A stretch of 64,000 nucleotides of DNA, taken from IMG/VR virus record IMGVR_UViG_3300023073_000004, positions 1,113 through 65,112 of that record. The stretch is one strand, 5' to 3'. Of the stretch, positions 1 through 64,000 are shown piece by piece. Positions within the stretch are counted from its first letter, which is position 1; the number at the start of each line of letters is the position of its first letter. The position numbers were made by a program, and so were the translations under genes. The DNA comes from a virus. Below the pieces are notes generated by a model that was given only the letters and a program-made list of their open reading frames with translations, was not told the origin of the DNA and searched no databases.

Positions 1-111
1 CAGGACCTCAAGAGCATTGCCGGGCTCCTCGGCGTGTCGATGCAGCGCGTCCAGCAGATCGAGACGCGAGCGCTCCGCACGATGGCATTCCGAGCAAGAG
101 ACCACCGATGA
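1..111 (+). CDS. C-terminal part of a sigma-70 region 4-like HTH protein (5' truncated by the window)
   Basis: Frame 1 reads QDLKSIAGLLGVSMQRVQQIETRALRTMAFRARDHR*, matching the region 4.2 pattern (IG..LGVS..RV.QIE..AL); stop overlaps the ATG at 108. Confidence 0.7.
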   Translation, partial: QDLKSIAGLLGVSMQRVQQIETRALRTMAFRARDHR

Positions 112-713
112 GTCCTGACCCCCGCCGCAGCCATCCCGGCTACGATCCGAGCCACCCGCCTCCGCCTCCACGGCGCAAGACGATGGGCGTCGAGATCCGG
201 GAGAAGGCCGAGGAAGACGAAGCCCCGGCCAGCCTCTCGCCGCGCGGCTTTCTCACCTTCGCCGCGAAGCACGGGCGGACCTGGAACCCGATCGGCGTCG
301 CTCTGATGTTCCTCGCCATCATCGGCGGCTCGCTCTACTTTTTGAACACCGACGTTGGCCATGCGCTCGTCGTCGCGCTGAAGGACAACACGACCGCCGT
401 CGAGAGGCTGGAAGCCAAGCTCGACGCGAAGATGGCCAAGCTCGAAGCCAAGGCCGACGAAGCGCTCGCCGGCAACAAGGCCATTCGCGAAGAGCTGAAG
501 GTCCAGGGCCAAGGCAACGCAACCAAGCGGATCGTGGTCTTGGAGAACAACCAGGCTCTCGCTGGCGAAGTGCTCGTGAAGCTGAACGGCGGCCAGTTCA
601 ACACGAGCTTCCCGCGCTCGCTCGAGGGCTCGTTCAAGCGCGAGCCCGGCCTGCCCGAGCCCGTGTTCCCGATGTTCACGACCGATCGGCAGTGGGCGAC
701 GAAGCCCGAGTGA
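108..713 (+). CDS. Membrane-anchored coiled-coil protein (possible lysis accessory)
   Basis: One hydrophobic helix (IGVALMFLAIIGGSLYFL) followed by a heptad-rich segment. Confidence 0.6.
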   Translation: MSPDPRRSHPGYDPSHPPPPPRRKTMGVEIREKAEEDEAPASLSPRGFLTFAAKHGRTWNPIGVALMFLAIIGGSLYFLNTDVGHALVVALKDNTTAVERLEAKLDAKMAKLEAKADEALAGNKAIREELKVQGQGNATKRIVVLENNQALAGEVLVKLNGGQFNTSFPRSLEGSFKREPGLPEPVFPMFTTDRQWATKPE

Positions 714-749
714 CCGCCGACGCCGCCGCCGAGTGACCCCCCATCGAAG

Positions 750-2498
750 ATGGCCACATCCCTACTGAACGTCAGTCTTGGCCGCGTCGCCCCGACGATC
801 GGCTGCGTCTCGCGCGAATGCGTGTCGACGGCCGGCGGGGACCGCTGGGTGGTCATGGGCGCGTCCCGCGATGGCTCGTTCGCCGGAGCTACGGCGCAGG
901 CTTCGATCAACGGCGCGCCGCTGGTCCACATCGGATCGTCGCTCGGCTCGGTCGACGTTGCGGCCCTGGAGCTCCGCGGCCCGCGAGGCGGCTTCCTGGA
1001 GTTCCGCGGCGGGGGCGGGGACAACCTGCTCCCGAGCCCGGCCGTTGCTACTTTCTTTTGGTCCGGCTCCAACCGCACGTACATCGGTACGTTTCAGCTC
1101 AACGACACCCAAGACGCGCCCTACACGTCCTCGAGTCCCAGCGGCGCGTTCGGCTCCGGCGGCTCAGACACCGCAGCAGCCGCGACGATTGCCACGACGT
1201 GCACGGCGGCCAGCAATGGCGCGCTCGTCGGCGTGGCGACGTGCGAGGCTAACACCACCGTCTCTAGTACGTCCGGCGCCACGGCAGCCGCAGCAACGAC
1301 CGGCACGATCAGCTCGACGCACGGGTACGAAGTCGGGCTGACGAGCGGCAGCCAGAGCTGTGACTGGACCATCGGCACGAACGCCGTGCGGCGTGCTTGC
1401 ACGGTGGCCTACGCGCCTCGAGCGCAGGGCTGGTCATCGTTCTCGCCGGCCATCGACGCGACCGGCGTCTCGCCCACGTTCGGCACCTTGACCGTCACGA
1501 TGACGGCCGGGACGACGGTCGGCTCGGGCAACGTACGGCTCTACAAGACGGTCCTTCCGTCGAGCTCGCCGACGATGGTGCATCAGACCGGCGGGACGTC
1601 GACAGGCACCGATGCTCCGACGATCAACACACCGGGGCACGCGACGAACGGCGGGCCCGGGCTGGCGGCCAACGATCTCATCATCATCGTCGGCAACTTG
1701 GCGGGCGCGGCGCATGTCGTGCCGCCAGCGGCGGGCGTCGGGTGGACTATTACCCACTGGCATCCGGGCGGGGACGTCACGGGGTATGTCGCCTGGAAGC
1801 GCGCGACAGGTTCCGAGGGTGCCACTCTGTCGAGCGGCGCGTCGATCTTCGGTGGGACCAACGATCACTCCTACGAGGCATTTTGCGTCCGCGGCGGGCA
1901 TCTCACCGACGCTCCGTACGTCCGTTTCAACACTACCCAGGCCGGCGGCACCACGACGGCGCCAAACCCGCTCGCTGTACAGCTGCCGTACAGCGAGCCG
2001 TGCCTGGTTCTGATCGGCAACGCGACCGGCACGGGCAGCACGTCCGTCAGCGGATGGCCGACGGGTTTTTCGACAAACGGCGTCTATCGCGAGTCCACCA
2101 ACGCGTCGACGGGCAGTCGGTGCGGGCTCGCCACGTCGTGGATGCAGGACACGGGCATCAGCTTCGACCCGGGCGCGCTGACGCTCGGCACCGGTCGACG
2201 CTCTGTGCCGATGACCATCGTCGTCCGGCCGGACGATCCGAGCACGCTCGAAGCCACCATCCCGGCCGCATCGTGCACGTTCACCGGCAACGACATCCAG
2301 ATCCCGATCTCCACCCTCACCGGGTCGACCGCCTACCACGTCCAGATCGACGACCAGCTCTTACCGGACTGGTTCGGCGTCTATTGGCGAGAGTGGCGGT
2401 TCACGACGGGGGCGGCCGCTGCCGGCGGCCCACCCATCACCGCATCCCAGCGCATCGCCCGCAACGTCTACCCGCGCCGCATGAGGCGCGCGGCCTGA
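750..2498 (+). CDS. Thr/Gly/Ser-rich virion fibre/adhesin protein with an Ig-like domain
   Basis: 582 aa, beta-rich composition; SbsA/Big_5-like Ig motifs (SPAIDATGV...GSGNVRLY and YHVQID...WRFTT). Confidence 0.65.
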   Translation: MATSLLNVSLGRVAPTIGCVSRECVSTAGGDRWVVMGASRDGSFAGATAQASINGAPLVHIGSSLGSVDVAALELRGPRGGFLEFRGGGGDNLLPSPAVATFFWSGSNRTYIGTFQLNDTQDAPYTSSSPSGAFGSGGSDTAAAATIATTCTAASNGALVGVATCEANTTVSSTSGATAAAATTGTISSTHGYEVGLTSGSQSCDWTIGTNAVRRACTVAYAPRAQGWSSFSPAIDATGVSPTFGTLTVTMTAGTTVGSGNVRLYKTVLPSSSPTMVHQTGGTSTGTDAPTINTPGHATNGGPGLAANDLIIIVGNLAGAAHVVPPAAGVGWTITHWHPGGDVTGYVAWKRATGSEGATLSSGASIFGGTNDHSYEAFCVRGGHLTDAPYVRFNTTQAGGTTTAPNPLAVQLPYSEPCLVLIGNATGTGSTSVSGWPTGFSTNGVYRESTNASTGSRCGLATSWMQDTGISFDPGALTLGTGRRSVPMTIVVRPDDPSTLEATIPAASCTFTGNDIQIPISTLTGSTAYHVQIDDQLLPDWFGVYWREWRFTTGAAAAGGPPITASQRIARNVYPRRMRRAA

Positions 2499-2575
2499 GC
2501 TGAGCGCTCACCAAACAATCACACCCTGCCGATGGCGGGGAGGCGGCGCTTTGTTCGGCGCCGGAAGGAAAAGCC

Positions 2576-2776
2576 ATGAGCCAAGAAACGCACACGCTAT
2601 CAGCCGGGTCTGGCGGCCAGTGGGAAGTCACCCACTACCGCAGCGAAATCGCCCGCCGTCTCGCGCTGCCCGAGGGTGACGTCGACCGCGCCCCCGCAAC
2701 CATCGAGGCGCTGCATCGCAAGCTCGCCCGAGTCATCGCAAAGCACGGCGACCCGGCCGCGCAGGAAGGCAGCTGA
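2576..2776 (+). CDS. Hypothetical protein
   Basis: GGAAGGAAAAGCC ATG ribosome-binding context; fits the operon. Confidence 0.55.
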   Translation: MSQETHTLSAGSGGQWEVTHYRSEIARRLALPEGDVDRAPATIEALHRKLARVIAKHGDPAAQEGS

Positions 2777-2779
2777 GCC

Positions 2780-3217
2780 ATGGGCAAGCAATTCTTCTGG
2801 TCCCGCCTTGGCGCTCTCGCCATGGGCACGGCGCTCCTCTGCGACGTCTACGTGGACGACTACTACCGGGACAATGGCCTCACGGTCGGCACCACGGGCA
2901 GCACGTTCGCCTTGCGTCTGAACAACGCCGAGGCGGACACGTACACGGAAGCCACCACGACCTTCATCCTCGGATCGAAGACGTCGCCGACGCTCTCGGT
3001 CGTCAACGGCACGACGGACGGCAGGGCCATTCAGGTGACGTCCTTCTCAGATGGGTCGGTCACGGTCACGGGCACGGCGTCCCATTGGGCGCTGGTCGAC
3101 GTGACCAATACGCGAATCATCGCCGCGGGCCCGCTTTCGGCCACGCAGGCCGTCACGAACGGCAACCCGTTCTCCCTGACCACCTTCCAAGCGGCGTGCT
3201 TTCGCGACGCGGCCTGA
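2780..3217 (+). CDS. Virion structural protein (tail fibre-associated family)
   Basis: Resembles a common phage family (DNGLTV...TYTEAT...LG...DGRAIQV...GTASHWALVD...GNPFSL). Confidence 0.6.
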   Translation: MGKQFFWSRLGALAMGTALLCDVYVDDYYRDNGLTVGTTGSTFALRLNNAEADTYTEATTTFILGSKTSPTLSVVNGTTDGRAIQVTSFSDGSVTVTGTASHWALVDVTNTRIIAAGPLSATQAVTNGNPFSLTTFQAACFRDAA

Positions 3218-3223
3218 GGCGAC

Positions 3224-3511
3224 ATGCTGATCCGCTTCAAGATCCATGACCGGGAGACGTATCCCGACGGCGCCGTGCTCGACGTGCCGAACCCGAGCCC
3301 GCGCTTGCTGGAGGCCTGCCGAGATAACGCCGAAGGCATCAAGGTGGCCGACGTGCTCCTGCGCAACGAACGCGGCATCGGCTATGGGGCGCTCTGGCTC
3401 GCCGGGCCGACACTGGAGGCCCTGGCTGTCGAGTTGGAACGCGTCGAGCTGTTCCGGATCCGCCTCGACGACAAGCGGACGGAGTATCTGCGCCGAAGGG
3501 GGCTCGTATGA
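3224..3511 (+). CDS. Hypothetical protein
   Basis: GAGG RBS; ATGA overlap with the next gene. Confidence 0.6.
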   Translation: MLIRFKIHDRETYPDGAVLDVPNPSPRLLEACRDNAEGIKVADVLLRNERGIGYGALWLAGPTLEALAVELERVELFRIRLDDKRTEYLRRRGLV

Positions 3512-3975
3512 TCGGACGTCCCTATCGGTTGCCCGTGGCTGCAGTGGCCAGCCCAGCCGCAGCCTTCGACTTCGCGGAGCTGAACGCTCATTCGTCGAGG
3601 CTGCTCCTGCTCTGCGGCCTCGAACTCGGACAAAGCTCGGATGCTGGCGATGCGCAGGATGAGCAGCTCGGGATCCAGATCATCTCCGGCTACTCGACGA
3701 GCGGTTCGGGCGGCAGCTCGGCCACCCCGTTGACCAATCCGAACAACGCCGCTTTTGGCGGCACGGCCGAGACCATGAACACGACGGTGGCCACCGGCGG
3801 CTCGCCCGTCGTCGAATGGGCCGGGGCGCTCAACGTGCGCGGCGGATACGTCAACTGGATCGATCTCGACTTCCAGCTGCTGTTTGCAGCCAGCGCTCGG
3901 ATTGTCGTCCGGGTTTCTGCCCCAGCCGACGCGCTCACGATGAGCGGGACTCTGCTGTTCAAAGAGATCGGCTGA
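3508..3975 (+). CDS. Putative virion structural protein
   Basis: Coupled in the fibre cluster; beta-rich. Confidence 0.55.
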   Translation: MIGRPYRLPVAAVASPAAAFDFAELNAHSSRLLLLCGLELGQSSDAGDAQDEQLGIQIISGYSTSGSGGSSATPLTNPNNAAFGGTAETMNTTVATGGSPVVEWAGALNVRGGYVNWIDLDFQLLFAASARIVVRVSAPADALTMSGTLLFKEIG

Positions 3976-3979
3976 TCCA

Positions 3980-4981
3980 ATGCCTTTCGTCCGGCCGCCA
4001 AGACGCGGACGCTCGCTGCCTCAACCGCAACGGGTGGCTGCGCTTTTCTCGGCCCAGACGAACGTCACGGTCACGCCGACCGGTGTCTCCTGTGCCTGCG
4101 ATGTCGGCTCCCCGACGCTCGCCCAGAATCACCAGCTCGTAAGCGTCGGCGCCTCCTGCGCGAACGAAGTTGGGATGCCGGCCTTCGGGCAGGGGCACCT
4201 AGCCGCGGGTTCCGGCGCTTCGTGTGACACGACCGTCGATGGCCCGAGCGTCGGGCAGAACCACCAGCTAGCCGCTTCGGGCGCCAGCTGCGGGACGGAG
4301 GCAGGTTCCCCGGCGGTCGGCCAAGGGCACCTCGTGGCCGGCTCGGGAGCGAGCTGCGCCACCACCGCGGGCAGCCCCGACATTGCTCAGAACCACCTCC
4401 TGGAGGCTGCTGGCGCCTCCTGTGGGACGACAGCGGGCTCCCCGAGTCTCACGGGCGCCATGGACGCACTCGGGGCGTCCTGCGGCACGGAGGCGGGTGC
4501 CCCTGCCGTTAGCCAGAACCACCAGCTGGCGGCGACCGGGAGCTCGTGCTCGACGGACGTCGGCGCTCCTGGTCTCGGCCAGAACCAGCAGCTCGGCGGG
4601 GCGGGCGCCTCGTGCGGGACCACCGCTGGCGGCCCGGCGCTGAGTCAGAACCACCAGCTGAGCGCGGTCGGCGCCAGTTGCTCGAGCGAAGCCGGGAGCC
4701 CGGTCGCGGACAGCGGACTCGCTGCACTTGGGGCGTCGTGCGCGACCACGGCAGGCGCTCCGACCATCGCCCAGAATCACCAGCTCGTGGCTGTCGGCGC
4801 CTCGGTCGCGGTGACCGCGGGGACCGCCATCATCCCGCCCGAAGGTGACCCCCCCACCGGCTCGGGCCCCTGGACCGACGTCACCACCGACGCGCCCGTG
4901 GCTTCCGGCGAGTGGTCCGAAGTTCAAAATCCGCCCGTCGCCACCGGCCCGTGGAATCTCGAGGAGCCCCTAGCAGCATGA
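3980..4981 (+). CDS. Repeat-containing fibre-like protein (22-aa QNHQLxAxGASCxTxAGxP repeats)
   Basis: About 10 tandem 22-residue units visible in protein and DNA. Confidence 0.7.
   Translation: MPFVRPPRRGRSLPQPQRVAALFSAQTNVTVTPTGVSCACDVGSPTLAQNHQLVSVGASCANEVGMPAFGQGHLAAGSGASCDTTVDGPSVGQNHQLAASGASCGTEAGSPAVGQGHLVAGSGASCATTAGSPDIAQNHLLEAAGASCGTTAGSPSLTGAMDALGASCGTEAGAPAVSQNHQLAATGSSCSTDVGAPGLGQNQQLGGAGASCGTTAGGPALSQNHQLSAVGASCSSEAGSPVADSGLAALGASCATTAGAPTIAQNHQLVAVGASVAVTAGTAIIPPEGDPPTGSGPWTDVTTDAPVASGEWSEVQNPPVATGPWNLEEPLAA
4100..4830 (+). repeat. Degenerate 66-bp coding tandem repeat (CAGAACCACCAGCT core)
   Basis: Cores recur near 4122, 4188, 4254, 4320, 4386, 4510, 4577, 4643 and 4770. Confidence 0.85.
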
Positions 4982-5373
4982 CGACCGCGCCCACCTACAG
5001 CTTCTCGATCGATCGCGGCGACGACTTCGACAAGAAGATCCCGCTCTCGGCTGCCTACGGCTACTTCGACTCCTACCTGATGACGTTCCGGTCGAGCATC
5101 CCGGCCGCTACGGTCACCACGGACGAAGCCCCCGCGGTGCTCTACCAGGCGTCATCGGAGGGGGACGACCCGGGCATCACCGAGTTCGAGGAGCAGCTCC
5201 GAGCCAAGCTCCCCGCCGGCGCCACGAACGAGTGGCCATTTCGGGTCTTCTACGACGTCGAGGGCATCGGGCGCGCAGGGGATGCCGGGTTCGTCCGCAC
5301 GGTCGTCAAGGGCGAGATCAAGGTGCTCGGGGACATCACGCGACTACTGGCGCAGCCGGACCCTGGGCCTTGA
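4978..5373 (+). CDS. Baseplate upper protein (BppU)-like / fibre-associated protein
   Basis: Starts TYSFSIDRGDDF, ends YDVE...VVKGEIKVLGDITR, a typical BppU-N-like pattern; ATGA overlap at 4978. Confidence 0.5.
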   Translation: MTTAPTYSFSIDRGDDFDKKIPLSAAYGYFDSYLMTFRSSIPAATVTTDEAPAVLYQASSEGDDPGITEFEEQLRAKLPAGATNEWPFRVFYDVEGIGRAGDAGFVRTVVKGEIKVLGDITRLLAQPDPGP

Positions 5374-5407
5374 CCCGCACACCCTGACCATTCTCCCGAC
5401 GCCGGGA

Positions 5408-5448
5408 AGAAGCCCCCTCTCGTCCTTCACCGGGCGAGAGGGTTTTCT
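5408..5448. terminator. Probable bidirectional intrinsic terminator between convergent operons
   Basis: Stem CCCTCTCGTCC / GGGCGAGAGGG with a TTCACC loop, flanked by GAAG and TTTTCT; lies at the +/- convergence point. Confidence 0.75.
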
Positions 5449-5601
5449 GCGTTTAGGGCTCTAGTCTCCCGAGCCGCCCCACCTTCGGCTTCTCCCTCCC
5501 CCTCAGCACCCGCACCACCTCGTAGTCCTCCCGCTTCGTCCCATGCGCCCCCAGAAACGCCGTAGCGGCCAGCCTGGCGGACTCGGTCAGCTCTTCCGGC
5601 G

Positions 5602-5970
5602 TCAGACATCGCGAAGTTTCTCTGCCCACTGGTGGCGCTTCTTCCCTCGTGCCGCAAAGAACGCCGCCCGGCCCATGTCGCCACCTCTCACCAGGATCGA
5701 GACCTCTCGACGTCCGTCCTTGTCGACCAGATTCTGGCAAATCCGCGCCAGCAGCCTCCGCCGCGAGCGGTACTGGGCGAGGTAGCCGGTCGAAGTGAGC
5801 GTCAGCGTGAGTCGCTCGATGGCATTGTCACGCTCGCCGAGCTTGTCGATGAAGCCGGTGATGGCGAGCTTGTGCCCGCGTCCGCCCACCATCTGGTACT
5901 GCCACTGGTGGTCGACCTGGTTCCACCTCAGCATCAGCGGCCCAGCGCGGAGGGGTTCGCGGTCAGCCAT
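5602..5970 (-). CDS. Hypothetical protein
   Basis: Coupled ORF in the early-left operon (MADREPLRAG...). Confidence 0.55.
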   Translation of the reverse strand: MADREPLRAGPLMLRWNQVDHQWQYQMVGGRGHKLAITGFIDKLGERDNAIERLTLTLTSTGYLAQYRSRRRLLARICQNLVDKDGRREVSILVRGGDMGRAAFFAARGKKRHQWAEKLRDV

Positions 5971-6223
5971 CGCCCCGCTCGTCTCCGTCGTCGAGCGCCC
6001 GCCCAATCGCCTTCACGATCTCGACCGGGTGCGCGTCTTCCCGAAACTCCGCGCCGACCTCGGCGGCCAGCTCGAGCAGCGCGGCCTTGGTCTGCGAAAG
6101 CACCAGCGGCGCGCTCTCGACCTCCTCACCGTTGGCCCGGAGCTCGCGGAGGATGTCGCTCAGCAGGCGGCGCAGCATGATGTTCTGGCCGCGGACGTAG
6201 GCGGCTTCTTCGGCGGGGGTCAT
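5963..6223 (-). CDS. Hypothetical protein
   Basis: MTPAEEAAYVRG...; ATGA overlap with the Thg1 stop. Confidence 0.6.
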   Translation of the reverse strand: MTPAEEAAYVRGQNIMLRRLLSDILRELRANGEEVESAPLVLSQTKAALLELAAEVGAEFREDAHPVEIVKAIGRALDDGDERGDG

Positions 6224-7017
6224 TCGGCGTCTCCGTTGTCCAGACAATGCCCCCGCCGCACCAGTTCGGCGTCGCAGGCGGATTGGGCTTCTTCTGTTTC
6301 CGTTGCCAGGAAGCGCTCGATGTATTCGCGATCCTCGGCCTTCAGGATGGGCGGCGCCTCCGACTTCCAGCCGATTCCGTCGCGCACGATGCAGCGGCCA
6401 CGCTTCAGCTCCGGCGCTAGGTCGTTCCAGTTCTGGCCCTTTTGGAAGCACATTTCCTGCATGTCGGCCTGGTTCTTCTCGTCGCACTCCGAGTGTGAGT
6501 AGAGCGACCGCGCCAGCATCTGCAGGCTGTTTCGCGTCGCGTCCTGCTGGCGCCACAGGAAGTAGTTCGTGACTTCGGACTCGGGCAGCACGAAGGCGCG
6601 CGCGTCGAAGTGGGCAACGCGTCCGGCGAGCAGTGTCATCGACGCCGAAGCAATGGCGGCCGATAGACTGCAGACCTTCTGAAGCCGATTCGATAGCCAC
6701 GGCTGCGTCGCGAACCGCTTGTAGTTGTGGAGTAGGACGGAGATCTCGTCACTTTGGACGTAGGCCACCTGGGCGCCGTCGAGTTCGCGGCAAAGTTGCT
6801 CGGCAACGGAGTCCATCCAGAAGATGAGCCGCTCGTCGAACGGTCGGCTGAAGCCACGCGTCCAGGTGTGGAAGGCGCGACCGTCCACCCGCACGATGAC
6901 CGGCATCCTGGGCGGGAGCGCGATGTCGTGAGCCCGCTCGTAGCGCTTCATGCGGTCGCCGAGAGAATCGCCAGGCGTCATGCTCGCCCAGGCGGATTTG
7001 GCAGAGGTGGGGGTCAT
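6220..7017 (-). CDS. thg1: tRNA(His) guanylyltransferase Thg1-like protein (3'-5' polymerase)
   Basis: Motifs DRMKRYE, VRVDGRAFH, YVQSDEIS, FDAR, NYFLWRQQDATRNS; catalytic carboxylates intact; start overlaps the upstream stop (ATGA). Confidence 0.93.
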   Translation of the reverse strand: MTPTSAKSAWASMTPGDSLGDRMKRYERAHDIALPPRMPVIVRVDGRAFHTWTRGFSRPFDERLIFWMDSVAEQLCRELDGAQVAYVQSDEISVLLHNYKRFATQPWLSNRLQKVCSLSAAIASASMTLLAGRVAHFDARAFVLPESEVTNYFLWRQQDATRNSLQMLARSLYSHSECDEKNQADMQEMCFQKGQNWNDLAPELKRGRCIVRDGIGWKSEAPPILKAEDREYIERFLATETEEAQSACDAELVRRGHCLDNGDAE

Positions 7018-7850
7018 GGCTGCACGCTCCTGATGGTTGGCCGGTCGGGGCCTCCGAGCACGAACGTCGGCGCGGTCCACTTGACGACCCGCTCCTGCCT
7101 TCCTTGGCCGTGGAGATAGGTGTGGAAGTGCCCCCGGCGAACATGAGGGCGCACCGTTCCGCCCTGCGCTTCGGCTCGTTGCTGCCGGATGTGCGCACCG
7201 ATCTTGAGGCCGACTTGCCACACGGCCGGGTGGTTCTGACTCACCAGGGCACCGTGCTTGTTTCTCCGCAGTTGCCTCGGGCGCGCAGGGCCCTCCACGT
7301 CCGGGGCCTTCGTCGCGAGGTACGCAAGCAACCTTGCGATCGTCCTTAGCTCGTCGACGCCCACGATGGTAAATGGCCGATCGATCGACAGTCGCTCATC
7401 AGGCGGGATGCATCGCCATGCCAGCCACGGTGGCACCGTGCCGTCTTCTTCGAGCAGCTGGCGCAGAATCGTGGGCGCGTTGTCCAACGGGTTGGAGTGG
7501 TCCCAGATGTTGAAAACGAGAAACACCTCATCTCCGGCGAACAGGAAGAAAGCCATCTCCGGGGGCGGCGGCAGAAAGTCCGGAGAGTCCGAGTTCTGCA
7601 ATGCAGAGAACAGCTCGCCATCGAAGGTGTAGATCCCCATCGTCTTGCGCCAACTGCAAAGCGCTGCGCAAATCAACAGCCCGGCAACGGTCGGCCAGTC
7701 CGCATCAGGCGGGACTCGTTCGGCAAGGGTCTTGCTGCCCCAGTCGAGCTGGAGATCGTTCGTCATGAGCGACTCGAAAAAGGCGACTTCATCGGGATGC
7801 TGGCGCCAGTCGCTGACGACGGATTGGACGAATTGGACCTTGCTCGCCAT
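7014..7850 (-). CDS. Phage protein with a C-terminal RPHVRRGHFH motif (AcrVA2/FinQ-like motif)
   Basis: C-terminus VRPHVRRGHFHTYLHGQGRQERVVKWTAPTFV; TGATG coupling at 7850. Confidence 0.45.
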   Translation of the reverse strand: MASKVQFVQSVVSDWRQHPDEVAFFESLMTNDLQLDWGSKTLAERVPPDADWPTVAGLLICAALCSWRKTMGIYTFDGELFSALQNSDSPDFLPPPPEMAFFLFAGDEVFLVFNIWDHSNPLDNAPTILRQLLEEDGTVPPWLAWRCIPPDERLSIDRPFTIVGVDELRTIARLLAYLATKAPDVEGPARPRQLRRNKHGALVSQNHPAVWQVGLKIGAHIRQQRAEAQGGTVRPHVRRGHFHTYLHGQGRQERVVKWTAPTFVLGGPDRPTIRSVQP

Positions 7851-8317
7851 CACTCCCCCTCCCCAAACCCGGCAGGAAGCTCCGTCGAGTCGGCGGGTTT
7901 CCAGGCGAGGGGGGTCCAGAAGTCTGAGAGCGCTTCTCCGCTGTCTAGGCGCACCCAGCAGTCCGTTAGCCACTCGGCGTCGATCACCTTGCGCCGTTTT
8001 GTCCTGGCGCTTGGGTGGCTTTGGATGAGCAGACGAATGGTTGCGCCACTGCCATCGTGCTCGCTCAGCCTCCTCCACTCGCGGCCGGGGAGCTTTTCGG
8101 TACGGAGCAGTTCAACCAACGAGAGCAATTCGCGCTTGAACCCGACGGTGTCAGTCAGGGCGACGATCATCGCGTAGGCGTCCTGACTGTGCAGTTTCGT
8201 CCACGCTCGCGCGTGCTTCTGGAAAATCCCGTTCTGCTTCGGCCACCACTTCGCGAGCACTGGGTCTGTGAACGGGCAATCCGGCACAGGCTCCGGCAGC
8301 TTGAAATCACTTGGCAT
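7850..8317 (-). CDS. Hypothetical protein
   Basis: Coupled ORF (MPSDFKLPEP...). Confidence 0.55.
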   Translation of the reverse strand: MPSDFKLPEPVPDCPFTDPVLAKWWPKQNGIFQKHARAWTKLHSQDAYAMIVALTDTVGFKRELLSLVELLRTEKLPGREWRRLSEHDGSGATIRLLIQSHPSARTKRRKVIDAEWLTDCWVRLDSGEALSDFWTPLAWKPADSTELPAGFGEGE

Positions 8318-8639
8318 TGAGGGCCTCCAGGATGTCTTCGGCTGCACACACTCGGCCCGCATTGTGCTGCGGGGAGATGCTGTCGTTCACGTGCTCGGCG
8401 GCAGTCTCCTCCGCGCGTTCCCTCGCCCGCCTAGCTCCAGCGAGTTCGGCCAGAACCCTCTTGCGCAACCACTCCCATGCATCGCGATCGTCTCCACCTT
8501 CCAACCAATTTAGCGCGGTGAGCGGATCACATTCTGCATCAAGAGTGTCCGTTGCTAGTGCTGCCGCACGTGGGTGCAGGCCCCACCACTCTTGTAGCAA
8601 CCCATTGGCAAAGTACGGCTCGGGAGGCGGGGAGGTCAT
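8307..8639 (-). CDS. Hypothetical protein
   Basis: Coupled ORF with locally lower GC. Confidence 0.5.
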   Translation of the reverse strand: MTSPPPEPYFANGLLQEWWGLHPRAAALATDTLDAECDPLTALNWLEGGDDRDAWEWLRKRVLAELAGARRARERAEETAAEHVNDSISPQHNAGRVCAAEDILEALNAK

Positions 8640-9181
8640 GGGGCACCCCGCAATGCTAGTTCGTTGTGCAGTCGCATGATTTCCCCGTTTGCTGCGCTGA
8701 GTTCCCCCTCCACCTCCCGCACCCGTGCCTCGGCTTGGTCGGCGCGGGATTCGGCGTCAATCGCTCGGTCCAATGCCGCATCCTGAGCAGCCCTCGCAGC
8801 CTGCCCGTCTGCGGCGGAGTCGAGGAGAGTGCGAGCGTCTCGCAACGTCCTGGTGCCGTCCGGCCTAACCTCCCAGTAGTGCCAATCGGCAACGCGCTCA
8901 GCTGCTATATCGATCAGTGCCTGTAGGTCGGCGCTCTCCAGTTCCGCGTAAGACGTGCCGAATCGTGCCGTTCGACAATCAAGCGCGTTCAGCGCGCGCC
9001 CGATGACATGCGAGCCACCAACAGCCTCCATCGCCATCACCCGTCGGGCTGTGGACAGGAGGGCGTCGATGTCGGAGCACAGCACGGCCTTGCTTGTGAC
9101 TTCCATGTCCGTCTCTTCCACGGCGGGCGCGGCGATCACCCGCTCAATCGTTTCTGCTAGAGGGTCGGTCATGGCGCTCAC
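8636..9181 (-). CDS. Hypothetical protein with a C-terminal coiled coil
   Basis: Overlapping start/stop coupling at both ends. Confidence 0.55.
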   Translation of the reverse strand: MSAMTDPLAETIERVIAAPAVEETDMEVTSKAVLCSDIDALLSTARRVMAMEAVGGSHVIGRALNALDCRTARFGTSYAELESADLQALIDIAAERVADWHYWEVRPDGTRTLRDARTLLDSAADGQAARAAQDAALDRAIDAESRADQAEARVREVEGELSAANGEIMRLHNELALRGAP

Positions 9182-9591
9182 AACCCCGCCCTTTCCAGCC
9201 GCCCAATCGCGTCGTCGAAGTGGTCGAGGAGGGGGACGGGGTCGGCGATGAGACCGCGAAAGAACCGCTTGCGCATGCCGCTAAGTCGCCTTTCGATCTT
9301 CTGGCGCCTGGCCTCTCCGAACCGATCGGCAAACCCCGCGAAGTCACCAACACGAAAGTCGTCCAACGCGCGCTCCTCAACGTCTAGGCCATCGCCTTTC
9401 CCGCCGTGCATGTGCGACCAAGCGGCCCCTGCGCAGACCCCGCAGATTGTGCCGAATGGCGCATTGCTCAGACGACGTCCGCCGCGGTCCGTGTACCAGG
9501 ACATGTAGAGCACCACCCCGCAATCCAGCAGCTCCAGCATGGCATCGCGGGACTCTTTGAGCAGTTGTGAGGGCTTGATTTGAAGGGTCAT
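9178..9591 (-). CDS. Hypothetical protein
   Basis: MTLQIKPSQLL...; ATGA overlap at 9588-9591. Confidence 0.55.
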   Translation of the reverse strand: MTLQIKPSQLLKESRDAMLELLDCGVVLYMSWYTDRGGRRLSNAPFGTICGVCAGAAWSHMHGGKGDGLDVEERALDDFRVGDFAGFADRFGEARRQKIERRLSGMRKRFFRGLIADPVPLLDHFDDAIGRLERAGL

Positions 9592-9857
9592 GGTTTCTTC
9601 GGGATGGGGCCGAGGGGTATGCCGTTGTCGTCCATGTATTGGCAGTCGGCGCTGCTCAGGAATTGCTCGCCGCACTTCAGGCAGCGAGGCACGCATCGCC
9701 CGCCGCATTGGTGGCACAGTTGCCAGTCGGCATCGTTGGCCATGGCGGCGCGGAGGTCTCTGGTCTGTTGTTCGCCGGCCTGCTCATCGTGGAAGTCCAA
9801 GACGTTGGCGAACAGCCGGTCCACCAACTCCAGGGCGCGGGATTTGGGGTCAGGCAT
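9588..9857 (-). CDS. Small Cys-rich (zinc finger-like) protein
   Basis: CHQCGGRC...CLKCG motifs; AGGAG RBS. Confidence 0.6.
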   Translation of the reverse strand: MPDPKSRALELVDRLFANVLDFHDEQAGEQQTRDLRAAMANDADWQLCHQCGGRCVPRCLKCGEQFLSSADCQYMDDNGIPLGPIPKKP

Positions 9858-10248
9858 GGTTCTCCTTCAGCAACCGCGCGAGGCGGCAATCGGAGGCGTG
9901 GCCAGTCTTGCTCAGCGTGACGCCTGGCGGTGGCTCATATGCGGGGTCGGAGCCGCCGCAGAAATGGCAGACAGGCTCGCCGATGTTGTGCGACACGTGC
10001 GGGAACTCCACCGCCTTCAGCACCTCCCGCATCTCCTGGGCGGAGGTGAGTGATGCGAGAATTAGAGAACGGAGTCGCGTGCGTTCGTGGAAATAAGCCC
10101 CAGCGCCGTCTACGTGCGCGCGGACCAGGGCATCCAGTGCGCCCTCTTCCACGCGGATAAACATGCCGTAGAAACCGCGCGCTATGTCGTCCAGTGAACC
10201 CCACCACGTTGCGACGAGTGGGTCGGCGAAGTTGATTTCGGCGCTCAT
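9850..10248 (-). CDS. Hypothetical protein with CxxC and HxxxC motifs
   Basis: CHFCG...HASDC; coupled. Confidence 0.55.
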   Translation of the reverse strand: MSAEINFADPLVATWWGSLDDIARGFYGMFIRVEEGALDALVRAHVDGAGAYFHERTRLRSLILASLTSAQEMREVLKAVEFPHVSHNIGEPVCHFCGGSDPAYEPPPGVTLSKTGHASDCRLARLLKENHA

Positions 10249-10526
10249 GCCCACTCCCGCAACGTGAAGACGTGAACGGGCGGAGCGGCGAACATGCCCT
10301 CCTCTTTGGCAAACCCGAGGTAGCGAAACCGACCGAAGTCGTTCTCGTCCCCGAACGTGGTGTCGACCGGAAAGCTCCAGAACGCGCGGAGCAGCTCGTC
10401 GGTGCCGGGGTCGACGATGGCGTGCAGCCAAACGTGGCAGCAATCCATGTCGACTCCGAGGAATTCGACGACGGTGGGGACCATGGCTTGGCCGCTGGTG
10501 ATGTCGTATTTGCGAATGGCTTTCAC
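10245..10526 (-). CDS. Conserved small phage protein
   Basis: MKAIRKY...WLHAIVDP...YLG...VHVF pattern common in phages. Confidence 0.6.
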   Translation of the reverse strand: MKAIRKYDITSGQAMVPTVVEFLGVDMDCCHVWLHAIVDPGTDELLRAFWSFPVDTTFGDENDFGRFRYLGFAKEEGMFAAPPVHVFTLREWA

Positions 10527-10582
10527 GCTGCCTCCCTTTCCACAGCCCGGCAGTTGGCGCGGACCGGTTCAATCCTCGTCAT
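10523..10582 (-). CDS. 19-aa micro-ORF (MTRIEPVRANCRAVEREAA)
   Basis: Start overlaps the upstream stop (ATGA) and its stop overlaps the downstream GTG (GTGA); carries the GGGAGG SD for the next gene. Confidence 0.5.
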   Translation of the reverse strand: MTRIEPVRANCRAVEREAA

Positions 10583-10905
10583 GCTGCAACCGCCTTGGAT
10601 GCCGCTGCCACCACGGCCTTGCTCGCCAGCGCATTGCCGACCAGAGTCTCGACAGTTTGCCGACCTTCCGGGGTCAGCTCGTAGCGAGTGGGTCCGCCGC
10701 GCCTTGAGGCTTCGGACATGATGAGTGCCGGCAGGCTGGCAATCGCTCGTCGAACCGTACGCTTCGTGCAGCCGACCACGTGCGCTAGCTGGGCGAGCGT
10801 GGGCCAGTGCGGTGCCGTGTAGAGCGCGACCAGGACGCTTTCCTCGGCCTCGGTGAGGGCGAAGCTGCCGCAGTGTGGGCAGCGAGGTTTGGAGCGAGTC
10901 TTCAT
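10579..10905 (-). CDS. Winged HTH DNA-binding protein with an N-terminal CxxC
   Basis: TLAQLAHVVGCTKRTVRRAI helix-turn-helix; YELTPEG wing. Confidence 0.7.
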   Translation of the reverse strand: MKTRSKPRCPHCGSFALTEAEESVLVALYTAPHWPTLAQLAHVVGCTKRTVRRAIASLPALIMSEASRRGGPTRYELTPEGRQTVETLVGNALASKAVVAAASKAVAA

Positions 10906-11135
10906 GCTGCTTCGCTTTCTTGGATGGTCTCGACCGGCGCCTTGCAGCGCGGGCAGAGCTCGTGGATCTTGTTGGGCACCCAAGTCCCGAGCCCGTACGT
11001 CTTGCCGCAGCTCTCGCAGCAGACGCGCGGCGCTTCGCACCAAAGCTGGCCGTGCTCGTCCGGGTCGAGGCCGCAGAAGCTGCCGAGGGGCCAAGCGAAG
11101 CCGGGGCGATCCCAGGTGAACGTTACTCCCCGCAT
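10902..11135 (-). CDS. Small zinc ribbon protein
   Basis: CESCG...CPRC. Confidence 0.55.
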   Translation of the reverse strand: MRGVTFTWDRPGFAWPLGSFCGLDPDEHGQLWCEAPRVCCESCGKTYGLGTWVPNKIHELCPRCKAPVETIQESEAA

Positions 11136-11458
11136 CGCACCCTCCGCGCCTCAGCTCTCCTTTGGCTGCGTTCAAGATCCCAAGCCTCCGCCCGCCTCGG
11201 CCTCAACCTAGCCATCCGCTCCGCCACGTCCCTTTCAACAGTCGGATACGCCGCCGGCACGACCACAGCGCCCTCACCGAAGGCCCGAGCCATCGCGCGA
11301 GCCTCCTCGTAAGCACCATCGCCGGTGAGTCTGGTGCCGGTGCGCGAGAGGACGAAGTGGCGGCCTTGCGGCGGTGGCATGGGGTGGAGGCGCTGGGACG
11401 CGAAGACGGACTCTTGGCGGCGGCGGAGGATGGGGTTGCGGGAGCGGTAGCGGGTCAT
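11123..11458 (-). CDS. Hypothetical protein
   Basis: ATGA overlap with the methyltransferase stop. Confidence 0.5.
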   Translation of the reverse strand: MTRYRSRNPILRRRQESVFASQRLHPMPPPQGRHFVLSRTGTRLTGDGAYEEARAMARAFGEGAVVVPAAYPTVERDVAERMARLRPRRAEAWDLERSQRRAEARRVRCGE

Positions 11459-12342
11459 GCGAAAAGTTCCATCTGCTGTCCCTGCTCGGACAGCTGGAGG
11501 TTTCGGACGGCCTGCGCCCAGTACTCGGGCTTGAGCTCGCATCCGAGGAATCGCCGGCCCATCTGGAGCGCCTGGTAGCCCTCTGACCCGATGCCGCCGA
11601 AGGGCGAGAACACTAGGTCTCCCGGATTGCTCCAGAGCCCCACACAGCGCTCGATGACGTCGAGCTGCAGCGGGCAGAGGTGCTTCTCATCTTTGTCGGT
11701 GCGGACGACCTGGACGTTGAGCACGTTGGTTTGGTCGACGGTCGTCCAGACGGGCGAGGCCCATTCCTGCCATTGCTGCAGCGGGAAGGTCGCCTCGGTG
11801 TGCGTCACCGGATCGATCGGGTCGCCCTCCTCGGGCCACTTGCGGAACGTCAGGACGTACTCGGCGAGCCCCTGGCGCGAGAACGAGCTGTCGGCGCGGA
11901 GCTGCTTGTAGAGCAAGCCATGCGCCTTCGTCCGCTGCATCTCGATGACCGGATCCTTCCAGATCGTGACCCGCGAGTGGTACTTCCAGCCGGCCGACTC
12001 GTGGGCGCGGACCAGGCCACCGGGGAAGTCGCGGAGCCCTGCCCTGCCGTCGGCAGAGCTGCCCGCGTAGTCCGGCAGGTCCTTGCAGTGCACGCACGCA
12101 AGGCGGCCCGGCTTGGTGATGCGCAGGAGCTCGCGGGCAAGGAAAGCGTAGTGAGCGAAGAACTCGGCGTCGCTCTTGCAATTGCCCATGTCCCGCTCGC
12201 TGTCCGAGTAGGTGTAGAGCGACGAAAAGGGCGGGCTGAATACGGACAGTCCGACGCTGCTGGTCGGGACGTCGCGGATGAACTCGACGCTATCGCCGTT
12301 GACCATGTGCCAGCTTGCGCCGGTTGCCTCGTTGACAATCAC
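11455..12342 (-). CDS. DNA methyltransferase, beta class (N4-C/N6-A family)
   Basis: Catalytic SPPF near the N-terminus, SAM-binding FSPFGGIGSEG near the C-terminus, HLCPLQLDVIERC; GTG start with GGAGG SD overlapping the helicase stop. Confidence 0.9.
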   Translation of the reverse strand: MIVNEATGASWHMVNGDSVEFIRDVPTSSVGLSVFSPPFSSLYTYSDSERDMGNCKSDAEFFAHYAFLARELLRITKPGRLACVHCKDLPDYAGSSADGRAGLRDFPGGLVRAHESAGWKYHSRVTIWKDPVIEMQRTKAHGLLYKQLRADSSFSRQGLAEYVLTFRKWPEEGDPIDPVTHTEATFPLQQWQEWASPVWTTVDQTNVLNVQVVRTDKDEKHLCPLQLDVIERCVGLWSNPGDLVFSPFGGIGSEGYQALQMGRRFLGCELKPEYWAQAVRNLQLSEQGQQMELFA

Positions 12343-13724
12343 CTTGCCTCCTGGATCCATGAGGGCAGGCAAGCTCGCTTGGCCCCCGAGTACTTCACGA
12401 CGTTCGGTTGTGTGAGCGTCACTGCCTCGCGAGCCGCACGCATCATGTCAGCGTGCATCGCCTCGAAGGCGGCGCGCTTCTCGTTCAGCACGTCAATCAC
12501 GTGCGCTTCGGTCGCCCCGCTCACCATGTAGCAGTCGACCGCCCTGGACTGGCCGAAGCGCCAGCACCGACGCACGGCTTGGTAGTAGGACTCGAAGCTG
12601 TACGTCGAGGCGACGAAGGCCATGCGTGCGCAGTGCTGCCAGTTCAGGCCGAACCCTGCGATCTTCGGCTTGGCAATCAAGACACGGAGCTGACCAGTTG
12701 CGAACGCGCGGAGTAGCTCCTCTTTCGCGTCGAGTGAGAGCGAGCCGCGCAGGTTCCCTGCATCAGGAATGGCGGCCTGTAGCGCGTCGCCCTCATAGTC
12801 CGTCTCCGTCCAGAGCACCCACGGCTCCGCCGGTTCGGCCGCGACTAGTTCAGCGACCTTGGCCACGCGCTCGGCAACGGTGCGTCGCCGCTCCTCGTGG
12901 ATCTTGGTGGCGGACAGGCCAGGGTCGCGGAAGAGAGCCCCGGCGCGGTCCGTCACCATGTCCACTTCGACGACTACGGGGCGGAGGCGAAGGGGCGGCA
13001 GGATGTAATCCTCGTCGCTGAAAGGTCCCACGTCGGACGGCAGGCGGCACATGGAACTCCATGAGCAAACCCAGCGCCAAAACTGCTCGACTCCGTGGCC
13101 CTTGAGCCTGAACTTGCCGGCTTCAAAGGTCGTGATGAACCACCGCGCGATCATCTCGTGACTCGACAGCAGCGACAGGAACTCGGAGTGGTTGCCTAGT
13201 TCCTGGATGTCGTTCGGGGCTGGCGTAGCCGAGCAGGCGAGGCGGTAGGGGGTCGCCCGGAATGCGTCGACGATGCGTCGTTTCGTGACGCCGGAGTAGG
13301 CTTTCAGGATGCCGCTCTCGTCGAGGATGACCCCGCCGAACTTGGCTGGATCGAAACTCTGGAGGCGCTCGTAGTTCGTGATGACGATGCTATCGCCAGG
13401 CTGCACGTCTGCGCCGGTCGCGCGATAGACGACGTCAATGCCGAAGCGCTCGCCCTCGGCTACGGTCTGACCAGACACGGCCAGCGGAGCGAGCGCCAGT
13501 ACCGGGAGCTTGGTTTTGCCCCGCACCTTCTCTCCCCACGCGAGCTGCATGGGCGTCTTGCCGAGTCCACACTCGGCGAAGATTGCGGACCGTCCGCGTC
13601 TCAGAGCGAGCTCGACCAGTCGTCGCTGGAACGGGTAGAGGAACGCAGGCAAGCGGGAAACGTCGAACCCGCTCTCGATGACGGGGTCCCGCTTGGACGC
13701 GATGAAGGCTTCGTAGTCCGTCAC
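12339..13724 (-). CDS. SF2/SNF2-type helicase
   Basis: Walker A ECGLGKT, Walker B ILDES, motif III SATP, motif VI QAVRRCWRFGQ; GTG start overlapping the Dam stop. Confidence 0.9.
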   Translation of the reverse strand: MTDYEAFIASKRDPVIESGFDVSRLPAFLYPFQRRLVELALRRGRSAIFAECGLGKTPMQLAWGEKVRGKTKLPVLALAPLAVSGQTVAEGERFGIDVVYRATGADVQPGDSIVITNYERLQSFDPAKFGGVILDESGILKAYSGVTKRRIVDAFRATPYRLACSATPAPNDIQELGNHSEFLSLLSSHEMIARWFITTFEAGKFRLKGHGVEQFWRWVCSWSSMCRLPSDVGPFSDEDYILPPLRLRPVVVEVDMVTDRAGALFRDPGLSATKIHEERRRTVAERVAKVAELVAAEPAEPWVLWTETDYEGDALQAAIPDAGNLRGSLSLDAKEELLRAFATGQLRVLIAKPKIAGFGLNWQHCARMAFVASTYSFESYYQAVRRCWRFGQSRAVDCYMVSGATEAHVIDVLNEKRAAFEAMHADMMRAAREAVTLTQPNVVKYSGAKRACLPSWIQEAR

Positions 13725-14344
13725 TCTGCCGCTTCTCCATCCCCGCCAAAGGCGTCGTTGCCGTAGTCTGGATCGGACCACGGGCAGCCCTCGGCGTGTC
13801 CCGGTCCCGGGTCTTCGACGTCGGTGTCGCCGCAGGCGCATTCGATGGCCTGGTCCCAGCGCCAGGTGTCGAAGCCGACGACGCCGAACCCGACGCAGAT
13901 GAGGATCAAGTCCTTGGGGTAAGGGTCGTCCGCTCCGAGGAAGGTGATTCTCGGCGAGAGCCCGAGCACGAGCGCCTTGCCGTGGATGTGCTTGCGGTAC
14001 CACTCGGAACCGACCGACGCGGGCACGAGCATAAGGGTCCAACGCTTGAGCCAGCGGCACTCGTCGGTGAGCTTCTGGGCCCAGACGCCGATGTTGGCGA
14101 ACGGCGGGTTCAGCCACGCAACGTAGGCACTCGGCTCATCTTCACTCGGCGTTCTGAGGTGCGCCCAGCTCTGCCGGAGCGAATCCTGCTCGGGCGAGAA
14201 GTGGCATTTCACGCCAGCGATTTGCTCGCCTGTCGTGGCAGCGAGGTCGAACGTCGGACGGCCAAAACGCTTGGCAACAGCGTCGATGAACTCGGGCGGG
14301 GTCCGATAGTCCTGCTTCGAGCGGCCGGGTTTCTGGGCTGGCAT
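13721..14344 (-). CDS. Phage DNA N6-adenine methyltransferase (Dam-like)
   Basis: YRTPPEF, FDLAA and WLNPPF motifs typical of the phage Dam family. Confidence 0.85.
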   Translation of the reverse strand: MPAQKPGRSKQDYRTPPEFIDAVAKRFGRPTFDLAATTGEQIAGVKCHFSPEQDSLRQSWAHLRTPSEDEPSAYVAWLNPPFANIGVWAQKLTDECRWLKRWTLMLVPASVGSEWYRKHIHGKALVLGLSPRITFLGADDPYPKDLILICVGFGVVGFDTWRWDQAIECACGDTDVEDPGPGHAEGCPWSDPDYGNDAFGGDGEAAE

Positions 14345-14346
14345 CG

Positions 14347-14517
14347 TCACCCCTCCCCTCCCCCCACCAATACGCCACACCAAAGAACATGCTCCGCCTC
14401 CTTGCGCAGCTCGCCGGGCGTCAGTGCGCGGGCGGTGGCGGAGATTTGGAAGAGTCGCCAGGCGAGCGCGCGGGGGAGGGAGGTGAGGTGGAGGGAGGTG
14501 AGGTGGAGGGAGAGCAT
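14347..14517 (-). CDS. Small hypothetical protein with an LHLTS tandem repeat
   Basis: MLSLHLTSLHLTSLPRALAWRLF...; fills the gap between coupled genes. Confidence 0.45.
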   Translation of the reverse strand: MLSLHLTSLHLTSLPRALAWRLFQISATARALTPGELRKEAEHVLWCGVLVGGGEG

Positions 14518-14525
14518 GGCGATTC

Positions 14526-15485
14526 TCAGATGTGGCAGTCGAAAACGCTGAGCAGCGTGTCAGGCGGCAGGTCGTCGAGGAGCTTGCGGTACTGCTCATC
14601 CCAGGCGGATTCGCTCTTCTCGTCGGCGACGTGGCCGAACCAGCCCATGCGGCCGCGCTCGAACCATTTGCCGTTGCGCAGGACTGCGAAGGTGCGGATG
14701 CGGTTGTCCTCGCAGCGCCGGACGTACGCCGCGCGGTCGGTGCCAAAGTTGTCGATCACGCAGTCGAAAAAGGCCTTCAGCTCGCGCTCGACTTCTCGGA
14801 TCCCGTGCTGCTGCTTGTAGAACCGACGAGCAGCATCGATGGGCGCTTCGTCCTCACGCGCGAAGTCTTGGGCCAACGCCGATGGCAGACCCTCGGGCTT
14901 GATCCCGAACATCGCCAGGGTGGCTTGCCAGCCGATCACGGTGTCGGGCACGTCGTGCTTCTGGCGGGCCGCCAGGTAGGCATCGAACTCCTTGTTGGCC
15001 TCTGCTGCCGCCTCGGCTCGCATTGCATCGAAGTCGATGTCGCCCGCTCGTGCCTGGTCGACGGTTCCGGCCTCTGCCGGCGAGGTCATCAGACCAGGGC
15101 GACCTAGGCTGCCCGCTCCGGCCTGCTTGACCCGAAAGAACCCGGTCCAGCGCCCGCCGAGGACGTACCAATCCCACTTCCTGTTCGGGTTGGTCCGCCG
15201 GATTCGTTCGACGAACTGCCCGGAGGCGTCGATTCGCATCCACCCGTACTGGTGGGCGCCGGCCCTGTCGGGTTCTCCGTCGCCCTCCAAAAGCGTGCCG
15301 CCGAACCAGTCGGATGCCTGCTTCACGGTCCGAGTCGGGTCCTCGGCAAGCCATTCGCGCACCTCTGCGGACTCGTCGACGTCTTGCACGAACTCGTCAT
15401 CGATGCCTGTGCACTCGAACTCGTGGAACGGCTGCAGCTGCTTTTCTGGATCGGGTCCGATGACCAGGACAGTGAAGTGACTCAT
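14526..15485 (-). CDS. Conserved phage protein of unknown function (MSHFTVLVIG...NPNRKWDWY..GGRW family)
   Basis: Recognisable motifs SHFTVLV, KWDWYVLGGRW, GKWFERGRMGWFG, VFDCHI; strong RBS GAAAGGAAACACC. Confidence 0.75.
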   Translation of the reverse strand: MSHFTVLVIGPDPEKQLQPFHEFECTGIDDEFVQDVDESAEVREWLAEDPTRTVKQASDWFGGTLLEGDGEPDRAGAHQYGWMRIDASGQFVERIRRTNPNRKWDWYVLGGRWTGFFRVKQAGAGSLGRPGLMTSPAEAGTVDQARAGDIDFDAMRAEAAAEANKEFDAYLAARQKHDVPDTVIGWQATLAMFGIKPEGLPSALAQDFAREDEAPIDAARRFYKQQHGIREVERELKAFFDCVIDNFGTDRAAYVRRCEDNRIRTFAVLRNGKWFERGRMGWFGHVADEKSESAWDEQYRKLLDDLPPDTLLSVFDCHI

Positions 15486-15624
15486 GGTGTTTCCCTTTCA
15501 ATTGGTGACGCTCCAGCCCTCGCTCACTCGGGAGGGGTGCCCGGGGGATGGGGCTGGAGGCGTCGGACCTCGCCGGGGCTTATGGGGCCCCGTATGCGCA
15601 CATGCGCGCGAGGTTTCTCGTGAC

Positions 15625-16134
15625 TCAGAACGGGATCTCGTCGTCGGCTCCGTAGGTGGTCGGGCCGAAGTCGTCGGCCGGCGGGGCCCCGTTGCGAGGC
15701 GCCGGTTTCCGCTGCTGAGAGGGCGCAGGCTTGCCCTGACGACGGGCCATGAGCGTACCGGCCATGCGTTGCTTGAAGCTCTGCAGGGCGCCGCCGGAGA
15801 GCTCTTCCTTGAACGCGAGCCCGCCGCCGAGACGATTCACCCAGCGAACGCGCGGGAAGAACTTGCCCTCGTCGTTCTGCTCCTGCTCGATGACGAGCTG
15901 GACCTCGTTCTTGTCGAGGCCCTTGGGATCGGTGATGTCCACGCCGTCCCAGCCCATGTACTCGAGCGACTCGAGCGTGCGTTCCGTGGTTTTCTCGGTG
16001 AAGTAACCGTACCAGACGATGGTTTGCCCGCTGTCCTTCAGCTGAAAGAGGACGCCGATTTGTTCGCCGCCCTTGCTCGTGATGCCGAGCTTCCACTCGA
16101 TGGCCTTAGCCAAGTAGTGTCCGTTTTCGATCAT
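15625..16134 (-). CDS. Single-stranded DNA-binding-like protein
   Basis: Acidic C-terminal tip DDEIPF; adjacent to the recombination genes; AGGAGG SD. Confidence 0.75.
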   Translation of the reverse strand: MIENGHYLAKAIEWKLGITSKGGEQIGVLFQLKDSGQTIVWYGYFTEKTTERTLESLEYMGWDGVDITDPKGLDKNEVQLVIEQEQNDEGKFFPRVRWVNRLGGGLAFKEELSGGALQSFKQRMAGTLMARRQGKPAPSQQRKPAPRNGAPPADDFGPTTYGADDEIPF

Positions 16135-16148
16135 GGTCGTGCCCTCCT

Positions 16149-17054
16149 TCACGCGGCGCGGTGGTTGATTTTGGCGCGCAGCCAGTCGGCCAGTTGCGCG
16201 AGTTTGCGGGGATCGCCTGCAGCGCGGACACGTCCAGCTTCGGCCTGAGTGCGGATCTTCGCGTCGACCAAGCCCATCAGCTCGTCGAGGTCGTCGGCGG
16301 TGTCCTTGGCGTCGTCCTCGGAAACCCCAGCGCGGGCCGCGGTCTCGAAGTCAGCCCAGGAGAGCGGGAGCTCGCCGGGCAGGCCGTAGCGGTTCTTGGC
16401 GTCCCAAGCGGGGCGCGGCTCCGTCGAAAGGACGCGGCTCCCGTCACCGACGGCGCGGGTGCGCTTGTTCTTGTCGGTGTGCGTGTAGGTCTGATAGCGC
16501 GCGAAAAGCACCGCAGAAGGCCACTCTTTGATGAGCGACGATGCCTTGGCGTTCAGCTTCAGCTCGTAGCGCTCGTAGTCTTCGCCGGCAGGGTTCCTGA
16601 AGGAGCGGATGTGCGAGTGCGCCAGGATGATGATGTTCATCCCGCGCTTCGTGCGCAGCGCATCGAGGCGAGCCAGGAACGTGCGCCAGTTCTCCAGGGC
16701 AGCGACGTAGCCCTTGCCATAGCCAACGTCTTCGATGCTCTTCACGTTGGCCTCGGCGCAAACGTGCTCCCAGACCATCGCTTCGAACCAGTCCGCGGTG
16801 TCCAGGACGAACGTCTTGTAGTCGTGCTTCTCGGCTGTGAGCTCGTCGATGGCCTGCAGGGCCTCGGTGAACGACTCGACCGTCGGGAGTCGCTGAATGT
16901 CGAGCTCTTCCGTGCTGCCCTCGGCATCCATGAAGATGGGGGACGGCGCGTCGGCCGCGAACGTGGACTTTCCCACGCCCTCCAGTCCGTAAAGCACGAT
17001 CTTGAAGGGGGATTGGATGGGACCTTTTCTGACGTTTTGTAGGAACTTGCTCAT
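16149..17054 (-). CDS. Sak4-like AAA ATPase / ssDNA annealing protein
   Basis: Walker A YGLEGVGKS, Walker B FVLDT, ILAH and AKNR motifs. Confidence 0.85.
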   Translation of the reverse strand: MSKFLQNVRKGPIQSPFKIVLYGLEGVGKSTFAADAPSPIFMDAEGSTEELDIQRLPTVESFTEALQAIDELTAEKHDYKTFVLDTADWFEAMVWEHVCAEANVKSIEDVGYGKGYVAALENWRTFLARLDALRTKRGMNIIILAHSHIRSFRNPAGEDYERYELKLNAKASSLIKEWPSAVLFARYQTYTHTDKNKRTRAVGDGSRVLSTEPRPAWDAKNRYGLPGELPLSWADFETAARAGVSEDDAKDTADDLDELMGLVDAKIRTQAEAGRVRAAGDPRKLAQLADWLRAKINHRAA

Positions 17055-18022
17055 GGTTGTTGCCTTTCTTCTCTCTCAAACTGCTCATTTTCCAAACTTT
17101 CACCCCGCGCGCAGACTCCGTAGAAGTCACATTCGCGATTGAATGCGAAGCACTGGTCGGGGTTACGCGGCCACCTGGACCGCGCCCTTGCTTCGCTGAT
17201 GAGCTCGCCGATCTGCCAGACGTCGAGGATTGATTCCTCGAGCTCGTCGCCGAGACGGACGATCTCGGCTCGTCCGTAGAATTTCCCAGGGTCGGCCAGC
17301 ATTGCGGTGACCAAGCGAGCCCGGAATGCCTCCGGTTCTTCGTCGGTGTCCCGCTGGCGTGCGTAGAGCTCGCCGGCCTTGGTGTACTTCCGGTCGGCTT
17401 CCGGAGTGGCCAGCTTTGGCTCGATGTCCGGCGCTTTGCCGATGACGTCGTAGAGGCAGCCGGTGATGTCGAAGCCGAGCGCCGGTCCGGCTGCTATGTA
17501 CTGGCTCACCTGCGGATTCAGCGTGAGCTTCTGCCAGTAGTAGGCACCTGCGCTGAAGTCCTGCGAGGTTGTCTTGTGCTCGACGCAGAGCACGCGGCTC
17601 GCAACCCGGCAAACTGCGTCGATCGTCCCGCCCAGAATGAAGTCGGGGTTTGTCTCGCCGGTGATGGGATCGACCAGCGGCGCCTCGAAAGGAACCTCCA
17701 CACCGAGCACCTCGATCGGCTCATCGATCCAGCGGTGATGGTACCCTTGGACCAGGACCTCCCCGCGGATCTGCTCGTACGGATCGACGACGGGTTCCAG
17801 GGTGGCCAGGGCGATCTCGAGGACGTCGTCTCCGCGCTTCCCGTCGGCCAGCGCTTTCCACCAGTTTTCGAGCCACTTGTGATGGCGCGAGCCGGTGACC
17901 AGCGGTTCCGCTCGTTCGCGCCTGACGTACCCGAGCTCGTAGCCGTAGTAGTGCTTGCGCAGGCAACTGCGGGCCGCCGTGGCACGCGAGTTGTTCAGCA
18001 CGTGAAGGCGTCGCTCGGCCAC
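17051..18022 (-). CDS. PD-(D/E)XK exonuclease (RecB/Cas4-like phage recombination nuclease)
   Basis: GTIDAV...VEHKT, QVSQY, C-terminal C...CDFYGVC and N-terminal C; GTG start overlapping the upstream TAG. Confidence 0.85.
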   Translation of the reverse strand: MAERRLHVLNNSRATAARSCLRKHYYGYELGYVRRERAEPLVTGSRHHKWLENWWKALADGKRGDDVLEIALATLEPVVDPYEQIRGEVLVQGYHHRWIDEPIEVLGVEVPFEAPLVDPITGETNPDFILGGTIDAVCRVASRVLCVEHKTTSQDFSAGAYYWQKLTLNPQVSQYIAAGPALGFDITGCLYDVIGKAPDIEPKLATPEADRKYTKAGELYARQRDTDEEPEAFRARLVTAMLADPGKFYGRAEIVRLGDELEESILDVWQIGELISEARARSRWPRNPDQCFAFNRECDFYGVCARGESLENEQFEREERQQP

Positions 18023-18198
18023 TACCTCTCCCCTCCCACCAGCGCCTCGGCCTGGTCGTGGGCGGTTTCGAGGACGGACTGCCGATCGTCGGGGTCGGCG
18101 CCAATCGGGCACTCCGGGCAGCTCTCGTCGATCAGGAATCGAACGCCGTGCTTGCCACAGTAGCTGGACAGCGGTCGGCCGTATTCGTCGCGTTCCAT
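18022..18198 (-). CDS. Small Cys-rich protein
   Basis: CGKH...CPEC; coupled. Confidence 0.5.
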   Translation of the reverse strand: MERDEYGRPLSSYCGKHGVRFLIDESCPECPIGADPDDRQSVLETAHDQAEALVGGER

Positions 18199-18464
18199 CA
18201 GGCAACCCTCCCCTGGTACCGAACCCCGCAGCTCTCCGTGATGGCCCGCGCCGTCTCGAAGTCGCCTTCTCGCTCGGCGCGGACGGCGTCCTCGACGTGC
18301 TTCTTCATCCAACCGAACCGGCGCTCGACCTCCGCCCAGGCAGCTTCTTCGCACGCCTCGCAACGGATCCAGTCTTCGCCGCGCGTCATGGTGTCGACGT
18401 CGAAGGACCCGTGGCAGTCGTCGCACTCGCGGGTTTCGATGTCGTCTGAATGGTCAGATGTCAT
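18198..18464 (-). CDS. Small zinc ribbon protein
   Basis: CDDC...CEAC. Confidence 0.55.
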   Translation of the reverse strand: MTSDHSDDIETRECDDCHGSFDVDTMTRGEDWIRCEACEEAAWAEVERRFGWMKKHVEDAVRAEREGDFETARAITESCGVRYQGRVA

Positions 18465-18690
18465 TGCCGCTCTCCTGCGCAACACGGATCCTGGTCTCCA
18501 GCTCGACAATCCGGTCCAACGCCGCCGCCCAAGACTTCGACATGAACCACTGCTCGAAGCGCTCGCGGTTCTCCTCGGAGTTGGCATCGCGGCCGGTCTC
18601 CAACGGCTCGTCCTTGCCGGGACGCTGGCAGCCGGTCGCTCGGTAGTAGAGGCCGTTGCAGGCTTCGAAGCGGTCGATTGAGTTTGCCAT
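18454..18690 (-). CDS. Hypothetical protein
   Basis: Coupled small ORF. Confidence 0.55.
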   Translation of the reverse strand: MANSIDRFEACNGLYYRATGCQRPGKDEPLETGRDANSEENRERFEQWFMSKSWAAALDRIVELETRIRVAQESGNDI

Positions 18691-18933
18691 TCAAGCCACC
18701 TTTCCCGCAGCCACGAGCTGCGCCTTGAGCCCATCGAACCTCTCCAAATCCGTCTCCACCCGTGCCCCCGTCTCCCCAGCCGGCCCGGTCGTTTCCTCGG
18801 CGAGCACGAGGTCGTCCCAGAGGTCGTCGAGGGCGCCGAGGACGTTGGCCCGGTAGGCCTCGGCTTCGGCCGAACAGGGCAGCTCGGCGACGAGATCGCG
18901 AGCGGCAACGATGGTGATTCGAGCGGCGGACAT
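18691..18933 (-). CDS. Hypothetical protein
   Basis: TGATG coupling at 18933. Confidence 0.55.
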   Translation of the reverse strand: MSAARITIVAARDLVAELPCSAEAEAYRANVLGALDDLWDDLVLAEETTGPAGETGARVETDLERFDGLKAQLVAAGKVA

Positions 18934-19271
18934 CACCAATTCCCTCCAGCCGTATCCGCCTCGCCGAACGTGCACGGGCCGCACATGCTGGTCACAGGCA
19001 CGGTTGGCGATGCCCCGCAGACCATGCAGGAGCCGCTCCAATTGGGCTCTGAATCCGGTGCGGGCTTGGCCAGCGGCGCCTTCCGCGTCTTGCCCTTGTG
19101 CCGCTTGCCGGAACCCGACAGGTCGGCCTCGGCTAGTTGGCTCGCCCCATCAATGGTGACCGGGTACGCGCGGCCCCTTCGGCTGCAGCCGGAGCACTCT
19201 GCCTGCACCTTGCCGCCAGGCAGATCGACCAGTCGCGGTTCAGACGCGTTTCCGCAGTGACGACAGCTCAC
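18933..19271 (-). CDS. Zinc finger protein
   Basis: CRHCG, CSGC, CMVCG, CGPC motifs; GTGA coupling. Confidence 0.55.
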   Translation of the reverse strand: MSCRHCGNASEPRLVDLPGGKVQAECSGCSRRGRAYPVTIDGASQLAEADLSGSGKRHKGKTRKAPLAKPAPDSEPNWSGSCMVCGASPTVPVTSMCGPCTFGEADTAGGNW

Positions 19272-19525
19272 GCTGCACCATCCTTGCCCATCCAGATCGC
19301 GACGGCTTGGTCGAACCAACCGGGCCGCGGCGTGAGGGTCTCCGCGTTGAAGAATGCCGGGCCCATGCGTTCGAAGGCGTACTGCCAGGCGCATTCGGGC
19401 GGCTGGTAGACCAGACTGGCGAGCGTGTGTGCGGCGACCCGATGAAGCTCGGAGTCCGCCGGCAAGGCGGCGCAGACGCGCTTCATGACATCGAACACGT
19501 CGCGGGTGGGTCGGTTGTCAGCCAT
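19268..19525 (-). CDS. Hypothetical protein
   Basis: TGATG coupling. Confidence 0.55.
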   Translation of the reverse strand: MADNRPTRDVFDVMKRVCAALPADSELHRVAAHTLASLVYQPPECAWQYAFERMGPAFFNAETLTPRPGWFDQAVAIWMGKDGAA

Positions 19526-19797
19526 CAGTCGAACCTCGATCCAACGCGCTGCCACTCGGGCCTGTTGTCCGGCTTGGCGAAGACAGGCCACGGCCTCCGA
19601 TACAGCTCGCCCGCGATCGTTCGCGCGCAGCCGAGGAGTTCGAAGCGCAGCATGAACGCTTCCAGGTACCCGCCAGCGCAGGCGGCGATCGCCTCGTCAG
19701 CGTTGCGGCCGGCGACTTCGTTGCCGCTCAGCACGGCAGCAGCGAACGGGAACCGGCTCGCGTCGACGGCGACGGGCATTCCGACGAGGGTGTTCAC
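19525..19797 (-). CDS. Hypothetical protein
   Basis: GTGA coupling. Confidence 0.5.
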   Translation of the reverse strand: MNTLVGMPVAVDASRFPFAAAVLSGNEVAGRNADEAIAACAGGYLEAFMLRFELLGCARTIAGELYRRPWPVFAKPDNRPEWQRVGSRFD

Positions 19798-20018
19798 AGG
19801 TGGGCTCCCTTGCAGTCGCGGACATCGCCCTTGCAGGCCGGGCAGGTGTGGCGGTCGAAGTAGCGGGCCAGAAGGTGCCAGCCGACCTGAGCGACGACCG
19901 TGAAGACCACGCCGGCAGCGAAGACCAGCGCATTGGCCCAGGTGGCCCAGGACTCGATGATTCCGGCGACGACCAGCATGAGGGCCGTCAGGGCTGCGAT
20001 GATGGCGAGGAGGGTCAC
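19794..20018 (-). CDS. Small two-TM membrane protein with a C-terminal CxxC
   Basis: Two hydrophobic helices then CPACKG. Confidence 0.6.
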   Translation of the reverse strand: MTLLAIIAALTALMLVVAGIIESWATWANALVFAAGVVFTVVAQVGWHLLARYFDRHTCPACKGDVRDCKGAHL

Positions 20019-20311
20019 TTCGCACCTCCCGCAACGACGGTCAGCCGATGCTTCGGCGCGAGGTCAGCGCGGACCCGCGGGCGAGCGTCGAGGCCGAAGG
20101 TGCGCGCTTCGCTCAGCAGGCGAGCCAGTTCGCTAACTGCCAGCGAGCGGACCCTGTAGTCGCGCTTCAAGCGGTAGGGGCCGCAGGTGACGAAGGTCAG
20201 TTCAATGTCCCAGCTGCGAGCCTGGTCGGCGGGGACCTCGACCTTGTGGCGGCCAAGGGGAACGAGGCGCGCGCGGGTGATGCGCGGGGTGGCGAGGGCG
20301 GCGGCGCTCAT
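20015..20311 (-). CDS. Hypothetical protein
   Basis: Coupled ORF. Confidence 0.55.
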   Translation of the reverse strand: MSAAALATPRITRARLVPLGRHKVEVPADQARSWDIELTFVTCGPYRLKRDYRVRSLAVSELARLLSEARTFGLDARPRVRADLAPKHRLTVVAGGAK

Positions 20312-20472
20312 CGGACACCTCCGACCAGCGCACGCGGAAACCGGGGCTGGGCCTTGGCCACGCCCGGACGAGAAACCTCGGTCTCGACGACCGGACGGAC
20401 CGAATCGGAACGCTCGACGACGTGGGCCAGCTCGAGCGGGCCGACTTTCAGGTGGAGGGTGATGCGGGTCAT
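20308..20472 (-). CDS. First gene of the early-left operon, hypothetical
   Basis: MTRITLHLKVG...; GGGAGAAAG RBS; ATGA overlap. Confidence 0.5.
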   Translation of the reverse strand: MTRITLHLKVGPLELAHVVERSDSVRPVVETEVSRPGVAKAQPRFPRALVGGVR

Positions 20473-20506
20473 GGGGGCTTTCTCCCGGGTCGAAGTGACC
20501 AGGTAT

Positions 20507-20540
20507 GAGTAACCTTAATTACTCTTACGCTTCGCCGCAA
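20507..20540 (-). promoter_or_regulatory. Leftward early promoter with overlapping operator (OL-like)
   Basis: Minus strand TTGCGG-N17-TAAGGT; inverted repeat GAGTAA-N6-TTACTC at 20507-20524. Confidence 0.7.
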
Positions 20541-20706
20541 CAGAAAAGCAGTCTGGGTGGGCCACGCTGGCGGGCAGGTTGGCCGCTATCGCAAGCAAGT
20601 TCAGCTACTTGTGAGGTCGACAAAATTCTCCGGGGGGGGGGCATTCCCTGTCCGAGCGCAAAACGTTCACTTTCGGACGCTGTGACCATGGAGTGACCCT
20701 GACGAG

Positions 20707-21285
20707 ATGAGGATGGAAGACATCGAGAGGGAGGCGGGGCTGATGGCTAGGGACGGTTCGGAGGCGCCGAGGGTGCTGGAGTTGGCCAGACGGGTCCTGG
20801 GCGGCCGGGACGGCGTGGTCGCGGTGCCAGGTAGAGCTCTGCCTGGCGACGGGGCGCTCGTCCGTGTGCGCGGACGTGTGCAGATCTACGTGAAGAGCGG
20901 GATCTCCACGGAGCGCGTTCGCTGGGTCGTGGCTCACGAACTCGGCCACCTAGCGCTCGGGTTGGATTCCTCGAGTCGAGCCAACGAGGACGCCTGCGAC
21001 GCGTTCGCTGCCGCGCTGCTACTTCCTCGCCAGGCATTCGGGGCGGCACTCGCCGAGGTCGGGCCGAGCTACGCCAAGCTCGCTCGGTGGTTCGTCACGA
21101 CGGAGAGCTGCGCCGCGCTGCGGCTCGGCGAGGTGACAGGCGTGCCGCTGGCGTTGATCACCCCCAAAAGAATTCGCACGCGCGGTGCGGAGTTCTCGTG
21201 GCCTGCGGACCTATCAAGGCGAGTGCCGGGCCTAAAACGGGCGACGCTCAGGGACGACCGTCGTCGGGTGGCGCTGCGGGCCTAG
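20707..21285 (+). CDS. ImmA/IrrE-family metallopeptidase (anti-repressor protease)
   Basis: RWVVAHELGH (HExxH) and EDACDAFAAALLLP motifs; adjacent to the repressor. Confidence 0.88.
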   Translation: MRMEDIEREAGLMARDGSEAPRVLELARRVLGGRDGVVAVPGRALPGDGALVRVRGRVQIYVKSGISTERVRWVVAHELGHLALGLDSSSRANEDACDAFAAALLLPRQAFGAALAEVGPSYAKLARWFVTTESCAALRLGEVTGVPLALITPKRIRTRGAEFSWPADLSRRVPGLKRATLRDDRRRVALRA

Positions 21286-21848
21286 GAGCCGCTCCGCCGC
21301 TTTTTCGGCTTTCGCAGCGCGTTGCGTCCCGTCACCGGGTCATGGCCTAGGCCGTCTGGATCGGGTTCGCCGCCGGACTGCAGGGCCTCGATGGCCTTGG
21401 CTAGCTTCTCGGCATCAGGATCCCCGTCGCCTACGTGGGTAGCTAGCACCGACGCGGCCGAGTCAACGAAGTCCCCGCCGCGCACGCGTACGGCCAGGAT
21501 CCCCAGGGCTTGCAGGTAGAGCGGCGGGAACTGCGGGACCACTCGTCGGTCCCACCATTCGATAGCAGCGGCCTCGAAGTCACCGAAGGCCATGCCGCAC
21601 AGTACCTTCGCCACCTGGCGGCCAAACTGGGGCGAGATCCACTTTTTCGGTTGGCTGCCGGCCCAATGGGTGATGTTGGCGGGAGACGTGTCGAGCTCGT
21701 CGGCAAGGCGTCGCCTTGCCCCGCGGTCACTCCCGATCTCCTGAGTAATTTCACGGAGACGGCGACGAATGTGCTCGCGAGCGAAGGCTGCGATCCGGAC
21801 CTCGATGTCACCCACGGCCCGGAGCGTAACCGCGCTTAACGTTGCCAT
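21282..21848 (-). CDS. Phage repressor (HTH, ImmR/CI-like)
   Basis: RRRLADELDTSPANITHW helix-turn-helix; divergent from the Cro-like gene. Confidence 0.65.
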   Translation of the reverse strand: MATLSAVTLRAVGDIEVRIAAFAREHIRRRLREITQEIGSDRGARRRLADELDTSPANITHWAGSQPKKWISPQFGRQVAKVLCGMAFGDFEAAAIEWWDRRVVPQFPPLYLQALGILAVRVRGGDFVDSAASVLATHVGDGDPDAEKLAKAIEALQSGGEPDPDGLGHDPVTGRNALRKPKKRRSGS

Positions 21849-21866
21849 CGACCCGCCGATTCTGGG

Positions 21867-21898
21867 TTGCGCCCAGTCGTAATCTTAATTACTCTTAC
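21867..21898 (+). promoter_or_regulatory. Rightward early promoter with overlapping operator (OR-like)
   Basis: TTGCGC-N17-TACTCT; GTAATCTTAATTACTCTTAC matches the 20509-20528 site at 19/20 positions. Confidence 0.7.
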
Positions 21899-21902
21899 CG
21901 TC

Positions 21903-22202
21903 ATGAGTGAGCCGACGGGCCCAGACAAGCTGTCCAAGTTCTTGGAACGCAACGGGATTTCTAGGCCGAAGTTCGCCGACGCCCTGGACGTATCAGCCAT
22001 CGCGGCGCGGAACTGGCTGTTGCGCCTTGGGTCTCCTCGGCCCGACCACCGGAAGGCCATCAGCGTCTTCACTGGCGGCGAGGTCGCCGAGGACGACTGG
22101 GTCACCGATGAGGAGCGCGCGGTGAGCGAAAAGCTCTCCGAGGTGAAGCCGTTCTCGCCGACCGCGGAAGGGCCTTCCCCCTCCGACCCGGAGGCAGCAT
22201 GA
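21903..22202 (+). CDS. Cro-like HTH regulator
   Basis: LSKFLERNGISRPKFADALDVSAIAARNW...GEV...DW pattern. Confidence 0.8.
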   Translation: MSEPTGPDKLSKFLERNGISRPKFADALDVSAIAARNWLLRLGSPRPDHRKAISVFTGGEVAEDDWVTDEERAVSEKLSEVKPFSPTAEGPSPSDPEAA

Positions 22203-22960
22203 CCGACCTGGCCGTCTTCGAGTTCGGGGCCCGCAAGGTACGAACCGCCGGCACCCACGAGGCGCCGCTGTTCTGCGCGGCGGATGTGTGCGGGGTGCTG
22301 GACATCACCGATGCGCCGCAGGCGGTCAACCGGCTGCCCCAGAGCGACGTCGAGCTGGTGGGTATTGAACACGCCGGACGCAGGAAACGCGCTGCGTTCG
22401 TGACCGAGGCCGGTCTCTACAAGCTCATCATGCGGAGCCGCAAGCCGCAGGCCGAAGCCTTCGTCGAGTGGGTGACCGGCGAAGTCCTCCCGGCCATCCG
22501 GCGCAAGGGCTACTACTCGGCTCTCGAAGCCGACCAGGAGCGCCAGACAGAGCGGCTGCTGGCCGAATGCTTCCCACATTTGCCGAGCAAGTCCGCGCCG
22601 ATCTTCCGTGAGCTGATTGCTGCGCTCGTGCGTCTCCGACGTTCGAACGAAACGGCCAATCCACCGTGGGCCCGCACGCTCGCGCGCCTGGTCTACGGGT
22701 GGTCGATCCGCGTCGAAGGTGAGCAGCCGGCGCGGCGCGTGCGCAATCCGAACCCGAACGGCTCGCACGTTGACCACTCGATGTTCTCGGAGGTGGCCGC
22801 CGAGGCCGTGAAGCGCGTGGTGCACACTGGCACCGACTTCGCTCGAGTCTCGACGAACTGGGAGGACTGGAAGCTCAAGATGGAGTTGGCCTTCGGGAGC
22901 AAGGCCATTCAGCTCCCGATGATGGTGCAGCTTCGCGCCCTGCCGGGAGGGCGGCGATGA
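22199..22960 (+). CDS. Bro-N domain antirepressor
   Basis: PLFCAADVCGVL...FVTEAGLYKLIMRSRKPQAEAFVEWVTGEVLPAIRRKGYY. Confidence 0.92.
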   Translation: MTDLAVFEFGARKVRTAGTHEAPLFCAADVCGVLDITDAPQAVNRLPQSDVELVGIEHAGRRKRAAFVTEAGLYKLIMRSRKPQAEAFVEWVTGEVLPAIRRKGYYSALEADQERQTERLLAECFPHLPSKSAPIFRELIAALVRLRRSNETANPPWARTLARLVYGWSIRVEGEQPARRVRNPNPNGSHVDHSMFSEVAAEAVKRVVHTGTDFARVSTNWEDWKLKMELAFGSKAIQLPMMVQLRALPGGRR

Positions 22961-23265
22961 AGTCTTCTCACCCTCCGGCACCAACCGGCGTGGCATCTGG
23001 CGATCTCCGTGTCGGTCATGATCCACAACCTGGACACGCGCCTGGCATCGCGAAAGCGGCAGAGTCACCGTCCACCTATGTTCAGGCTGCGCGGGACTTC
23101 AGTGCGCTAGTCGAGCTGCTCCCGCGCAAGGCAATCGAGGCAAGCATCTGCACCGGGGTCCACGTCGACACGGTGCGACGGTGGATGAGCGGCGAAACGG
23201 ACGTCCCTCTCCAGGCCTACCTGGCTCTGCAGAGGCGCCTCGGGCGCATGGGGAGAGCGGCATGA
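22957..23265 (+). CDS. HTH DNA-binding protein
   Basis: ASICTGVHVDTVRRWMSGET. Confidence 0.65.
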   Translation: MKSSHPPAPTGVASGDLRVGHDPQPGHAPGIAKAAESPSTYVQAARDFSALVELLPRKAIEASICTGVHVDTVRRWMSGETDVPLQAYLALQRRLGRMGRAA

Positions 23266-23495
23266 AAACCGACCTCCGCACCAAACCCCTCCTCCCGACG
23301 TCCTACGACTGCGAGCTCGAGCGGCTCCGTCTCCTAGACCTTCGCCGACCCCGCAGGCGCGTTGCTGCCGTGGCTCGCCTGGAACGCTGGCTCGAAGCCC
23401 AAGAGGCCGAGCGGTTTGCCGAGGCGCTGGCTGGCGAGCGCAGGAGTCGGGCGCGAATGGCGATGGCGGAGACAGCAATGACGGAGGCGTGGTGA
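23262..23495 (+). CDS. Hypothetical protein
   Basis: ATGA coupling (MKTDLRTKP...). Confidence 0.5.
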   Translation: MKTDLRTKPLLPTSYDCELERLRLLDLRRPRRRVAAVARLERWLEAQEAERFAEALAGERRSRARMAMAETAMTEAW

Positions 23496-23620
23496 ACGCT
23501 CTCTATTTTGCGCTGGCTGGCTTCAGCCTCGGAGTCGGCATCGGCAATCGCAACAACCCGGCCCTTTGCGCAATGGGCTTCGCCTCGGCGGGCTTCATCA
23601 TCGGATTGGCTTTCCCATGA
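23492..23620 (+). CDS. Small two-TM membrane peptide (42 aa)
   Basis: MNALYFALAGFSLGVGIGNRNNPALCAMGFASAGFIIGLAFP; coupled at both ends; not in the supplied ORF track. Confidence 0.55.
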   Translation: MNALYFALAGFSLGVGIGNRNNPALCAMGFASAGFIIGLAFP

Positions 23621-24198
23621 CCTACAAAACAACCGAACCCAAGGCGATGCTCCTGGTGCTCACGCTGGCAGCGCTGCTTTTTTCCTGGGCATTCTCCGGC
23701 ATCGCGAGTGGCACCGGCTCAACCCTCGCCGCCCTGGAGCGCGTCCCGGTTCACACCACGGACCGTGGCGAACCACCCGAGGATCGGCGAAAGCGCTTGG
23801 CGGAGATTGCCGAGGCGATCGATGGCGCAACCCAAAACCTCGACGAGCGCGCGTGGCTCATCATGACCGCGCGGCGGGAATCCGGCTTGGCCAAGTACGT
23901 GAGCGAAGACCACGCGCGATGCTCCGAAGGCCAGGGGGGGGTATGCGATGGCGGCCGGAGTTTTTCGGTCTGGCAGCTCAGAGCAACCAAGCGCGACCTG
24001 ACGAAGGCCGAGCAAGCCATCGAAGCCCTGAAGCGCTTCAGGCGCGCGGCCAACTACTGCCACTCCCGCGGCGTCGACTATTTCCTAGGCGGGACGAGTC
24101 AGTACGCGCTCGGGCGGACGTTCGAATACGGCGGATGCGCTTGGCCGGAGGCGAAGGAGCGCGTGGCGGAGATGCGCGTTGTGCGGGGGCGGTTGTGA
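23617..24198 (+). CDS. Lysozyme-like / lytic transglycosylase-like protein with an N-terminal signal or anchor
   Basis: Hydrophobic N-terminus; ARRESG (catalytic Glu-Ser) and SVWQL motifs. Confidence 0.55.
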   Translation: MTYKTTEPKAMLLVLTLAALLFSWAFSGIASGTGSTLAALERVPVHTTDRGEPPEDRRKRLAEIAEAIDGATQNLDERAWLIMTARRESGLAKYVSEDHARCSEGQGGVCDGGRSFSVWQLRATKRDLTKAEQAIEALKRFRRAANYCHSRGVDYFLGGTSQYALGRTFEYGGCAWPEAKERVAEMRVVRGRL

Positions 24199-24437
24199 GC
24201 ATCTGGCGCTTCATCCTGCCGGCTCTCGCGCTCTCGATCTGGGCGTGGTTGTTCTTCACGATCGGTCGCTCCGAGCTGAAGCGCTACGCGGAGGACGCCT
24301 GCGAGTCCGCGGCCAACCGCGAGGAGATCAAGAGCGGCCACTCCGTCGAAGACATGATCGTCGACGGCAAGTGCTACCTGCGACGCGCTGCGCCTTGGGG
24401 CGAGACGCCGGGTAAGTGGCGCGAGGTGAAGCCATGA
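24195..24437 (+). CDS. Small membrane-anchored protein
   Basis: N-terminal TM; GTGA/ATGA coupling. Confidence 0.55.
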   Translation: MSIWRFILPALALSIWAWLFFTIGRSELKRYAEDACESAANREEIKSGHSVEDMIVDGKCYLRRAAPWGETPGKWREVKP

Positions 24438-26839
24438 CCCTTTCGAAAGCAGCCGAGGACGCGCTTTTGGCCATCGACGAAGGCCGCGAGCCGGCGACCG
24501 TGATGACCTCCGATCAGGAGGAGCTGTTCCGGCTTCGTCTGATCGAACTCACCGGCGGGGCCGCGTTCAGTCGGACGGCTCTGCGGTTGGCCACGACGGA
24601 CGCGGGCAAGATGCTCGCTGCCTACATCCGCAAGAGGCGGGAGCACCAACGCGACGACCGCTGCTACTTCTGCGTCGGCCTGAATGTTGGCGGCCAATGC
24701 GTCAACTGCGAGGCGACACTGGCTCGACAGCGTGAAGCCGAGCAGCAAGACGCGGTCGCGAACAAACTCTCCCGGCCGAGTACGGCGCCTGTACAGGGGG
24801 TTCCCAGTGCAGGTGGCTCGGTTGCCAACTCGGAACGTGGCGCAGCAAAAGCCGCGCGACCCTGCCCGGTCTGCAAAGGCAAGAAGTGGCTCCCGAGCCC
24901 GCGATCGATCAGCGGCTTTCGTTCTTGCCCCGAGTGCCTCGGGCTGCCGCGCGTCAAAGACTCTGGAGCGTGGGAGGCGGACGAGTGCGCGCAACCGCCG
25001 AATAAGACCACGCCTGTAAGCATCGGGCTTTCCGCTGGTGCAGAGAAACGCGGGGACGGTGTGCCCACCGAGCTGGCGACTGCAAGCGCATCGGTGGGGC
25101 CTTCGGGCGAGCTGGCGGAGGATGAGTTCATCCGACTGCACGGCGAAGTCTGGACGATGCGCGTCAACGGGAAGGCTCTGGAGATTCGGAAGCGCGACTC
25201 GACGCTTGGGTCAGTGAGCTACTCACGGGCCGACATTGAGCACGCGGTCAGGGTTAACCCGCACCTTGGTCCAGACAGCTGGCCCCGCGCCCTGGCCTAC
25301 TTAGAGGGGCACAGCAGGCCGACCGGCGCCGAAGCACTCGCGGCGATGGATAGCCTGAAGACCCAAGACCCAATCGGCTTTGGCGTCGGGATGACGATCT
25401 CCGTTGCGGCGGAGGGGGAAGACCAACGCCGCGAGCTGAAAGCCCGCTGGGACGCCATGTGGCAGTCACTCGGCGCCGAGCCCTTGCTCCGAGACTCGAC
25501 GTTCCGCGCCCTGGAAAAGGCGTACTCCGAGGGCCGCCACTACCACACGTTGGAGCATGTTCTTTGGGGGCTCAGGCGTATTGATGAGATCAACGAGGCA
25601 GAGCCATGCCTTGCTCTGGCCGAGGTCCAATGCGCGATGTTCTTCCACGATGCTGTGATGAGCTTCGACGGCACGTCGGGAAATGACGAGCTGAACTCCG
25701 CGGCGTTCGCTGTACTGAAACTACTCGCGGCCGGCACTGGTGCGTTTCGGGCGAATCGCATCGCCGAACTCATCCGCGCCACGGCGCACACGGCAGAACC
25801 GACGGGTCACGATGATCGTGTCCTGGTCGACGCCGACCTGTCGATGCTCGGAGCCGACCCGGAGCGCTTCGACCGCTACGAAGCCCAAGTCCGCAAGGAA
25901 TGGGCCGCCTTCGATGACGAGCAGTTCCGAGCCGGTCGCGCCGATGTGCTTCGCCGCTTCCTCGCCATGCCGCGCATCTTCCACACGGACTACGGGCACG
26001 CGAAGTGGGAAGCCAAGGCTCGGGCGAATCTGGAGAGGTCGCTGGCCAAGCTGACGGACGAAAGGCCGAGCTACATCCCCGCATCCGCCGACTGGCTCTG
26101 GGTCACCGATGGGCTTGGGCGACGGGTGGGGGCGTGGTTCTCGCAGACGGCCGCGGATACCGGCAGTGGAGCCTATGGCCCGTACGTCATCATGCATGTC
26201 CCCGGTGGGCTCCCGCAGCACTGGGCGCCGCGTCTGGACTATTGCTGGAACAGAACCCGTCTCGGCGACCCGGGCACCCCTTCAGCCGCCGCCCAACTCC
26301 GCCCCCTCTACGAAAGGAACACCAATGCTGGACACACTGCACAAGGCGATCATCGTGACGTTGGCCCTGTCGATGGCGACGATCCTGGGCCTGCTGCTGG
26401 CGCTGGCGGTCAAGGCGCTGTGGCTGACGCTGACGCTGACGAACTAGCCCCACCCGGGCCGGCGAAGGTGTTGGCCGACCCGGAACCCGTCGAAGCCCGC
26501 ATCACGCTTCGGCTCGTTGGAGTTCCGAACTGGGCGGACGACACCGCGCACGTCAGGCTGCCCATGTACCACGTCGCTGACTTCGAGCGCGTCAAGCAGC
26601 AGCGCAACGAAGCCCTCGCCCGAGCGGAGAGGGCGGAGGCCAAAGAGGCGTCTGAGCGACTACGGGCCGACGCGAATGAGGAACTGCTTGCTATTCAAGG
26701 CGCGGCGGGCGTCCGCGAGAGGAACCGCGCCGAACAAGCCACCCGCGACCTAGCCGCCCTCCGCGCCGAGAAGGCCTCTCGCTGGGATCTGCTGGCTGGG
26801 GGCGAGGATGGGGTGGGGAAGGTGGTTTGGAATGACTGA
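24434..26839 (+). CDS. Mosaic protein: zinc fingers + HD-superfamily phosphohydrolase + coiled coil
   Basis: CPVCKGKK/CPECLG; RHYHTLEH...FHDAV...DADLSMLG HD signature; C-terminal coiled coil. Confidence 0.7.
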   Translation: MTLSKAAEDALLAIDEGREPATVMTSDQEELFRLRLIELTGGAAFSRTALRLATTDAGKMLAAYIRKRREHQRDDRCYFCVGLNVGGQCVNCEATLARQREAEQQDAVANKLSRPSTAPVQGVPSAGGSVANSERGAAKAARPCPVCKGKKWLPSPRSISGFRSCPECLGLPRVKDSGAWEADECAQPPNKTTPVSIGLSAGAEKRGDGVPTELATASASVGPSGELAEDEFIRLHGEVWTMRVNGKALEIRKRDSTLGSVSYSRADIEHAVRVNPHLGPDSWPRALAYLEGHSRPTGAEALAAMDSLKTQDPIGFGVGMTISVAAEGEDQRRELKARWDAMWQSLGAEPLLRDSTFRALEKAYSEGRHYHTLEHVLWGLRRIDEINEAEPCLALAEVQCAMFFHDAVMSFDGTSGNDELNSAAFAVLKLLAAGTGAFRANRIAELIRATAHTAEPTGHDDRVLVDADLSMLGADPERFDRYEAQVRKEWAAFDDEQFRAGRADVLRRFLAMPRIFHTDYGHAKWEAKARANLERSLAKLTDERPSYIPASADWLWVTDGLGRRVGAWFSQTAADTGSGAYGPYVIMHVPGGLPQHWAPRLDYCWNRTRLGDPGTPSAAAQLRPLYERNTNAGHTAQGDHRDVGPVDGDDPGPAAGAGGQGAVADADADELAPPGPAKVLADPEPVEARITLRLVGVPNWADDTAHVRLPMYHVADFERVKQQRNEALARAERAEAKEASERLRADANEELLAIQGAAGVRERNRAEQATRDLAALRAEKASRWDLLAGGEDGVGKVVWND
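26325..26447 (+). CDS. Nested 40-aa membrane peptide in the +1 frame of the HD ORF
   Basis: RBS GAAAGGAACACCA-ATG; G/C-ending codons in this frame but A/T-ending in the host frame; single TM. Confidence 0.65.
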   Translation: MLDTLHKAIIVTLALSMATILGLLLALAVKALWLTLTLTN

Positions 26840-27068
26840 CCGACTGAATCGCGAAGAAATCCGCCAGATCCTCGCCGAGGTGGTCGACATCGCGCGCCCT
26901 GTCGTCATGACGACCGACCAGCTCTGCGCGGCGCTGCACATCACGCGGCCGACGCTGCGCAAGCAGATCGCCAAGGGGCTGCCCATGCATTCGCTGGGAC
27001 CGAAACTCGACCGGTTCATCTGGTCCGAAGTCGAAGCGTGGATCAAGGCACAGGAGGGAGCGGCGTAG
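26832..27068 (+). CDS. xis: Excisionase (AlpA/HTH_17-like)
   Basis: MTTDQLCAALHITRPTLRK...LP...RF.WSEVEAWI; immediately upstream of the integrase. Confidence 0.75.
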   Translation: MTDRLNREEIRQILAEVVDIARPVVMTTDQLCAALHITRPTLRKQIAKGLPMHSLGPKLDRFIWSEVEAWIKAQEGAA

Positions 27069-28465
27069 TGGCTATCGTAACCAGGAAAAACAAGAGCGGG
27101 CCCGTCCACTGGGTGGTGCTCCGAGTCGACGGCAAGTCGACCTGGCGCAAGGCCGGCAGCGGCAAGGTCATGGCCGAGGCGAAGGCGCTGGAGTCCAAGT
27201 GGAAGGGCCAGTTGAAGGCCGGCACCTACGACAAGGCCGAGGCGCTGCCCGAGATGCCGACCGTGGCGGAGTATGGCGCACACTGGCTCCGGAAGCGCTC
27301 CAACCGTCGCGCCAGGGATGACGCGCGCCTGTTCCGTCTGCACGTCGAGCCGCAGTCGATCTCGAGCGAGCGCTTGACCGACGTTCGGCCGCGCCATGCC
27401 CTGGAGCTCGTCGAGCAGCTCCGGGCGAAGGGGCTTGCCGACAAGACGATCTCCAACGTGGTCGCCGTGCTCCACACCATGTTCCGCGACGCCATCCTGG
27501 GCGAGCGCGCCTACACCCAGCCGATGGTGTTGCCCAAGGAGATGCTCAAGCGCCGCCGCAAGAAGGAGCCAGAGATCTACCAGCCGGGCGAGTGCTTGGC
27601 GCTCATGCGAAACGAGCGCATCCCGGCCCCGGTCCGGGTGCTCTGGGCCATCCTGTTCTGCACCGGGGTTCGCCAGGGCGAAGGGGTCGGCCTGCGCTGG
27701 AAGGCCGCCCAGGAGGCCCTGGGCATGAACGCCCTGCACATTCGCGAGCAATACGACGGGGCGCCCCTCAAGACCGACACGTCCCGGGTGGTTCCGGTCC
27801 ACCCCGAGCTCGCGCCCGTCCTGACCTGGTGGGCGACCGAGGGCTGGCTGCTTTGGGTGGGTCGTCGACCCGGGCCCGACGACTTCCTGGTCCCGGCCGA
27901 GACCGGCGTGCCGCTCACCAAGGACGCCAGCTACAAGGCGCTCCGGCGGTCGTGCGAGGCCATCGGCGTTCCGTGGCACGGCGTCCACGGCACGCGTCAC
28001 ACGTTCATCAGCCTGTGCAAACGCGGCGGAGCGGACCACCGGAACCTGCGCACGATCACCCACAACCCGCTCGGCGACATCGTCGATGGCTACACGCGGC
28101 AGGACTGGGAGCCGCTCTGCGCGGTCGTTCGCTGCCTCTCGTTTGATCAGGATCTACGGATTTCGCTGCCTTCAGGAAACCACGGGAAAAATCCTTTCAT
28201 CAAAAATGCATCTGTACCCCTTGTTTTAGCTGGATTGCCAGAAAACACGAAAGCAGAGCCGGGTCTAGCACCCGACGCTTCCGCCACGAAATCAGCTGCG
28301 CCAGTAACGCGATCTAACATCCGATCTAACAGTGACCGTCGGAGGCTCACGATCGGGGCATTTGCGCTGGGCTACGTGGCTCGCTCCATGCCCCGGCTGG
28401 GCCTCCCGAGGGGCGACTGGGTCGGACGCGCCGAGGCCGCTGTGGCCAGCCTGGAGGCCGCATGA
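27068..28465 (+). CDS. int: Tyrosine integrase with a C-terminal extension containing attP
   Basis: Catalytic R (TGVRQGE), K (PLKT), HxxR (HGTRH), H (THN), Y (DGYT); GTG start overlapping the xis stop. Confidence 0.92.
   Translation: MAIVTRKNKSGPVHWVVLRVDGKSTWRKAGSGKVMAEAKALESKWKGQLKAGTYDKAEALPEMPTVAEYGAHWLRKRSNRRARDDARLFRLHVEPQSISSERLTDVRPRHALELVEQLRAKGLADKTISNVVAVLHTMFRDAILGERAYTQPMVLPKEMLKRRRKKEPEIYQPGECLALMRNERIPAPVRVLWAILFCTGVRQGEGVGLRWKAAQEALGMNALHIREQYDGAPLKTDTSRVVPVHPELAPVLTWWATEGWLLWVGRRPGPDDFLVPAETGVPLTKDASYKALRRSCEAIGVPWHGVHGTRHTFISLCKRGGADHRNLRTITHNPLGDIVDGYTRQDWEPLCAVVRCLSFDQDLRISLPSGNHGKNPFIKNASVPLVLAGLPENTKAEPGLAPDASATKSAAPVTRSNIRSNSDRRRLTIGAFALGYVARSMPRLGLPRGDWVGRAEAAVASLEAA
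28142..28331 (+). other. Putative attP: core CCCGACGCTTCCGCCA (28271-28286) with AT-rich spacer and arm repeats
   Basis: Core resembles tRNA-Ser/tRNA-Sec 3' ends (..CGCTTCCGCCA); direct repeat CGATCTAACA at 28310-28319 and 28322-28331; related GATCTAC at 28151; local AT-richness. Confidence 0.7.
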
Positions 28466-28605
28466 CCTCCCCCCTCCCCTGCCCAGGCTGCGCCCACCTG
28501 GCCCCCGCCGATGCAGCCCTACTGCCGAGCGGCTGGTGCTGTGTCGGCTGCAGCTCCGTCGAGGCCGTGGCCTGGGCGCAGCTGGGGGAAGGGAGGACGG
28601 GGTGA
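28462..28605 (+). CDS. Small Cys-rich protein
   Basis: MTSPLPCPGC...CVGC; ATGA/GTGA coupling. Confidence 0.5.
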   Translation: MTSPLPCPGCAHLAPADAALLPSGWCCVGCSSVEAVAWAQLGEGRTG

Positions 28606-28832
28606 GCACGGTCGGCATTGCGGGCACGGTCCAAGTGCCTCCTGACATGAAACCCGAGGAGCCCCTGACGAAGCTCCTCGGCAAAGACGGCGCCGTGACC
28701 GTCGTCCTTTGGTGCTCCGACGACCTGGAGGGCCCAGGCGGCGACGTCCGACTACTCCTCGCGCAGGCGGACGCCTTGGAAGAGATGGCGCGTCACTTGC
28801 GAGCAATGACGCTGGTGGAGGTCCCACTCTGA
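28602..28832 (+). CDS. Hypothetical protein
   Basis: GTG start overlapping the upstream stop; TGATG at the end. Confidence 0.5.
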   Translation: MSTVGIAGTVQVPPDMKPEEPLTKLLGKDGAVTVVLWCSDDLEGPGGDVRLLLAQADALEEMARHLRAMTLVEVPL

Positions 28833-29164
28833 TGACCGCCCTCCGCCTCATCACCTCCCGCCCGCTCCGTCGCTCCGTCTGCCCCCTCACAGTCACCGGC
28901 ACAACGCTTCACCACGTCCCGACGGGGCTGCACTACCGGCTCCCCTGGCACCACGCGCGCTGCTTGGCCGAGGCTATTCACCAGACGCTCGACGGGCCCG
29001 CTCAGGTCGCCGCCGCCGGCTTCGTGGTCCGGCGCGTCGGCAAGTTCTTTCTGCTCGACGGCGCTGCGTTCGATTTGCCGCTGGTCCAGCTGACGCGGAT
29101 GCAGGCGGTTTACCTGGGGACGGAGTTGGCGAGGGTGCGGAGATTGGGGGTGGTGGGTGACTGA
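28832..29164 (+). CDS. Hypothetical protein
   Basis: MTALRLITSRP...; coupled. Confidence 0.5.
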   Translation: MTALRLITSRPLRRSVCPLTVTGTTLHHVPTGLHYRLPWHHARCLAEAIHQTLDGPAQVAAAGFVVRRVGKFFLLDGAAFDLPLVQLTRMQAVYLGTELARVRRLGVVGD

Positions 29165-29855
29165 GCGCCCAATCCTCTTCAGCGGCGAGATGGTCCGCGC
29201 GATCCTCGACGGTCGGAAGACGCAGACGCGGCGGGTCATCACGCCTGGGACGGCGCTTTTCGACGGCAGCTCGTGGCCGAAGACGCGGCCTCCAACGGAT
29301 GCCGCCTGGGACTGCGCGTTCGTCGACCCTGGTCCTTCTCCGGCTGGAAACCGGGGCCCGTACCTGCAGCTGCCCTTTCCTAAACACGATCACGAGGTGC
29401 ACCGGATCTACCCACGGATCTGGGCCGGAGATCGCCTCTGGGTCCGCGAAACCTGGGCCACCACTGAGCAGGCGGGCGTGCATCCGTCCGACGCGGAGTT
29501 CGTCTATCGCGCCACCGATCCGGCCTGGGGCACAGAGATGGTTGGTTGGAAGTGGCAACCAAGCATCTTCATGCCGCGGTGGGCATCGCGTCTGCTCCTA
29601 GACGTCGTGAGCGTGCGTCCTGAGCGACTGCAGGACATCTCCGAGGAGGATGCCAAGACCGAGGGCGTCACGACCGACAAGCAGCGCGGCACCGTCAACG
29701 GCGAGCCCGCCGACCTGTACCCAATGACTCACAAGCAGTCCTTCATGTGGCTCTGGGACTCGATCAACGGCAAACGCCCCGGCTGCTCGTGGGCGGCGAA
29801 TCCGTGGGTTTGGGTAGTCTCGTTCAAGCGGGCGGAGGGGGCAGACCATGGCTGA
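29157..29855 (+). CDS. ASCH/PUA-like conserved phage protein
   Basis: ERPILFSGEMVRAILDGRKTQTRR, GDRLWVRETW, WQPSIFMPRWASR, ERLQDISEEDA, NPWVWV. Confidence 0.85.
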   Translation: MTERPILFSGEMVRAILDGRKTQTRRVITPGTALFDGSSWPKTRPPTDAAWDCAFVDPGPSPAGNRGPYLQLPFPKHDHEVHRIYPRIWAGDRLWVRETWATTEQAGVHPSDAEFVYRATDPAWGTEMVGWKWQPSIFMPRWASRLLLDVVSVRPERLQDISEEDAKTEGVTTDKQRGTVNGEPADLYPMTHKQSFMWLWDSINGKRPGCSWAANPWVWVVSFKRAEGADHG

Positions 29856-30342
29856 CCTCTGCCAAACCTGCGGCATCCGCTTGGACCCCGACGGGCTTTG
29901 CCAGTGCCCGGAGGTGTTGCTGGAGCGCGTCGAATTGCTCGATGGGAAGCTCTACGAGGCACAGGCGGCACTGCGCGGCCTTCTCGGTCTCTGGATCGCC
30001 TACACCTGTCCGTACTGCGGCGAGGAAATCTATCGCCTGCCGTTTCATCAGATTCAGAGCACCAGCAACAACGAGACCTGCCGCGCGCACGATGCGCAGT
30101 GCTCGGCGATGCACAAGGCGCTCGGTCTGGATCGACTTCGTTCTCTGCGGGCGAAACTGATGCGGGAGCGGGCCGATACGCACGAGGCTAACTCGAAGGT
30201 CGCATTCCTCGCTGCCCACGACATGCGGCGAGAGCACTGCTCAGCGCAGGCCGACGTGTACGAAGCGGAAAACGAGTCGCTCATCGAGCGCGCCCGTCGT
30301 CTGCGCGCCAAGGCCGATCGCATCGAGCGAGGTGCGCCGTGA
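29848..30342 (+). CDS. Hypothetical protein with Cys motifs and coiled coil
   Basis: CQTCG, CPYCG; coupled. Confidence 0.55.
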   Translation: MADLCQTCGIRLDPDGLCQCPEVLLERVELLDGKLYEAQAALRGLLGLWIAYTCPYCGEEIYRLPFHQIQSTSNNETCRAHDAQCSAMHKALGLDRLRSLRAKLMRERADTHEANSKVAFLAAHDMRREHCSAQADVYEAENESLIERARRLRAKADRIERGAP

Positions 30343-30857
30343 GCGAGCGACCGATCCTCTTCCTCGACGTGGACGGCGTGCTCAACTCCAACGAGCACAA
30401 AACGCGCGGCGATGTGTGGGGCATGTCCGGCTACCACATAAGCCAACTCGCCCGCGTTCTCCGCGCCACTGGTTGCCAGATCGTAGTTTCGTCGAGCTGG
30501 CGCCGTGGCGGCATTGGCCCCGGGTCCGATTTCTACGAGCAGCTCATCGAGCACGCGTTCGGCGGGGCGATTCTGCGCGAAGTCATCGACTCGACCCCAC
30601 TCGGCGAAAAGCTGTGGACGGATGGCGCGTACAATCGTGGATGGGAAATCGCGCACTGGCTTGGCGAGCACCCAGGCGTCACGTGCTTTGCCATTGTCGA
30701 CGACGACGAAGACGCCGGCTCCTACGCGCCTGAGCGGTTCGTCCAAACGACCATGCGCTCAGGTCTCACGCCAGCGCTGGCCGACCGATTGATCGCGCTC
30801 CTCTGCGAGTCCGAAACCACCACGCCCGCGCCCCAACCGGCAGCGAGCACCAAGTAA
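30339..30857 (+). CDS. HAD-family phosphatase (Swiss Army Knife RNA-repair-like HAD)
   Basis: ILFLDVDGVLNS, IVVSSSWR, RGWEI..WL, FAIVDD. Confidence 0.88.
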   Translation: MSERPILFLDVDGVLNSNEHKTRGDVWGMSGYHISQLARVLRATGCQIVVSSSWRRGGIGPGSDFYEQLIEHAFGGAILREVIDSTPLGEKLWTDGAYNRGWEIAHWLGEHPGVTCFAIVDDDEDAGSYAPERFVQTTMRSGLTPALADRLIALLCESETTTPAPQPAASTK

Positions 30858-30955
30858 GGCCTCATGACCATGCGAGCCCAAGGGACATCTGCACGCGTTC
30901 GAACTGAACGGATATTGCCCGCAGGATTGACACGGGTGGGGCGGGGAGGCGCGAG

Positions 30956-31162
30956 ATGACGAGCGAGTCGAATATCGATCCGCGCGCCGTCGAGCTGGCA
31001 AAGCGGCATCCGTTCTCGGCGGCCGAGGTGCACACGCTCCTCGTCGACTGCGCGTGGGACGTCAAGATTGCGGAGCAGTTGTTGCTCATGGCGCAGGCGA
31101 TCGACCGGCCTCTTTCCAAGATTCGTCTGGCTCTGGCCGACATCAAGCGGGGTGCGCAGTGA
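30956..31162 (+). CDS. Hypothetical protein
   Basis: GGGGAGG SD; GTGA coupling. Confidence 0.55.
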   Translation: MTSESNIDPRAVELAKRHPFSAAEVHTLLVDCAWDVKIAEQLLLMAQAIDRPLSKIRLALADIKRGAQ

Positions 31163-31645
31163 CCGCCCCCTTCCCCTTCCCCTGGCGCCAGCACCTCGCT
31201 GAGGCCTTGGCAACGCTCGCCGCTCCGCCAGCGCTCCCGCACATCGAACGCCCGACACCGCGCGGTGACGTCGTCGCGCGCTTCGTGCTCCCGCTGGACC
31301 TTTGCAAACCGATCAACCGGCTCGCGCGCTCGGGGACCGCTTCTGCTGGCTGGGCGCTCGGCAAGATGAAGTCCGACGCGCTCACGCTCATGAAGGTGCA
31401 GATCCGCGGGAAGCCGTCGAAGGAGCCGCTCACGGGGCGCCCCCCAGGTGCTCTGCGTTCGCTTCTCCTCGGTCGAGCCGGACCACGAAAGCGGGTGGTG
31501 CAAGAACCCGGTCGATCGACTCCGCGGCGGGAAGATGGGACTTGGGTTCTTGGTGGATGATGCGCCGAGGTTTCTCGAGCTGCGAACTTGGTGGGAGCCG
31601 AGTCCGCCGAAGAAGGGGTTTGTTTTTGTGGAGGTCAGATCGTGA
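31159..31645 (+). pseudogene. RusA-like Holliday junction resolvase split by a +1 frameshift in a C6 run (31440-31445)
   Basis: Frame 0 ends ...EPLTGRP; the +1 frame continues QVLCVRFSSVEPDHESGWCKNPVDRL...GFLVDDAPRF with RusA-like D..K..D..DD spacing. Confidence 0.6.
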
Positions 31646-32172
31646 AAATCATCAGAGGCATTCCGACGACCTACCGCGGCATCAACATGCGCAGCCGGAC
31701 CGAGGCGCGCGTCGCAGCTTTCTTCGACGAGCTAGACTGGGAGTGGGAGTACGAGCCGGACGACCTGAACTACTACATCCCTGATTTCGTGCTGCACCTG
31801 CCGCGCGCCGACGTCTTGGTGGAGGTCAAGTCTTCGGTCGAGGACATCGCCGAAGCAAAGACCAAGCTCGAACTCAGCGGGTGGGAGAAGGAGGCAATCA
31901 TCGTCTCGCGCGGCCCGGGCCTGCTTTCCGCTGGTGACTACGTAATCGGCAACTTGCTGGAGGCGAAAGGACCCGAGCGCCCAGGCCACGAGTGGCACTT
32001 GGCAGTCACCAAGTTCTGCATCTCCTGCGGCCGGGTCACATTCATCTCGGACAGCAACAGCTGGCACTGCCGTCACTGCGGAGCTGACGACGGCAACGCA
32101 CACATCGGAGATTTCGACCCGCGCGAGGCGTGGAAGAACGCGACGAACCGCGTTCAGTGGAGGCCGGAGTGA
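31642..32172 (+). CDS. PD-(D/E)XK endonuclease-like protein
   Basis: TTYRGINMRSRTEARVAAFFD...WEYEP...YIPDF...VEVK. Confidence 0.8.
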   Translation: MKIIRGIPTTYRGINMRSRTEARVAAFFDELDWEWEYEPDDLNYYIPDFVLHLPRADVLVEVKSSVEDIAEAKTKLELSGWEKEAIIVSRGPGLLSAGDYVIGNLLEAKGPERPGHEWHLAVTKFCISCGRVTFISDSNSWHCRHCGADDGNAHIGDFDPREAWKNATNRVQWRPE

Positions 32173-33086
32173 ACCGATACGAGTTCTACCCAGGCGACTA
32201 TTTGAAGGACACCCTCGGGCTGACGATGCTCGAGGACGGGGCCTATCGAAGACTCTTGGACCACTACTATTCGACCGAGCAACCCATCGCCGATGGCGAG
32301 AGGTTTCGCGTCACCAGAGCAAGCTCGAAGGCCGAGCGCGACGCAACCCAGCGGGTTTTGGATAGGTTCTTCCAGAAAACCGAGTCGGTTTGGTCGCACC
32401 GCAAGGTCGAGCAGGAGATCGAGAAGGCCATGCCCAAGGTCGCCGCCGCCAGGGAGAACGGTCGAAAGGGCGGCAGACCAAGAACCCACAGAGAACCCAG
32501 TGGGTTACAGGCGGATCAGGGTGGAACCGCTACCCAGCATCGATCCAGCGTCAAAATCGCGACCGAATTGGTCAGAGAAGAATCTCCGACCGAAAGCGTT
32601 GCTCACGAGACCGCGAAACTGCCTAAGTCGTTAGAATCACATGAGTCGCGAAACCCAGTGGGTTTTCTGGAAGAACCCAGATCGAACCCAGGAGAAACCC
32701 AGAGCGAAAGCTATCCTGCTCCTCTATCCTCACTCCCTTCTATTCAAGAGAAAAGTCGGGCTGTCCTACGTGACCCACACTCGCTGAGATTTCACGAGCC
32801 CAACCTTTGGCCGGAGGTCGTGGAAGTCGCGAACCTAGTGCACGAAGCGATCGGGCTGAGACCGCCGAAGCTGGCCGGCAAAGATCCCGCGGTCAAAGCG
32901 CTACTCGAGCTGTTCGCTGCTGGCCACACCATCGAAGAATTCCACGAAGTCGCTCCGAAGCTGCTCGAGCACCAGTGGTTTTCGACCGTCAAGAAACTCC
33001 ACGCCCTGACCCCGAGCGTGTTTCGCGACTGTCTCGACGCTGCGCCGCTGGCCAAGGCCGCAGGAAGCGAGTGGGACGATGATTGA
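32169..33086 (+). CDS. Replication initiator, YdaU/DUF1376-like
   Basis: YEFYPGDYLKDTLGLTMLEDGAYRRLLDHYY...ARENGRKGGRP. Confidence 0.85.
   Translation: MNRYEFYPGDYLKDTLGLTMLEDGAYRRLLDHYYSTEQPIADGERFRVTRASSKAERDATQRVLDRFFQKTESVWSHRKVEQEIEKAMPKVAAARENGRKGGRPRTHREPSGLQADQGGTATQHRSSVKIATELVREESPTESVAHETAKLPKSLESHESRNPVGFLEEPRSNPGETQSESYPAPLSSLPSIQEKSRAVLRDPHSLRFHEPNLWPEVVEVANLVHEAIGLRPPKLAGKDPAVKALLELFAAGHTIEEFHEVAPKLLEHQWFSTVKKLHALTPSVFRDCLDAAPLAKAAGSEWDDD
32345..32702 (+). repeat. Iteron-like AACCCAG / AACCCAGTGGGTT repeats (putative replication origin)
   Basis: AACCCAG(T/C)GGGTT at 32345, 32494, 32652; AACCCAG at 32674, 32685, 32696; inside the initiator gene. Confidence 0.6.
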
Positions 33087-34089
33087 CCACACCCGAGACG
33101 TGAAAAACGCGCTCACCGACGCCGCGCAGCTCGTCACGGCGCTGAACTGGGCCGAGGGCTCGAAGCGGCAACCGCGAGGGCTCGTGATCCGCTGTCCGTC
33201 GCACAACGAGCGGAACGCATCGTGCTCCGTCCGCACCGCAAAAGACGGGACGCTCGCGTTCAAGTGCTTCTCGTGCGACTGGTCCGGCGATGCCCTGACG
33301 GCGATCGCGCTGGCGCACAATCTCCGGCTCGACGATGCCGACGACTTCCGAGAGGCGCTGGCGATCGGCGCCACCATCGGTGGGCACCTGGGACTCGCCG
33401 ACGAGATCCGCGGCGGCCGAAAGGCGGAGAAGCGCGAGCCGATTGCGAGGCCGGAGCCCCAACCCGAAGCGGAGTACCCGGAGCTCGCAGAAGTCGAGGC
33501 GCTCTGGCGCGCGGCTGGCCCAGTGGCGAAGGATGGCGGGGTTGTGCGGATGCTAGCCGCTCGCGGCATCGACCCATCGGCAGCGGACGACGTGGGCGCA
33601 GTGCGGGCCATCCGCGCCGGGCAGGCGCTCCCGCCGTGGGCGATGTTCCGCGGCCGGACGTGGCTCGAGACCGGGCACCGGGTCATCGTGCGGGCCTGGG
33701 ACTCGAGCGGCGCCCTGCGCTCGGTGCGAGCATGGCGGGCCATCGATGGCGACTCGCCAAAGCGTCTGCCGCCGGCCGGCAAGCGCGCCGCCGGGCTCGT
33801 GCAAGCAAACCGCCTGGCGGTCGCAATGCTGCGCCGCGAAGCGTGCCCGCGGCGCCTGATCATCGTCGAGGGCGAGCCCGACTTCGTCACCTGGGCCACC
33901 AGGGCCCAGGACGCGGTGATCGGCATCGGATCGGGCAGCTGGACCGCGGAGCACGCCGCCAGTGTGCCGATTGGGACCGAGGTCATCGTGCGCACGCACT
34001 GCGATCCGGCGGGCGACCGGTACGCCGCGCACGTCATCGAAACACTGGGAGAGCAGCGCCAGGTCTGGCGCCTACGGGAGGCCGCATGA
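33079..34089 (+). CDS. DNA primase-like (CHC2 zinc finger + TOPRIM-like)
   Basis: CPSHNERNASC...KCFSC; IIVEGEPDF; HCDPAG. Confidence 0.8.
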   Translation: MIDHTRDVKNALTDAAQLVTALNWAEGSKRQPRGLVIRCPSHNERNASCSVRTAKDGTLAFKCFSCDWSGDALTAIALAHNLRLDDADDFREALAIGATIGGHLGLADEIRGGRKAEKREPIARPEPQPEAEYPELAEVEALWRAAGPVAKDGGVVRMLAARGIDPSAADDVGAVRAIRAGQALPPWAMFRGRTWLETGHRVIVRAWDSSGALRSVRAWRAIDGDSPKRLPPAGKRAAGLVQANRLAVAMLRREACPRRLIIVEGEPDFVTWATRAQDAVIGIGSGSWTAEHAASVPIGTEVIVRTHCDPAGDRYAAHVIETLGEQRQVWRLREAA

Positions 34090-35156
34090 AGGACGAAAAC
34101 GACAAGCTGCGAGACGGCGAGCTCCCGGAAGACCCGCGATCTGGGGCCGAGCCAGTGACGCCGAAGGCAAAGGCGACTGCCGAGGACGAGGCGCGGGTGC
34201 ACACGCTGAGCGGACTACTCCGCGGCGCCCACGAGCGAGCTACGACACCGCGACAGGCCCGGAAGATCCTCACGACCGGGCACTGGAAGATCGATCGGGA
34301 CACCGGAGGATTCCGGCCTGGGCACGTCTGGATCTTCGGCGCCGAGACCAATTGGGGGAAGAGCTCGTTCCTGACGGCAGTGGCCGACGAGAACCTCCGC
34401 GAAGGCCACAAGGTGCTCATCGTGACCGTCGAGGACCCGCCCGAGATGTACGGGACGCGGCTCTACACGAGAAGAGTCCAGGCGAACGCGCGAAACGTCG
34501 AGGCTGGGCACCTCACGCTTGAGGAACGGCACCGGGCGGCATCGCTGCAAGCCAGCAATGAGCCAGTCCTGCTCGACGCTCGAGATCGGTCCGTCGAATG
34601 GGCCGAGAAGCATGCGCGCCGACTCATGCTGGCCGAGAACATCGACTTGGTCCTGTTCGACTACCTGCACGCCTTCGACTCCGAGAAGCCGCGCCAGGGG
34701 CAAGGCCAGGAACGCCGGATGCAGGTGAACTACATCGCGCGCACGCTGACGAACGTCATCAAGTCGCTCAACCGCGCCGGAGTCATCTTCGCGCAGATCA
34801 CCTGCGAGGACGGCAAGAAGCCGACGAAGTATTCGATCCGCGACTCGCGCGACGTCTCGAACGCCGCCGAGGTCGTGGCTCTGGGCTGGACGCCAGACGT
34901 CGACCAACGACGCAAAGAGCGCGACGAGATGACGGGCAGGGTGACGGACGGCGAGGTCATCGCGAAGGCTGGGCAGCGGTGCGTCATCGTCGACAAGAAC
35001 AAGAGCGGACCGGCAAAGCGCCTCTATTCGATGAACTGGAACGGCGACGGCGCCTACTTCGAGACGGTGCCGCGGCCCATGGATGAGCGCGACGAGTTCT
35101 TCGACGGGCTCACCGACGGATTCGAGGAACCCGAACGGAGATACGCCGACCCGTGA
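34086..35156 (+). CDS. DnaB-like replicative helicase
   Basis: Walker A GAETNWGKS, VLFDYL, IFAQI, IRDSRDVSNAAEVV, VDKNKSG. Confidence 0.88.
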   Translation: MKDENDKLRDGELPEDPRSGAEPVTPKAKATAEDEARVHTLSGLLRGAHERATTPRQARKILTTGHWKIDRDTGGFRPGHVWIFGAETNWGKSSFLTAVADENLREGHKVLIVTVEDPPEMYGTRLYTRRVQANARNVEAGHLTLEERHRAASLQASNEPVLLDARDRSVEWAEKHARRLMLAENIDLVLFDYLHAFDSEKPRQGQGQERRMQVNYIARTLTNVIKSLNRAGVIFAQITCEDGKKPTKYSIRDSRDVSNAAEVVALGWTPDVDQRRKERDEMTGRVTDGEVIAKAGQRCVIVDKNKSGPAKRLYSMNWNGDGAYFETVPRPMDERDEFFDGLTDGFEEPERRYADP

Positions 35157-35341
35157 GCAAGGGAAAACCCCACACCCCCGCCCAGCGCGCCGCCCTAGCG
35201 GCCCGCGTCATAGCCCTCCGCAGTGAGGACCCGCCCGTCACCTACGACGTCATCAAGAAGCGGCTCGGGGTGGGCGCGAACTTTGTTTCGACGGTTTTAA
35301 GGGAAGCGAAGAACGAAAGCCAAGAAGGAGAAACCCAGTGA
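35153..35341 (+). CDS. Small HTH protein
   Basis: TYDVIKKRLGVGANFVSTVL. Confidence 0.6.
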   Translation: MSKGKPHTPAQRAALAARVIALRSEDPPVTYDVIKKRLGVGANFVSTVLREAKNESQEGETQ

Positions 35342-35643
35342 AGACCAAGAACAAGATCAACGACTTCGACCTCTTGCCATCGGTGATGGCGCTCATGCTT
35401 CTGCTGCCGCTCAGCATCTTCGGTGCCTATGCGGTGTCGGTCATTTGGGAGATGTTCCTTGTGCCCACACTGCCGAAGATCTCGGTTCTGCAGGGCTGGG
35501 GATTCGTCGCGTGTGCCACGCTTGCGGCATCCGATCCGACCAGCGGGAAGGACTTCGGCCCGATGATGACCATCGTGGTCCGCGTGCTTCAAATCGTCTT
35601 TGCGCTCGGTTTTGCCTGGTGCGTTCACGCGGTGTTCGCATGA
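35338..35643 (+). CDS. Small multi-TM membrane protein
   Basis: Three hydrophobic segments; coupled. Confidence 0.6.
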   Translation: MKTKNKINDFDLLPSVMALMLLLPLSIFGAYAVSVIWEMFLVPTLPKISVLQGWGFVACATLAASDPTSGKDFGPMMTIVVRVLQIVFALGFAWCVHAVFA

Positions 35644-35861
35644 CCGAGCGCGACTTCTGCTACTGGCTCCAGGGCTACTTGGAGATCGCTGGCAGCGAGG
35701 CCACTCTGACGCCGGAGCGCGTCGAATGCGTCAAGCGACACCTTGACATGGTGTTCGTGCACACGATCGATCCTTCGTACGGGGACAAGGGGAAGCAGCA
35801 AAAGCTGGACGCCATCCACAGCCCAGGGCCGCCTCATTTCCCGCCGCTGGCGAGATGCTGA
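35640..35861 (+). CDS. Conserved small phage protein
   Basis: MTERDFCYWLQGYLEI...VKRHLDMVF. Confidence 0.65.
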   Translation: MTERDFCYWLQGYLEIAGSEATLTPERVECVKRHLDMVFVHTIDPSYGDKGKQQKLDAIHSPGPPHFPPLARC

Positions 35862-35933
35862 AATCAGAAAACCCCACCAGCTCACGCCAGCAGGGCCCTC
35901 CGGACAGCCACGTCGGGAAGGACTGTAGCACAG

Positions 35934-36722
35934 GTGGAAGCAACTTCGAGAAAGCGAAAGCACGTCGCACGTGTGAACGGTGAGCTAGTCGGTAGGGACG
36001 CCGCGCGGGATGCCAAGAGGCGCCGGTCAAACGTCGATGCCGAGCTCCCCATGGCGGACCAAGCGACGCTCTCCTGGTTTTTGAGCCACGGTCTGGCCGC
36101 CTTCGAGCGCTCGACGATGGGCCCAATGCTCGACCACGCCGAGCTCTACGGCCACGGGTCGGTCAAGTGCGGCGGGTGCCGAGGTCAGGGGATCCGGCAG
36201 AACGGCGACTGGTGCGACAAGTGCAAGGGCACAGGGGCCTTCCCGTTCGAGCTCGACCGGCGCAACCGCTCGCCCGAGGAATTGCCGGTCGACGAGACCC
36301 AGGGCTCGGGCGGCGGCTACGTCCCCGACGACACCGTGATGACGCGCTACGCCGTGGTTTCCCGCCGTCTGAGCCGCCTCAGCGCCGAGAGCCGACTGGC
36401 CATCGAGGCCCACCAAGGGCCGCAAGGGGACCGGTGCTCGCTGGAACCAGGCCACCGGCTCATCGCGGTCTACCCGCTCGTTCCTGCCGGCAAAAAGCTC
36501 GTCCGCCTGGCCCACGAAGACCTCGACGACCGAGAGCACGATCGCTCGCCCTACGCCGAGGCGCCGGCCTACGAGCGCGCGTTCCGCCAGTGCGCCTGGC
36601 AGAAGACCAAGCCCATCAACAACCGCGGCGCGCTCATCGAAGCCGCCGAGAGCCAGGCCGCGGAGCTCTTCCTCGGAGCTGTCGACGAGTGGATGGCCCA
36701 GCGGGGGACCGATGCCTCGTAG
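35934..36722 (+). CDS. Putative late regulator (antiterminator Q-like, DnaJ-type zinc finger)
   Basis: CGGCRGQG...CDKCKGTG; sits between replication and terminase genes. Confidence 0.5.
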   Translation: MEATSRKRKHVARVNGELVGRDAARDAKRRRSNVDAELPMADQATLSWFLSHGLAAFERSTMGPMLDHAELYGHGSVKCGGCRGQGIRQNGDWCDKCKGTGAFPFELDRRNRSPEELPVDETQGSGGGYVPDDTVMTRYAVVSRRLSRLSAESRLAIEAHQGPQGDRCSLEPGHRLIAVYPLVPAGKKLVRLAHEDLDDREHDRSPYAEAPAYERAFRQCAWQKTKPINNRGALIEAAESQAAELFLGAVDEWMAQRGTDAS

Positions 36723-36921
36723 GCCACCGAGGGGGTATCTGAGCACGGCGCAGGTCGCCGAGCTCTTCGGGTCCAAGGAATGGCCCGTGCGACGTGTGCG
36801 ACGTTGGCTCACACGAGAGGGGGCGCTCGTGCGCAAAGGTCGACACCTCTACACGACGCGCTCAAAGCTCCGCGTGGCTTTCCGAGACGTCTTCGATGAG
36901 CTGTTCTGGCAGCAGTTCTAG
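36712..36921 (+). CDS. Small HTH DNA-binding protein
   Basis: YLSTAQVAELFG...VRRWL. Confidence 0.7.
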   Translation: MPRRPPRGYLSTAQVAELFGSKEWPVRRVRRWLTREGALVRKGRHLYTTRSKLRVAFRDVFDELFWQQF

Positions 36922-37025
36922 GCAATGCGCGATCATGAGAGCCACCGAGGACCACCGAGAGCCATTCCGCGCCCCTACTACCTGTAGGATCCGACGGCGA
37001 TGAGTCAGCCGGACACCTCGCCAGG

Positions 37026-37208
37026 ATGCTCACCCACGCCATGACCCGCCCGCTACCGCGGAAGTGGCTTGCGGACTACCGCCCGCCCCAAGAAGCGCGC
37101 GAGCCTGTCGGCTTCAACCAGCGCATCCGCATGGTCGCCCTGGCCCGAGACGAAGCCCGCCAAGAGCGAGAGCGCCTACGGACCGAGCGACGTCGAGCCA
37201 GTCAGTGA
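37026..37208 (+). CDS. Hypothetical protein
   Basis: Short ORF coupled to a further GTG ORF at 37205-37378. Confidence 0.4.
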   Translation: MLTHAMTRPLPRKWLADYRPPQEAREPVGFNQRIRMVALARDEARQERERLRTERRRASQ

Positions 37209-37460
37209 CCTCCCAGCACACCCGCCGATCCAGCTCCTGGGCCAGGCGTCTCGATGACGATGTGCCGGAGGTGGTGACGGTGCCCGAGCAGGACAGGTGG
37301 GCGCCGGTTCACGCCAAGGTCTGCCGAGGCGTTGTGCGGGTGGTGGGGGCGAGGGCTCCAAAGTTCAACCTAGCCTGAGGCAATCAGGCCGGCCGCTGTC
37401 CCGTAGGCAGCACTCCCCTACGGGTCGCCGCCGGTAACGGGCGCTGGGAGTTGAGAGAAG

Positions 37461-37985
37461 ATGGCACGCAAGCCGAAGGGCGAAGCTGCGGCTAAGTCCC
37501 GGTCGAACAAGCCCGGGCGCAAGCCCGGAACGCCAGACTACCCGCTCGAGAAGCGGGAAGAGTTCCGAGCGCACTACCTGCTGAGCGGCGTGGTGGCTCA
37601 GTCGGCGCGGGCTGTCGCGGTTCCCGAAACGACGGCTCATGGCTGGGCGAAGGAGCTCTGCAAGGAGCCCGCCTTCGCAGAAGATCGGAGGGACCTACGC
37701 GTGAGGTACCTCGACGAGCTCGTGGCCATGAGAATGCGGGTCGCGGTCACGTCACTCGAGCGCTTCGAGGACGACCTCCCGATGCCCGAACTGGTCGGCG
37801 AAGGGGCCCAGGTCACCATCATCGACAAGCGCCCGGACTACGGCGACTTGGTGCTGGCGGCGGAGAAGAACGCCCACAACCTGGTCAAGCTCGAGAAGCC
37901 CGAAGACCCTGACGCCCCTGGCGCCGGCGGCAACACGGTGACCATCAGCATTCGCGGGCCGGCGACGGTCGCTGCCGGTGGGTAA
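37461..37985 (+). CDS. terS: Terminase small subunit (putative)
   Basis: HTH-like N-terminus (AQSARAVAVPETTAHGW); directly upstream of and overlapping terL. Confidence 0.65.
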   Translation: MARKPKGEAAAKSRSNKPGRKPGTPDYPLEKREEFRAHYLLSGVVAQSARAVAVPETTAHGWAKELCKEPAFAEDRRDLRVRYLDELVAMRMRVAVTSLERFEDDLPMPELVGEGAQVTIIDKRPDYGDLVLAAEKNAHNLVKLEKPEDPDAPGAGGNTVTISIRGPATVAAGG

Positions 37986-39378
37986 GAACATCGAGCTGGA
38001 TTTCCAGCTCAACGCTCCGCAGTTCGCCGCCTTCCAGGCTTTCGAACCCGGCGTCACCGTCTTCACCGGATGGGGCCGAGGCGTCGGCAAGAGCTGGTTT
38101 CATCGGTTCCTCTGGTGGAACCTCGTCGCCAAGTGGGACGGCGTAGTCCGCAAGGACGCGCTCAAGCCGTTCCGTGGTGTGCGCATCGCGATCCTGATGC
38201 CCACCCTGAAGCAGTTCAAGGACGTCCACCTGGACGGCATCCTGAACGAGCTCGAAGGTGACTGGTCCTTCCTCGGCGGCAAGGTCAACGGGCAGACCGG
38301 CTCGGTTCGCTTCCCTGGCGGGAGCTGGATCAAGCCGATGCCGGCGCGGCTCTACACGTCCAAGACGGCTCGCGGTCTCCGGTGTGACCTAGTCGATTCC
38401 GACGAGTGCGACGACATCGACCCGGAAGCGCATGACGGCGTAGCCGTTCCGTGGCTGTCCGAGCCCTGGTCGCTCAACATGGAGGCGATGGGCGGCACGC
38501 CAACGCGTGGTCGGCACGGCCTCTGGTGGCGAATGCTCGAGGACGGCCGCAAGGGCGCCCGACTCCGAGCCGGCGAAGACCCCGAAGTCGTTGGCGTCGA
38601 CCCAGACAACGTCGAGGCCATCAAGTCGATCTTCGCGTTCCACGCCACCTACCGAGACGCGCCAGAAACCGTCAGCCCGAAGGCCGTAGCCAAGGCCAAG
38701 GCAACCACCCCCAAGGCCACCTTCGAGCGGGAGTGGGAAGCCAACCCCGACGCTGGCGAAGGACTCGTCTATCAGGAGTTCGACTCGGAGTTCCACGTCA
38801 GGACGGCGCCCGACTGGAAGACATTCGGCGAGTTCGTGGTCGGCGCTGACTTCGGCGACGTCGACCCCGCGGTTCTTCTGCTCATTGGTATTCAGGGGCA
38901 CGGCAACGATGCCGTCGCATGGTGCCTGGATGAGTGGTACGAGCCCGGCACGCTCAATAGCGTCTGGGACGAACGGGCCAAGGCCTGGCGCTTCGCAACG
39001 TTCTACCCGGACCCAAGCCGCCAAGATCGCATTCGCGACTGGCGATCCTTCGGGCTTCGCGTCGAGGACATCCCGGCCGAGGTCAAGCCGATCGCCGCTG
39101 GCATCGGGCGGGTCGCCGAGATGCTCTTCCGTCGCAAGACGGAATACGAGCGACACGGCGAGACCAGAGTCCACGAGTACGCGCGGCTCTACTTTGATCC
39201 GAAGTGCAAGAACGTCATCCGTGAGATGGGGCTCTACCGTCGGAAAAAGCTGCCAGACGGGACCTTCTCTGAGGACCCCGTCGACAAGAACAACCACGGG
39301 GCCGACAGCCTCCGGTACGGCCTAGGCGGCAGGTTTGGCCGAGCCTCCAACTCCCGCCACGTCACCTCCGGCCGATGA
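37978..39378 (+). CDS. terL: Terminase large subunit
   Basis: Walker A GRGVGKS, Walker B VDSDE, TPTRG motif III, nuclease VGADFG...D...NNHGADSLRY. Confidence 0.95.
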   Translation: MGKNIELDFQLNAPQFAAFQAFEPGVTVFTGWGRGVGKSWFHRFLWWNLVAKWDGVVRKDALKPFRGVRIAILMPTLKQFKDVHLDGILNELEGDWSFLGGKVNGQTGSVRFPGGSWIKPMPARLYTSKTARGLRCDLVDSDECDDIDPEAHDGVAVPWLSEPWSLNMEAMGGTPTRGRHGLWWRMLEDGRKGARLRAGEDPEVVGVDPDNVEAIKSIFAFHATYRDAPETVSPKAVAKAKATTPKATFEREWEANPDAGEGLVYQEFDSEFHVRTAPDWKTFGEFVVGADFGDVDPAVLLLIGIQGHGNDAVAWCLDEWYEPGTLNSVWDERAKAWRFATFYPDPSRQDRIRDWRSFGLRVEDIPAEVKPIAAGIGRVAEMLFRRKTEYERHGETRVHEYARLYFDPKCKNVIREMGLYRRKKLPDGTFSEDPVDKNNHGADSLRYGLGGRFGRASNSRHVTSGR

Positions 39379-41096
39379 CCACCGAGCAGATCCAAGGCCT
39401 CGACGCCGCCCAGAAGGCCGCGTTGGCCAATATGAGCCCGCGGTACCGCAGGCTCGATGCGCTCGAAAAGTGGGTCGACGGGACGCAGTACAAGGGACGG
39501 CCGGATTGGTGGACCGGCGGGCCAGAGGAGAAACCGCTTTGGGAGCGCGAGCCTTGCGTCGTGTACCCGGTCGTTCAGATCGCGGCGCAGTCGAACACGG
39601 ACCTTTGCCTCGGCGAGTCGCGGTTCCCTCGGTTCGTCATCGGTGAAACCGAAGCTGAGGCATCGAAGGACGGCAAGCCCAAGGCCAATCCGCTCGACGG
39701 TTTCCTCGCCAAATACCACACGCTCTCTCGCTTCCCGACGGCCTGCCGCGAGGCACTGACGGCGGCGCAGGGCTGCGGAACGGTCGTTGCGCTGCAGGGC
39801 GCCAAGAACGGCAAGCCCTTCATCGAGCTCCTGCCGGCCAAGTGGTGCACGCCGGAGGAGGACGCAAAGGGCGAGCTCGTCAAGCTCACCATCGAGTACC
39901 CCTACCTCGACGAGCGCAAGCAGTCGGACGGTACGTGGGTCGCCGAGGCGATGCTTTACCGGCGCGTCATCGACCAGAAGCGCGACGTCGTCTACGTGCC
40001 GCAAAAGGCGGACGGAAGCGGGCGGCAGCCGACTGCCTGGGCCGAGGATCCGGCGAAGTCGGCGGACCATAACCTCGGGTTCGTCCCGGTCGTCTGGTAC
40101 GCGTTCATGCGCGGTTGCCAGCCCGTCAACGTCATCGACGGCAAGGCGATCCACCAGTGGATCACCGACGAGATCCAGGCGCACGACATCGCGCGCAGCC
40201 AGTGGCATCGCGGGGCGCTCTACAGCGAGCCGCAGATGTACGAAATCGGGGTCGAGCCCGGCTACAATCCCACGGGCTCCGGTCGCGTCGCGATGGTGCC
40301 GACCACCGAGCACGGTGGCCCGGTCACTCCGGACAACCCGATCACGGGCGGCTTCATCGACGGTCCCGGGACGCGCGAGGCTCGCAAGAAGGGCCCGAAT
40401 CACGTCTACCAGTACCCGAACAAGGACACCAAGGTCGGCGCGGTCGAGTATGGGGCCGGAGCACTGAAGTCCCAGCAGGAAAACTGCTCGGACTTGCGCA
40501 TCAAGATTCAAGAGGCGCTCTGCGTCGTGTTTCTCGACCCCGAGAACATGAAGCTCGCGAGCACCATCAGCGGCAAGGCACTCGAGGCCATCAAGGAAAA
40601 GCAGATCGACCGCTGCGGTCAGATCCGCGAGGACTTCCGCGACGGGTTCCTGGTGCCATGCCTGCAGATGCAGCTTCGGCTCGCGCGCAAGCTCGGCAAG
40701 ACGCTGAAGGTCAAGGGCCTGGAAGAGGCACTCAAGGCCCTCGGCGTCAACGAAGAAGTCGAGATCGAGACCGTCTACGGCTCGTTCTACAAGCCCGACC
40801 CGGCCGAGCAGAAGGCGCTCATCGAGCTCCTAGCACTGGCCGCCAAGGAAGGTTTCCTCGACAGCGAAACGGCCATCGAGCGCGCCGCCCAGATCTTCGG
40901 CGTCCAGGACGTCGACGCCCTGAAGGAACGCATCAAGCGCGACCGCATCGCCAAGGAAGAACGCGAGATCGCAACCCTGAAACGGTGGTCTGCAGATGGT
41001 GGAAGCCGAGTTCCGGGAGATCCTCCGGCAGTTCCCAAGAGTGGCGCTAGTCGGCGGGCCCAAGATGGGCAAGACGACGCTAGCGCGGCTGAGTGA
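39375..41096 (+). CDS. Portal protein
   Basis: 573 aa directly after terL; HNLGFVPVVW motif of SPP1-like portals. Confidence 0.8.
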   Translation: MTTEQIQGLDAAQKAALANMSPRYRRLDALEKWVDGTQYKGRPDWWTGGPEEKPLWEREPCVVYPVVQIAAQSNTDLCLGESRFPRFVIGETEAEASKDGKPKANPLDGFLAKYHTLSRFPTACREALTAAQGCGTVVALQGAKNGKPFIELLPAKWCTPEEDAKGELVKLTIEYPYLDERKQSDGTWVAEAMLYRRVIDQKRDVVYVPQKADGSGRQPTAWAEDPAKSADHNLGFVPVVWYAFMRGCQPVNVIDGKAIHQWITDEIQAHDIARSQWHRGALYSEPQMYEIGVEPGYNPTGSGRVAMVPTTEHGGPVTPDNPITGGFIDGPGTREARKKGPNHVYQYPNKDTKVGAVEYGAGALKSQQENCSDLRIKIQEALCVVFLDPENMKLASTISGKALEAIKEKQIDRCGQIREDFRDGFLVPCLQMQLRLARKLGKTLKVKGLEEALKALGVNEEVEIETVYGSFYKPDPAEQKALIELLALAAKEGFLDSETAIERAAQIFGVQDVDALKERIKRDRIAKEEREIATLKRWSADGGSRVPGDPPAVPKSGASRRAQDGQDDASAAE

Positions 41097-41457
41097 CGGC
41101 CGACCGGTCGTGCACAGCGTCCTCGATGGCGAGGAGATCGAGGCAACGCCCTACTCGACTCTCGTGGTCGGCGGGTACGAGCCCGACACGCCGGCCAAAA
41201 TCATCGCGGCGTGCCAGCTCCTGCCGAGCTTCATCGTCGAGGGCGTGCAGGTTGCTCGAGCGCTCCGCGGCCCCAAGCTCGATGGCATTCGCCTCCCGGG
41301 CCTAGTGGTCGACGCCGCTGTCTACCTGCAGCGCCCCAAGGTGACCGAGCGACTCGACGGTCAGATCTCCCAAGCCGTCGGGACGCGCACCATTTTCGAT
41401 GAGTGGCACGCCGCTCACCAGCACATCCCTGTTTTCTTCGAAAGCATCCGAGAATGA
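40996..41457 (+). CDS. Small P-loop NTPase/kinase-like protein
   Basis: RVALVGGPKMGKTT Walker A, FIVEGV; overlaps the portal 3' end by 101 nt with better G/C third positions. Confidence 0.75.
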   Translation: MVEAEFREILRQFPRVALVGGPKMGKTTLARLSDGRPVVHSVLDGEEIEATPYSTLVVGGYEPDTPAKIIAACQLLPSFIVEGVQVARALRGPKLDGIRLPGLVVDAAVYLQRPKVTERLDGQISQAVGTRTIFDEWHAAHQHIPVFFESIRE

Positions 41458-41621
41458 AGCCCTGCCTTTGCTGCAAGAACCAGGCGGACGACGCCGCAAA
41501 GACGTGTCCCGCATGTGGTGAGGCGTCGTTCGGCGAGCCCGTCGCTGCCGCGAAGGCGGAAAGCCAGGCCACCGGCACCAAGAAGGGCGGCTCGCGCGCC
41601 AAGAAGGGCGGCGAGGAATGA
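41454..41621 (+). CDS. Small zinc ribbon protein
   Basis: CLCC...CPACG; ATGA coupling. Confidence 0.55.
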   Translation: MKPCLCCKNQADDAAKTCPACGEASFGEPVAAAKAESQATGTKKGGSRAKKGGEE

Positions 41622-42073
41622 TCGAGACCAAGCTCTTTGAGCTCACGGGAACAAGCCCGGCCAGCGCCATCACGGCGCTCGGATCCGTCGCTCGCGGCCT
41701 CGACGCCTACGATGACTTCACCATCGACGCTCGCCTGACCGGCGCTACCGGCGGCACACTCGACGTGTACCTGCAGCGCAAAGTCGCAGACGACGTATGG
41801 GTCGACTGGTTGCACTTCGCCCAGGTCAGTGCGGCCGCGGCCGCTGCCTCGTTCTCCACATGCACAAGCGGACGCACGGCGCTCTCGACTGGCCAGGTCC
41901 TGGCGGTAGCTCAGGGCACCGATTCCTCGGCTGGCACGCCTGCTCTGACGGCCGGCGCCTTCGTTGGCGGTCATCCGGGACAGGCAGTCCGCGTGGTCTT
42001 CGTAGCCGGGGCGAGCACGAGCGCCGGTGCAGCGCAGACCGTCCGCATCACCGCGCGAAAGACGTCGGGCTGA
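41618..42073 (+). CDS. Putative virion (head decoration-like) protein
   Basis: Ala/Thr/Gly-rich beta protein in the head cluster. Confidence 0.5.
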   Translation: MIETKLFELTGTSPASAITALGSVARGLDAYDDFTIDARLTGATGGTLDVYLQRKVADDVWVDWLHFAQVSAAAAAASFSTCTSGRTALSTGQVLAVAQGTDSSAGTPALTAGAFVGGHPGQAVRVVFVAGASTSAGAAQTVRITARKTSG

Positions 42074-42360
42074 TGTCGATCAAACCTGTTGGCGACACCG
42101 TCGCTGTCCGCTTCGTTGAACTCGACGAGGAGGGACTCAAAGCCGCTCGCGCCGCTTGGGAGAGCCCGGCGCCGCTTCCAGAAAACGAGCGCGATCCAGT
42201 CTTGGCGGTGGTCGTCGGTGTTGGCACCGAAGTCACCCGCAAGGGTTTCAAGAAGGGCGACACTGTCCTTCTGAGACCGTACGCCGTGAACGGCACCGAA
42301 CTCACCGATGGCGTCTACGCCGTCGATGCGTACTCCGTCATGGCCGTCGTCACCGAGTAG
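42073..42360 (+). CDS. groES: Co-chaperonin GroES-like protein
   Basis: IKPVGDTVAV...AVVVGVG...KKGDTVLL..YA..E...V...SVMAVV; TGATG coupling. Confidence 0.7.
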   Translation: MSIKPVGDTVAVRFVELDEEGLKAARAAWESPAPLPENERDPVLAVVVGVGTEVTRKGFKKGDTVLLRPYAVNGTELTDGVYAVDAYSVMAVVTE

Positions 42361-42408
42361 CCAACCTCACCACGCGAAGCCGGCGGTTAACGGGCGAACG
42401 AGGGAAGC

Positions 42409-43128
42409 ATGTTCATCAAGCGAAGCGGCAGTTTTTTGTTCGACGAGGTCACGGTCCCCGATGCAGGGGCCGGCGCATCCGGAGGCGGGTCAGCGGCCAC
42501 CACGACCGGAGCGACAGGCGCAACAGCGGCGAGTTCCGCCGCGGGCACCGATGAAAAGGACCCGGAGGCGCAGGCCAAGTGGCTGAAAGGCCGGCTTGAG
42601 CAGGCCAAGAAGTCTGGCGAGAAGGAGCTGCTGAAGTCTCTCGGCGTCGAGAAGCCCGAGGACGTCAAGGCAGCGCTCGACCGGCTCAAGACGATCGACG
42701 CTGAGAAGCTCACGGCCGACGAGCGGGCCCAGGCCAAGCTGAAGGAACTCGAGCCCCAGGCGGCCCGCGCCGCGACGCTCGAAACCACGGTCAAGGGCTA
42801 CGCCGAGAAGGAATTCGGCGAACTCACCGACGAGCAAAAGGCGGCGGTCACACGCCTGGCCGGAGAAGACCCGGCCAAAGTACTCGACACCATCGCGACG
42901 CTCCGTCCGACTTGGGCAGCCAAGGCCGCAGCTGCCGGGGCGGCGACAGGCACAGCCTCGACGGAGACCGCTGCGGCGTCGACAACCAGCGCCGGCAGGC
43001 AGCCCGCTGCCACGTCGACCACGACCACAGTCGACCACAAGGCGGAGTACTCCCGCCTGCGGACCGAGAACCCCGTGCTGGCGGCCGAGTATCGCCAAGC
43101 GCACTCCAAGGAGCTGAACGGTGGCTGA
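42409..43128 (+). CDS. Capsid scaffolding protein
   Basis: Charged coiled-coil core with Ala/Thr-rich termini; upstream of capsid genes. Confidence 0.7.
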   Translation: MFIKRSGSFLFDEVTVPDAGAGASGGGSAATTTGATGATAASSAAGTDEKDPEAQAKWLKGRLEQAKKSGEKELLKSLGVEKPEDVKAALDRLKTIDAEKLTADERAQAKLKELEPQAARAATLETTVKGYAEKEFGELTDEQKAAVTRLAGEDPAKVLDTIATLRPTWAAKAAAAGAATGTASTETAAASTTSAGRQPAATSTTTTVDHKAEYSRLRTENPVLAAEYRQAHSKELNGG

Positions 43129-43459
43129 GCATGCCTTGGTTTCATGCCCAGGCTGCGGCTCCGAGGTGTGGCCGTTCGAAGAAATGGACGCGCGTGGCGG
43201 GCTCGTGAGTCGATGCCCCGCCGAGGGATGCGGTCACCAGTTCCCGCGAGCCGTGGCCGCCGAGGAAGCCTATCGCGGCGCGACGGTCGTGCCGCTTCGG
43301 GCAACGATCGAGGCGCTTGCTCCCGCAACGTCTCCAGCATCACCGGTGGAACTCGGGACGCCTGAGCTTCGCTACCTGCGCGACGCGCTCACCCAGTGTG
43401 AGGTCGACGTCGACGCTCTGAAAAAGCGCATTCAGCGCGCTCTTGCGCTGATCCAGTAA
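43121..43459 (+). CDS. Zinc ribbon + coiled-coil protein
   Basis: CPGCG...CPAEGCGH. Confidence 0.55.
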   Translation: MAEHALVSCPGCGSEVWPFEEMDARGGLVSRCPAEGCGHQFPRAVAAEEAYRGATVVPLRATIEALAPATSPASPVELGTPELRYLRDALTQCEVDVDALKKRIQRALALIQ

Positions 43460-43498
43460 CAACACGGGCCAAAGCGTCGGCCCAAGGAGCAACCGCCA

Positions 43499-43921
43499 AT
43501 GGCCGCCGTAACAGGTACCGTTCAGGGCGTTGCTGGATTCACGTCCGGCACCGGCCCTTCCCCCAAGCACACGATCTCGAGCGACGAGTACGAGACCGAG
43601 GGCGCATTCGTCACCGTCACCTTCCCCGCCGGCACCTACGCCGCAGCGGACGACGCGGTCTTCGACGCAGCGACCGCCATCCAGAACAGCAAGCGCGACG
43701 GCAAGACCGTCACCTGCCTGGGCGGCGTCTTCGTGTCGGCCGGTCTGGAGAACGGCACCGTCGTGGGCGCGGGCGCGTGCACGATCTCGAGCGGGAACAT
43801 CAAGTGCCCGCTCCTGCAGGAAGACCTGTCCACCGAGCACGCAGACGGGGCGATGAACGCCACGTGGACGCGTCCGCTCACGTTCTTCGTCGCCTACCGC
43901 AACAAGGTGAACGGCGAGTAA
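43499..43921 (+). CDS. Putative head decoration/minor capsid protein
   Basis: Immediately upstream of the capsid gene; beta-rich. Confidence 0.5.
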   Translation: MAAVTGTVQGVAGFTSGTGPSPKHTISSDEYETEGAFVTVTFPAGTYAAADDAVFDAATAIQNSKRDGKTVTCLGGVFVSAGLENGTVVGAGACTISSGNIKCPLLQEDLSTEHADGAMNATWTRPLTFFVAYRNKVNGE

Positions 43922-43951
43922 CCGAGGCCCCGAGCACTCGAGGAAAACACC

Positions 43952-45061
43952 ATGAATGCGATCAACCGAGCGACTCTTCCGCAAGAGTTCTACGACATCA
44001 CGAGCGACCGGCTTCTGCTCTCGCCCGAGCCCCAGTACCTGCACGCGCGCCTCTGGAAGAACGCGCTGAAGGCCACGCTGTCCCCGGATGCTCTCCTGGG
44101 CATCCAGGTTGCCGGGCGCCAGTTTGGCAGCAACGGCGCCGAGTATCAGACCGACGTCGAGGCCGGTCGGCTCACCCTGAGCGACGACCTCATGACCTCG
44201 CTCGTCGAGCTGGTGCCGGAGTTCGGCAACGGGGTCGGCCACACGGTGCGCCTCAACCGACCGGAGTTCACGAACACCGTCTACACCGAGGCCTCTCGTG
44301 AAATCCCCAGCGGGACCACGATCTCGACGACTCCGGTCGGCGTGAGCGCCTCCCAGGTCCCCGTGACGCTGAAGCGGTACGGCGGCCCGGTGGCGGACAC
44401 GAGCGCAACCGGCGGCGTCCGTCCGTACGCGGTCGAGCGCTTCGACGGGTCGGTGATGAAGCATCGCCCGGCCCAGATCGTCGGCCTCAACCTGAAGCGG
44501 GACTTCGACCGCACGCTCGACGGCTTCATGGTGAAGCTGTTCGACCAGGTGCCGTCTGGCAACGTGGTTCGCCCGACCGGCTTCTCGACGGACGACAGTT
44601 CGACGATCGCAGGTGACGCACCCATGAGCTACGCCGTTCTGGCCGAACTCGAGCGCGCCATGGATGCGGCCAACATCGGCCGGCTCCCCGACGGAAAGCG
44701 CGTCTTCATCGCGACCCCGCGCCAGAAGAAGCAACTGAGCGGCGACGCCCAGTTCTCGCGCCTCAGCGAGAATCACCCGCTGTTCAACGCCCTCTACGCC
44801 GGGTCCTACTGGCGCACCGTGGGCGCGTTCCACGTTTTCTCGTCGAACACGCTCACCACGGTCGCGAACAGCAGCTCCGTCGACATCAACTACGGCCAGG
44901 CCATGGGCCCGGGCGCAGTGGGTTGCGGCCTCGGCTCGGTACCCCGCGTGGCGAACCACACCAACGACAACTACGGCGAGACCGCCTTCGTCATCTGGCT
45001 GATGTACGCAGCGTTCGCCATGCTCGACTCGCGGTTCGTCTTCCGCGCGGCGACCTCCTGA
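43952..45061 (+). CDS. Major capsid protein
   Basis: 369 aa, strong RBS GAGGAAAACACC, position after scaffold, strongly biased codons. Confidence 0.75.
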   Translation: MNAINRATLPQEFYDITSDRLLLSPEPQYLHARLWKNALKATLSPDALLGIQVAGRQFGSNGAEYQTDVEAGRLTLSDDLMTSLVELVPEFGNGVGHTVRLNRPEFTNTVYTEASREIPSGTTISTTPVGVSASQVPVTLKRYGGPVADTSATGGVRPYAVERFDGSVMKHRPAQIVGLNLKRDFDRTLDGFMVKLFDQVPSGNVVRPTGFSTDDSSTIAGDAPMSYAVLAELERAMDAANIGRLPDGKRVFIATPRQKKQLSGDAQFSRLSENHPLFNALYAGSYWRTVGAFHVFSSNTLTTVANSSSVDINYGQAMGPGAVGCGLGSVPRVANHTNDNYGETAFVIWLMYAAFAMLDSRFVFRAATS

Positions 45062-45076
45062 AAGGGCACCCCCAGC

Positions 45077-45499
45077 ATGTCGCGAAACGATCGCCTGGTG
45101 CGTCTGTACCAACGGACCACCGGCACCCTGGATGCGGTTGCAGCCGGGACCGTCACTGGCATGGGCGCGCTGCTCATGCACATCGTCGAGAAGGGAACCC
45201 TCTCGGCGCGCGTCCTGGTCGACATCGAGACCAGCACGATCACCGTCACGCCGTCCTGGCAGATCAGCCACGATGGCACGACCTGGGAGGACGTGGTGTT
45301 GCCCAACAACGCCGCAAACGTCTCTCTCGGGACCGGCACGGCCGGCGCCGATGCGGCAATCACGCGGAACATCTCGGCGCCTGACGGCGTCTATGGTGCC
45401 CGCTACTGCCGCCTGGCTCTGACGCCGGGGGTCACTACGGGCGCAGCGGTGGACACGTACGACGTGTCGTACTCGTTCGCTCGAGACGACCTGGTCTGA
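45077..45499 (+). CDS. Virion structural protein
   Basis: Follows the capsid gene; beta-rich. Confidence 0.55.
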   Translation: MSRNDRLVRLYQRTTGTLDAVAAGTVTGMGALLMHIVEKGTLSARVLVDIETSTITVTPSWQISHDGTTWEDVVLPNNAANVSLGTGTAGADAAITRNISAPDGVYGARYCRLALTPGVTTGAAVDTYDVSYSFARDDLV

Positions 45500-45676
45500 T
45501 CGGACGACGGGTCCGCGCCCACCCAGGCCTAAGCGCTCCCCTCTCCCGAGCGCGCTGGTCGGAAGAGGCGCACCTTGTAGGGCCGGCTCGGACCGGCGCG
45601 TGAAATCGCTCCTGCCGTCATGACGACCCCGACCAACACCCGGCCACGAGTCAGCCTTCCCCGGAGGGCCTGATTC

Positions 45677-46180
45677 GTGGCCATTGTTGTTGAAGACGGG
45701 TCGATCGTGGAGGGGGCGAATAGCTACCTTTCCCTCGAAGCCGTGCGGGCGTTCGCGCTCGCTCGTGGCGTCACCCTGAGCTCGACGGACGCTCTCGTGG
45801 AACAGCAGCTCATCCTGGCCGCCGACTACATCGAGTCCAAAGAGATCCGGTTCGTTGGCTACCGGGCGGACCCGGAGAATCAGGTCCTTTGCTGGCCGCG
45901 GAACGCCTACTGCGTCCGCAGCGACGAAGTGCCGGCCAAGATCCGCCAGGCCCAGGGCTTTCTCGTGATGGCCCAGGCCAGCGCCACGCCCGTCAACATC
46001 CTGCCCGTCGGCTCGCCTCCGGAGCCCTTCCCGGTCACCAAGAAGAAGCTCGGGCCGCTCGAGAAGACCTATGCCGCCACGCCCGGCGCTGTCGTCCCGA
46101 CCCTGCCCACCGTCCCCGCCGCCGAAGAAGCTCTCGCCTTCTACTACAAGCGGAGCGGAAGCCGGCTCGAGGTCTACTGA
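45677..46180 (+). CDS. Head-tail adaptor (DnaT-like phage family)
   Basis: IVVEDGSIVEGANSY...AADYIE...QVLCWPR...VP..IRQAQ. Confidence 0.8.
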   Translation: MAIVVEDGSIVEGANSYLSLEAVRAFALARGVTLSSTDALVEQQLILAADYIESKEIRFVGYRADPENQVLCWPRNAYCVRSDEVPAKIRQAQGFLVMAQASATPVNILPVGSPPEPFPVTKKKLGPLEKTYAATPGAVVPTLPTVPAAEEALAFYYKRSGSRLEVY

Positions 46181-46551
46181 TGGCGCTCTTCACGCCCGAA
46201 GAGGTCATCGCGCTTCTGTCGGACCCGGATTGGAGACAGCCCGCCCTCTGGCGCACCATCCGCACCGACGTCGCCGAAGACGCGGCGGAGCCGTTGCAGA
46301 ACGCGACGACGGACGTGGCCTGCTTCGCCGTCAAGCTGCCCACGGACCGCGTCGGGGACGAAACCCGCCACTCCTCGACAGATGAGCAGCCCGAGGGTTG
46401 CTCGATCTTCTACGTGTCGCCGCCTGCCGGAGTCACCCCGAGCAAGAAGGACATCCTGGTCATCGGCGAGCGCGAATACAGCATCGAGAGCCTCGATCTG
46501 CTCGCTCCGGCCGGGACGCTGCTGCTCATCACTGCTACGGTGTACGAGTAA
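46180..46551 (+). CDS. Head closure/stopper protein
   Basis: Size and position; ends YSIESLDLLAPAGTLLLITATVYE. Confidence 0.65.
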   Translation: MALFTPEEVIALLSDPDWRQPALWRTIRTDVAEDAAEPLQNATTDVACFAVKLPTDRVGDETRHSSTDEQPEGCSIFYVSPPAGVTPSKKDILVIGEREYSIESLDLLAPAGTLLLITATVYE

Positions 46552-46750
46552 TGAACCTCGCCCTAAAGGACGAGGCTTTGCGCCTCAACTCCACGGCCTC
46601 CGCGCGCCGCTTCAACGTTGGACACGATGGGCCGCATTACTTCGGCCCTGGATGCGACATTGCGGGCGCCGACGATGTCGGCGTGCTCCGCAAAACCGCA
46701 CCCGGTGCAGACGAACTCGGCCTGGCTCCGGCGATTCGCCTTGTCGATAC
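46535..46750 (-). ncRNA. Predicted omegaRNA (reRNA) scaffold plus guide; boundaries approximate
   Basis: TnpB omegaRNAs are known to overlap the tnpB 3' end and right end, with the guide taken from flanking DNA (here TACTCGTACACCGTAG). Confidence 0.55.
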
Positions 46751-47794
46751 ATCCACAGACTGGACACGTTCTGCTCGTGTTGCGCGGATCGACGAGCACG
46801 ACAGGGACGCCCGCGAGGGCGGCCTTGTATTCGAGGAATGCACGCAACTGGAAGAACGACCACCCGTGCAGATGCGCTCGCTGAGCCTTTTTCACCGTTG
46901 CCCGGGCGCGGATGCCTTGGAGATTCTCCAGTGCGATTCCTCGATCGGTGCCCTTGGCCTTGCGAACGATTTGCTTGCTGATGACGTGGTTGGTGTGAGC
47001 GTGGAAATGCTGTTCTCGCCCGCGAAGCCTTCGGAGGTGGCGCTTGGCGCTCTTGGTGCCGCGGCGCTGAAGAGCAGCGCGGAGCTTTCCAATGCGCGAC
47101 CGGACAGCCAGCGTCGTCTCTCCAGAGTGCACCTCGGTGTCGGAGTCCACCGCCAGGTTGCGGATTCCCAGATCGACCCCAAGCCACCCCTCGGGATCGA
47201 TCGGAGCTCCGTCAGGCACCTCGACGGTGACGAACAGGTAGAGCTTGCCGCGGCGGTAGACCAGATCGGCCTGACCGCGCACGCCGTCGAGTCGAGCTGC
47301 ATGGTAGGCGCCTATGGCGCACGGGACGACAACGCGCCCGTCGAGCGCGAGCAGGCTCAGGCGGTCAAGCCCGTTCTTGAAGCTATACAGGCGCTGGTCA
47401 TACGGGATGGCGCCGAGCACCTTGAAGCGGCAGAGCTTCGAGCGATCGCGCTTGTAGACCTCGCAGACTTTCGAGATGGCGCGCACTGTGTGCTGAGCGG
47501 ACAGGCCGAAGCGCTCTCGGATCTCCCGGTAGTAGAGCTTCTGGAGCCGGATCTTGTCGGCCGACTGAATCTCGAATGCTCTCTCGGCCAACCACGAGCA
47601 CGCCTCGTTGACCCGTCGGATCGTCGCGAGCAGGCGAGCCCTTTCTTCCGGGGACGGCAGCAGTTTCACCGTGGCAATGAGCTTCACGGCCATAGACGTA
47701 GCACGTCTAAGCCGGCGCGCAACAGGCCAGGCCGCTTCCTCCCCGCCGTGAACGACGGGGCTTCCGCGGCTGCCAAGGCACAGGGAGGTAGCAC
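46551..47794 (-). mobile_element. Non-autonomous IS200/IS605-family (TnpB-only, IS1341-like) element
   Basis: tnpB; right-end hairpin CCTCGCCC-TAAA-GGACGAGG (46556-46575); left-end hairpin CCCCGCCG-TGAA-CGACGGGG (47741-47760); ATGA at both junctions; no tnpA. Confidence 0.85.
46563..47693 (-). CDS. tnpB: RNA-guided endonuclease TnpB
   Basis: RuvC-I GVDLG, RuvC-II IALENL, zinc finger CPVCG/CTGCG, RuvC-III HADIVGARN; all three acidic residues intact. Confidence 0.95.
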   Translation of the reverse strand: MAVKLIATVKLLPSPEERARLLATIRRVNEACSWLAERAFEIQSADKIRLQKLYYREIRERFGLSAQHTVRAISKVCEVYKRDRSKLCRFKVLGAIPYDQRLYSFKNGLDRLSLLALDGRVVVPCAIGAYHAARLDGVRGQADLVYRRGKLYLFVTVEVPDGAPIDPEGWLGVDLGIRNLAVDSDTEVHSGETTLAVRSRIGKLRAALQRRGTKSAKRHLRRLRGREQHFHAHTNHVISKQIVRKAKGTDRGIALENLQGIRARATVKKAQRAHLHGWSFFQLRAFLEYKAALAGVPVVLVDPRNTSRTCPVCGCIDKANRRSQAEFVCTGCGFAEHADIVGARNVASRAEVMRPIVSNVEAARGGRGVEAQSLVL

Positions 47795-48280
47795 ATGATC
47801 TCCCTGGTCGACGGTCAGCGCGCCATCCTCCGCATGGCTGAACGTGCCATCCGGGAAGTGTGGGTTGTCCAGCTCGGTGGACCGCCCGAAGACGGAGCGC
47901 TCCGCATGGAGGGCGTCGAGGAGCCGGAGACGTTTCGCGGGGACTTCTACACGCGGTCGAGCATTGTTCTCCCTGACGACGAGCACATGCAGAAGCTCGC
48001 CGGAATCGGGCTCATCGACGACTCAACGGCGGCCAGATATCGCTACATCGGCAACCTGCACGTCCAGGTCTTCGGCAAGAAGAGCGTGGCGGGCTCGCTG
48101 TTCAAGGCCAAGGACATCGCCGACGCCATCAAGAAGAAGTTCGTCGGCCGCCGGGATCGGGAAACCGGCATCGAGTTCATGGCCGTTCGCCTGAAGAACG
48201 AGTCGACCGAGAAGCAGTGGTACCACGTCCGCACTGTGGCCGACTTCCAGTTCGACGAAGTGCTGAGCGTGGCGGGTTAG
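47795..48280 (+). CDS. Tail terminator-like protein
   Basis: Position; YIGNLHVQVF...A..IADAI...F...WYHVRTVADFQFDE pattern. Confidence 0.7.
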   Translation: MISLVDGQRAILRMAERAIREVWVVQLGGPPEDGALRMEGVEEPETFRGDFYTRSSIVLPDDEHMQKLAGIGLIDDSTAARYRYIGNLHVQVFGKKSVAGSLFKAKDIADAIKKKFVGRRDRETGIEFMAVRLKNESTEKQWYHVRTVADFQFDEVLSVAG

Positions 48281-48492
48281 GCCAGCGTGATGACGCCTCT
48301 GCCGCGGTCGACGTGAGTCACGACCGCTACGCCGCGCGACGGTCCGAACTCGCCACTCCAGGTGAGGAGCAATCGGTCGCCAGCGAAGAAGGCAATAGAG
48401 GCGCCGAGAATCTGCGATGTGCCGCCAATCTCCGGGGCAACCATCGCAGCCGCCACCGCGCCCATGAATCCGCGTCGGGTGAGCTTGCTCAT
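48277..48492 (-). CDS. Small antisense-strand protein with a twin-arginine (Tat)-like signal
   Basis: MSKLTRRGFMGAVAAAMVAP; ATGA coupling with 48489-48695. Confidence 0.55.
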   Translation of the reverse strand: MSKLTRRGFMGAVAAAMVAPEIGGTSQILGASIAFFAGDRLLLTWSGEFGPSRGVAVVTHVDRGRGVITLA

Positions 48493-48695
48493 GGCAGATC
48501 CCACGGCGGGCAGGCCCAGTGCGAAACCCAGTCGATGACGATCGCGTTGCCGTCGCCGGTCACCCAGCGCCCACTGTCCGGCCACACGAGAGACCACTCT
48601 CGGCTGTCCTTGTCGGCGCTCCGGTAGCCGTGGAACACGAGGATCGGACCTTCGCCGACCAGCGCGTTGCCCTCGTGGATTTCGAGCGTCGCCAT
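48489..48695 (-). CDS. Small antisense-strand hypothetical protein
   Basis: MATLEIHEG...; G-rich upstream region with GGGG SD. Confidence 0.5.
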   Translation of the reverse strand: MATLEIHEGNALVGEGPILVFHGYRSADKDSREWSLVWPDSGRWVTGDGNAIVIDWVSHWACPPWDLP

Positions 48696-48840
48696 CCCCT
48701 GACCCTACCACGCCACCCCTAGCCAGGGTCCCCCAAATCCAGCGTTCGCCCATCCGGGCGCCCCCAACCACCCCCGCCCACCTCGCGTGCGGCAGGCCTG
48801 ACGACTTTCGCCCGGAGCTCGGGCCGAGACGGAGAAACGC

Positions 48841-50364
48841 ATGACCATCAGCACCAACGTCACCGCCCTGAACATCGGCATCGAGAGCAGCCTCAATACG
48901 GCGCCCGCCGTGCTCCGCGGCGTCGAGCCGAACAGCTACGCGGACTCTGGCCCACGCTTCGACCAGATCGCCCGAGACGTCATCAGCTCTCGCCGTGACC
49001 GAGTGAAGGGCACTCAGGTCGACGTCAAGATCCCGTTCGGGTTCCAGTTCGATTGGACCCAGACGACCATGCTGCCCTTCCTGCAGGGCGTCATGTGGAA
49101 CCCGACGGTCGACAAGGCCGGGACGGCTCCGATCACCGGTACCCAGGTCACCATCACGAGCGTTTCGAGCACTACGACCTACAACGCCGCAAGCGGCCTC
49201 ACGACCCTCGGTGTGGCGGGGCACTTGGTCCTGGCTGAATCCTTCACGAACTCGGCCACCAACGGCCTGAAGCTGGTCGCCTCGGGCAGCTCCACGACCG
49301 TGGTCACGACCGGCCTGACGAACGAGACCCCGCCTGCCGGCGCCAAGCTCACCCTGGTGGGCCATCAGTTCGGGTCGGCCGACGTGGCCGCGACCCTGGC
49401 CGGCAGCTTTGCCACCCTGACGAGCGCCGCGAGCGCCTTCGTAACTGGCCTGCCCGGAGTGGCAGCCGGCGAGTGGATCATCGTGGGCGGAGACGACGCC
49501 AACACGTTCTTCGCGACCTGCCCGCTCTTCATGGGCCGAGTGCGCACGATTGCTGCCGGCACCATCGTGCTCGACGACGTCATCACGCTCGGCGGGGCTT
49601 CGTTCTCGGCCGATGCCGGGACCGGCAAGACCATTCAGATCTTCACCGGCGGCAAGCTCACGAACGGCTCGACGCGGCAGCTCATCCACTCGGAAGTCCA
49701 GCTCGGCCAGGGCGCCACCGCCACGCAGGCTATGTACCTGACCGGCGGCGTGGCCAACACGCTGACGATCGGCGTCCCGAGCAAGAGCAAGATCATCGGC
49801 GACATCGCCTACAACTGCCACGGCTACTACTTCAAGAGCGGCGAGAGCGGCGACGAGATCGTCAGCGCGACGCGCACGAGCGACGCGGCCGAGGACCCGT
49901 TCAACACGGCCACGGACATCAAGGCGCTGAAGCTCTCGGTGGCCGACGACGACAGCATCCACGATGCGCTCTTCGCCTACGCGGTCGAGGGCAGCATCGA
50001 GATCAACAACAACGTCTTCGTCGAGAACGCCCTGGGCGTCTTCGGCCCGCACAACATCGACTGCGGCACGTTCTTCTGCGACCTGAAGCTCAACGCCTTC
50101 TTCGAGGGCACGGACGCCATGGAGTCGCTGGCCGAAAACCAGAACATCCAGTGCACCAAGGTCATCGCGCAGTCGAGCACTCAGAAGGGCTTCATCTTCG
50201 ATGTGCCGCGCGGTACCCTGGGCGGCAACGTCGAGCTGTCGAAGGACCAATCGATCAAGGCACCTCTGACGCTCTCCGGAGCTCGCAGCCGGTTCGGTCA
50301 CACGCTCATGATCAACTACTTCGCCTACTACCCCGAGTGGTTGGCGTCGGCTGGTCTGAGCTGA
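48841..50364 (+). CDS. Major tail tube protein with an inserted accessory domain
   Basis: 507 aa, Thr/Ala/Gly-rich; GGAG RBS; upstream of the chaperone and tape measure. Confidence 0.75.
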   Translation: MTISTNVTALNIGIESSLNTAPAVLRGVEPNSYADSGPRFDQIARDVISSRRDRVKGTQVDVKIPFGFQFDWTQTTMLPFLQGVMWNPTVDKAGTAPITGTQVTITSVSSTTTYNAASGLTTLGVAGHLVLAESFTNSATNGLKLVASGSSTTVVTTGLTNETPPAGAKLTLVGHQFGSADVAATLAGSFATLTSAASAFVTGLPGVAAGEWIIVGGDDANTFFATCPLFMGRVRTIAAGTIVLDDVITLGGASFSADAGTGKTIQIFTGGKLTNGSTRQLIHSEVQLGQGATATQAMYLTGGVANTLTIGVPSKSKIIGDIAYNCHGYYFKSGESGDEIVSATRTSDAAEDPFNTATDIKALKLSVADDDSIHDALFAYAVEGSIEINNNVFVENALGVFGPHNIDCGTFFCDLKLNAFFEGTDAMESLAENQNIQCTKVIAQSSTQKGFIFDVPRGTLGGNVELSKDQSIKAPLTLSGARSRFGHTLMINYFAYYPEWLASAGLS

Positions 50365-50390
50365 GTCGCGGGGGAGGAAAGAGGAGAGGC

Positions 50391-50843
50391 ATGAGTCTGA
50401 ACAAGTTCAAACCGGACCAGAAGAAGCGCGAAAAGGGCATTCTGGTCGAGCTCGACACGCGGGGCGACCGCCTCATCGGGCGGGCCGTGGCGAGCGTCGG
50501 CAAGTTCCCGACGTTCCAGATGGCGCTCTGCACCGACGACAACCCGACCTTCGAGAAAGAGCGCGAGCGCGTCAACCGCGGGCCGCGCGCTTCGGGCGAG
50601 GAGCTTTCGGCGGATAGGAAGGCCGAGCTGCTCATCGAGGCCGTCGTCAACGTCGCCCTCTTCAATTGGTGGAACGTGCCGGACGACGAGGAGAAGGACC
50701 TCCCGTTCAGCCGCGAGAACGCCAAGGCGCGTTTCGCCCAGATCCCCGATGCGTTCTGGGCCGCTCTGGCCGTTGCCCAGGACAGCAAGAACTTCCGCGT
50801 CGACCCGCCGGCGAACCCGGACGCAGACGCAAAAAACTCCTAG
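50391..50843 (+). CDS. Tail assembly chaperone (gpG-like)
   Basis: Ends GCA AAA AAC TCC TAG with slippery heptamer A AAA AAC. Confidence 0.8.
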   Translation: MSLNKFKPDQKKREKGILVELDTRGDRLIGRAVASVGKFPTFQMALCTDDNPTFEKERERVNRGPRASGEELSADRKAELLIEAVVNVALFNWWNVPDDEEKDLPFSRENAKARFAQIPDAFWAALAVAQDSKNFRVDPPANPDADAKNS

Positions 50844-51232
50844 AGGTCATCGAGCAGGCGAGGCTCGGGGCCGACAAAAAGCAGATTCGCAGCCAGACGG
50901 CGTTTGCCCCGGCGCCCAAGGCCCTGAAGAAGGCGGAGCCAAAGCTGCTCCCTGGCCTCGGGCGCTTCTTTCGCGCCTGGTGGGAGATCGACACCGAGCG
51001 GACGATCTACGACTGGGGCATCGGCCCGATCCCGTGGTCTGCCATCCGGCGCTACGGGCGCTCGATCGGCTACTCGGGTCGCGACCTCGACTACTTCGTC
51101 GAAGTGATGCGCCGCGTTGACATCGGGCACCGCGTGAAAGACGCGGAACGCAGGACGAGCCAGTCCAAGACGACCATCGCCGCGCCGCCGTTGCCCAAGG
51201 CACCGCCCAAGCGCGGGCGTCGCAATAGGTAA
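50391..51232 (+). CDS. Tail assembly chaperone gpGT-like product of a programmed -1 frameshift at 50831-50837
   Basis: -1 frame continues KLLEVIEQ...FFRAWWEIDTER...GPIPWSAIRRYG to 51232. Confidence 0.75.
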
Positions 51233-51245
51233 CCACCCCCGCGCC

Positions 51246-51671
51246 ATGCAGACCTTCAAGGAAGTCCGAAACGGTCTGCGCTCTGCGCTCGAAGGGGCGA
51301 CGCGCGAGGCCAACGAGCGAACCAAGAAGGCCGTCCGCGCGGGCGTCAAGTACCTGATCGAGGCAACGCCGGTCGACACGACGCGGGCCGAATCGAACTG
51401 GCAGGTCGGGCTTGGCTCTCCGCGTCAGACCGAGATCGAGCCTCGTGGCGAGACGCGCTCGACCTCAGGCGCTGCGACCTACGCCGAAGCGGACCGCGTC
51501 ATCCGCAACAAGAAGGCCGGGCAGACCGTCTACCTGACGAACCCGACGAAATACATCGGCCGGCTGAATGCGGGCTCGTCCACGCAAGCGCCCGCCGGAT
51601 TCATCGAGGCCGCCGGTCTCATCATGCGCGAAGTCCTGAAGCAGCCGAGCGGCTGGAGCAAACGTGGCTGA
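51246..51671 (+). CDS. HK97 gp10-like tail completion protein
   Basis: LIEATPVDTTRAESNW...YI.RLNAGSSTQAPAGF. Confidence 0.8.
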   Translation: MQTFKEVRNGLRSALEGATREANERTKKAVRAGVKYLIEATPVDTTRAESNWQVGLGSPRQTEIEPRGETRSTSGAATYAEADRVIRNKKAGQTVYLTNPTKYIGRLNAGSSTQAPAGFIEAAGLIMREVLKQPSGWSKRG

Positions 51672-54522
51672 CGGGATCGATTTCGTTGTCTCTGATCGCG
51701 TCTCGCCGACGATCAAGGCCAAGCTCAACGAGATCGCCAACGCGTCCGACAAGACGGCGGCCGCTCAGGCCCGCCAGGCCGCGTCCGCGATCCGAGCTGC
51801 GTCGTCCGCCGCTGCAGCTGCGGAGCGCTATGCCCAGGCCAACTACAAGACTTCCGCAGCGGCCAACGCCAACACCGTCTCCCACCTGAAGCTCGTTCAG
51901 GCGGAGCAGAAGACCGCGCAGGCCACGCTCGCCACGGCCACGGCGCAAGACAAGGCCGCTCTCTCGGCGCTCAAACTGGCCCAGGCGCGGGACAAGGCCG
52001 CAGCTTCGGCGGCCAAGCAGGCCGCCGCCGACAAGGCCGCTAGCCGGGCCCAGATGCTCGGTGGCATCGGCGCCGCAGTCGGCGGCGGAGTGGGCGGTAT
52101 CGGCGGAGCCATCAAAGGCGCCGCGCTGGGCAGCCTCGCGTCAGGCGACCCGTCGTCGATGGCGGCCGGAGGGATCGTACTCGCGGCCGGCGCCGGCATC
52201 AGCACGCTCGTCGAGTACGGCGACAAGTACGCGATGCTTCAGAACAGTCTGAAGAACGTCACGGGCAGCCTCGAAACCACGGGCTCGCTCATGGTGCGCC
52301 TGAACGAGATCGCGAGCGCGACCAAGGCGCCGCTCGACGCGGTGGCTGAAGGCTACGGCCGTTTTTACCGAGCGCTACAGCCGCTCGGCAAGAGCCAAGA
52401 AGAGGTGCTGGCGTTCCAGCAAACGCTCAACACCATGCTGTTTCAGTATGGGAAGACCGGTTCGGAAGCGGCGAGTGCGACCCTCCAACTCACCCAAGCC
52501 ATGGGCAAGGGCAAGCTCGACGGCGACGAGTTCCGCTCGGTGATGGAGAACCTGCCCGAGCTCGGGACGGCCATCGCCAGAGAACTCGGCGTCATGAAGG
52601 GCGAGCTCCTGGAGCTGGCGCCGGCTGGCGCGATCACCGGCGAAGTCATCTACAACGCCATGATCCGGGCCAAGGAAGGCCTCGACAGTCTCCCGGAGCC
52701 AGCGGCCACGGTCGGCGGGGCGCTCACGCTTCTGGAGAACAGCGCGACACTCTTCTTCGGTGGACTGGAGAAGCAGCTCGGCATCGTGGCCGCGATGACC
52801 AGCGCTCTCACGAGCATGGCCGACGCCATGGGCTTTGCGGCTAAGAGTGCTCAAAACGCGGCGACGGCTGGCCTCGGTCTGAAGGACGCAGCGGACGTCC
52901 TGGAGCACTTCAAGGTGCCCGAGGAGTTCCAGCTCAACGACGAGCTCCTGACCGCGGCCGACCGGCTCGCCAAGGCCTACCGAGACCAGGACGATTTCAA
53001 CAAGAACGCCAGTCGCGGCAACATCGCTCAGCGCACGCAGGCGCTCGAGATCGCCAAGGCCGAATCGGTCGAGCTCTACAACCAGGTCAACGCCATCCAG
53101 GATCGCCTGAAGAGCGAGGCGCAGCTTGCCCAGCATCAGCGCGAAGCGGCCGACAAGTCAGCACGCGACGAGGCCAGCAAGAAACCGAAAGGCGGCGGCG
53201 GACCGAATGCCGCAGCCCTGGCCGAGAAGAAGTACCAGGCCGAGCTCCTCCAGCTCCGCAAGGAATACGTCGCGGTCGGCATCAAGGACTACGAAAGCGG
53301 CATCCGCGCGCAGGGCGTCGAGCTTTCGAAGGCGCAGCTGGCCGCCGAAAAGGACATCGCCTCCGAGCTCGGTCGACAGTTCGACCAGCAGCAGGCCCTG
53401 AACGATGCGCAGGCCGAGCACGTCATGCGGGCCGAGTATCTGGCGGACCTGCACAAGGCCATCGCCGAATCGGTCAAGCAGGCCGCCGATACGCCGCCCA
53501 TCGGCTTTGCGAACGACAACACGTCCCCGACGGGCATCTCCTCCCTTGAGGAAGCCCGCCTAGACGAGCAAACCGGCGTTGCCGCAAACATGCGCACCCG
53601 GGATCGCTTCCTAGGCGAATCCGGCAAGGGCAACGCCATGGGCGAGGACTTCTATGCCCCGTCCGGTCAGCTCATCGACCTCGACAAGGCCCGCAAAGAG
53701 CGCACCGAGGCGAACAAGAAGACCCCCGACAACGACCCGTATCTCGCCAAAAAGGACCTCGACAAGCGCACCGAGCAGCTCGGCGATTACGGCACCGACT
53801 TCGAGTTTCAGGCCCAGGCGCGCGAGGATCTCTACAAGCGCATCGAGGAGCTACAGCAGAAAAGCCTGCTGAACGAGCAAGAGGTCGCCAATGCGCGCAT
53901 GCGCATCTGGAAGGAAGAGCAGGACAGCAAGCTCAACCTCGCGACGAGCTTCTTCTCCAACTTCGAAGGCCTCATGGCCTCGAAGAACAAGGAGATGTTC
54001 GCGATCGGCCAAGCCGCCGCCATCGCCAACGCGACGATCAACACCTACCAGGCAGCAACGGCTGCCTACGCGTCGCTCGCTGGCATTCCCTTCGTCGGCC
54101 CCGCGCTCGGTGCTGCGGCCGCTGCTGGCGCCATCGCTTCAGGCCTGGCCAACGTGGCCAACATCGCCGCCCAGCAGCCCGCGGGGTTCAAAGAAGGCGG
54201 CTACACCGGGAACATCCCCGCCAACGACGTCGCGGGCGTGGTCCACGGCCGGGAATACGTCATGGATGCGGCCACGACCTCGCGGCTCGGGCGGCACAAC
54301 CTGGACGCGCTCCGGTCGGGTGATGCGCAGCTGTCGAGTGGCCAGGGCGGCGGGAACCAGGGCGGATCCGGCGGCGCCCAACCCATCGTCAACGTCGCGA
54401 TCTTCGGCAGCGCTCAGGACGCCAAAACCTGGCTCCAAAGCAGGGACGGCGCCCGCGTGCTCGTGGACGTCATCGGTCAGAACGCCGTGTCCGTGAAGAA
54501 CCGACTCAAGGCAGCGGGCTGA
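51664..54522 (+). CDS. Tape measure protein
   Basis: 952 aa Ala-rich; QLTQAMGKGKLDGDEFRSVMEN tape-measure domain; GGYTG...AGVVHGREYV C-terminal motif. Confidence 0.95.
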   Translation: MADGIDFVVSDRVSPTIKAKLNEIANASDKTAAAQARQAASAIRAASSAAAAAERYAQANYKTSAAANANTVSHLKLVQAEQKTAQATLATATAQDKAALSALKLAQARDKAAASAAKQAAADKAASRAQMLGGIGAAVGGGVGGIGGAIKGAALGSLASGDPSSMAAGGIVLAAGAGISTLVEYGDKYAMLQNSLKNVTGSLETTGSLMVRLNEIASATKAPLDAVAEGYGRFYRALQPLGKSQEEVLAFQQTLNTMLFQYGKTGSEAASATLQLTQAMGKGKLDGDEFRSVMENLPELGTAIARELGVMKGELLELAPAGAITGEVIYNAMIRAKEGLDSLPEPAATVGGALTLLENSATLFFGGLEKQLGIVAAMTSALTSMADAMGFAAKSAQNAATAGLGLKDAADVLEHFKVPEEFQLNDELLTAADRLAKAYRDQDDFNKNASRGNIAQRTQALEIAKAESVELYNQVNAIQDRLKSEAQLAQHQREAADKSARDEASKKPKGGGGPNAAALAEKKYQAELLQLRKEYVAVGIKDYESGIRAQGVELSKAQLAAEKDIASELGRQFDQQQALNDAQAEHVMRAEYLADLHKAIAESVKQAADTPPIGFANDNTSPTGISSLEEARLDEQTGVAANMRTRDRFLGESGKGNAMGEDFYAPSGQLIDLDKARKERTEANKKTPDNDPYLAKKDLDKRTEQLGDYGTDFEFQAQAREDLYKRIEELQQKSLLNEQEVANARMRIWKEEQDSKLNLATSFFSNFEGLMASKNKEMFAIGQAAAIANATINTYQAATAAYASLAGIPFVGPALGAAAAAGAIASGLANVANIAAQQPAGFKEGGYTGNIPANDVAGVVHGREYVMDAATTSRLGRHNLDALRSGDAQLSSGQGGGNQGGSGGAQPIVNVAIFGSAQDAKTWLQSRDGARVLVDVIGQNAVSVKNRLKAAG

Positions 54523-54544
54523 CGCGCGCCGTCTCCCCTGACCC

Positions 54545-57343
54545 ATGCCCCGCCGACTCATCAGCCAGCCCGTCGAAAAGGGCGCGACGGAGACGTGGGC
54601 CTGGAAAACCGACGTCCTCTCGTCGGTCATCGGCACCGAGCAGCGCATCAGCCTCCGCGAATACCCGGACGAGACGCTCTCGCTGAAGGTCGCGTTCGGT
54701 GACGACGGCCAGGACGTCTTCGAGGCCGAGGTCTTCCTCTCTGGCCAAGACGCCATCGTCCGGAACCTGACCGACAACATCCTCGCCGAGGGCGAAGTCG
54801 AGGTCCCGCTTTGGTGGCTTTCCGAGTACCGAATCGGTGGCCATTGGAACAGCGGCACGCAGACCGCGACGCTCATCCTCAGCGAGCACACGCCGTTCTT
54901 CGCTGCCGTCGGCGAGGACATCCTGGTCAGGAACGAGACCACGGGCACCTGGCTCCGCGCTGAGGTCACCGCCCGCACCCTCGCCTCCTTCAGCTACGAC
55001 ATCGACTTCGGGTCGAACACCGGCTGGGCCTTCGGGGCCATCGACCTGGTGGCGCCACTCCGGACGGGCCTCGCCAAAGACGGCGCCTCGATGTCCTTCG
55101 AGCGCGCGGCTCCCGTCGAGTCCACGTCGCTCTCGGTGCTGCTCGACCGGTCCCAGGGTCGCACGAGCCTCGCCAACGGCGTCACGCTGAACGTCGACAC
55201 CCCCGGCGGTTACCCGCTGGTCGAGCCCCGCGGCATCATCGACGGCCTGGAGCTCGGCATTGACCCGGGCCTCGAGACCATCGAGTCCCCGACGGGCTTC
55301 CCGTACGCGGTCACCCACTGGACCGAGGCCAAGTTCAAGCTCGACTACCGGGACAGCTTCAACCCCTGGCGGCAGGGCGAGCGCTTCGCCTACTGGCGGA
55401 CGTTCCTCGCCACCGTGCGGGGCTCCCAGGGCGTCTTCTGGCTCCCGACCCGGCGCGGCGAGTTCACGGTCCTGGCAGCGGACAACGACGCCCAGAACAT
55501 CACGCTCCAAGGCCGGCAATACTACGACCTCTGGTCCAGCTCGACCCTCAAAGCGCTCTGCCTGGACGGCGGGGGCGACTTGCTCGTGGTCCGCCAGGTC
55601 ACGGGCGTCGAGCTGTCGGGCGACGACACCGTCCTCGAGTTCGGCGACGACTGGTTCGATGAGCCGGTCCTGCAGTGCTCGCTGGTCTTTCCCGTCCGCC
55701 TCGACGGCGACACGGTCAGCTGGGACCACGGCGACCAGAGCGCCATCAAGTTCAACGTCGTCTCGGTCGTCTACGACTACCCCTTCGACGAGGAGCCGGT
55801 CGACTGGGATGGCCTCTTGGCCAACTACGACGCCAGCGGGACTACGGACGGCGTCTCCGGCGAGATTGGCGGCACGGTCTCCGCGCTCGGGACGGGCAAC
55901 GTGCAGGTGCCGGTCAATGGCCTTCGGGCCTTGGCCTTCGAGGACGTCACCTTTGACCCGACGCTGGGCGGGACGCTGACGGTCCACGTTTGGGCTGACA
56001 CGCTGCTCGCGCAATTCCGGGACGGGGACATTCCCGGGCCAGCGGACATGCAGGTCGATGGCCAGGGCGAGGTGCCCATGGTGGCCATCCTGCCCGGCGG
56101 ATCGCCGTCTATCCCGCTGAAGCCCCTCGGCACGGCGCGCTACATCAGGGCGCACGCTGGTCCGCCGTTCACGGCGCTAGGGCCGAGCCGCGCCACCGCT
56201 CCGAGCAGGCAAGAGGACGGCTGGAGGGCGCTCTTTGCCGACGTCGGGTACTACGACCCGTATTGGGCTCCGTACGCGATCGGCTTCGACGACCGGAGCG
56301 GGAACGGGAACCATCTCCGGGCCGATGTCGCTCACATCGCCGGACGGGACGACGCCAGCTCGCGCTACGGCGTCTGGGATGGCCCCTTCGAATGCACGTT
56401 CGGATCCTCGCTTCCCGCGACGTCCAAGCTCGTGGTGGTCGTCGGGCAAGTCGACACTCTGCCCGATAGCTCCGAGGTCATTGTCCGACTGAACGCAGCC
56501 GAAGACTTCCGGGTCGTTCTGGAGTCGGATGGCGGCCTTCACCTAAACCGAGGCAGCGCGTCCGCTTCGATCGGCACGCTGGCTGGCGGCGACTGGTTCA
56601 TCCTGCTCGCAGTCTTCAACGCGTCCAGCTCCTCGATCCACCTGCTCAAGAACGACGAGACCACCTGGGCAAGCGGGACGGTCAACGACCACGGCGGCTC
56701 GTTTGATGCCGCGACAAGCGTGGTGCTCGGCTGGGAGAGCGAAAACCTCGCTCGGTACAACGCCTTTCTCGTTAGCGAAGTCCCCGCCGACATCACAGCC
56801 TACCGCAACGGCCTGGCCCGCTACTACGGCTTCAACACCCTCGAATCCGACACCGGCATCGCGCTCACGCCAGCGGACATCGACGGCTGGAAGGTCCTGC
56901 ACGACGGGACGACAGACTACGTGCTCTCGGTGGTGCTCCGTCTGAACGCCCTGGCGAAGACGACCAGCACGCTTTTGGAGGTCCTGAACGACGCCGAGAA
57001 CGGCGGCCTCCGCTGGACGTGGAACAAGGACGATAGCGAGCTGACGGTCACGTACATCGGTGTTGCGGGGACGTTCGCGGAGACGTTCGACCTCACGGCG
57101 TACGCGTCCGACAAGATGCTCGCGCAGCTGAAGTTCACCGCGGCAACGGGCGGTAGCGCCGCCCTCTACGTCAACGGCGACTCGCAAGGGACGTTCACGC
57201 CAACCGGCTTCACCTACTCCGCCGTGCAGCAAAACCCGCTTTTCATCGGCCGAGACCGCGGCTGGACGTTCTGCGAACTGGAGCTGCGGAGTGGGTCGAG
57301 CCTGAGCACGACGCTCGACGAGCAGTGGGACGTCGATGTCTGA
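54545..57343 (+). CDS. Distal tail-like protein with C-terminal lectin/LamG-like extensions
   Basis: N-terminal ETWAWKTDVL..GTEQRISLR pattern after the tape measure; long beta-rich extension. Confidence 0.65.
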   Translation: MPRRLISQPVEKGATETWAWKTDVLSSVIGTEQRISLREYPDETLSLKVAFGDDGQDVFEAEVFLSGQDAIVRNLTDNILAEGEVEVPLWWLSEYRIGGHWNSGTQTATLILSEHTPFFAAVGEDILVRNETTGTWLRAEVTARTLASFSYDIDFGSNTGWAFGAIDLVAPLRTGLAKDGASMSFERAAPVESTSLSVLLDRSQGRTSLANGVTLNVDTPGGYPLVEPRGIIDGLELGIDPGLETIESPTGFPYAVTHWTEAKFKLDYRDSFNPWRQGERFAYWRTFLATVRGSQGVFWLPTRRGEFTVLAADNDAQNITLQGRQYYDLWSSSTLKALCLDGGGDLLVVRQVTGVELSGDDTVLEFGDDWFDEPVLQCSLVFPVRLDGDTVSWDHGDQSAIKFNVVSVVYDYPFDEEPVDWDGLLANYDASGTTDGVSGEIGGTVSALGTGNVQVPVNGLRALAFEDVTFDPTLGGTLTVHVWADTLLAQFRDGDIPGPADMQVDGQGEVPMVAILPGGSPSIPLKPLGTARYIRAHAGPPFTALGPSRATAPSRQEDGWRALFADVGYYDPYWAPYAIGFDDRSGNGNHLRADVAHIAGRDDASSRYGVWDGPFECTFGSSLPATSKLVVVVGQVDTLPDSSEVIVRLNAAEDFRVVLESDGGLHLNRGSASASIGTLAGGDWFILLAVFNASSSSIHLLKNDETTWASGTVNDHGGSFDAATSVVLGWESENLARYNAFLVSEVPADITAYRNGLARYYGFNTLESDTGIALTPADIDGWKVLHDGTTDYVLSVVLRLNALAKTTSTLLEVLNDAENGGLRWTWNKDDSELTVTYIGVAGTFAETFDLTAYASDKMLAQLKFTAATGGSAALYVNGDSQGTFTPTGFTYSAVQQNPLFIGRDRGWTFCELELRSGSSLSTTLDEQWDVDV

Positions 57344-58223
57344 GTACAACTCTCAAAGCCGCCCCGTCGAGTGCTACAAGTTCACGATCTCGGGGTACGA
57401 TCCGATGTTTTACACGTCGGACGAGGACGCGTTCACGGGGAGCAGCGAGGAGTACCTGCCGCTGAAGGGGCTCTCGCGCTCCGAGTGGGCCATCGTCCCC
57501 TACGGCGAAGACACGGCAGACCTGACCATCACGGTTACCGCGCAGTCCGACATCGCCAAGCGTTGCGGGCTCGCCAAAACGCCCCAAGAGGTCCGGGTCC
57601 GATTGCGCCGCTACCAGCGCGGCGTCCCGTCGACACCGGTGATGGCGCTCGAGCGAGTGATGGATAGCGCGACGGTCAAGGGCGACCGTTGCGAGCTGCA
57701 CTTCGCCGATGTTTTCACATCCGGCCTGGCGGTCGTCATCCCGAAGAACAAGGTCCAGCCGACGTGCAGCTGGCAGCTCGGGGACTCCAACTGCGGCAAG
57801 GATGTGAGCGGTCTCGGGCTGAACGTCGTCTCGATCGCCGAGGTTTTCGCGAACCAGCGCATCATGGCGGGCCAGTACGTCATTGATGGCACCTGGATCG
57901 ACGACGTCCAGCAAGGTGTAGTCGACATGACGGGCGGGGTCATCACGGGCGTCAATGACGACGTCACCCAGAACAAGACCGTCTACGAGATCCACGAGTA
58001 CCAGTACTCGAACAACAGCTTCCGAGCGCGGGTCGTGCTCCCTACCTCATTCGACATCCCGCTCGCCGGCACGACGTTCACCATGCGGCCGGGCTGCGAC
58101 AACAGCTACGCGCGGTGTGCGCGCCTCGAAAACACGTCGCGTTTTGGCGCGTTTCCTTGGGTGCCGACTGAGCGCAACAACCCCTTCCAGATCCGCCTCG
58201 ACAAGAAGAGGAAGGTGTCTTGA
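57336..58223 (+). CDS. Baseplate hub / BR0599-DUF2163-like tail protein
   Basis: PVECYKF, QPTCSWQLGDSNCG, PGCDNSYARC...NTSRFGAFPWVP. Confidence 0.85.
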   Translation: MSEYNSQSRPVECYKFTISGYDPMFYTSDEDAFTGSSEEYLPLKGLSRSEWAIVPYGEDTADLTITVTAQSDIAKRCGLAKTPQEVRVRLRRYQRGVPSTPVMALERVMDSATVKGDRCELHFADVFTSGLAVVIPKNKVQPTCSWQLGDSNCGKDVSGLGLNVVSIAEVFANQRIMAGQYVIDGTWIDDVQQGVVDMTGGVITGVNDDVTQNKTVYEIHEYQYSNNSFRARVVLPTSFDIPLAGTTFTMRPGCDNSYARCARLENTSRFGAFPWVPTERNNPFQIRLDKKRKVS

Positions 58224-61200
58224 CGTCTCAGTCGACGGCGGACGCCATCGATCGCGCCGGGTCGGACGAGGACACGACCGAGTTTTCCGGACCTCGCGCG
58301 AAATACGGCGACCCGATCCCGTTCATCTTCGGAACGCTCGAGCAGCGCTCGCCAATCTGCATCTGGGCCGGAGACGTCACCCAAGGCAACCCGTTCCCCA
58401 ACACCCAGAGCTACGTCCTCTCGACCGAGCTATCCGGCGGCGGCACGCTCATCGAAGGATCCGAGGCGAAGCAGTTCTGGTCCTCGCTCGACCTGCTCCT
58501 TTGCGAGCGAGTGCTGGTCGACGGGGCTGAGCATGGGTTCATTCGCCTCCGGAAGATTTGGTACGACGGCAAGGTCCTGTGGGATGGCACCGGTCCCGCG
58601 TTTACGACGCCGGTCACGACCTCTGGGGATCTGCTGCGTAGCGACCCCAACGGCGACAACGCGGATCCGTCCGACCCGAAGCCAGGCGGGTCCTACCCGA
58701 ACAACTGGTGGTGGGGCGGAGTCGTCAAGGAAGGCCCGCCCTATCAGTCTGGAGTCGACGCGAATGGCATCGGCGCCGGCGTCCTGAACGGCTGGTGGAC
58801 GAAGGAACACTCGGGCGTCTGGGCTCAGTACCTCGGCCTGGAGAAGATTTTCTTTCGCGCGGGCAACGGCGCAGAGGCGCCGGACGAGTTCATTGGTTTC
58901 TACGAGTTTGGGCCCGACTGGAACACGGCATTCGAGTACGTCTACCCGAGCTATCACAAGTTCGCGCGCCTGAGCTTCAACGAGTTCTGCTGGGGCGACG
59001 AGCCGAAGATCGCTGACGTCTCGGTCGAGGTCACGGTCAGCTGCCCGGCCCCTGCGATTGGTGACGACGCGGGCATCATGCCCAATGGGCTCGACGTCAA
59101 CCCGGTCTCGCTGCTCTACACGCTGCTCACGCACCCGGATTTTTGCGGCGGGCCAAAGCTGCCCGCCGTCGACACGGACTCATTCTCGGCAGCTCGTCAG
59201 GTCATCTACGACGAGGAGCTGGGCGCATCCTACCGCCTCGAAAAGGCGGACAAGGCCGGTGAACTCGTCAAGCAGATCCTCGACCACATCGAGGGGCTCC
59301 TGCTCATCGACCCGGCAACCGGGCTTCTCCGTCTCACCCTGATCCGCAAGGCGAGCGGTGTGTTGCCGCGCTTCAACCAGTCGCACGTCCTGGGCAGTGG
59401 GCTGGAGGAGCTCTCGAAAACGACCTGGGCCGCGACCGCTTCGCAGTGCCGGGTCAAGTTCGAGATGCGCAACGGTTCCGGCGATGGCGAGGGCGCGGAC
59501 AACGTAGCGACGGCCAAAGACCCGGGCCTCTCGCTCGACAACGGGCTGGTCGAGACGATCGAGCGAGAGATGCCCACGATCTACGAGTCGACCGTGGCCA
59601 GCAAAGTCGCGCATCGGCTGCTGAGCGAGGCCAACACCCCGCGCTACAAGGCCGTCATCCCGATGAACCGGGAGCGGGGCGATGGCGGGACCGGACCAAG
59701 CATCATCGAACTTGCGCCGAGCGATGTCATCGCCTTTGACTACTCGCCGCTCGAGCTGACTGATCTCTACCTGCGAATCAAGAAGCTCAGCCTCGGCACG
59801 CTAGAGAGCAACGCCGTCACGGTCACGACCGAGCAGGACCTCTATCAGGCTGAAGCGGTCTTCGCGCCGCCGCCTCAGCCCGACAACTACACGGTCATCC
59901 CGCCGCCAGAAGAAGTGACGATCAGCACGGTCGCGCTCATCACGGCGCCCTACCTCATTGCCAAGGCAGGCATCGCGGGCGACGCGCGCAAGCAGCTCAC
60001 GACCCGCATCAGCCCGCGCTTCAAAGACGGCGAAGCGAACACTGGAGACGAGCCACGAGCCGTCAACTACGACCGCTTCTTCGTCATGGCGCGCCGCCCC
60101 TACGATGGTGCCGCGTCCTTCGAGTGGTCGCTCCGCTACGGCGACAGCTACGGCGGCGCCCACGTCATGACCAAGGCGGTTCCCTACACGCCTTGCGCGC
60201 TCGCGGACGGCGACCAGACGCTTCTCCCGTTCAACTCGCTCGACATCAAGGACATGGATCCGGAGGTCGTCGGCCTCATTCGGGACACCATCGATCTCGC
60301 CCGGGACGGCAGCGGCGTCGTCTACATCGCGGGCAACTGGTTCGTCGTCGACAGCTTCACGCCGGACGAAGAGGACCCGACCAAGGGCACGATCGGTTTC
60401 ACCCACCCGACGCTTGACACCGAGGTCACGCAGGGCGCGGGCATTGAGGTCGGCGACGGAGCCGCGATCTTCTTCTGCGACCTCTCCTCGCAGGACTGGA
60501 TGCTCGCCCGTTGCGGCCCGCTCCTCGCGTCGAACGACGTCTGGCGCTTGCGATACTCTAGCCTGGTCGGCGACGAAATCTCGGCCGGGCAGTCGCCCAA
60601 CCATCGCTGGTATCAGGAGCCCTACGGCTCTGGCTCATCGACTCCGTACGAGCGCTTCGTTTCCACCGTCCGGAACATCGACTCGGGCAAGATCAACCTC
60701 GTCACGAGCGCGAATGCCGCGCTGGAGGACCGGGCCAACGCTCTGCTCCCGCCGCTGCGGTTCCAGGCCGTTCAGGTCGACCCGGGCGACTTCACGCCGC
60801 TCGACGACACCGACAACTTCCCGGTCATCAACGTCGACGAGGGCGCGACCTCGTTTGCCATTCGCCTCGGTCCGAGCACCGTCGACCCGGACGAATACTC
60901 GATCTTCAACCCGCGCGAGTCGGACGGGTCCTTCGTCGAGCCACGCGTTCAGACGAACGAGAGGGCGGCCGATCTCAGCACCAACTTCGCGGAGTTCGTC
61001 CAGTCCGAATCGAGCGACGTCGACGATCGGCGCGCGAATCTCGAGGTCTGGTACACCTACCCCTCGGCCAGCCCGGAGGGCGACGATCTCAGGTATGCGA
61101 CAGTCGACGCGTCGCGAAACGTAGTCCTCGAGTGCGCCGGCAGCGGCACAACCGATTCCGTCACGCTCTACGCCAGGCAGGTTCTCTGGGGCGATCGCAC

Positions 61201-61960
61201 AGAGGAAAACAATGACTCGGACGTGCCGGTCCGCGCGTCCGTCCCGCGCATCGTCACCTACCCATTCAACCGAGCAGGCTTCGACCCCGGCAACGTCCCC
61301 AACTGGATCTACTACTTCGACCTCGACCACAACGTCACGATCACCTCGTCGATTTCGGTCGGCTCTCGCTTCGGGTCTGACCTCTCGCTCACGTACTCGG
61401 GTGCTGGCGCGGGCGCTTTCGAGGCCACGGGCATAAACGGCCGCGGCGCATTCCTGCCGCCCAGCGTTGGGGCGATGGTTCTTAGCGGATCGACAGCGTC
61501 CTTTACGCAGGCGCAGCCATGGACCGAGGTCATTGTCGGGCGCTGGTACGACAACGGCATCACCTACGGGTTCATCTTGCACAGCTCCAATGCGCTGGGC
61601 ATGTACGGGGAGCCTACCGTCGGGATCTCGCAATGGGCCGGCACGGTGCGCTCACATTTCACCGTGGCCGGGGCTGGCTACACCGATCTCCCGTTCGTCG
61701 CGATCGCCGTCATGGACGGCGCGTCCAGCTACATCCGCACCCGTACACACGGGAAGGCTGACGCCACCTACAGCGTCGGAGGCACGGTGGGCTCAGGATC
61801 ACTCGCGGGCACCAAGCGCTGGGGCGGTTCCGCGACGAGCGCGCAGCATTGGACCAAGCACCTTGCCACCGAGGGCGTTGTCTCCGGCGTCATGTCGACA
61901 CCCGACCAGGACTACCTGCTCAACGGCCTGGCCAACTACTACGGCATCGTGCCGCTCTAA
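58220..61960 (+). CDS. Tail tip / host-specificity protein
   Basis: 1246 aa; KYGDPIPFIFG, NPVSLLYTLLT and Phage-tail_3-like region; C-terminal LamG-like module; TTG start overlapping the upstream stop. Confidence 0.85.
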   Translation: MTSQSTADAIDRAGSDEDTTEFSGPRAKYGDPIPFIFGTLEQRSPICIWAGDVTQGNPFPNTQSYVLSTELSGGGTLIEGSEAKQFWSSLDLLLCERVLVDGAEHGFIRLRKIWYDGKVLWDGTGPAFTTPVTTSGDLLRSDPNGDNADPSDPKPGGSYPNNWWWGGVVKEGPPYQSGVDANGIGAGVLNGWWTKEHSGVWAQYLGLEKIFFRAGNGAEAPDEFIGFYEFGPDWNTAFEYVYPSYHKFARLSFNEFCWGDEPKIADVSVEVTVSCPAPAIGDDAGIMPNGLDVNPVSLLYTLLTHPDFCGGPKLPAVDTDSFSAARQVIYDEELGASYRLEKADKAGELVKQILDHIEGLLLIDPATGLLRLTLIRKASGVLPRFNQSHVLGSGLEELSKTTWAATASQCRVKFEMRNGSGDGEGADNVATAKDPGLSLDNGLVETIEREMPTIYESTVASKVAHRLLSEANTPRYKAVIPMNRERGDGGTGPSIIELAPSDVIAFDYSPLELTDLYLRIKKLSLGTLESNAVTVTTEQDLYQAEAVFAPPPQPDNYTVIPPPEEVTISTVALITAPYLIAKAGIAGDARKQLTTRISPRFKDGEANTGDEPRAVNYDRFFVMARRPYDGAASFEWSLRYGDSYGGAHVMTKAVPYTPCALADGDQTLLPFNSLDIKDMDPEVVGLIRDTIDLARDGSGVVYIAGNWFVVDSFTPDEEDPTKGTIGFTHPTLDTEVTQGAGIEVGDGAAIFFCDLSSQDWMLARCGPLLASNDVWRLRYSSLVGDEISAGQSPNHRWYQEPYGSGSSTPYERFVSTVRNIDSGKINLVTSANAALEDRANALLPPLRFQAVQVDPGDFTPLDDTDNFPVINVDEGATSFAIRLGPSTVDPDEYSIFNPRESDGSFVEPRVQTNERAADLSTNFAEFVQSESSDVDDRRANLEVWYTYPSASPEGDDLRYATVDASRNVVLECAGSGTTDSVTLYARQVLWGDRTEENNDSDVPVRASVPRIVTYPFNRAGFDPGNVPNWIYYFDLDHNVTITSSISVGSRFGSDLSLTYSGAGAGAFEATGINGRGAFLPPSVGAMVLSGSTASFTQAQPWTEVIVGRWYDNGITYGFILHSSNALGMYGEPTVGISQWAGTVRSHFTVAGAGYTDLPFVAIAVMDGASSYIRTRTHGKADATYSVGGTVGSGSLAGTKRWGGSATSAQHWTKHLATEGVVSGVMSTPDQDYLLNGLANYYGIVPL

Positions 61961-62352
61961 TACTCGATCGGACAGGCAATCCGGTCGAGCGGGCATCGGG
62001 TGAACTCGCGCAGCGCCTCTTCGACGGCGTCGACGGTGGCGTCGGCGCCCACGTACAGGACTCGCCTGTCCCCCTCGGTGCCCGTTGTGGCGCGGTCCTC
62101 GCCGAGGCCAGTGAAGCCGCTGCTCTCAAGCGGAAACGCATTCTCGTCGTCAGTCTGCTCGGTCACTAAAACGACCTTCACGATCATGTCGGTCGGACTC
62201 GCCCGCTCCGCGTTGATTCGCCCCGCGGCCTCGGAGCAGCGGTCGGCGATGTACTGATACGCCGTCACGACCGTGCGCTCCTCGGGCGCGGTGTACGTCG
62301 GCCCACACCCACCCAGCAGGACGGCCACCAGCGCAACGGCAAGTTTCCACAT
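61957..62352 (-). CDS. Antisense-strand lipoprotein (possible superinfection exclusion)
   Basis: MWKLAVALVAVLLGG-C lipobox; convergent with the tail tip gene. Confidence 0.7.
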   Translation of the reverse strand: MWKLAVALVAVLLGGCGPTYTAPEERTVVTAYQYIADRCSEAAGRINAERASPTDMIVKVVLVTEQTDDENAFPLESSGFTGLGEDRATTGTEGDRRVLYVGADATVDAVEEALREFTRCPLDRIACPIEY

Positions 62353-62405
62353 GCTGGAAATGTGGGGCTGCGAACGCCAGGCGTCAACCGGCCACAGGAA
62401 AACCC

Positions 62406-63002
62406 ATGCAAAACCTCCTCCACTTCGAAGCCGCCCGCCTTTGGCTGGTCGGCATCCACCCGATCGCCCCCTGGGCCGTCCTGGCCGCGCTCTTCTGGGG
62501 CCTCGACCACCTGCTCGACGCCACGGGCGCAACGGCCAAGCTCGAGAAGGCGGTCACCTGGGGCCCGCTCGCAGCGCGCACACTGGACACCCTGCCCTTC
62601 GTCGTCCTGGGCGCCGCCTGGCCCGCTGTGTCGTCCGGTGACCTCGCGGTCGACTCCGCGGTCTACGGCGCCCTGGCGGCGGCTCTGCGGCCCGTCGTGG
62701 TGGCAGCCAAGGCCTGGGTCGACTCCCGCAATGCCTCTCCTCCGGACAGCGGCACGCCCGGCGCTGGCCCCTCTCTCCTCCCCCTCCTCCTGGTGCTGGG
62801 GTGCCTCTGTTCCGGAGCCTCTACGGGGTGCCTGACCAAGCAGGAGACCGCCTGCGTGGCCCAGGTCGAAGCCGTCGAGACCCTGGCCATCGGCGTCCAC
62901 TGCGTTCCGCTGGACGGCCAGGCGTACGACGACTGCATCGACGAGCAAGGCGCGAAGTTCGACCCGCTCGCCAAGGCTTGCTTCCAGGCAGGTGCGAAGT
63001 GA
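62406..63002 (+). CDS. Holin/spanin-like multi-TM protein with a Cys-rich C-terminus
   Basis: Several hydrophobic helices then LLLVLGCLCSGASTGC and paired Cys; AGGAAAACCC RBS. Confidence 0.5.
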   Translation: MQNLLHFEAARLWLVGIHPIAPWAVLAALFWGLDHLLDATGATAKLEKAVTWGPLAARTLDTLPFVVLGAAWPAVSSGDLAVDSAVYGALAAALRPVVVAAKAWVDSRNASPPDSGTPGAGPSLLPLLLVLGCLCSGASTGCLTKQETACVAQVEAVETLAIGVHCVPLDGQAYDDCIDEQGAKFDPLAKACFQAGAK

Positions 63003-63133
63003 CCCCGATCGACTGGGTGAACCTCATCGGCGCGGCCGCTGGGCTCGGGCTGGCGGCTCTCGGTGGGTCCAAGGCCAAGAAGGTGCTGGCGGCCCGGAAG
63101 CTGAAGCGGGAAGCGCTGAAGGCCATGAAGTGA
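62999..63133 (+). CDS. Small membrane peptide with a basic tail (holin-like)
   Basis: MTPIDWVNLIGAAAGLGLAALGG + KAKKVLAARKLKR. Confidence 0.5.
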   Translation: MTPIDWVNLIGAAAGLGLAALGGSKAKKVLAARKLKREALKAMK

Positions 63134-63603
63134 GCGAACCCTACGACTCCAAAGCCGACACGCTGGAGCACATCCAGCACGTTCGCGACGGCATCGGCCA
63201 CGCGATCTCGGAGCTGGCCTACCGCGCCAAGATCCACGATCGGACGAAGCTCGGGCCGAACGAGAAGCCGACCTTCGACAGGGTGACGCCGCTACTCCGA
63301 GGGCTCACGTACGGCAGCCAGGAGTACAAGGATTCGCTGGCGTCGATGGGTCCGGCGCTCGCTCACCACTACGCGAGCCACAGGCACCACCCGGAGCACT
63401 TCGGCGAGGCCGGCATCCGCGGGATGAACCTGGTCGACGCCTTGGAGATGGTCATCGACTGGAGCGCCTCGGTGAAGCGCCATGCCGACGGCGACCTGCA
63501 TCGGAGCATCGACCTGAACCAGGCGCGCTTCGGCTACTCGGACGACTTGAAGGCCATGATGCACAACACGGCGGATTGGCTGCTCAGCCTGGACGCAAAG
63601 TGA
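63130..63603 (+). CDS. HD-like phosphohydrolase (DUF5662-like phage protein)
   Basis: TLEHIQHV...HDRTKL...HHYASHRHHPEHF...MNLVDALEMVIDW. Confidence 0.8.
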   Translation: MSEPYDSKADTLEHIQHVRDGIGHAISELAYRAKIHDRTKLGPNEKPTFDRVTPLLRGLTYGSQEYKDSLASMGPALAHHYASHRHHPEHFGEAGIRGMNLVDALEMVIDWSASVKRHADGDLHRSIDLNQARFGYSDDLKAMMHNTADWLLSLDAK

Positions 63604-63944
63604 AAACCTGGATGTTGGAGCACGCCGCGGTGGCTTTCGTGCTGCTGGCGACGTGGGCGACATCCGGCTTCGGTTGGCTCGAATTCGCAGGCTGCGCCGC
63701 GGTCCAATGCGCCTTCGGGCACGCGGCAATCGCTGACCGATTCGCCGAACGTGAGGCGCTCCGAACGGTGCCCGAGGTCGAGTGCCACCGATCGAGCCTC
63801 CGCTATTTCGTGGCCAAGGAAGTTCTCTGGCTCGCGTACTTCGTCGGCCACAAGAGCTGGTCGGCCATCGTCGGTGTTGGCGTCTTCCTGGCCTATCCGG
63901 CCTGGCGCCGCTGGTACCGAGCACGCTTCCCGATCGGCAGATGA
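63600..63944 (+). CDS. Conserved phage membrane protein
   Basis: TM segments; FGHAAIADRFAERE...VECH...YFVAKEVLW...YPAWRRWYR. Confidence 0.65.
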   Translation: MKTWMLEHAAVAFVLLATWATSGFGWLEFAGCAAVQCAFGHAAIADRFAEREALRTVPEVECHRSSLRYFVAKEVLWLAYFVGHKSWSAIVGVGVFLAYPAWRRWYRARFPIGR

Positions 63945-64000
63945 CCAACCTGTAAGCCCCGCTTACCAGTTCGACTGACCATGTCCCTCGAAGACCCCCG

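Follow-up and report, generated by a model that had tools for sequence, protein, structure and literature searches.

In phage Mx8, the attP site lies inside the int gene, and integration creates a new 3′ end for int (PMC6070905). In the account that this source gives of Tojo et al. 1996 and Magrini et al. 1999, the phage form of the integrase is named IntP and the prophage form IntX. The different integrase forms alter recombination behaviour, and Mx9 was reported to integrate by a similar principle (PMC6070905). The stretch analyzed here, hereafter the window, comprises 64,000 nucleotides of the IMG/VR virus record IMGVR_UViG_3300023073_000004, a soil phage of myxobacterial type. The gene of its tyrosine integrase, of the Mx8 family, probably contains the phage attP in a 3′ extension (Table 1).

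In the proposed organization, the enzyme proper would end about 35–45 residues past the catalytic Tyr, and the ORF would then cross the P arm, the 28-nt core and the P′ arm with its two arm-type repeats, closing with a coding-looking tail of 40 codons whose translation would be coupled to that of the gene behind it. After recombination at the core, one end of the prophage would have the int promoter, the catalytic domain and the core joined to host DNA, and the last ~59 codons and the downstream genes would be found at the other end. As in Mx8, free phage and prophage would make integrases with different C-termini. The attP copy of the window is presumably active, and the place of strand exchange in its core would correspond to a predicted junction at about 28284–28287. 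The int gene is located midway in a 65.5-kb virus record rated as 100% complete, in agreement with an earlier reading of the letters alone (the sequence-only reading), which took the DNA for the free, non-integrated form.

Table 1. Features of the int locus, in window coordinates.
Feature	Position	Strand	Basis
86-aa ORF with a putative helix-turn-helix, candidate excisionase, placed like uoi of Mx8	26808–27068	+	Pfam HTH_17
Tyrosine integrase gene (int), 465 aa, Mx8 family	27068–28465	+	PF00589, E 3e-9
Catalytic Tyr codon (Y342)	28091–28093		alignment
Family-conserved protein segment directly after Tyr	28094–28195	+	W347, P349, L350 and C351 invariant, G373 nearly so
Two exact 10-nt direct repeats, candidate P-arm sites	28128–28137, 28162–28171	+	repeat search
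Low-GC att region crossed by the int frame, with P arm, core and P′ arm	28140–28342	.	GC; third-position GC; single open frame
Two 11-nt direct repeats flanking the core, 10/11 identical	28246–28256, 28285–28295	+	repeat search
Core homolog, 28 nt	28259–28286	+	offset from Tyr; tmRNA 3′-end match; tRNA-SeC 3′-end match
5-nt half-sites of the core	28259–28263, 28271–28275
7-nt T-loop-equivalent of the core	28264–28270
Mini-stem arms, 5-nt loop	28260–28264, 28270–28274
16-nt motif	28271–28286
7-nt acceptor-like strand of the core	28276–28282
G and CCA at the 3′ end of the core	28283, 28284–28286
Exact 10-nt direct repeats, 12-nt spacing, candidate P′ arm-type integrase sites	28310–28319, 28322–28331	+	position and spacing as in family
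Phage-form Int tail (~59 aa), replaced on predicted integration	28287–28462	+	third-position GC; tail alignment with P0002; swap in relatives
47-aa ORF with two CxxC pairs	28462–28605	+	read from sequence; third-position GC 0.87

The integrase gene and its neighbours

The best match of the window integrase in the phage collection was Mx8 Int, with 33% identity over 339 aa (pairwise E 5e-41), which places it in the Mx8 family. The gene starts with a GTG and stops with TGA at 28463–28465; this start was preferred to the upstream GTG at 27038 because the homologs begin at the residues encoded from 27068. The full set of tyrosine recombinase catalytic residues (R, K, HxxR, H/W and Y) is present, and R202, K235, H307, R310, H332 and Y342 were invariant in an alignment of 13 homologs. 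The conserved segment directly after the Tyr also aligns with Mx8 Int and, judging by these alignments, is still part of the folded enzyme.

Past the catalytic Tyr, the same ORF continues for 123 codons, close to the number of about 120 first counted, and it crosses the AT-rich patch as described, with a GC content of 0.45–0.58 over about 28150–28349 compared with 0.62–0.78 on either side. The patch is open solely in the int frame, with 3–4 stops in each of the other two. Third-position GC was 0.92 as far as the Tyr codon, dropped to 0.41 in the patch (28196–28342) and rose again to 0.85 in the last 40 codons (28343–28462); therefore, the composition of the patch is not set by codon usage and the end of the tail looks coding in the int frame. 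In addition, the tails of the window integrase and of its closest homolog, P0002, could be aligned to the last residues, and the C-terminal LEAA, proposed in the sequence-only reading as a possible protease tag, was common only to these two integrases.

The small ORF upstream of int matched Pfam HTH_17 with an E of 1.1e-4 and 22.8 bits, under the 27-bit cut-off, and presented a weak similarity to Mx8 Uoi (E 0.089). Its TAG stop shares one base with the int GTG start, and the overlap of uoi and int in Mx8 is laid out alike. Downstream, the 47-aa ORF begins with an ATG that shares bases with the int stop (ATGA) and ends in a stop overlapping the following GTG; the genes of the P′ side, this ORF included, would be parted from int on integration. 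Farther along the window, a TnpB element (46551–47794) had copies in two Polyangiaceae genomes, at 75% and 69% identity, which may hint at a host in or near this family.

The att region inside int

The 16-nt motif, the mini-stem and the direct repeats were found where the sequence-only reading had placed them. The mini-stem, described in the sequence-only reading as T-arm-like, does stand where a T-arm would be expected, but it encloses no T-loop, and no tRNA or tmRNA fragment was detected by Rfam in 28000–28600 at E values up to 10. The canonical T-loop, present in all 77 classified relatives (see below), is absent from the window core on either strand. The core is nevertheless placed as in the family: its T-loop-equivalent begins 173 nt past the Tyr codon, compared with 167–209 nt (median 172–178) in same-strand relatives.

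In comparison with the Polyangiaceae tmRNA 3′ end, 19 of the 28 core positions are identical and 9 differ, 6 of these 9 changes falling in the 7-nt loop (Fisher p 0.0014). The half-sites are kept at 9 of 10 positions and the loop is changed at 6 of 7. Moreover, the two half-sites are inverted repeats of each other separated by a 7-nt spacer, an arrangement usual for the cores of tyrosine recombinases, and the 7-nt T-loop-equivalent is likely the overlap. From the integrase tree and the positional alignment, the core looks like a derivative of the tmRNA 3′ end used by sister lineages in which the T-loop has been replaced. Since the half-sites and the acceptor-like part were kept and the 7-nt T-loop was replaced, the phage has probably been retargeted away from canonical ssrA.

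The 10-nt P′ repeat has no further exact copies in the 64-kb window. The pair starts 26 nt after the discriminator position, which is the modal distance in the family, and its 12-nt spacing is modal as well. Of 66 distinct family flanks, 31 had exact repeats of at least 7 nt at 10–15 nt spacing, mostly with 12-nt spacing and starting 24–47 nt out; such repeats were present in 1.7% of shuffled flanks. An echo in the P0002 peptide (RSN..SN) occurs at the same codon distance as the window P′ repeats. An att region located in the ORF where relatives carry their cores, followed by P′ repeats that fit the arm architecture of the family, corroborates the proposal of an attP inside int.

Relatives and their integrated forms

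The census comprised 101 related integrase loci from Mx8, IMG/VR, Polyangiaceae MAGs and soil metagenomes. The 3′ end of a tmRNA (46 loci), tRNA-Asn (30) or tRNA-Asp (1) was found 45–400 nt past the Tyr codon in 77 of them, and in 70 of these 77 the core was inside the ORF, on either strand. Family cores are identical to the target from the first base of the T-loop to the 3′ end, and the T-stem gives the flanking symmetry. As a control, the int tail of Mx8 itself was examined, and it contains the T-arm and acceptor of tRNA-Asp in frame, on the antisense strand. The census suggests that an intragenic core is the rule for a large, mostly uncultured family of myxobacterial integrases whose main targets are tmRNA and tRNA-Asn.

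In the tree, the window integrase was sister to P0002 (69–71% identity; support 99), within a 10-row clade (support 100) and a 25-row clade (support 97). Seventeen rows of the larger clade were labelled tmRNA on the same strand, and two more could be added by reading of their peptides; the peptide of P0002 suggests a tmRNA core and arm repeats. By its position in the tree, the window integrase is nested in a tmRNA-targeting clade of Polyangiaceae, for which no published name was found in the literature.

The tail swap was visible in the relatives. In eight loci a whole tmRNA or tRNA-Asn gene adjoins int, and these are read as integrated forms; the three tRNA-Asn ones had tails of 57–61 aa, compared with a median of 106 aa in non-integrated forms, in which family medians ranged from 106 to 126 aa. 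Two pairs of loci, L079/L126 (96% identical) and L081/L132 (91%), lose all similarity 192–198 nt past the Tyr codon, at the core end. Beyond this break, L079 and L132 run into phage arm repeats, and L126 and L081 run into the host tmRNA terminator hairpin, which also follows a displaced tmRNA fragment elsewhere in the genome of L079. The comparison gives good support to reading these pairs as attP and attR forms with a rewritten Int C-terminus. Related prophage junctions break exactly at the homologous point, as expected from the earlier claim that integration would swap the last ~59 residues.

Search for the target site and for lysogens

The junctions of prophage relatives could be mapped as had been suggested, but a lysogen of the window phage itself was not found in the genomes searched. 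BLAST of the att region against candidate hosts (383 Polyangiaceae and 401 Myxococcota genomes), also suggested, returned only chance-level matches, with a best E of about 0.001 per genome. The best of them (36 nt, 86%) appears by eye to lie in the coding region of a tRNA thiouridylase (mnmA) and depends on one rare codon; it was rejected as attB, since a match of this quality is expected by chance in so many genomes. In total, no attB, attL or attR of the window phage was detected by exact patterns in IMG/VR and in one genome per species or by BLAST in those two genome sets.

The other searches were performed with parts of the region. The 16-mer with up to 2 mismatches was not in excess over a reversed-pattern control in 5 Polyangiaceae genomes. 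In IMG/VR, 18-mers spanning the P side and core or the core and P′ side gave three chance matches in sequences otherwise unlike the window, and the arm-repeat pair, used as a pattern in IMG/VR and the species genomes, retrieved only tandem repeats and chance matches. A tRNA end on the minus strand, in the style of Mx8, was not present in the window.

Interpretation of the core

The core can be tentatively viewed as a natural retargeting intermediate, in which the integrase, arm sites, half-sites and spacing of an ssrA-specific sister are kept and the overlap is replaced, the phage now being directed to selC or to a site outside RNA genes; as part of this reading, three acceptor-side changes would make the last 11 nt equal to a tRNA-SeC end. 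Retention of the tmRNA-like half-sites as bound sequences, with a new 7-nt overlap that fits a site outside RNA genes and avoids ssrA, is on its own a rather unlikely account, as is a target consisting of some other site with that overlap. It draws on the contrast between kept half-sites and changed loop, on their inverted-repeat geometry and on phage Ms6, for which PMC1762012 describes retargeting to other T-loops by an altered attP core. On the other hand, all 77 classified relatives use RNA-gene ends, the left half-site is not kept in the attP of other same-strand relatives, and no site combining overlap and half-sites was found, the mnmA-like match being the nearest. The sequence-only reading had read the 16-nt motif as the 3′ terminus of a tRNA-Ser(UGA) or tRNA-Sec gene of the host, into which the phage would insert and restore the tRNA from its own copy. 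This is unlikely, and tRNA-SeC, although the best named candidate for the target, is itself a doubtful one. The last 11–12 nt of the core do coincide with tRNA-SeC 3′ ends: genes predicted by ARAGORN that end in its last 12 nt occur in four groups (Acidobacteriota, Desulfovibrionaceae, Syntrophomonadaceae and one Myxococcota MAG), and 25 of 121 Polyangiaceae genomes have a tRNA-SeC ending in its last 11 nt. SeC-like ends were also observed in the tails of two distant relatives (L177 and L191), and tDNA targets with an asymmetric 3′-end sublocation are an accepted class (bioRxiv 10.1101/2020.11.02.365908). However, the whole 16-mer was matched by no tRNA or tmRNA found; a canonical T-loop followed by its first 13 nt (CCA left out) gave 56 matches in one genome from each of 185,579 species, all coding-like and none in a tRNA or tmRNA. 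A tRNA-Ser-type end geometry gave one tRNA-like match, in a single genome of 151 Polyangiaceae. As for tRNA-SeC, local alignment of the core with whole tmRNA and tRNA-SeC genes showed nothing past 11–12 nt at the 3′ end, its 8+5 geometry requires a 1-nt gap to align further, and the match is short, with just two positions that differ from the ancestral tmRNA end. Furthermore, family cores begin at the T-loop, integrase subfamilies are reported to keep their sublocation (bioRxiv 10.1101/2020.11.02.365908), and the flanks of 12 Polyangiaceae tRNA-SeC loci carry no P′-like sequence.

A dead core, decayed from a tmRNA-type attP in a phage that no longer integrates, or does so poorly into ssrA, and in which the long ORF merely persists, is less probable still. 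It would account for the 9 of 28 positions that depart from a tmRNA end intact in all close relatives, for the absence of a target in about 780 Myxococcota genomes and for the finding of no other phage or prophage with this core, either in IMG/VR or in the 40 best-matching protein homologs. Against decay, the integrase is intact with every catalytic residue, the ORF remains open across a 49-codon low-GC patch in which the other frames are interrupted, the arm repeats match exactly and keep the register of the family, the changes are clustered in the loop and not evenly spread, and the coding-looking tail is common to P0002. If the retargeting-intermediate reading is true, a few core changes would move a heterobivalent integrase to a new chromosomal address with its C-terminus still wired to the site. 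If the attP is active, comparison with the ssrA-specific sister would make integrase target switching directly testable, and the system could provide Polyangiaceae, a group in which genetic manipulation is difficult, with a new tool for integration. An attP within int is a built-in record of phage state, the free genome and the prophage encoding different integrases.

Comparison with known systems

The locus would be a further case of the Mx8-type intragenic attP, with a core that matches none of the RNA genes found. Both systems present a homologous enzyme with a conserved W..LC segment after the Tyr and over 100 aa of C-terminal extension encoded across an att region of lower GC, and a core (in the window, its putative counterpart) inside the ORF with direct repeats behind it; a small ORF, putatively helix-turn-helix in the window, overlaps the int start. 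Integration, which gives Mx8 int a new 3′ end, would do likewise in the window. They differ in that the Mx8 core is a full tRNA-Asp T-arm and acceptor in antisense, whereas the window core is on the sense strand and lacks the T-loop, and in the length of the Int tail (179 aa in Mx8, 123 aa in the window).

The tmRNA-targeting integrases of Polyangiaceae prophages and islands, the window's own clade, share with it the strand, core offset, arm-repeat spacing and tail end; they keep 21–23 nt of the tmRNA 3′ end from the T-loop on, from which the window departs as described above. Compared with the integrases that target tRNA and tmRNA genes at the T-loop sublocation in Williams' classification (cited in bioRxiv 10.1101/2020.11.02.365908), the window core still has a stem-like symmetry, but the loop is missing. 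The SSV-type integrases of archaeal fuselloviruses, an unrelated family with a non-canonical catalytic tetrad, also have their att site within the int gene (PMC5861418); there, integration divides the body of the gene and leaves it inactive, whereas in the window only the tail past the catalytic domain would be exchanged.

A probable attachment site within the integrase gene

The virus record holding the window (65,548 bp in IMG/VR) had a completeness of 100% by CheckV, and no tRNA genes were found in the window. The product of its integrase gene (int) was a tyrosine recombinase (PF00589, E 3e-9) in which R202, K235, H307, R310, H332 and the catalytic tyrosine Y342 (Tyr) were invariant in an alignment of 13 homologs. 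An alternative upstream start was listed among the ORFs at GTG 27038, and the homologs all start at residues encoded from 27068. The helix-turn-helix ORF preceding int matched HTH_17 weakly (22.8 bits; cut-off, 27).

Features of the integrase region (window positions)
Feature	Position	Strand	Remarks
Helix-turn-helix ORF, 86 aa	26808-27068	+	TAG stop overlaps int start
int ORF	GTG 27068 to TGA 28463-28465	+	465 aa
Catalytic Tyr codon of int	28091-28093	+	123 codons after it
Core, 5-nt half-site	28259-28263		
Core, 7-nt loop-equivalent	28264-28270		
Core, second 5-nt half-site	28271-28275		
Core, 7-nt acceptor-like strand	28276-28282		
Core, G + CCA	28283 and 28284-28286		
47-aa ORF	28462-28605	+	Two CxxC pairs (zinc-ribbon-like); ATG overlaps int stop (ATGA), own stop overlaps next GTG

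The third-position GC of int was 0.92 up to Tyr, dropped to 0.41 over 28196-28342 and reached 0.85 over 28343-28462, and the GC content was 0.45-0.58 over approximately 28150-28349 versus 0.62-0.78 outside; through this low-GC patch, the sole open frame was that of int. Every motif quoted in the sequence-only reading was present where it had been placed, and the 10-nt repeat pair had no other copies in the window. It is probable that int contains a functional Mx8-type attP, and integration at its core would replace the last ~59 Int residues and detach the genes downstream, carrying the 47-aa CxxC ORF and the genes beyond it to the opposite prophage end, apart from int.

RNA gene ends in related integrase genes

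Related loci were drawn from IMG/VR, genomes and metagenomes, the close genome loci being Polyangiaceae MAGs only, and 45-400 nt downstream of Tyr were inspected on both strands in the 101 loci with a located Tyr codon. A Polyangiaceae tmRNA 3′ end was found in 46 of these loci and a tRNA-Asn 3′ end in 30, while tRNA-Asp was represented by Mx8; such elements, observed in both orientations relative to int, lay inside the int ORF in 70 of 77 cases. Moreover, in eight loci, which are integrated forms, int was immediately followed by a complete tmRNA or tRNA-Asn gene located by ARAGORN on the opposite strand. The tail following Tyr comprised 57-61 aa in the three tRNA-Asn integrated cases, versus a median of 106 aa where the fragment alone was present. 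It was also observed that L058 and L136, IMG/VR and metagenome loci whose int genes share 83% DNA identity, have the 24-nt tRNA-Asn core in common but oriented oppositely relative to int and, therefore, the att cassette can flip between close relatives.

The homologs of the window Int were environmental throughout, the nearest being P0002 (69% identical), which was its sister in a quick maximum-likelihood tree (support 99). This pair was nested in two larger clades, one of 10 rows (support 100) and one of 25 (support 97); of these 25 rows, 17 were labelled tmRNA, same strand. Two further rows, with the peptide GFDSPRLH, were read as probably carrying the tmRNA end in another frame, because the homolog P0008 is nearly identical to locus L123, which has a tmRNA end. 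The peptide GSIPGAST, found in P0002, P0003, P0009 and other homologs where the window has GLAPDASAT, is the in-frame translation of the tmRNA sequence from T-loop to acceptor. The close homologs P0004 (388 aa) and P0006 (391 aa) end ~20 residues short of the core position; they may represent either the prophage state or variants whose attP is located downstream of the gene. The C-terminal LEAA, common to the window Int and P0002 only, differs from the LAA of local tmRNA tags, and its role as a protease tag is a guess.

Exchange of the integrase tail in relatives

Two pairs of near-identical int genes, L079/L126 (96% identity) and L081/L132 (91%), kept their similarity to 192-198 nt past the Tyr codon, with nothing in common beyond, and the break point in both was at the final bases of the block identical to tmRNA. 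Past it, L079 and L132 run into two direct repeats (the P′ arm), and L126 and L081 into a hairpin-plus-T-run terminator. These two terminators were homologous to each other, and the same one was also present after displaced tmRNA fragments, one elsewhere in the L079 genome and a second one in L081, so that the terminator represents the host side. The encoded C-termini were wholly different after GAST. The sequence-only reading had proposed a tail exchange at the core, and these related prophages indeed broke at the homologous point, not elsewhere. In L081, a Polyangiaceae MAG, the tmRNA 3′ fragment with its terminator occurred twice downstream of int (9199-9261 and 10019-10077, ~820 nt apart), which suggests successive insertions at ssrA.

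Regarding the arm, 31 of 66 distinct family flanks presented an exact direct repeat of at least 7 nt at 10-15 nt spacing downstream of the RNA-like end, compared with 1.7% of shuffled flanks; the spacing was almost always 12 nt and the start 24-47 nt out. The window pair fell at the family mode (10 nt long, spacing 12, start 26) and had a peptide echo in P0002 at equal codon distance, indicating that the window att architecture is intact and in register. The loop-equivalent begins 173 nt past the Tyr codon, and in same-strand relatives at 167-209 nt (medians 172-178). Additionally, 11-nt direct repeats (28246-28256 and 28285-28295, 10/11 identical, spacing 39 nt) flank the window core, the second starting at the CA of CCA.

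Identity of the window core and its target

The window core agreed with the Polyangiaceae tmRNA end at 19 of 28 positions, and six of the nine differences lay within the 7-nt loop (Fisher p 0.0014); Rfam detected no tRNA or tmRNA fragment there. Some other site sharing the new 7-nt overlap is a possible but rather unlikely target. The sequence-only reading had likened the 16-nt motif in the core to a tRNA-Ser(UGA) or tRNA-Sec 3′ end, and the tRNA-Sec likeness held for its extremity: the last 12 nt equal the tRNA-SeC gene end in several phyla and one Myxococcota MAG, and the last 11 nt that of 25 of 121 Polyangiaceae genomes. No gene with a canonical T-loop followed by the first 13 nt of the motif (CCA left out) was found in one genome from each of 185,579 species, nor any longer tRNA-SeC match by local alignment. 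Since tmRNA and tRNA-SeC ends are alike, with two differing positions within the last 11 nt, this match is suggestive, not compelling. tRNA-SeC is a rather unlikely target, and would require a crossover in the acceptor strand, a sublocation otherwise not used by this integrase family. That the core is a decayed relic is likewise rather improbable, given that the enzyme is intact, the int frame is open, the arm repeats are perfect and in register, and the core changes are clustered, not diffuse.

No attB or lysogen of the window phage was found in IMG/VR, species genomes, 383 Polyangiaceae genomes and 401 Myxococcota genomes. A TnpB-only element (46551-47794) had copies 75% and 69% identical in two Polyangiaceae genomes (G312 and G103), a weak pointer, by sequence similarity, to a possible host in this family.

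Comparison with Mx8

Mx8 Int was the top match to the window Int in the phage collection (33% identity, E 2e-32; pairwise E 5e-41), and the alignment extends across the segment after Tyr. Like the window, Mx8 has a small gene, uoi, overlapping the int start. The T-arm and acceptor end of tRNA-Asp are contained in the Mx8 Int tail, in frame and in antisense orientation. In the Mx8 attP, an apparent tRNA terminator hairpin follows the tRNA-Asp core (tRNA sense), succeeded by a pair of 11-nt direct repeats spaced by 11 nt, and the int ORF, on the opposite strand, covers all of these. It has been reported that the Mx8 attP lies within int and that integration gives int a new 3′ end, altering the enzyme behaviour, with a similar principle in Mx9 (PMC6070905). 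The attP-in-int mechanism is already known from Mx8, and the window is an additional member, whose single unusual feature is an orphan core without a T-loop.

Follow-up and report, generated by a model that had tools for sequence, protein, structure and literature searches.

A single TnpB-only insertion sequence of the IS200/IS605 family was found at the stop/start junction of two virion genes in the 64,000-nt stretch of viral DNA analysed here (the window). The reading we favour, with a probability of about 70%, is that it is a selfish, non-autonomous IS1341-type element, mobilised in trans, whose TnpB-omegaRNA complex would cut copies of the junction that lack the element. This kind of element is already known; what is new is a natural example that is fully readable, together with a pattern in the gene junctions at which its relatives are inserted. 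At this one natural locus the ends, the TnpA recognition code, the TAM, the guide and the alleles that bear the target can all be read from sequence.

Source phage and insertion site

The window makes up nearly all of a 65.5-kb IMG/VR virus record that is rated complete by CheckV, and its GC content is 66%. The phage carrying the element is temperate and comes from soil. Its genes include a tyrosine integrase, a terminase and a tape-measure protein, and the virion module lies on the plus strand. As the initial annotation had proposed, a TnpB-only insertion sequence occupies a stop/start junction in this module, and PHROG matches placed it between the gene after an Ad1 head-tail adaptor and a tail terminator. 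The upstream virion gene (46180..46551, plus strand, 123 aa) follows the Ad1 adaptor directly and encodes a protein that ends in TATVYE, a C-terminus common to the homologues P0005 and P0006 and to the product of the element-free contig L042. The downstream tail-terminator-like gene (47795..48280, plus strand, 161 aa; PHROG 179, E 9.6e-6) starts with an ATG that lies within the TAM.

The whole element was located at 46548..47794 on the minus strand (1,247 bp) and is present in one copy in the record. The sequencing runs carrying the locus were DNA runs only. An identical element-bearing form was detected in a second, independent study (X2), where one contig spans both junctions, and the insertion is thus not an assembly artefact.

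No match to the Y1 transposase family (PF01797) was obtained anywhere in the virus record, which agrees with the earlier statement that TnpA is missing, and 1,247 bp also leave no room for such a gene inside the element. The element is of the non-autonomous IS1341 type (tnpB only) and not an autonomous IS605. The lack of a TnpA in the phage would also suit a different history, in which the element came from the host chromosome during lysogeny, was stranded there as an immobile passenger that does no homing, and persists as a neutral insertion; its TnpB may be silent, being antisense to a strong late operon. The identical form in two studies fits the simple vertical inheritance expected of such a passenger. 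We consider this history unlikely in view of the state of the element and of its family, as described below.

Element boundaries

Relatives of TnpB were gathered from genomes, viral contigs and a large protein collection, one set comprising roughly 6,500, and the ends of the element were set from relatives inserted at unrelated sites. One of these, L054, is 89% identical to the window element at the nucleotide level and is also 1,247 bp long, and another, L055, is 81% identical. The right end (...GAGGTTCATTAC) is common to the window, L054 and L055, and the three sequences part directly after TTAC, continuing with TCGTAC in the window, TTGTCC in L054 and GGCTTC in L055. This divergence sets the end of the element at 46548 and not at 46551, where it had initially been drawn. 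A terminal T[T/G]A[C/T] was present in 26 of 26 aligned relatives, about 7-8 nt past the foot of a covarying hairpin. The element length across the family was 1,206-1,277 bp, with L017 (1,342 bp) and L020 (1,471 bp) as outliers.

At the other end, TCAT or TCAC stands immediately before the first conserved left-end base in 27 of the 29 relatives. In L054 the TCAC lies at the same distance from a shared ACCTCCCTGTGCCTTGG as the TCAT of the window, which supports both the boundary at 47794 and the TAM at 47798-47795, each in the position first assigned to it. The TAM, which is also the left cleavage site C_L (TCAT, 47795..47798, minus strand), is flank sequence; it reads ATGA on the plus strand and holds the ATG of the tail-terminator gene.

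The anatomy proposed initially was that of an element at 46551-47794 bordered by an ATGA repeat, with an empty site GAG-TAATG-ATC in which the two genes overlap by 1 nt, and with the guide TACTCGTACACCGTAG. ATGA is literally present at both positions (46551-46554 and 47795-47798), and a 1-nt overlap of the form TGATG exists one gene upstream of the junction (46178-46182), but this anatomy is almost certainly wrong. The left-hand ATGA is the complement of an internal TCAT and lies inside the element, so it is not a target repeat, and its resemblance to a 4-nt direct repeat arose by chance. Moreover, the elements of L054 and L055 both retain TTCATTAC within them and are followed past TTAC by unrelated sequence, and the family terminus T[T/G]AC covaries with the guide tetranucleotide. 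The junction in relatives without the insertion sequence (IS-free) is 3 nt shorter than proposed, and IS200/IS605 elements make no target duplication (PMC3201880).

Recognition code of the ends

In IS608 the cleavage sites are paired by the four bases 5' of each hairpin foot, with AAAG specifying TTAC, and altering the left guide sequence retargets insertion (PMC3201880). Subterminal palindromes with matching 4-nt guides were found at both ends of the window element, and these covary across the family according to the IS608 rule. The right end (46548..46579, minus strand) consists of AAAG (46579-46576), the hairpin CCTCGTCC-TTTA-GGGCGAGG (46575-46556), the linker TTCA and the terminal TTAC (46551-46548). 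The stop codon of tnpB sits in the loop of this hairpin. The hairpin with its loop YTTTAG recurs in nearly all 26 relatives, and its stem sequence differs among them. AAAG was accompanied by TTAC in all 19 relatives that carry it, and CAAG by TGAC/T in 7 of 7.

Folding of 27 left ends gave the left-end guide tetranucleotide GAAG (47764-47761) and a subterminal hairpin, CCCCGTCG-TTCA-CGGCGGGG, which together span 47741..47764 on the minus strand. The palindromes are imperfect, and the left-end tetranucleotides were read by eye from the folds. GAAG goes with TCAC, GA[A/G/T]A with TCAT (16 loci) and GGGA with CCAT (L039). The window copy is the exception to this code: it combines GAAG with TCAT where TCAC is predicted, so that the fourth position forms a G:T wobble. 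Excision or cleavage at this wobble TCAT may be weakened, and a left cleavage site mutated to a wobble is what could be expected of a stranded copy. However, the hairpins and the guide tetranucleotides are intact at either end, which argues against such a copy. A search for the cognate TnpA among the Y1 genes of five genomes that bear relatives gave none within about 1.5 kb of ends of the matching type.

TnpB and predicted omegaRNA

The tnpB ORF (46563..47693, minus strand) encodes a protein of 376 aa. The OrfB_IS605 and Cas12f1-like_TNB domains of the product both score above the curated Pfam cut-offs, with 78 bits for PF07282 (cut-off 26.3) and 33.1 bits for PF01385 (cut-off 30.5). When the protein was aligned to Cas12f and TnpB structures from the PDB, the RuvC triad was intact (D174 in GVDLG, E256 in ALENL and D339 in HADIV), as had been noted before, and the zinc finger C310/C313/C329/C332 was present. 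With its RuvC intact, the window TnpB is not a TldR-like repressor. A full 376-codon ORF with all catalytic and zinc residues also speaks against an inert passenger. No promoter-like site was found for tnpB in a promoter/terminator scan; this would suit a silent gene, and the scan was uninformative. The TAM of AmaTnpB, determined by experiment, is TCAC (PMC10278001), and for the window copy we infer nuclease activity and TAM preference from sequence.

The predicted omegaRNA scaffold (46548..46700, minus strand) contains a covarying stem GGGCCG...CGGCCC and a 3' hairpin that ends 8 nt before the guide, and both carry many compensatory changes. The last 220 nt of the element had an MFE z-score of -3.4 against shuffled controls, and RNAalifold detected pairs with 14 and 6 double changes in this region, on a MAFFT alignment in which the stems were misaligned and the terminal hairpin was caught only partly. 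The conserved feature of published omegaRNAs is a stem-loop at the 3' side, no more than 10 nt from the guide, and the covarying 3' hairpin agrees with it. In Rfam, only sub-threshold matches to HgcC were obtained, at both ends of the element; the one in the scaffold region had E 0.64.

Guide, empty site and element-free relatives

With the element ending at 46548, the flank that the omegaRNA guide would copy is TCGTACACCGTAGCAG (46532..46547, minus strand), which corresponds to the 16 nt preceding the final G in the coding sequence of the upstream gene. This 16-nt sequence occurs once in the window. The guide initially predicted to begin with TACTCGTACACC... is 3 nt off.

An exact search of viral contigs for either candidate empty site found nothing, and a pattern scan of GenBank phages, IMG/VR and JGI metagenome contigs gave no relatives of the flanking proteins or of the tail-tube protein. 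Relatives without the element were obtained only from the large protein collection and its contigs, which were reached by following proteins homologous to the upstream product (62% and 48% identity) and to the downstream one (56%). In three such contigs (L042, L043 and L044) TCAC is followed by an exact match to the 16-nt TCGTACACCGTAGCAG on the tnpB strand, and in L043 and L044 the first mismatch comes at position 18. In L042 at least 40 nt are identical to 46508-46547, the upstream gene likewise ends in GAGTGA, and its product is 81% identical over the 89 residues present. In all three the junction reads ...GTGTACGAGTGA..., in which the GAG-TGA stop overlaps the GTG start by 4 nt, and L043 and L044 read ...ACGGTGTACGAGTGATCC.... 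The downstream gene of L043, taken from this GTG, gives a product of 161 aa, the length found in the window, and the two products align from residue 1 onwards (MIRLVDGHRAI vs MISLVDGQRAI).

The three contigs read GTGTACGA-GTGA and line up with the predicted empty site without any added or missing bases, as for insertion 3' of TCAY without target-site duplication. Read from these contigs, the native empty site is GTGTACGA joined to RTGATC, with a 4-nt overlap, and its form in the window is GTGTACGA joined to ATGATC. The empty site first reconstructed, GAGTAATGATC (TAATG), differs from the junction in all three relatives; the RTGA junction is 3 nt shorter, which moves the guide by 3 nt. Since the IS-free relatives have TCAC and the left end of the element carries the code GAAG, the sequences suggest an ancestral GTGA/TCAC site, with the ATG of today being a later G-to-A change or a polymorphism. 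On the evidence of these contigs, natural alleles that bear the target and lack the element occur in related phages. The left flank is near-identical in L042, and the right-flank proteins of the IS-free relatives are 49-56% identical at the amino acid level, a divergence with which gene conversion into these relatives would be inefficient.

A 1,582-nt contig from soil run X3 follows 45700-46290 with a single difference; it departs from the window at 46549 ('GAGT') and is then joined to 48112. This contig fits an element-free GAGTGA junction and was not counted, as the likeness was set to 85 and the joint side was 35 nt. X4 and many short pieces at about 48103-48143 were unrelated matches to a conserved motif.

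The guide matches a conserved stretch coding for a C-terminus, and the three relatives with TCAC and the match come from other samples. These features, the location of the closest relatives, all in phage-like contigs, and the known killing of competitors by homing nucleases in T-even phages (PMC13565253) could point to a TnpB co-opted by the phage, either as a weapon against related IS-free competitors or resident prophages, aimed at a conserved site in a virion gene, or as a regulator of tail genes, rather than one that maintains a transposon. We regard co-option as very unlikely, because the complete and conserved transposon ends indicate a mobile element and not a domesticated gene, the relatives are inserted at many unrelated sites, and the intact RuvC means that the protein is not a TldR-like repressor.

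Effect on the flanking genes and the junction pattern

The end of the element reads GTAA on the operon strand (46548-46551) and completes the last codon of the upstream gene at its third base (GAG, Glu as before) and provides a TAA stop, and the upstream protein keeps the C-terminus of its homologues. The downstream start codon is kept inside the TAM. A Shine-Dalgarno-like motif, GGGAGG (47783..47788, plus strand), lies in the left end 6 nt before the ATG at 47795. Of 10 close relatives inspected by eye, 9 have a GAGG or GGAG core 4-8 nt upstream of the start codon in the TAM. With the stop re-created and the start kept in the TAM, the insertion is silent for both proteins; two flanking proteins left unchanged would also be expected if the element were a neutral remnant. 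In the occupied genome the flank that matches the guide is preceded by TTAC and not by TCAY, so self-cleavage is not expected.

A similar arrangement was found in the family. In the closest relatives tnpB is antisense to runs of small co-directional genes, among them an integrase, Bro-N, DnaB/primase, RuvC and a methyltransferase. The called downstream gene begins exactly at the RTG of the TAM in L031, L058, L059/L062, L063 and L064. The TAA supplied by the element ends the called upstream gene in L054, L063 and L064, and in L059 this gene ends at a TAG that is completed by the last base of the element. Among 29 independent insertions with both ends read (the window excluded), 10 were antisense at a stop/start overlap, for which ORFs of at least 60 codons were required on both sides in the necessary frames; the background, taken from random RTGA sites in the same loci, was 5.8% (P about 3e-6). 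An in-frame stop xxG-TAA implies an original in-frame xxR-TGA, and the junctions are thus true gene ends rather than gene interruptions. The one-sided test, in which the RTG of the TAM is taken as a gene start, was not significant, as 35% of random RTGA sites in these GC-rich loci open an ORF of at least 60 codons, and only the two-sided criterion is informative.

The pattern may reflect target choice or the survival of neutral insertions. One possibility, which we think somewhat improbable, is a TnpB-only lineage built for phage operons, in which the TCAY target, the stop-restoring TTAC terminus and the outward-facing Shine-Dalgarno motif make antisense insertion at junctions neutral by design, and in which RNA-guided cutting of empty junctions, with no TnpA required, carries the element among co-infecting or resident related phages. 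Thousands of relatives of the element are intact, many of them in phage-like contigs, which speaks against a stranded passenger. We found no description in the literature of the pattern of an antisense RTGA overlap, a GTAA stop and a Shine-Dalgarno-like motif. It suggests how IS200/IS605 elements persist in densely coded phage genomes.

Proposed mechanism

In the mechanism that we favour, a Y1 TnpA acting in trans would have inserted the element 3' of TCAY, the complement of the RTGA stop/start overlap. The TTAC terminus (GTAA on the operon strand) hands the upstream gene an immediate TAA stop, and the downstream gene retains its start in the TAM and acquires a Shine-Dalgarno-like motif from the left end. 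TnpB would be made along with an omegaRNA derived from the 3' end of the tnpB transcript, and the 16-20 nt past TTAC (TCGTACACCGTAGCAG...) would serve as the guide. The complex would then cut any element-free copy of the junction (TCAC/T followed by the guide sequence), whether this arises by excision or comes with a related phage or prophage, and recombination with an element-bearing copy would restore or spread the element.

A phage-versus-phage drive by the window element is plausible. The element can be accounted for without such a drive, since an integrase is encoded by the phage and ordinary behaviour of a chromosomal IS in a lysogen is therefore enough.

Comparison with known systems

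The window element shares with IS1341-type elements (ISDra2 TnpB and AmaTnpB) the D-E-D triad of RuvC, the zinc finger and the subterminal hairpins at both ends. It is likewise inserted 3' of a tetranucleotide without duplication, and its predicted omegaRNA region likewise extends over the right end and the 3' end of tnpB. The TCAC of the TAM family described here is also the published TAM of AmaTnpB, whereas the window copy has TCAT. Among the structures listed, the window TnpB is nearest by sequence to Cas12f/TnpB entries such as 9nzq (E 5e-28). The window copy differs from the IS1341-type elements in residing in a late operon of a phage.

With IS608 of Helicobacter pylori the element shares the 4-nt guide 5' of the hairpin foot, and AAAG-TTAC is found as at the left end of IS608. 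In both, the site cleaved on the right is internal to the element, a few nt 3' of the hairpin. In the window, however, TTAC is the right-end site and TCAY the target, the distance from the left site to the hairpin foot is 34 nt as compared to 19 nt in IS608, and IS608 has a tnpA.

The outcome predicted for the window element resembles that of the free-standing homing endonucleases SegF, SegB and Mob of T-even phages, in that a nuclease located between two conserved virion genes would cut the allele without the nuclease in a co-infecting relative (PMC13565253). In comparison to these enzymes, recognition by the window element is predicted to be RNA-guided and would rely on the element being absent, not on a difference in sequence. 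The concept of phage-to-phage 'non-restorative homing' is already established (PMC13565253). TnpA-independent homing between phages has so far been supported by theory and by plasmid experiments, and the locus described here gives defined substrates for it. The tnpB of cyanophage A-1(L) is also phage-borne and absent from sister phages, and a homing role has been discussed for it (bioRxiv 10.64898/2026.02.14.705889). The A-1(L) gene matches host copies exactly, and neither its ends nor its guide and target were defined. The window element has no known host copy, but its ends and guide, and natural targets as well, can be read from sequence.

Stop/start overlaps of co-directional genes hold antisense relatives of the TnpB-only element at ten loci (L004, L010, L013, L016, L031, L054, L055, L059, L063 and L064). 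Among these insertions, one lies at an ABC-exporter pair (L013), one ahead of an XRE regulator (L016) and one ahead of an SNF2 helicase (L031). The stop codon at these overlaps is restored by the terminal GTAA of the element, or by TA plus G.

At the left end, a GAGG or GGAG core was found on the opposite strand within the first 12-20 nt in nine of ten close relatives, and in these it lies 4-8 nt upstream of the RTG start codon located in the TAM; ACCTC is kept in five of them. The left ends concerned are those of the window (47783-47794) and of L054, L055, L058, L031, L059, L064, L033 and L063. The core may serve as an outward Shine-Dalgarno motif in place of the lost translational coupling; alternatively, its conservation could be owed to transposition. 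Weak matches to the HgcC RNA of Rfam were also obtained at both element ends on the minus strand (46546-46650, 17.5 bits; 47719-47830, 17.7 bits). Both are below the gathering score of 50 and arise from a GC-rich hairpin followed by GGAGGA.

In an IS-free relative (L043:2587-2622) the gene caller placed the start of the tail-terminator homologue at ATG 2620; a GTG at 2587 overlaps the TGA of the preceding gene, and the 161-aa product from this GTG aligns with the tail-terminator-like protein of the window from residue 1. Another IS-free relative (L042:270-575) has an additional 101-aa gene, with weak similarity to TMP_3 (tape-measure), which separates the two genes found on either side of the IS in the window. 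This makes the junction a mosaic hot spot; in L042 the IS-free target is followed on its right by another gene than in the window. On the upstream side, a contig from the soil sequencing run X3 differs from window 45700-46290 by one base and is otherwise identical, then has 204 other letters in exchange for 201 nt (46290-46492) of the 123-aa gene, and regains its match at 46492-46549. This replacement suggests a recombination patch within the gene.

The phage is probably temperate, because a tyrosine integrase is encoded on the plus strand (27038-28465; PF00589, E 3e-9). In a temperate phage the element would pass through a chromosomal phase, and a host TnpA could then act on it.

A 466-codon open frame on the plus strand (46398-47798) runs antisense across the entire element; its stop codon is the TGA within the ATGA at the junction. 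The frame probably arises as an antisense artefact of the high GC content. For a cyanophage tnpB, a translated reverse-strand ORF over the gene has been reported in a preprint (bioRxiv 10.64898/2026.02.14.705889).
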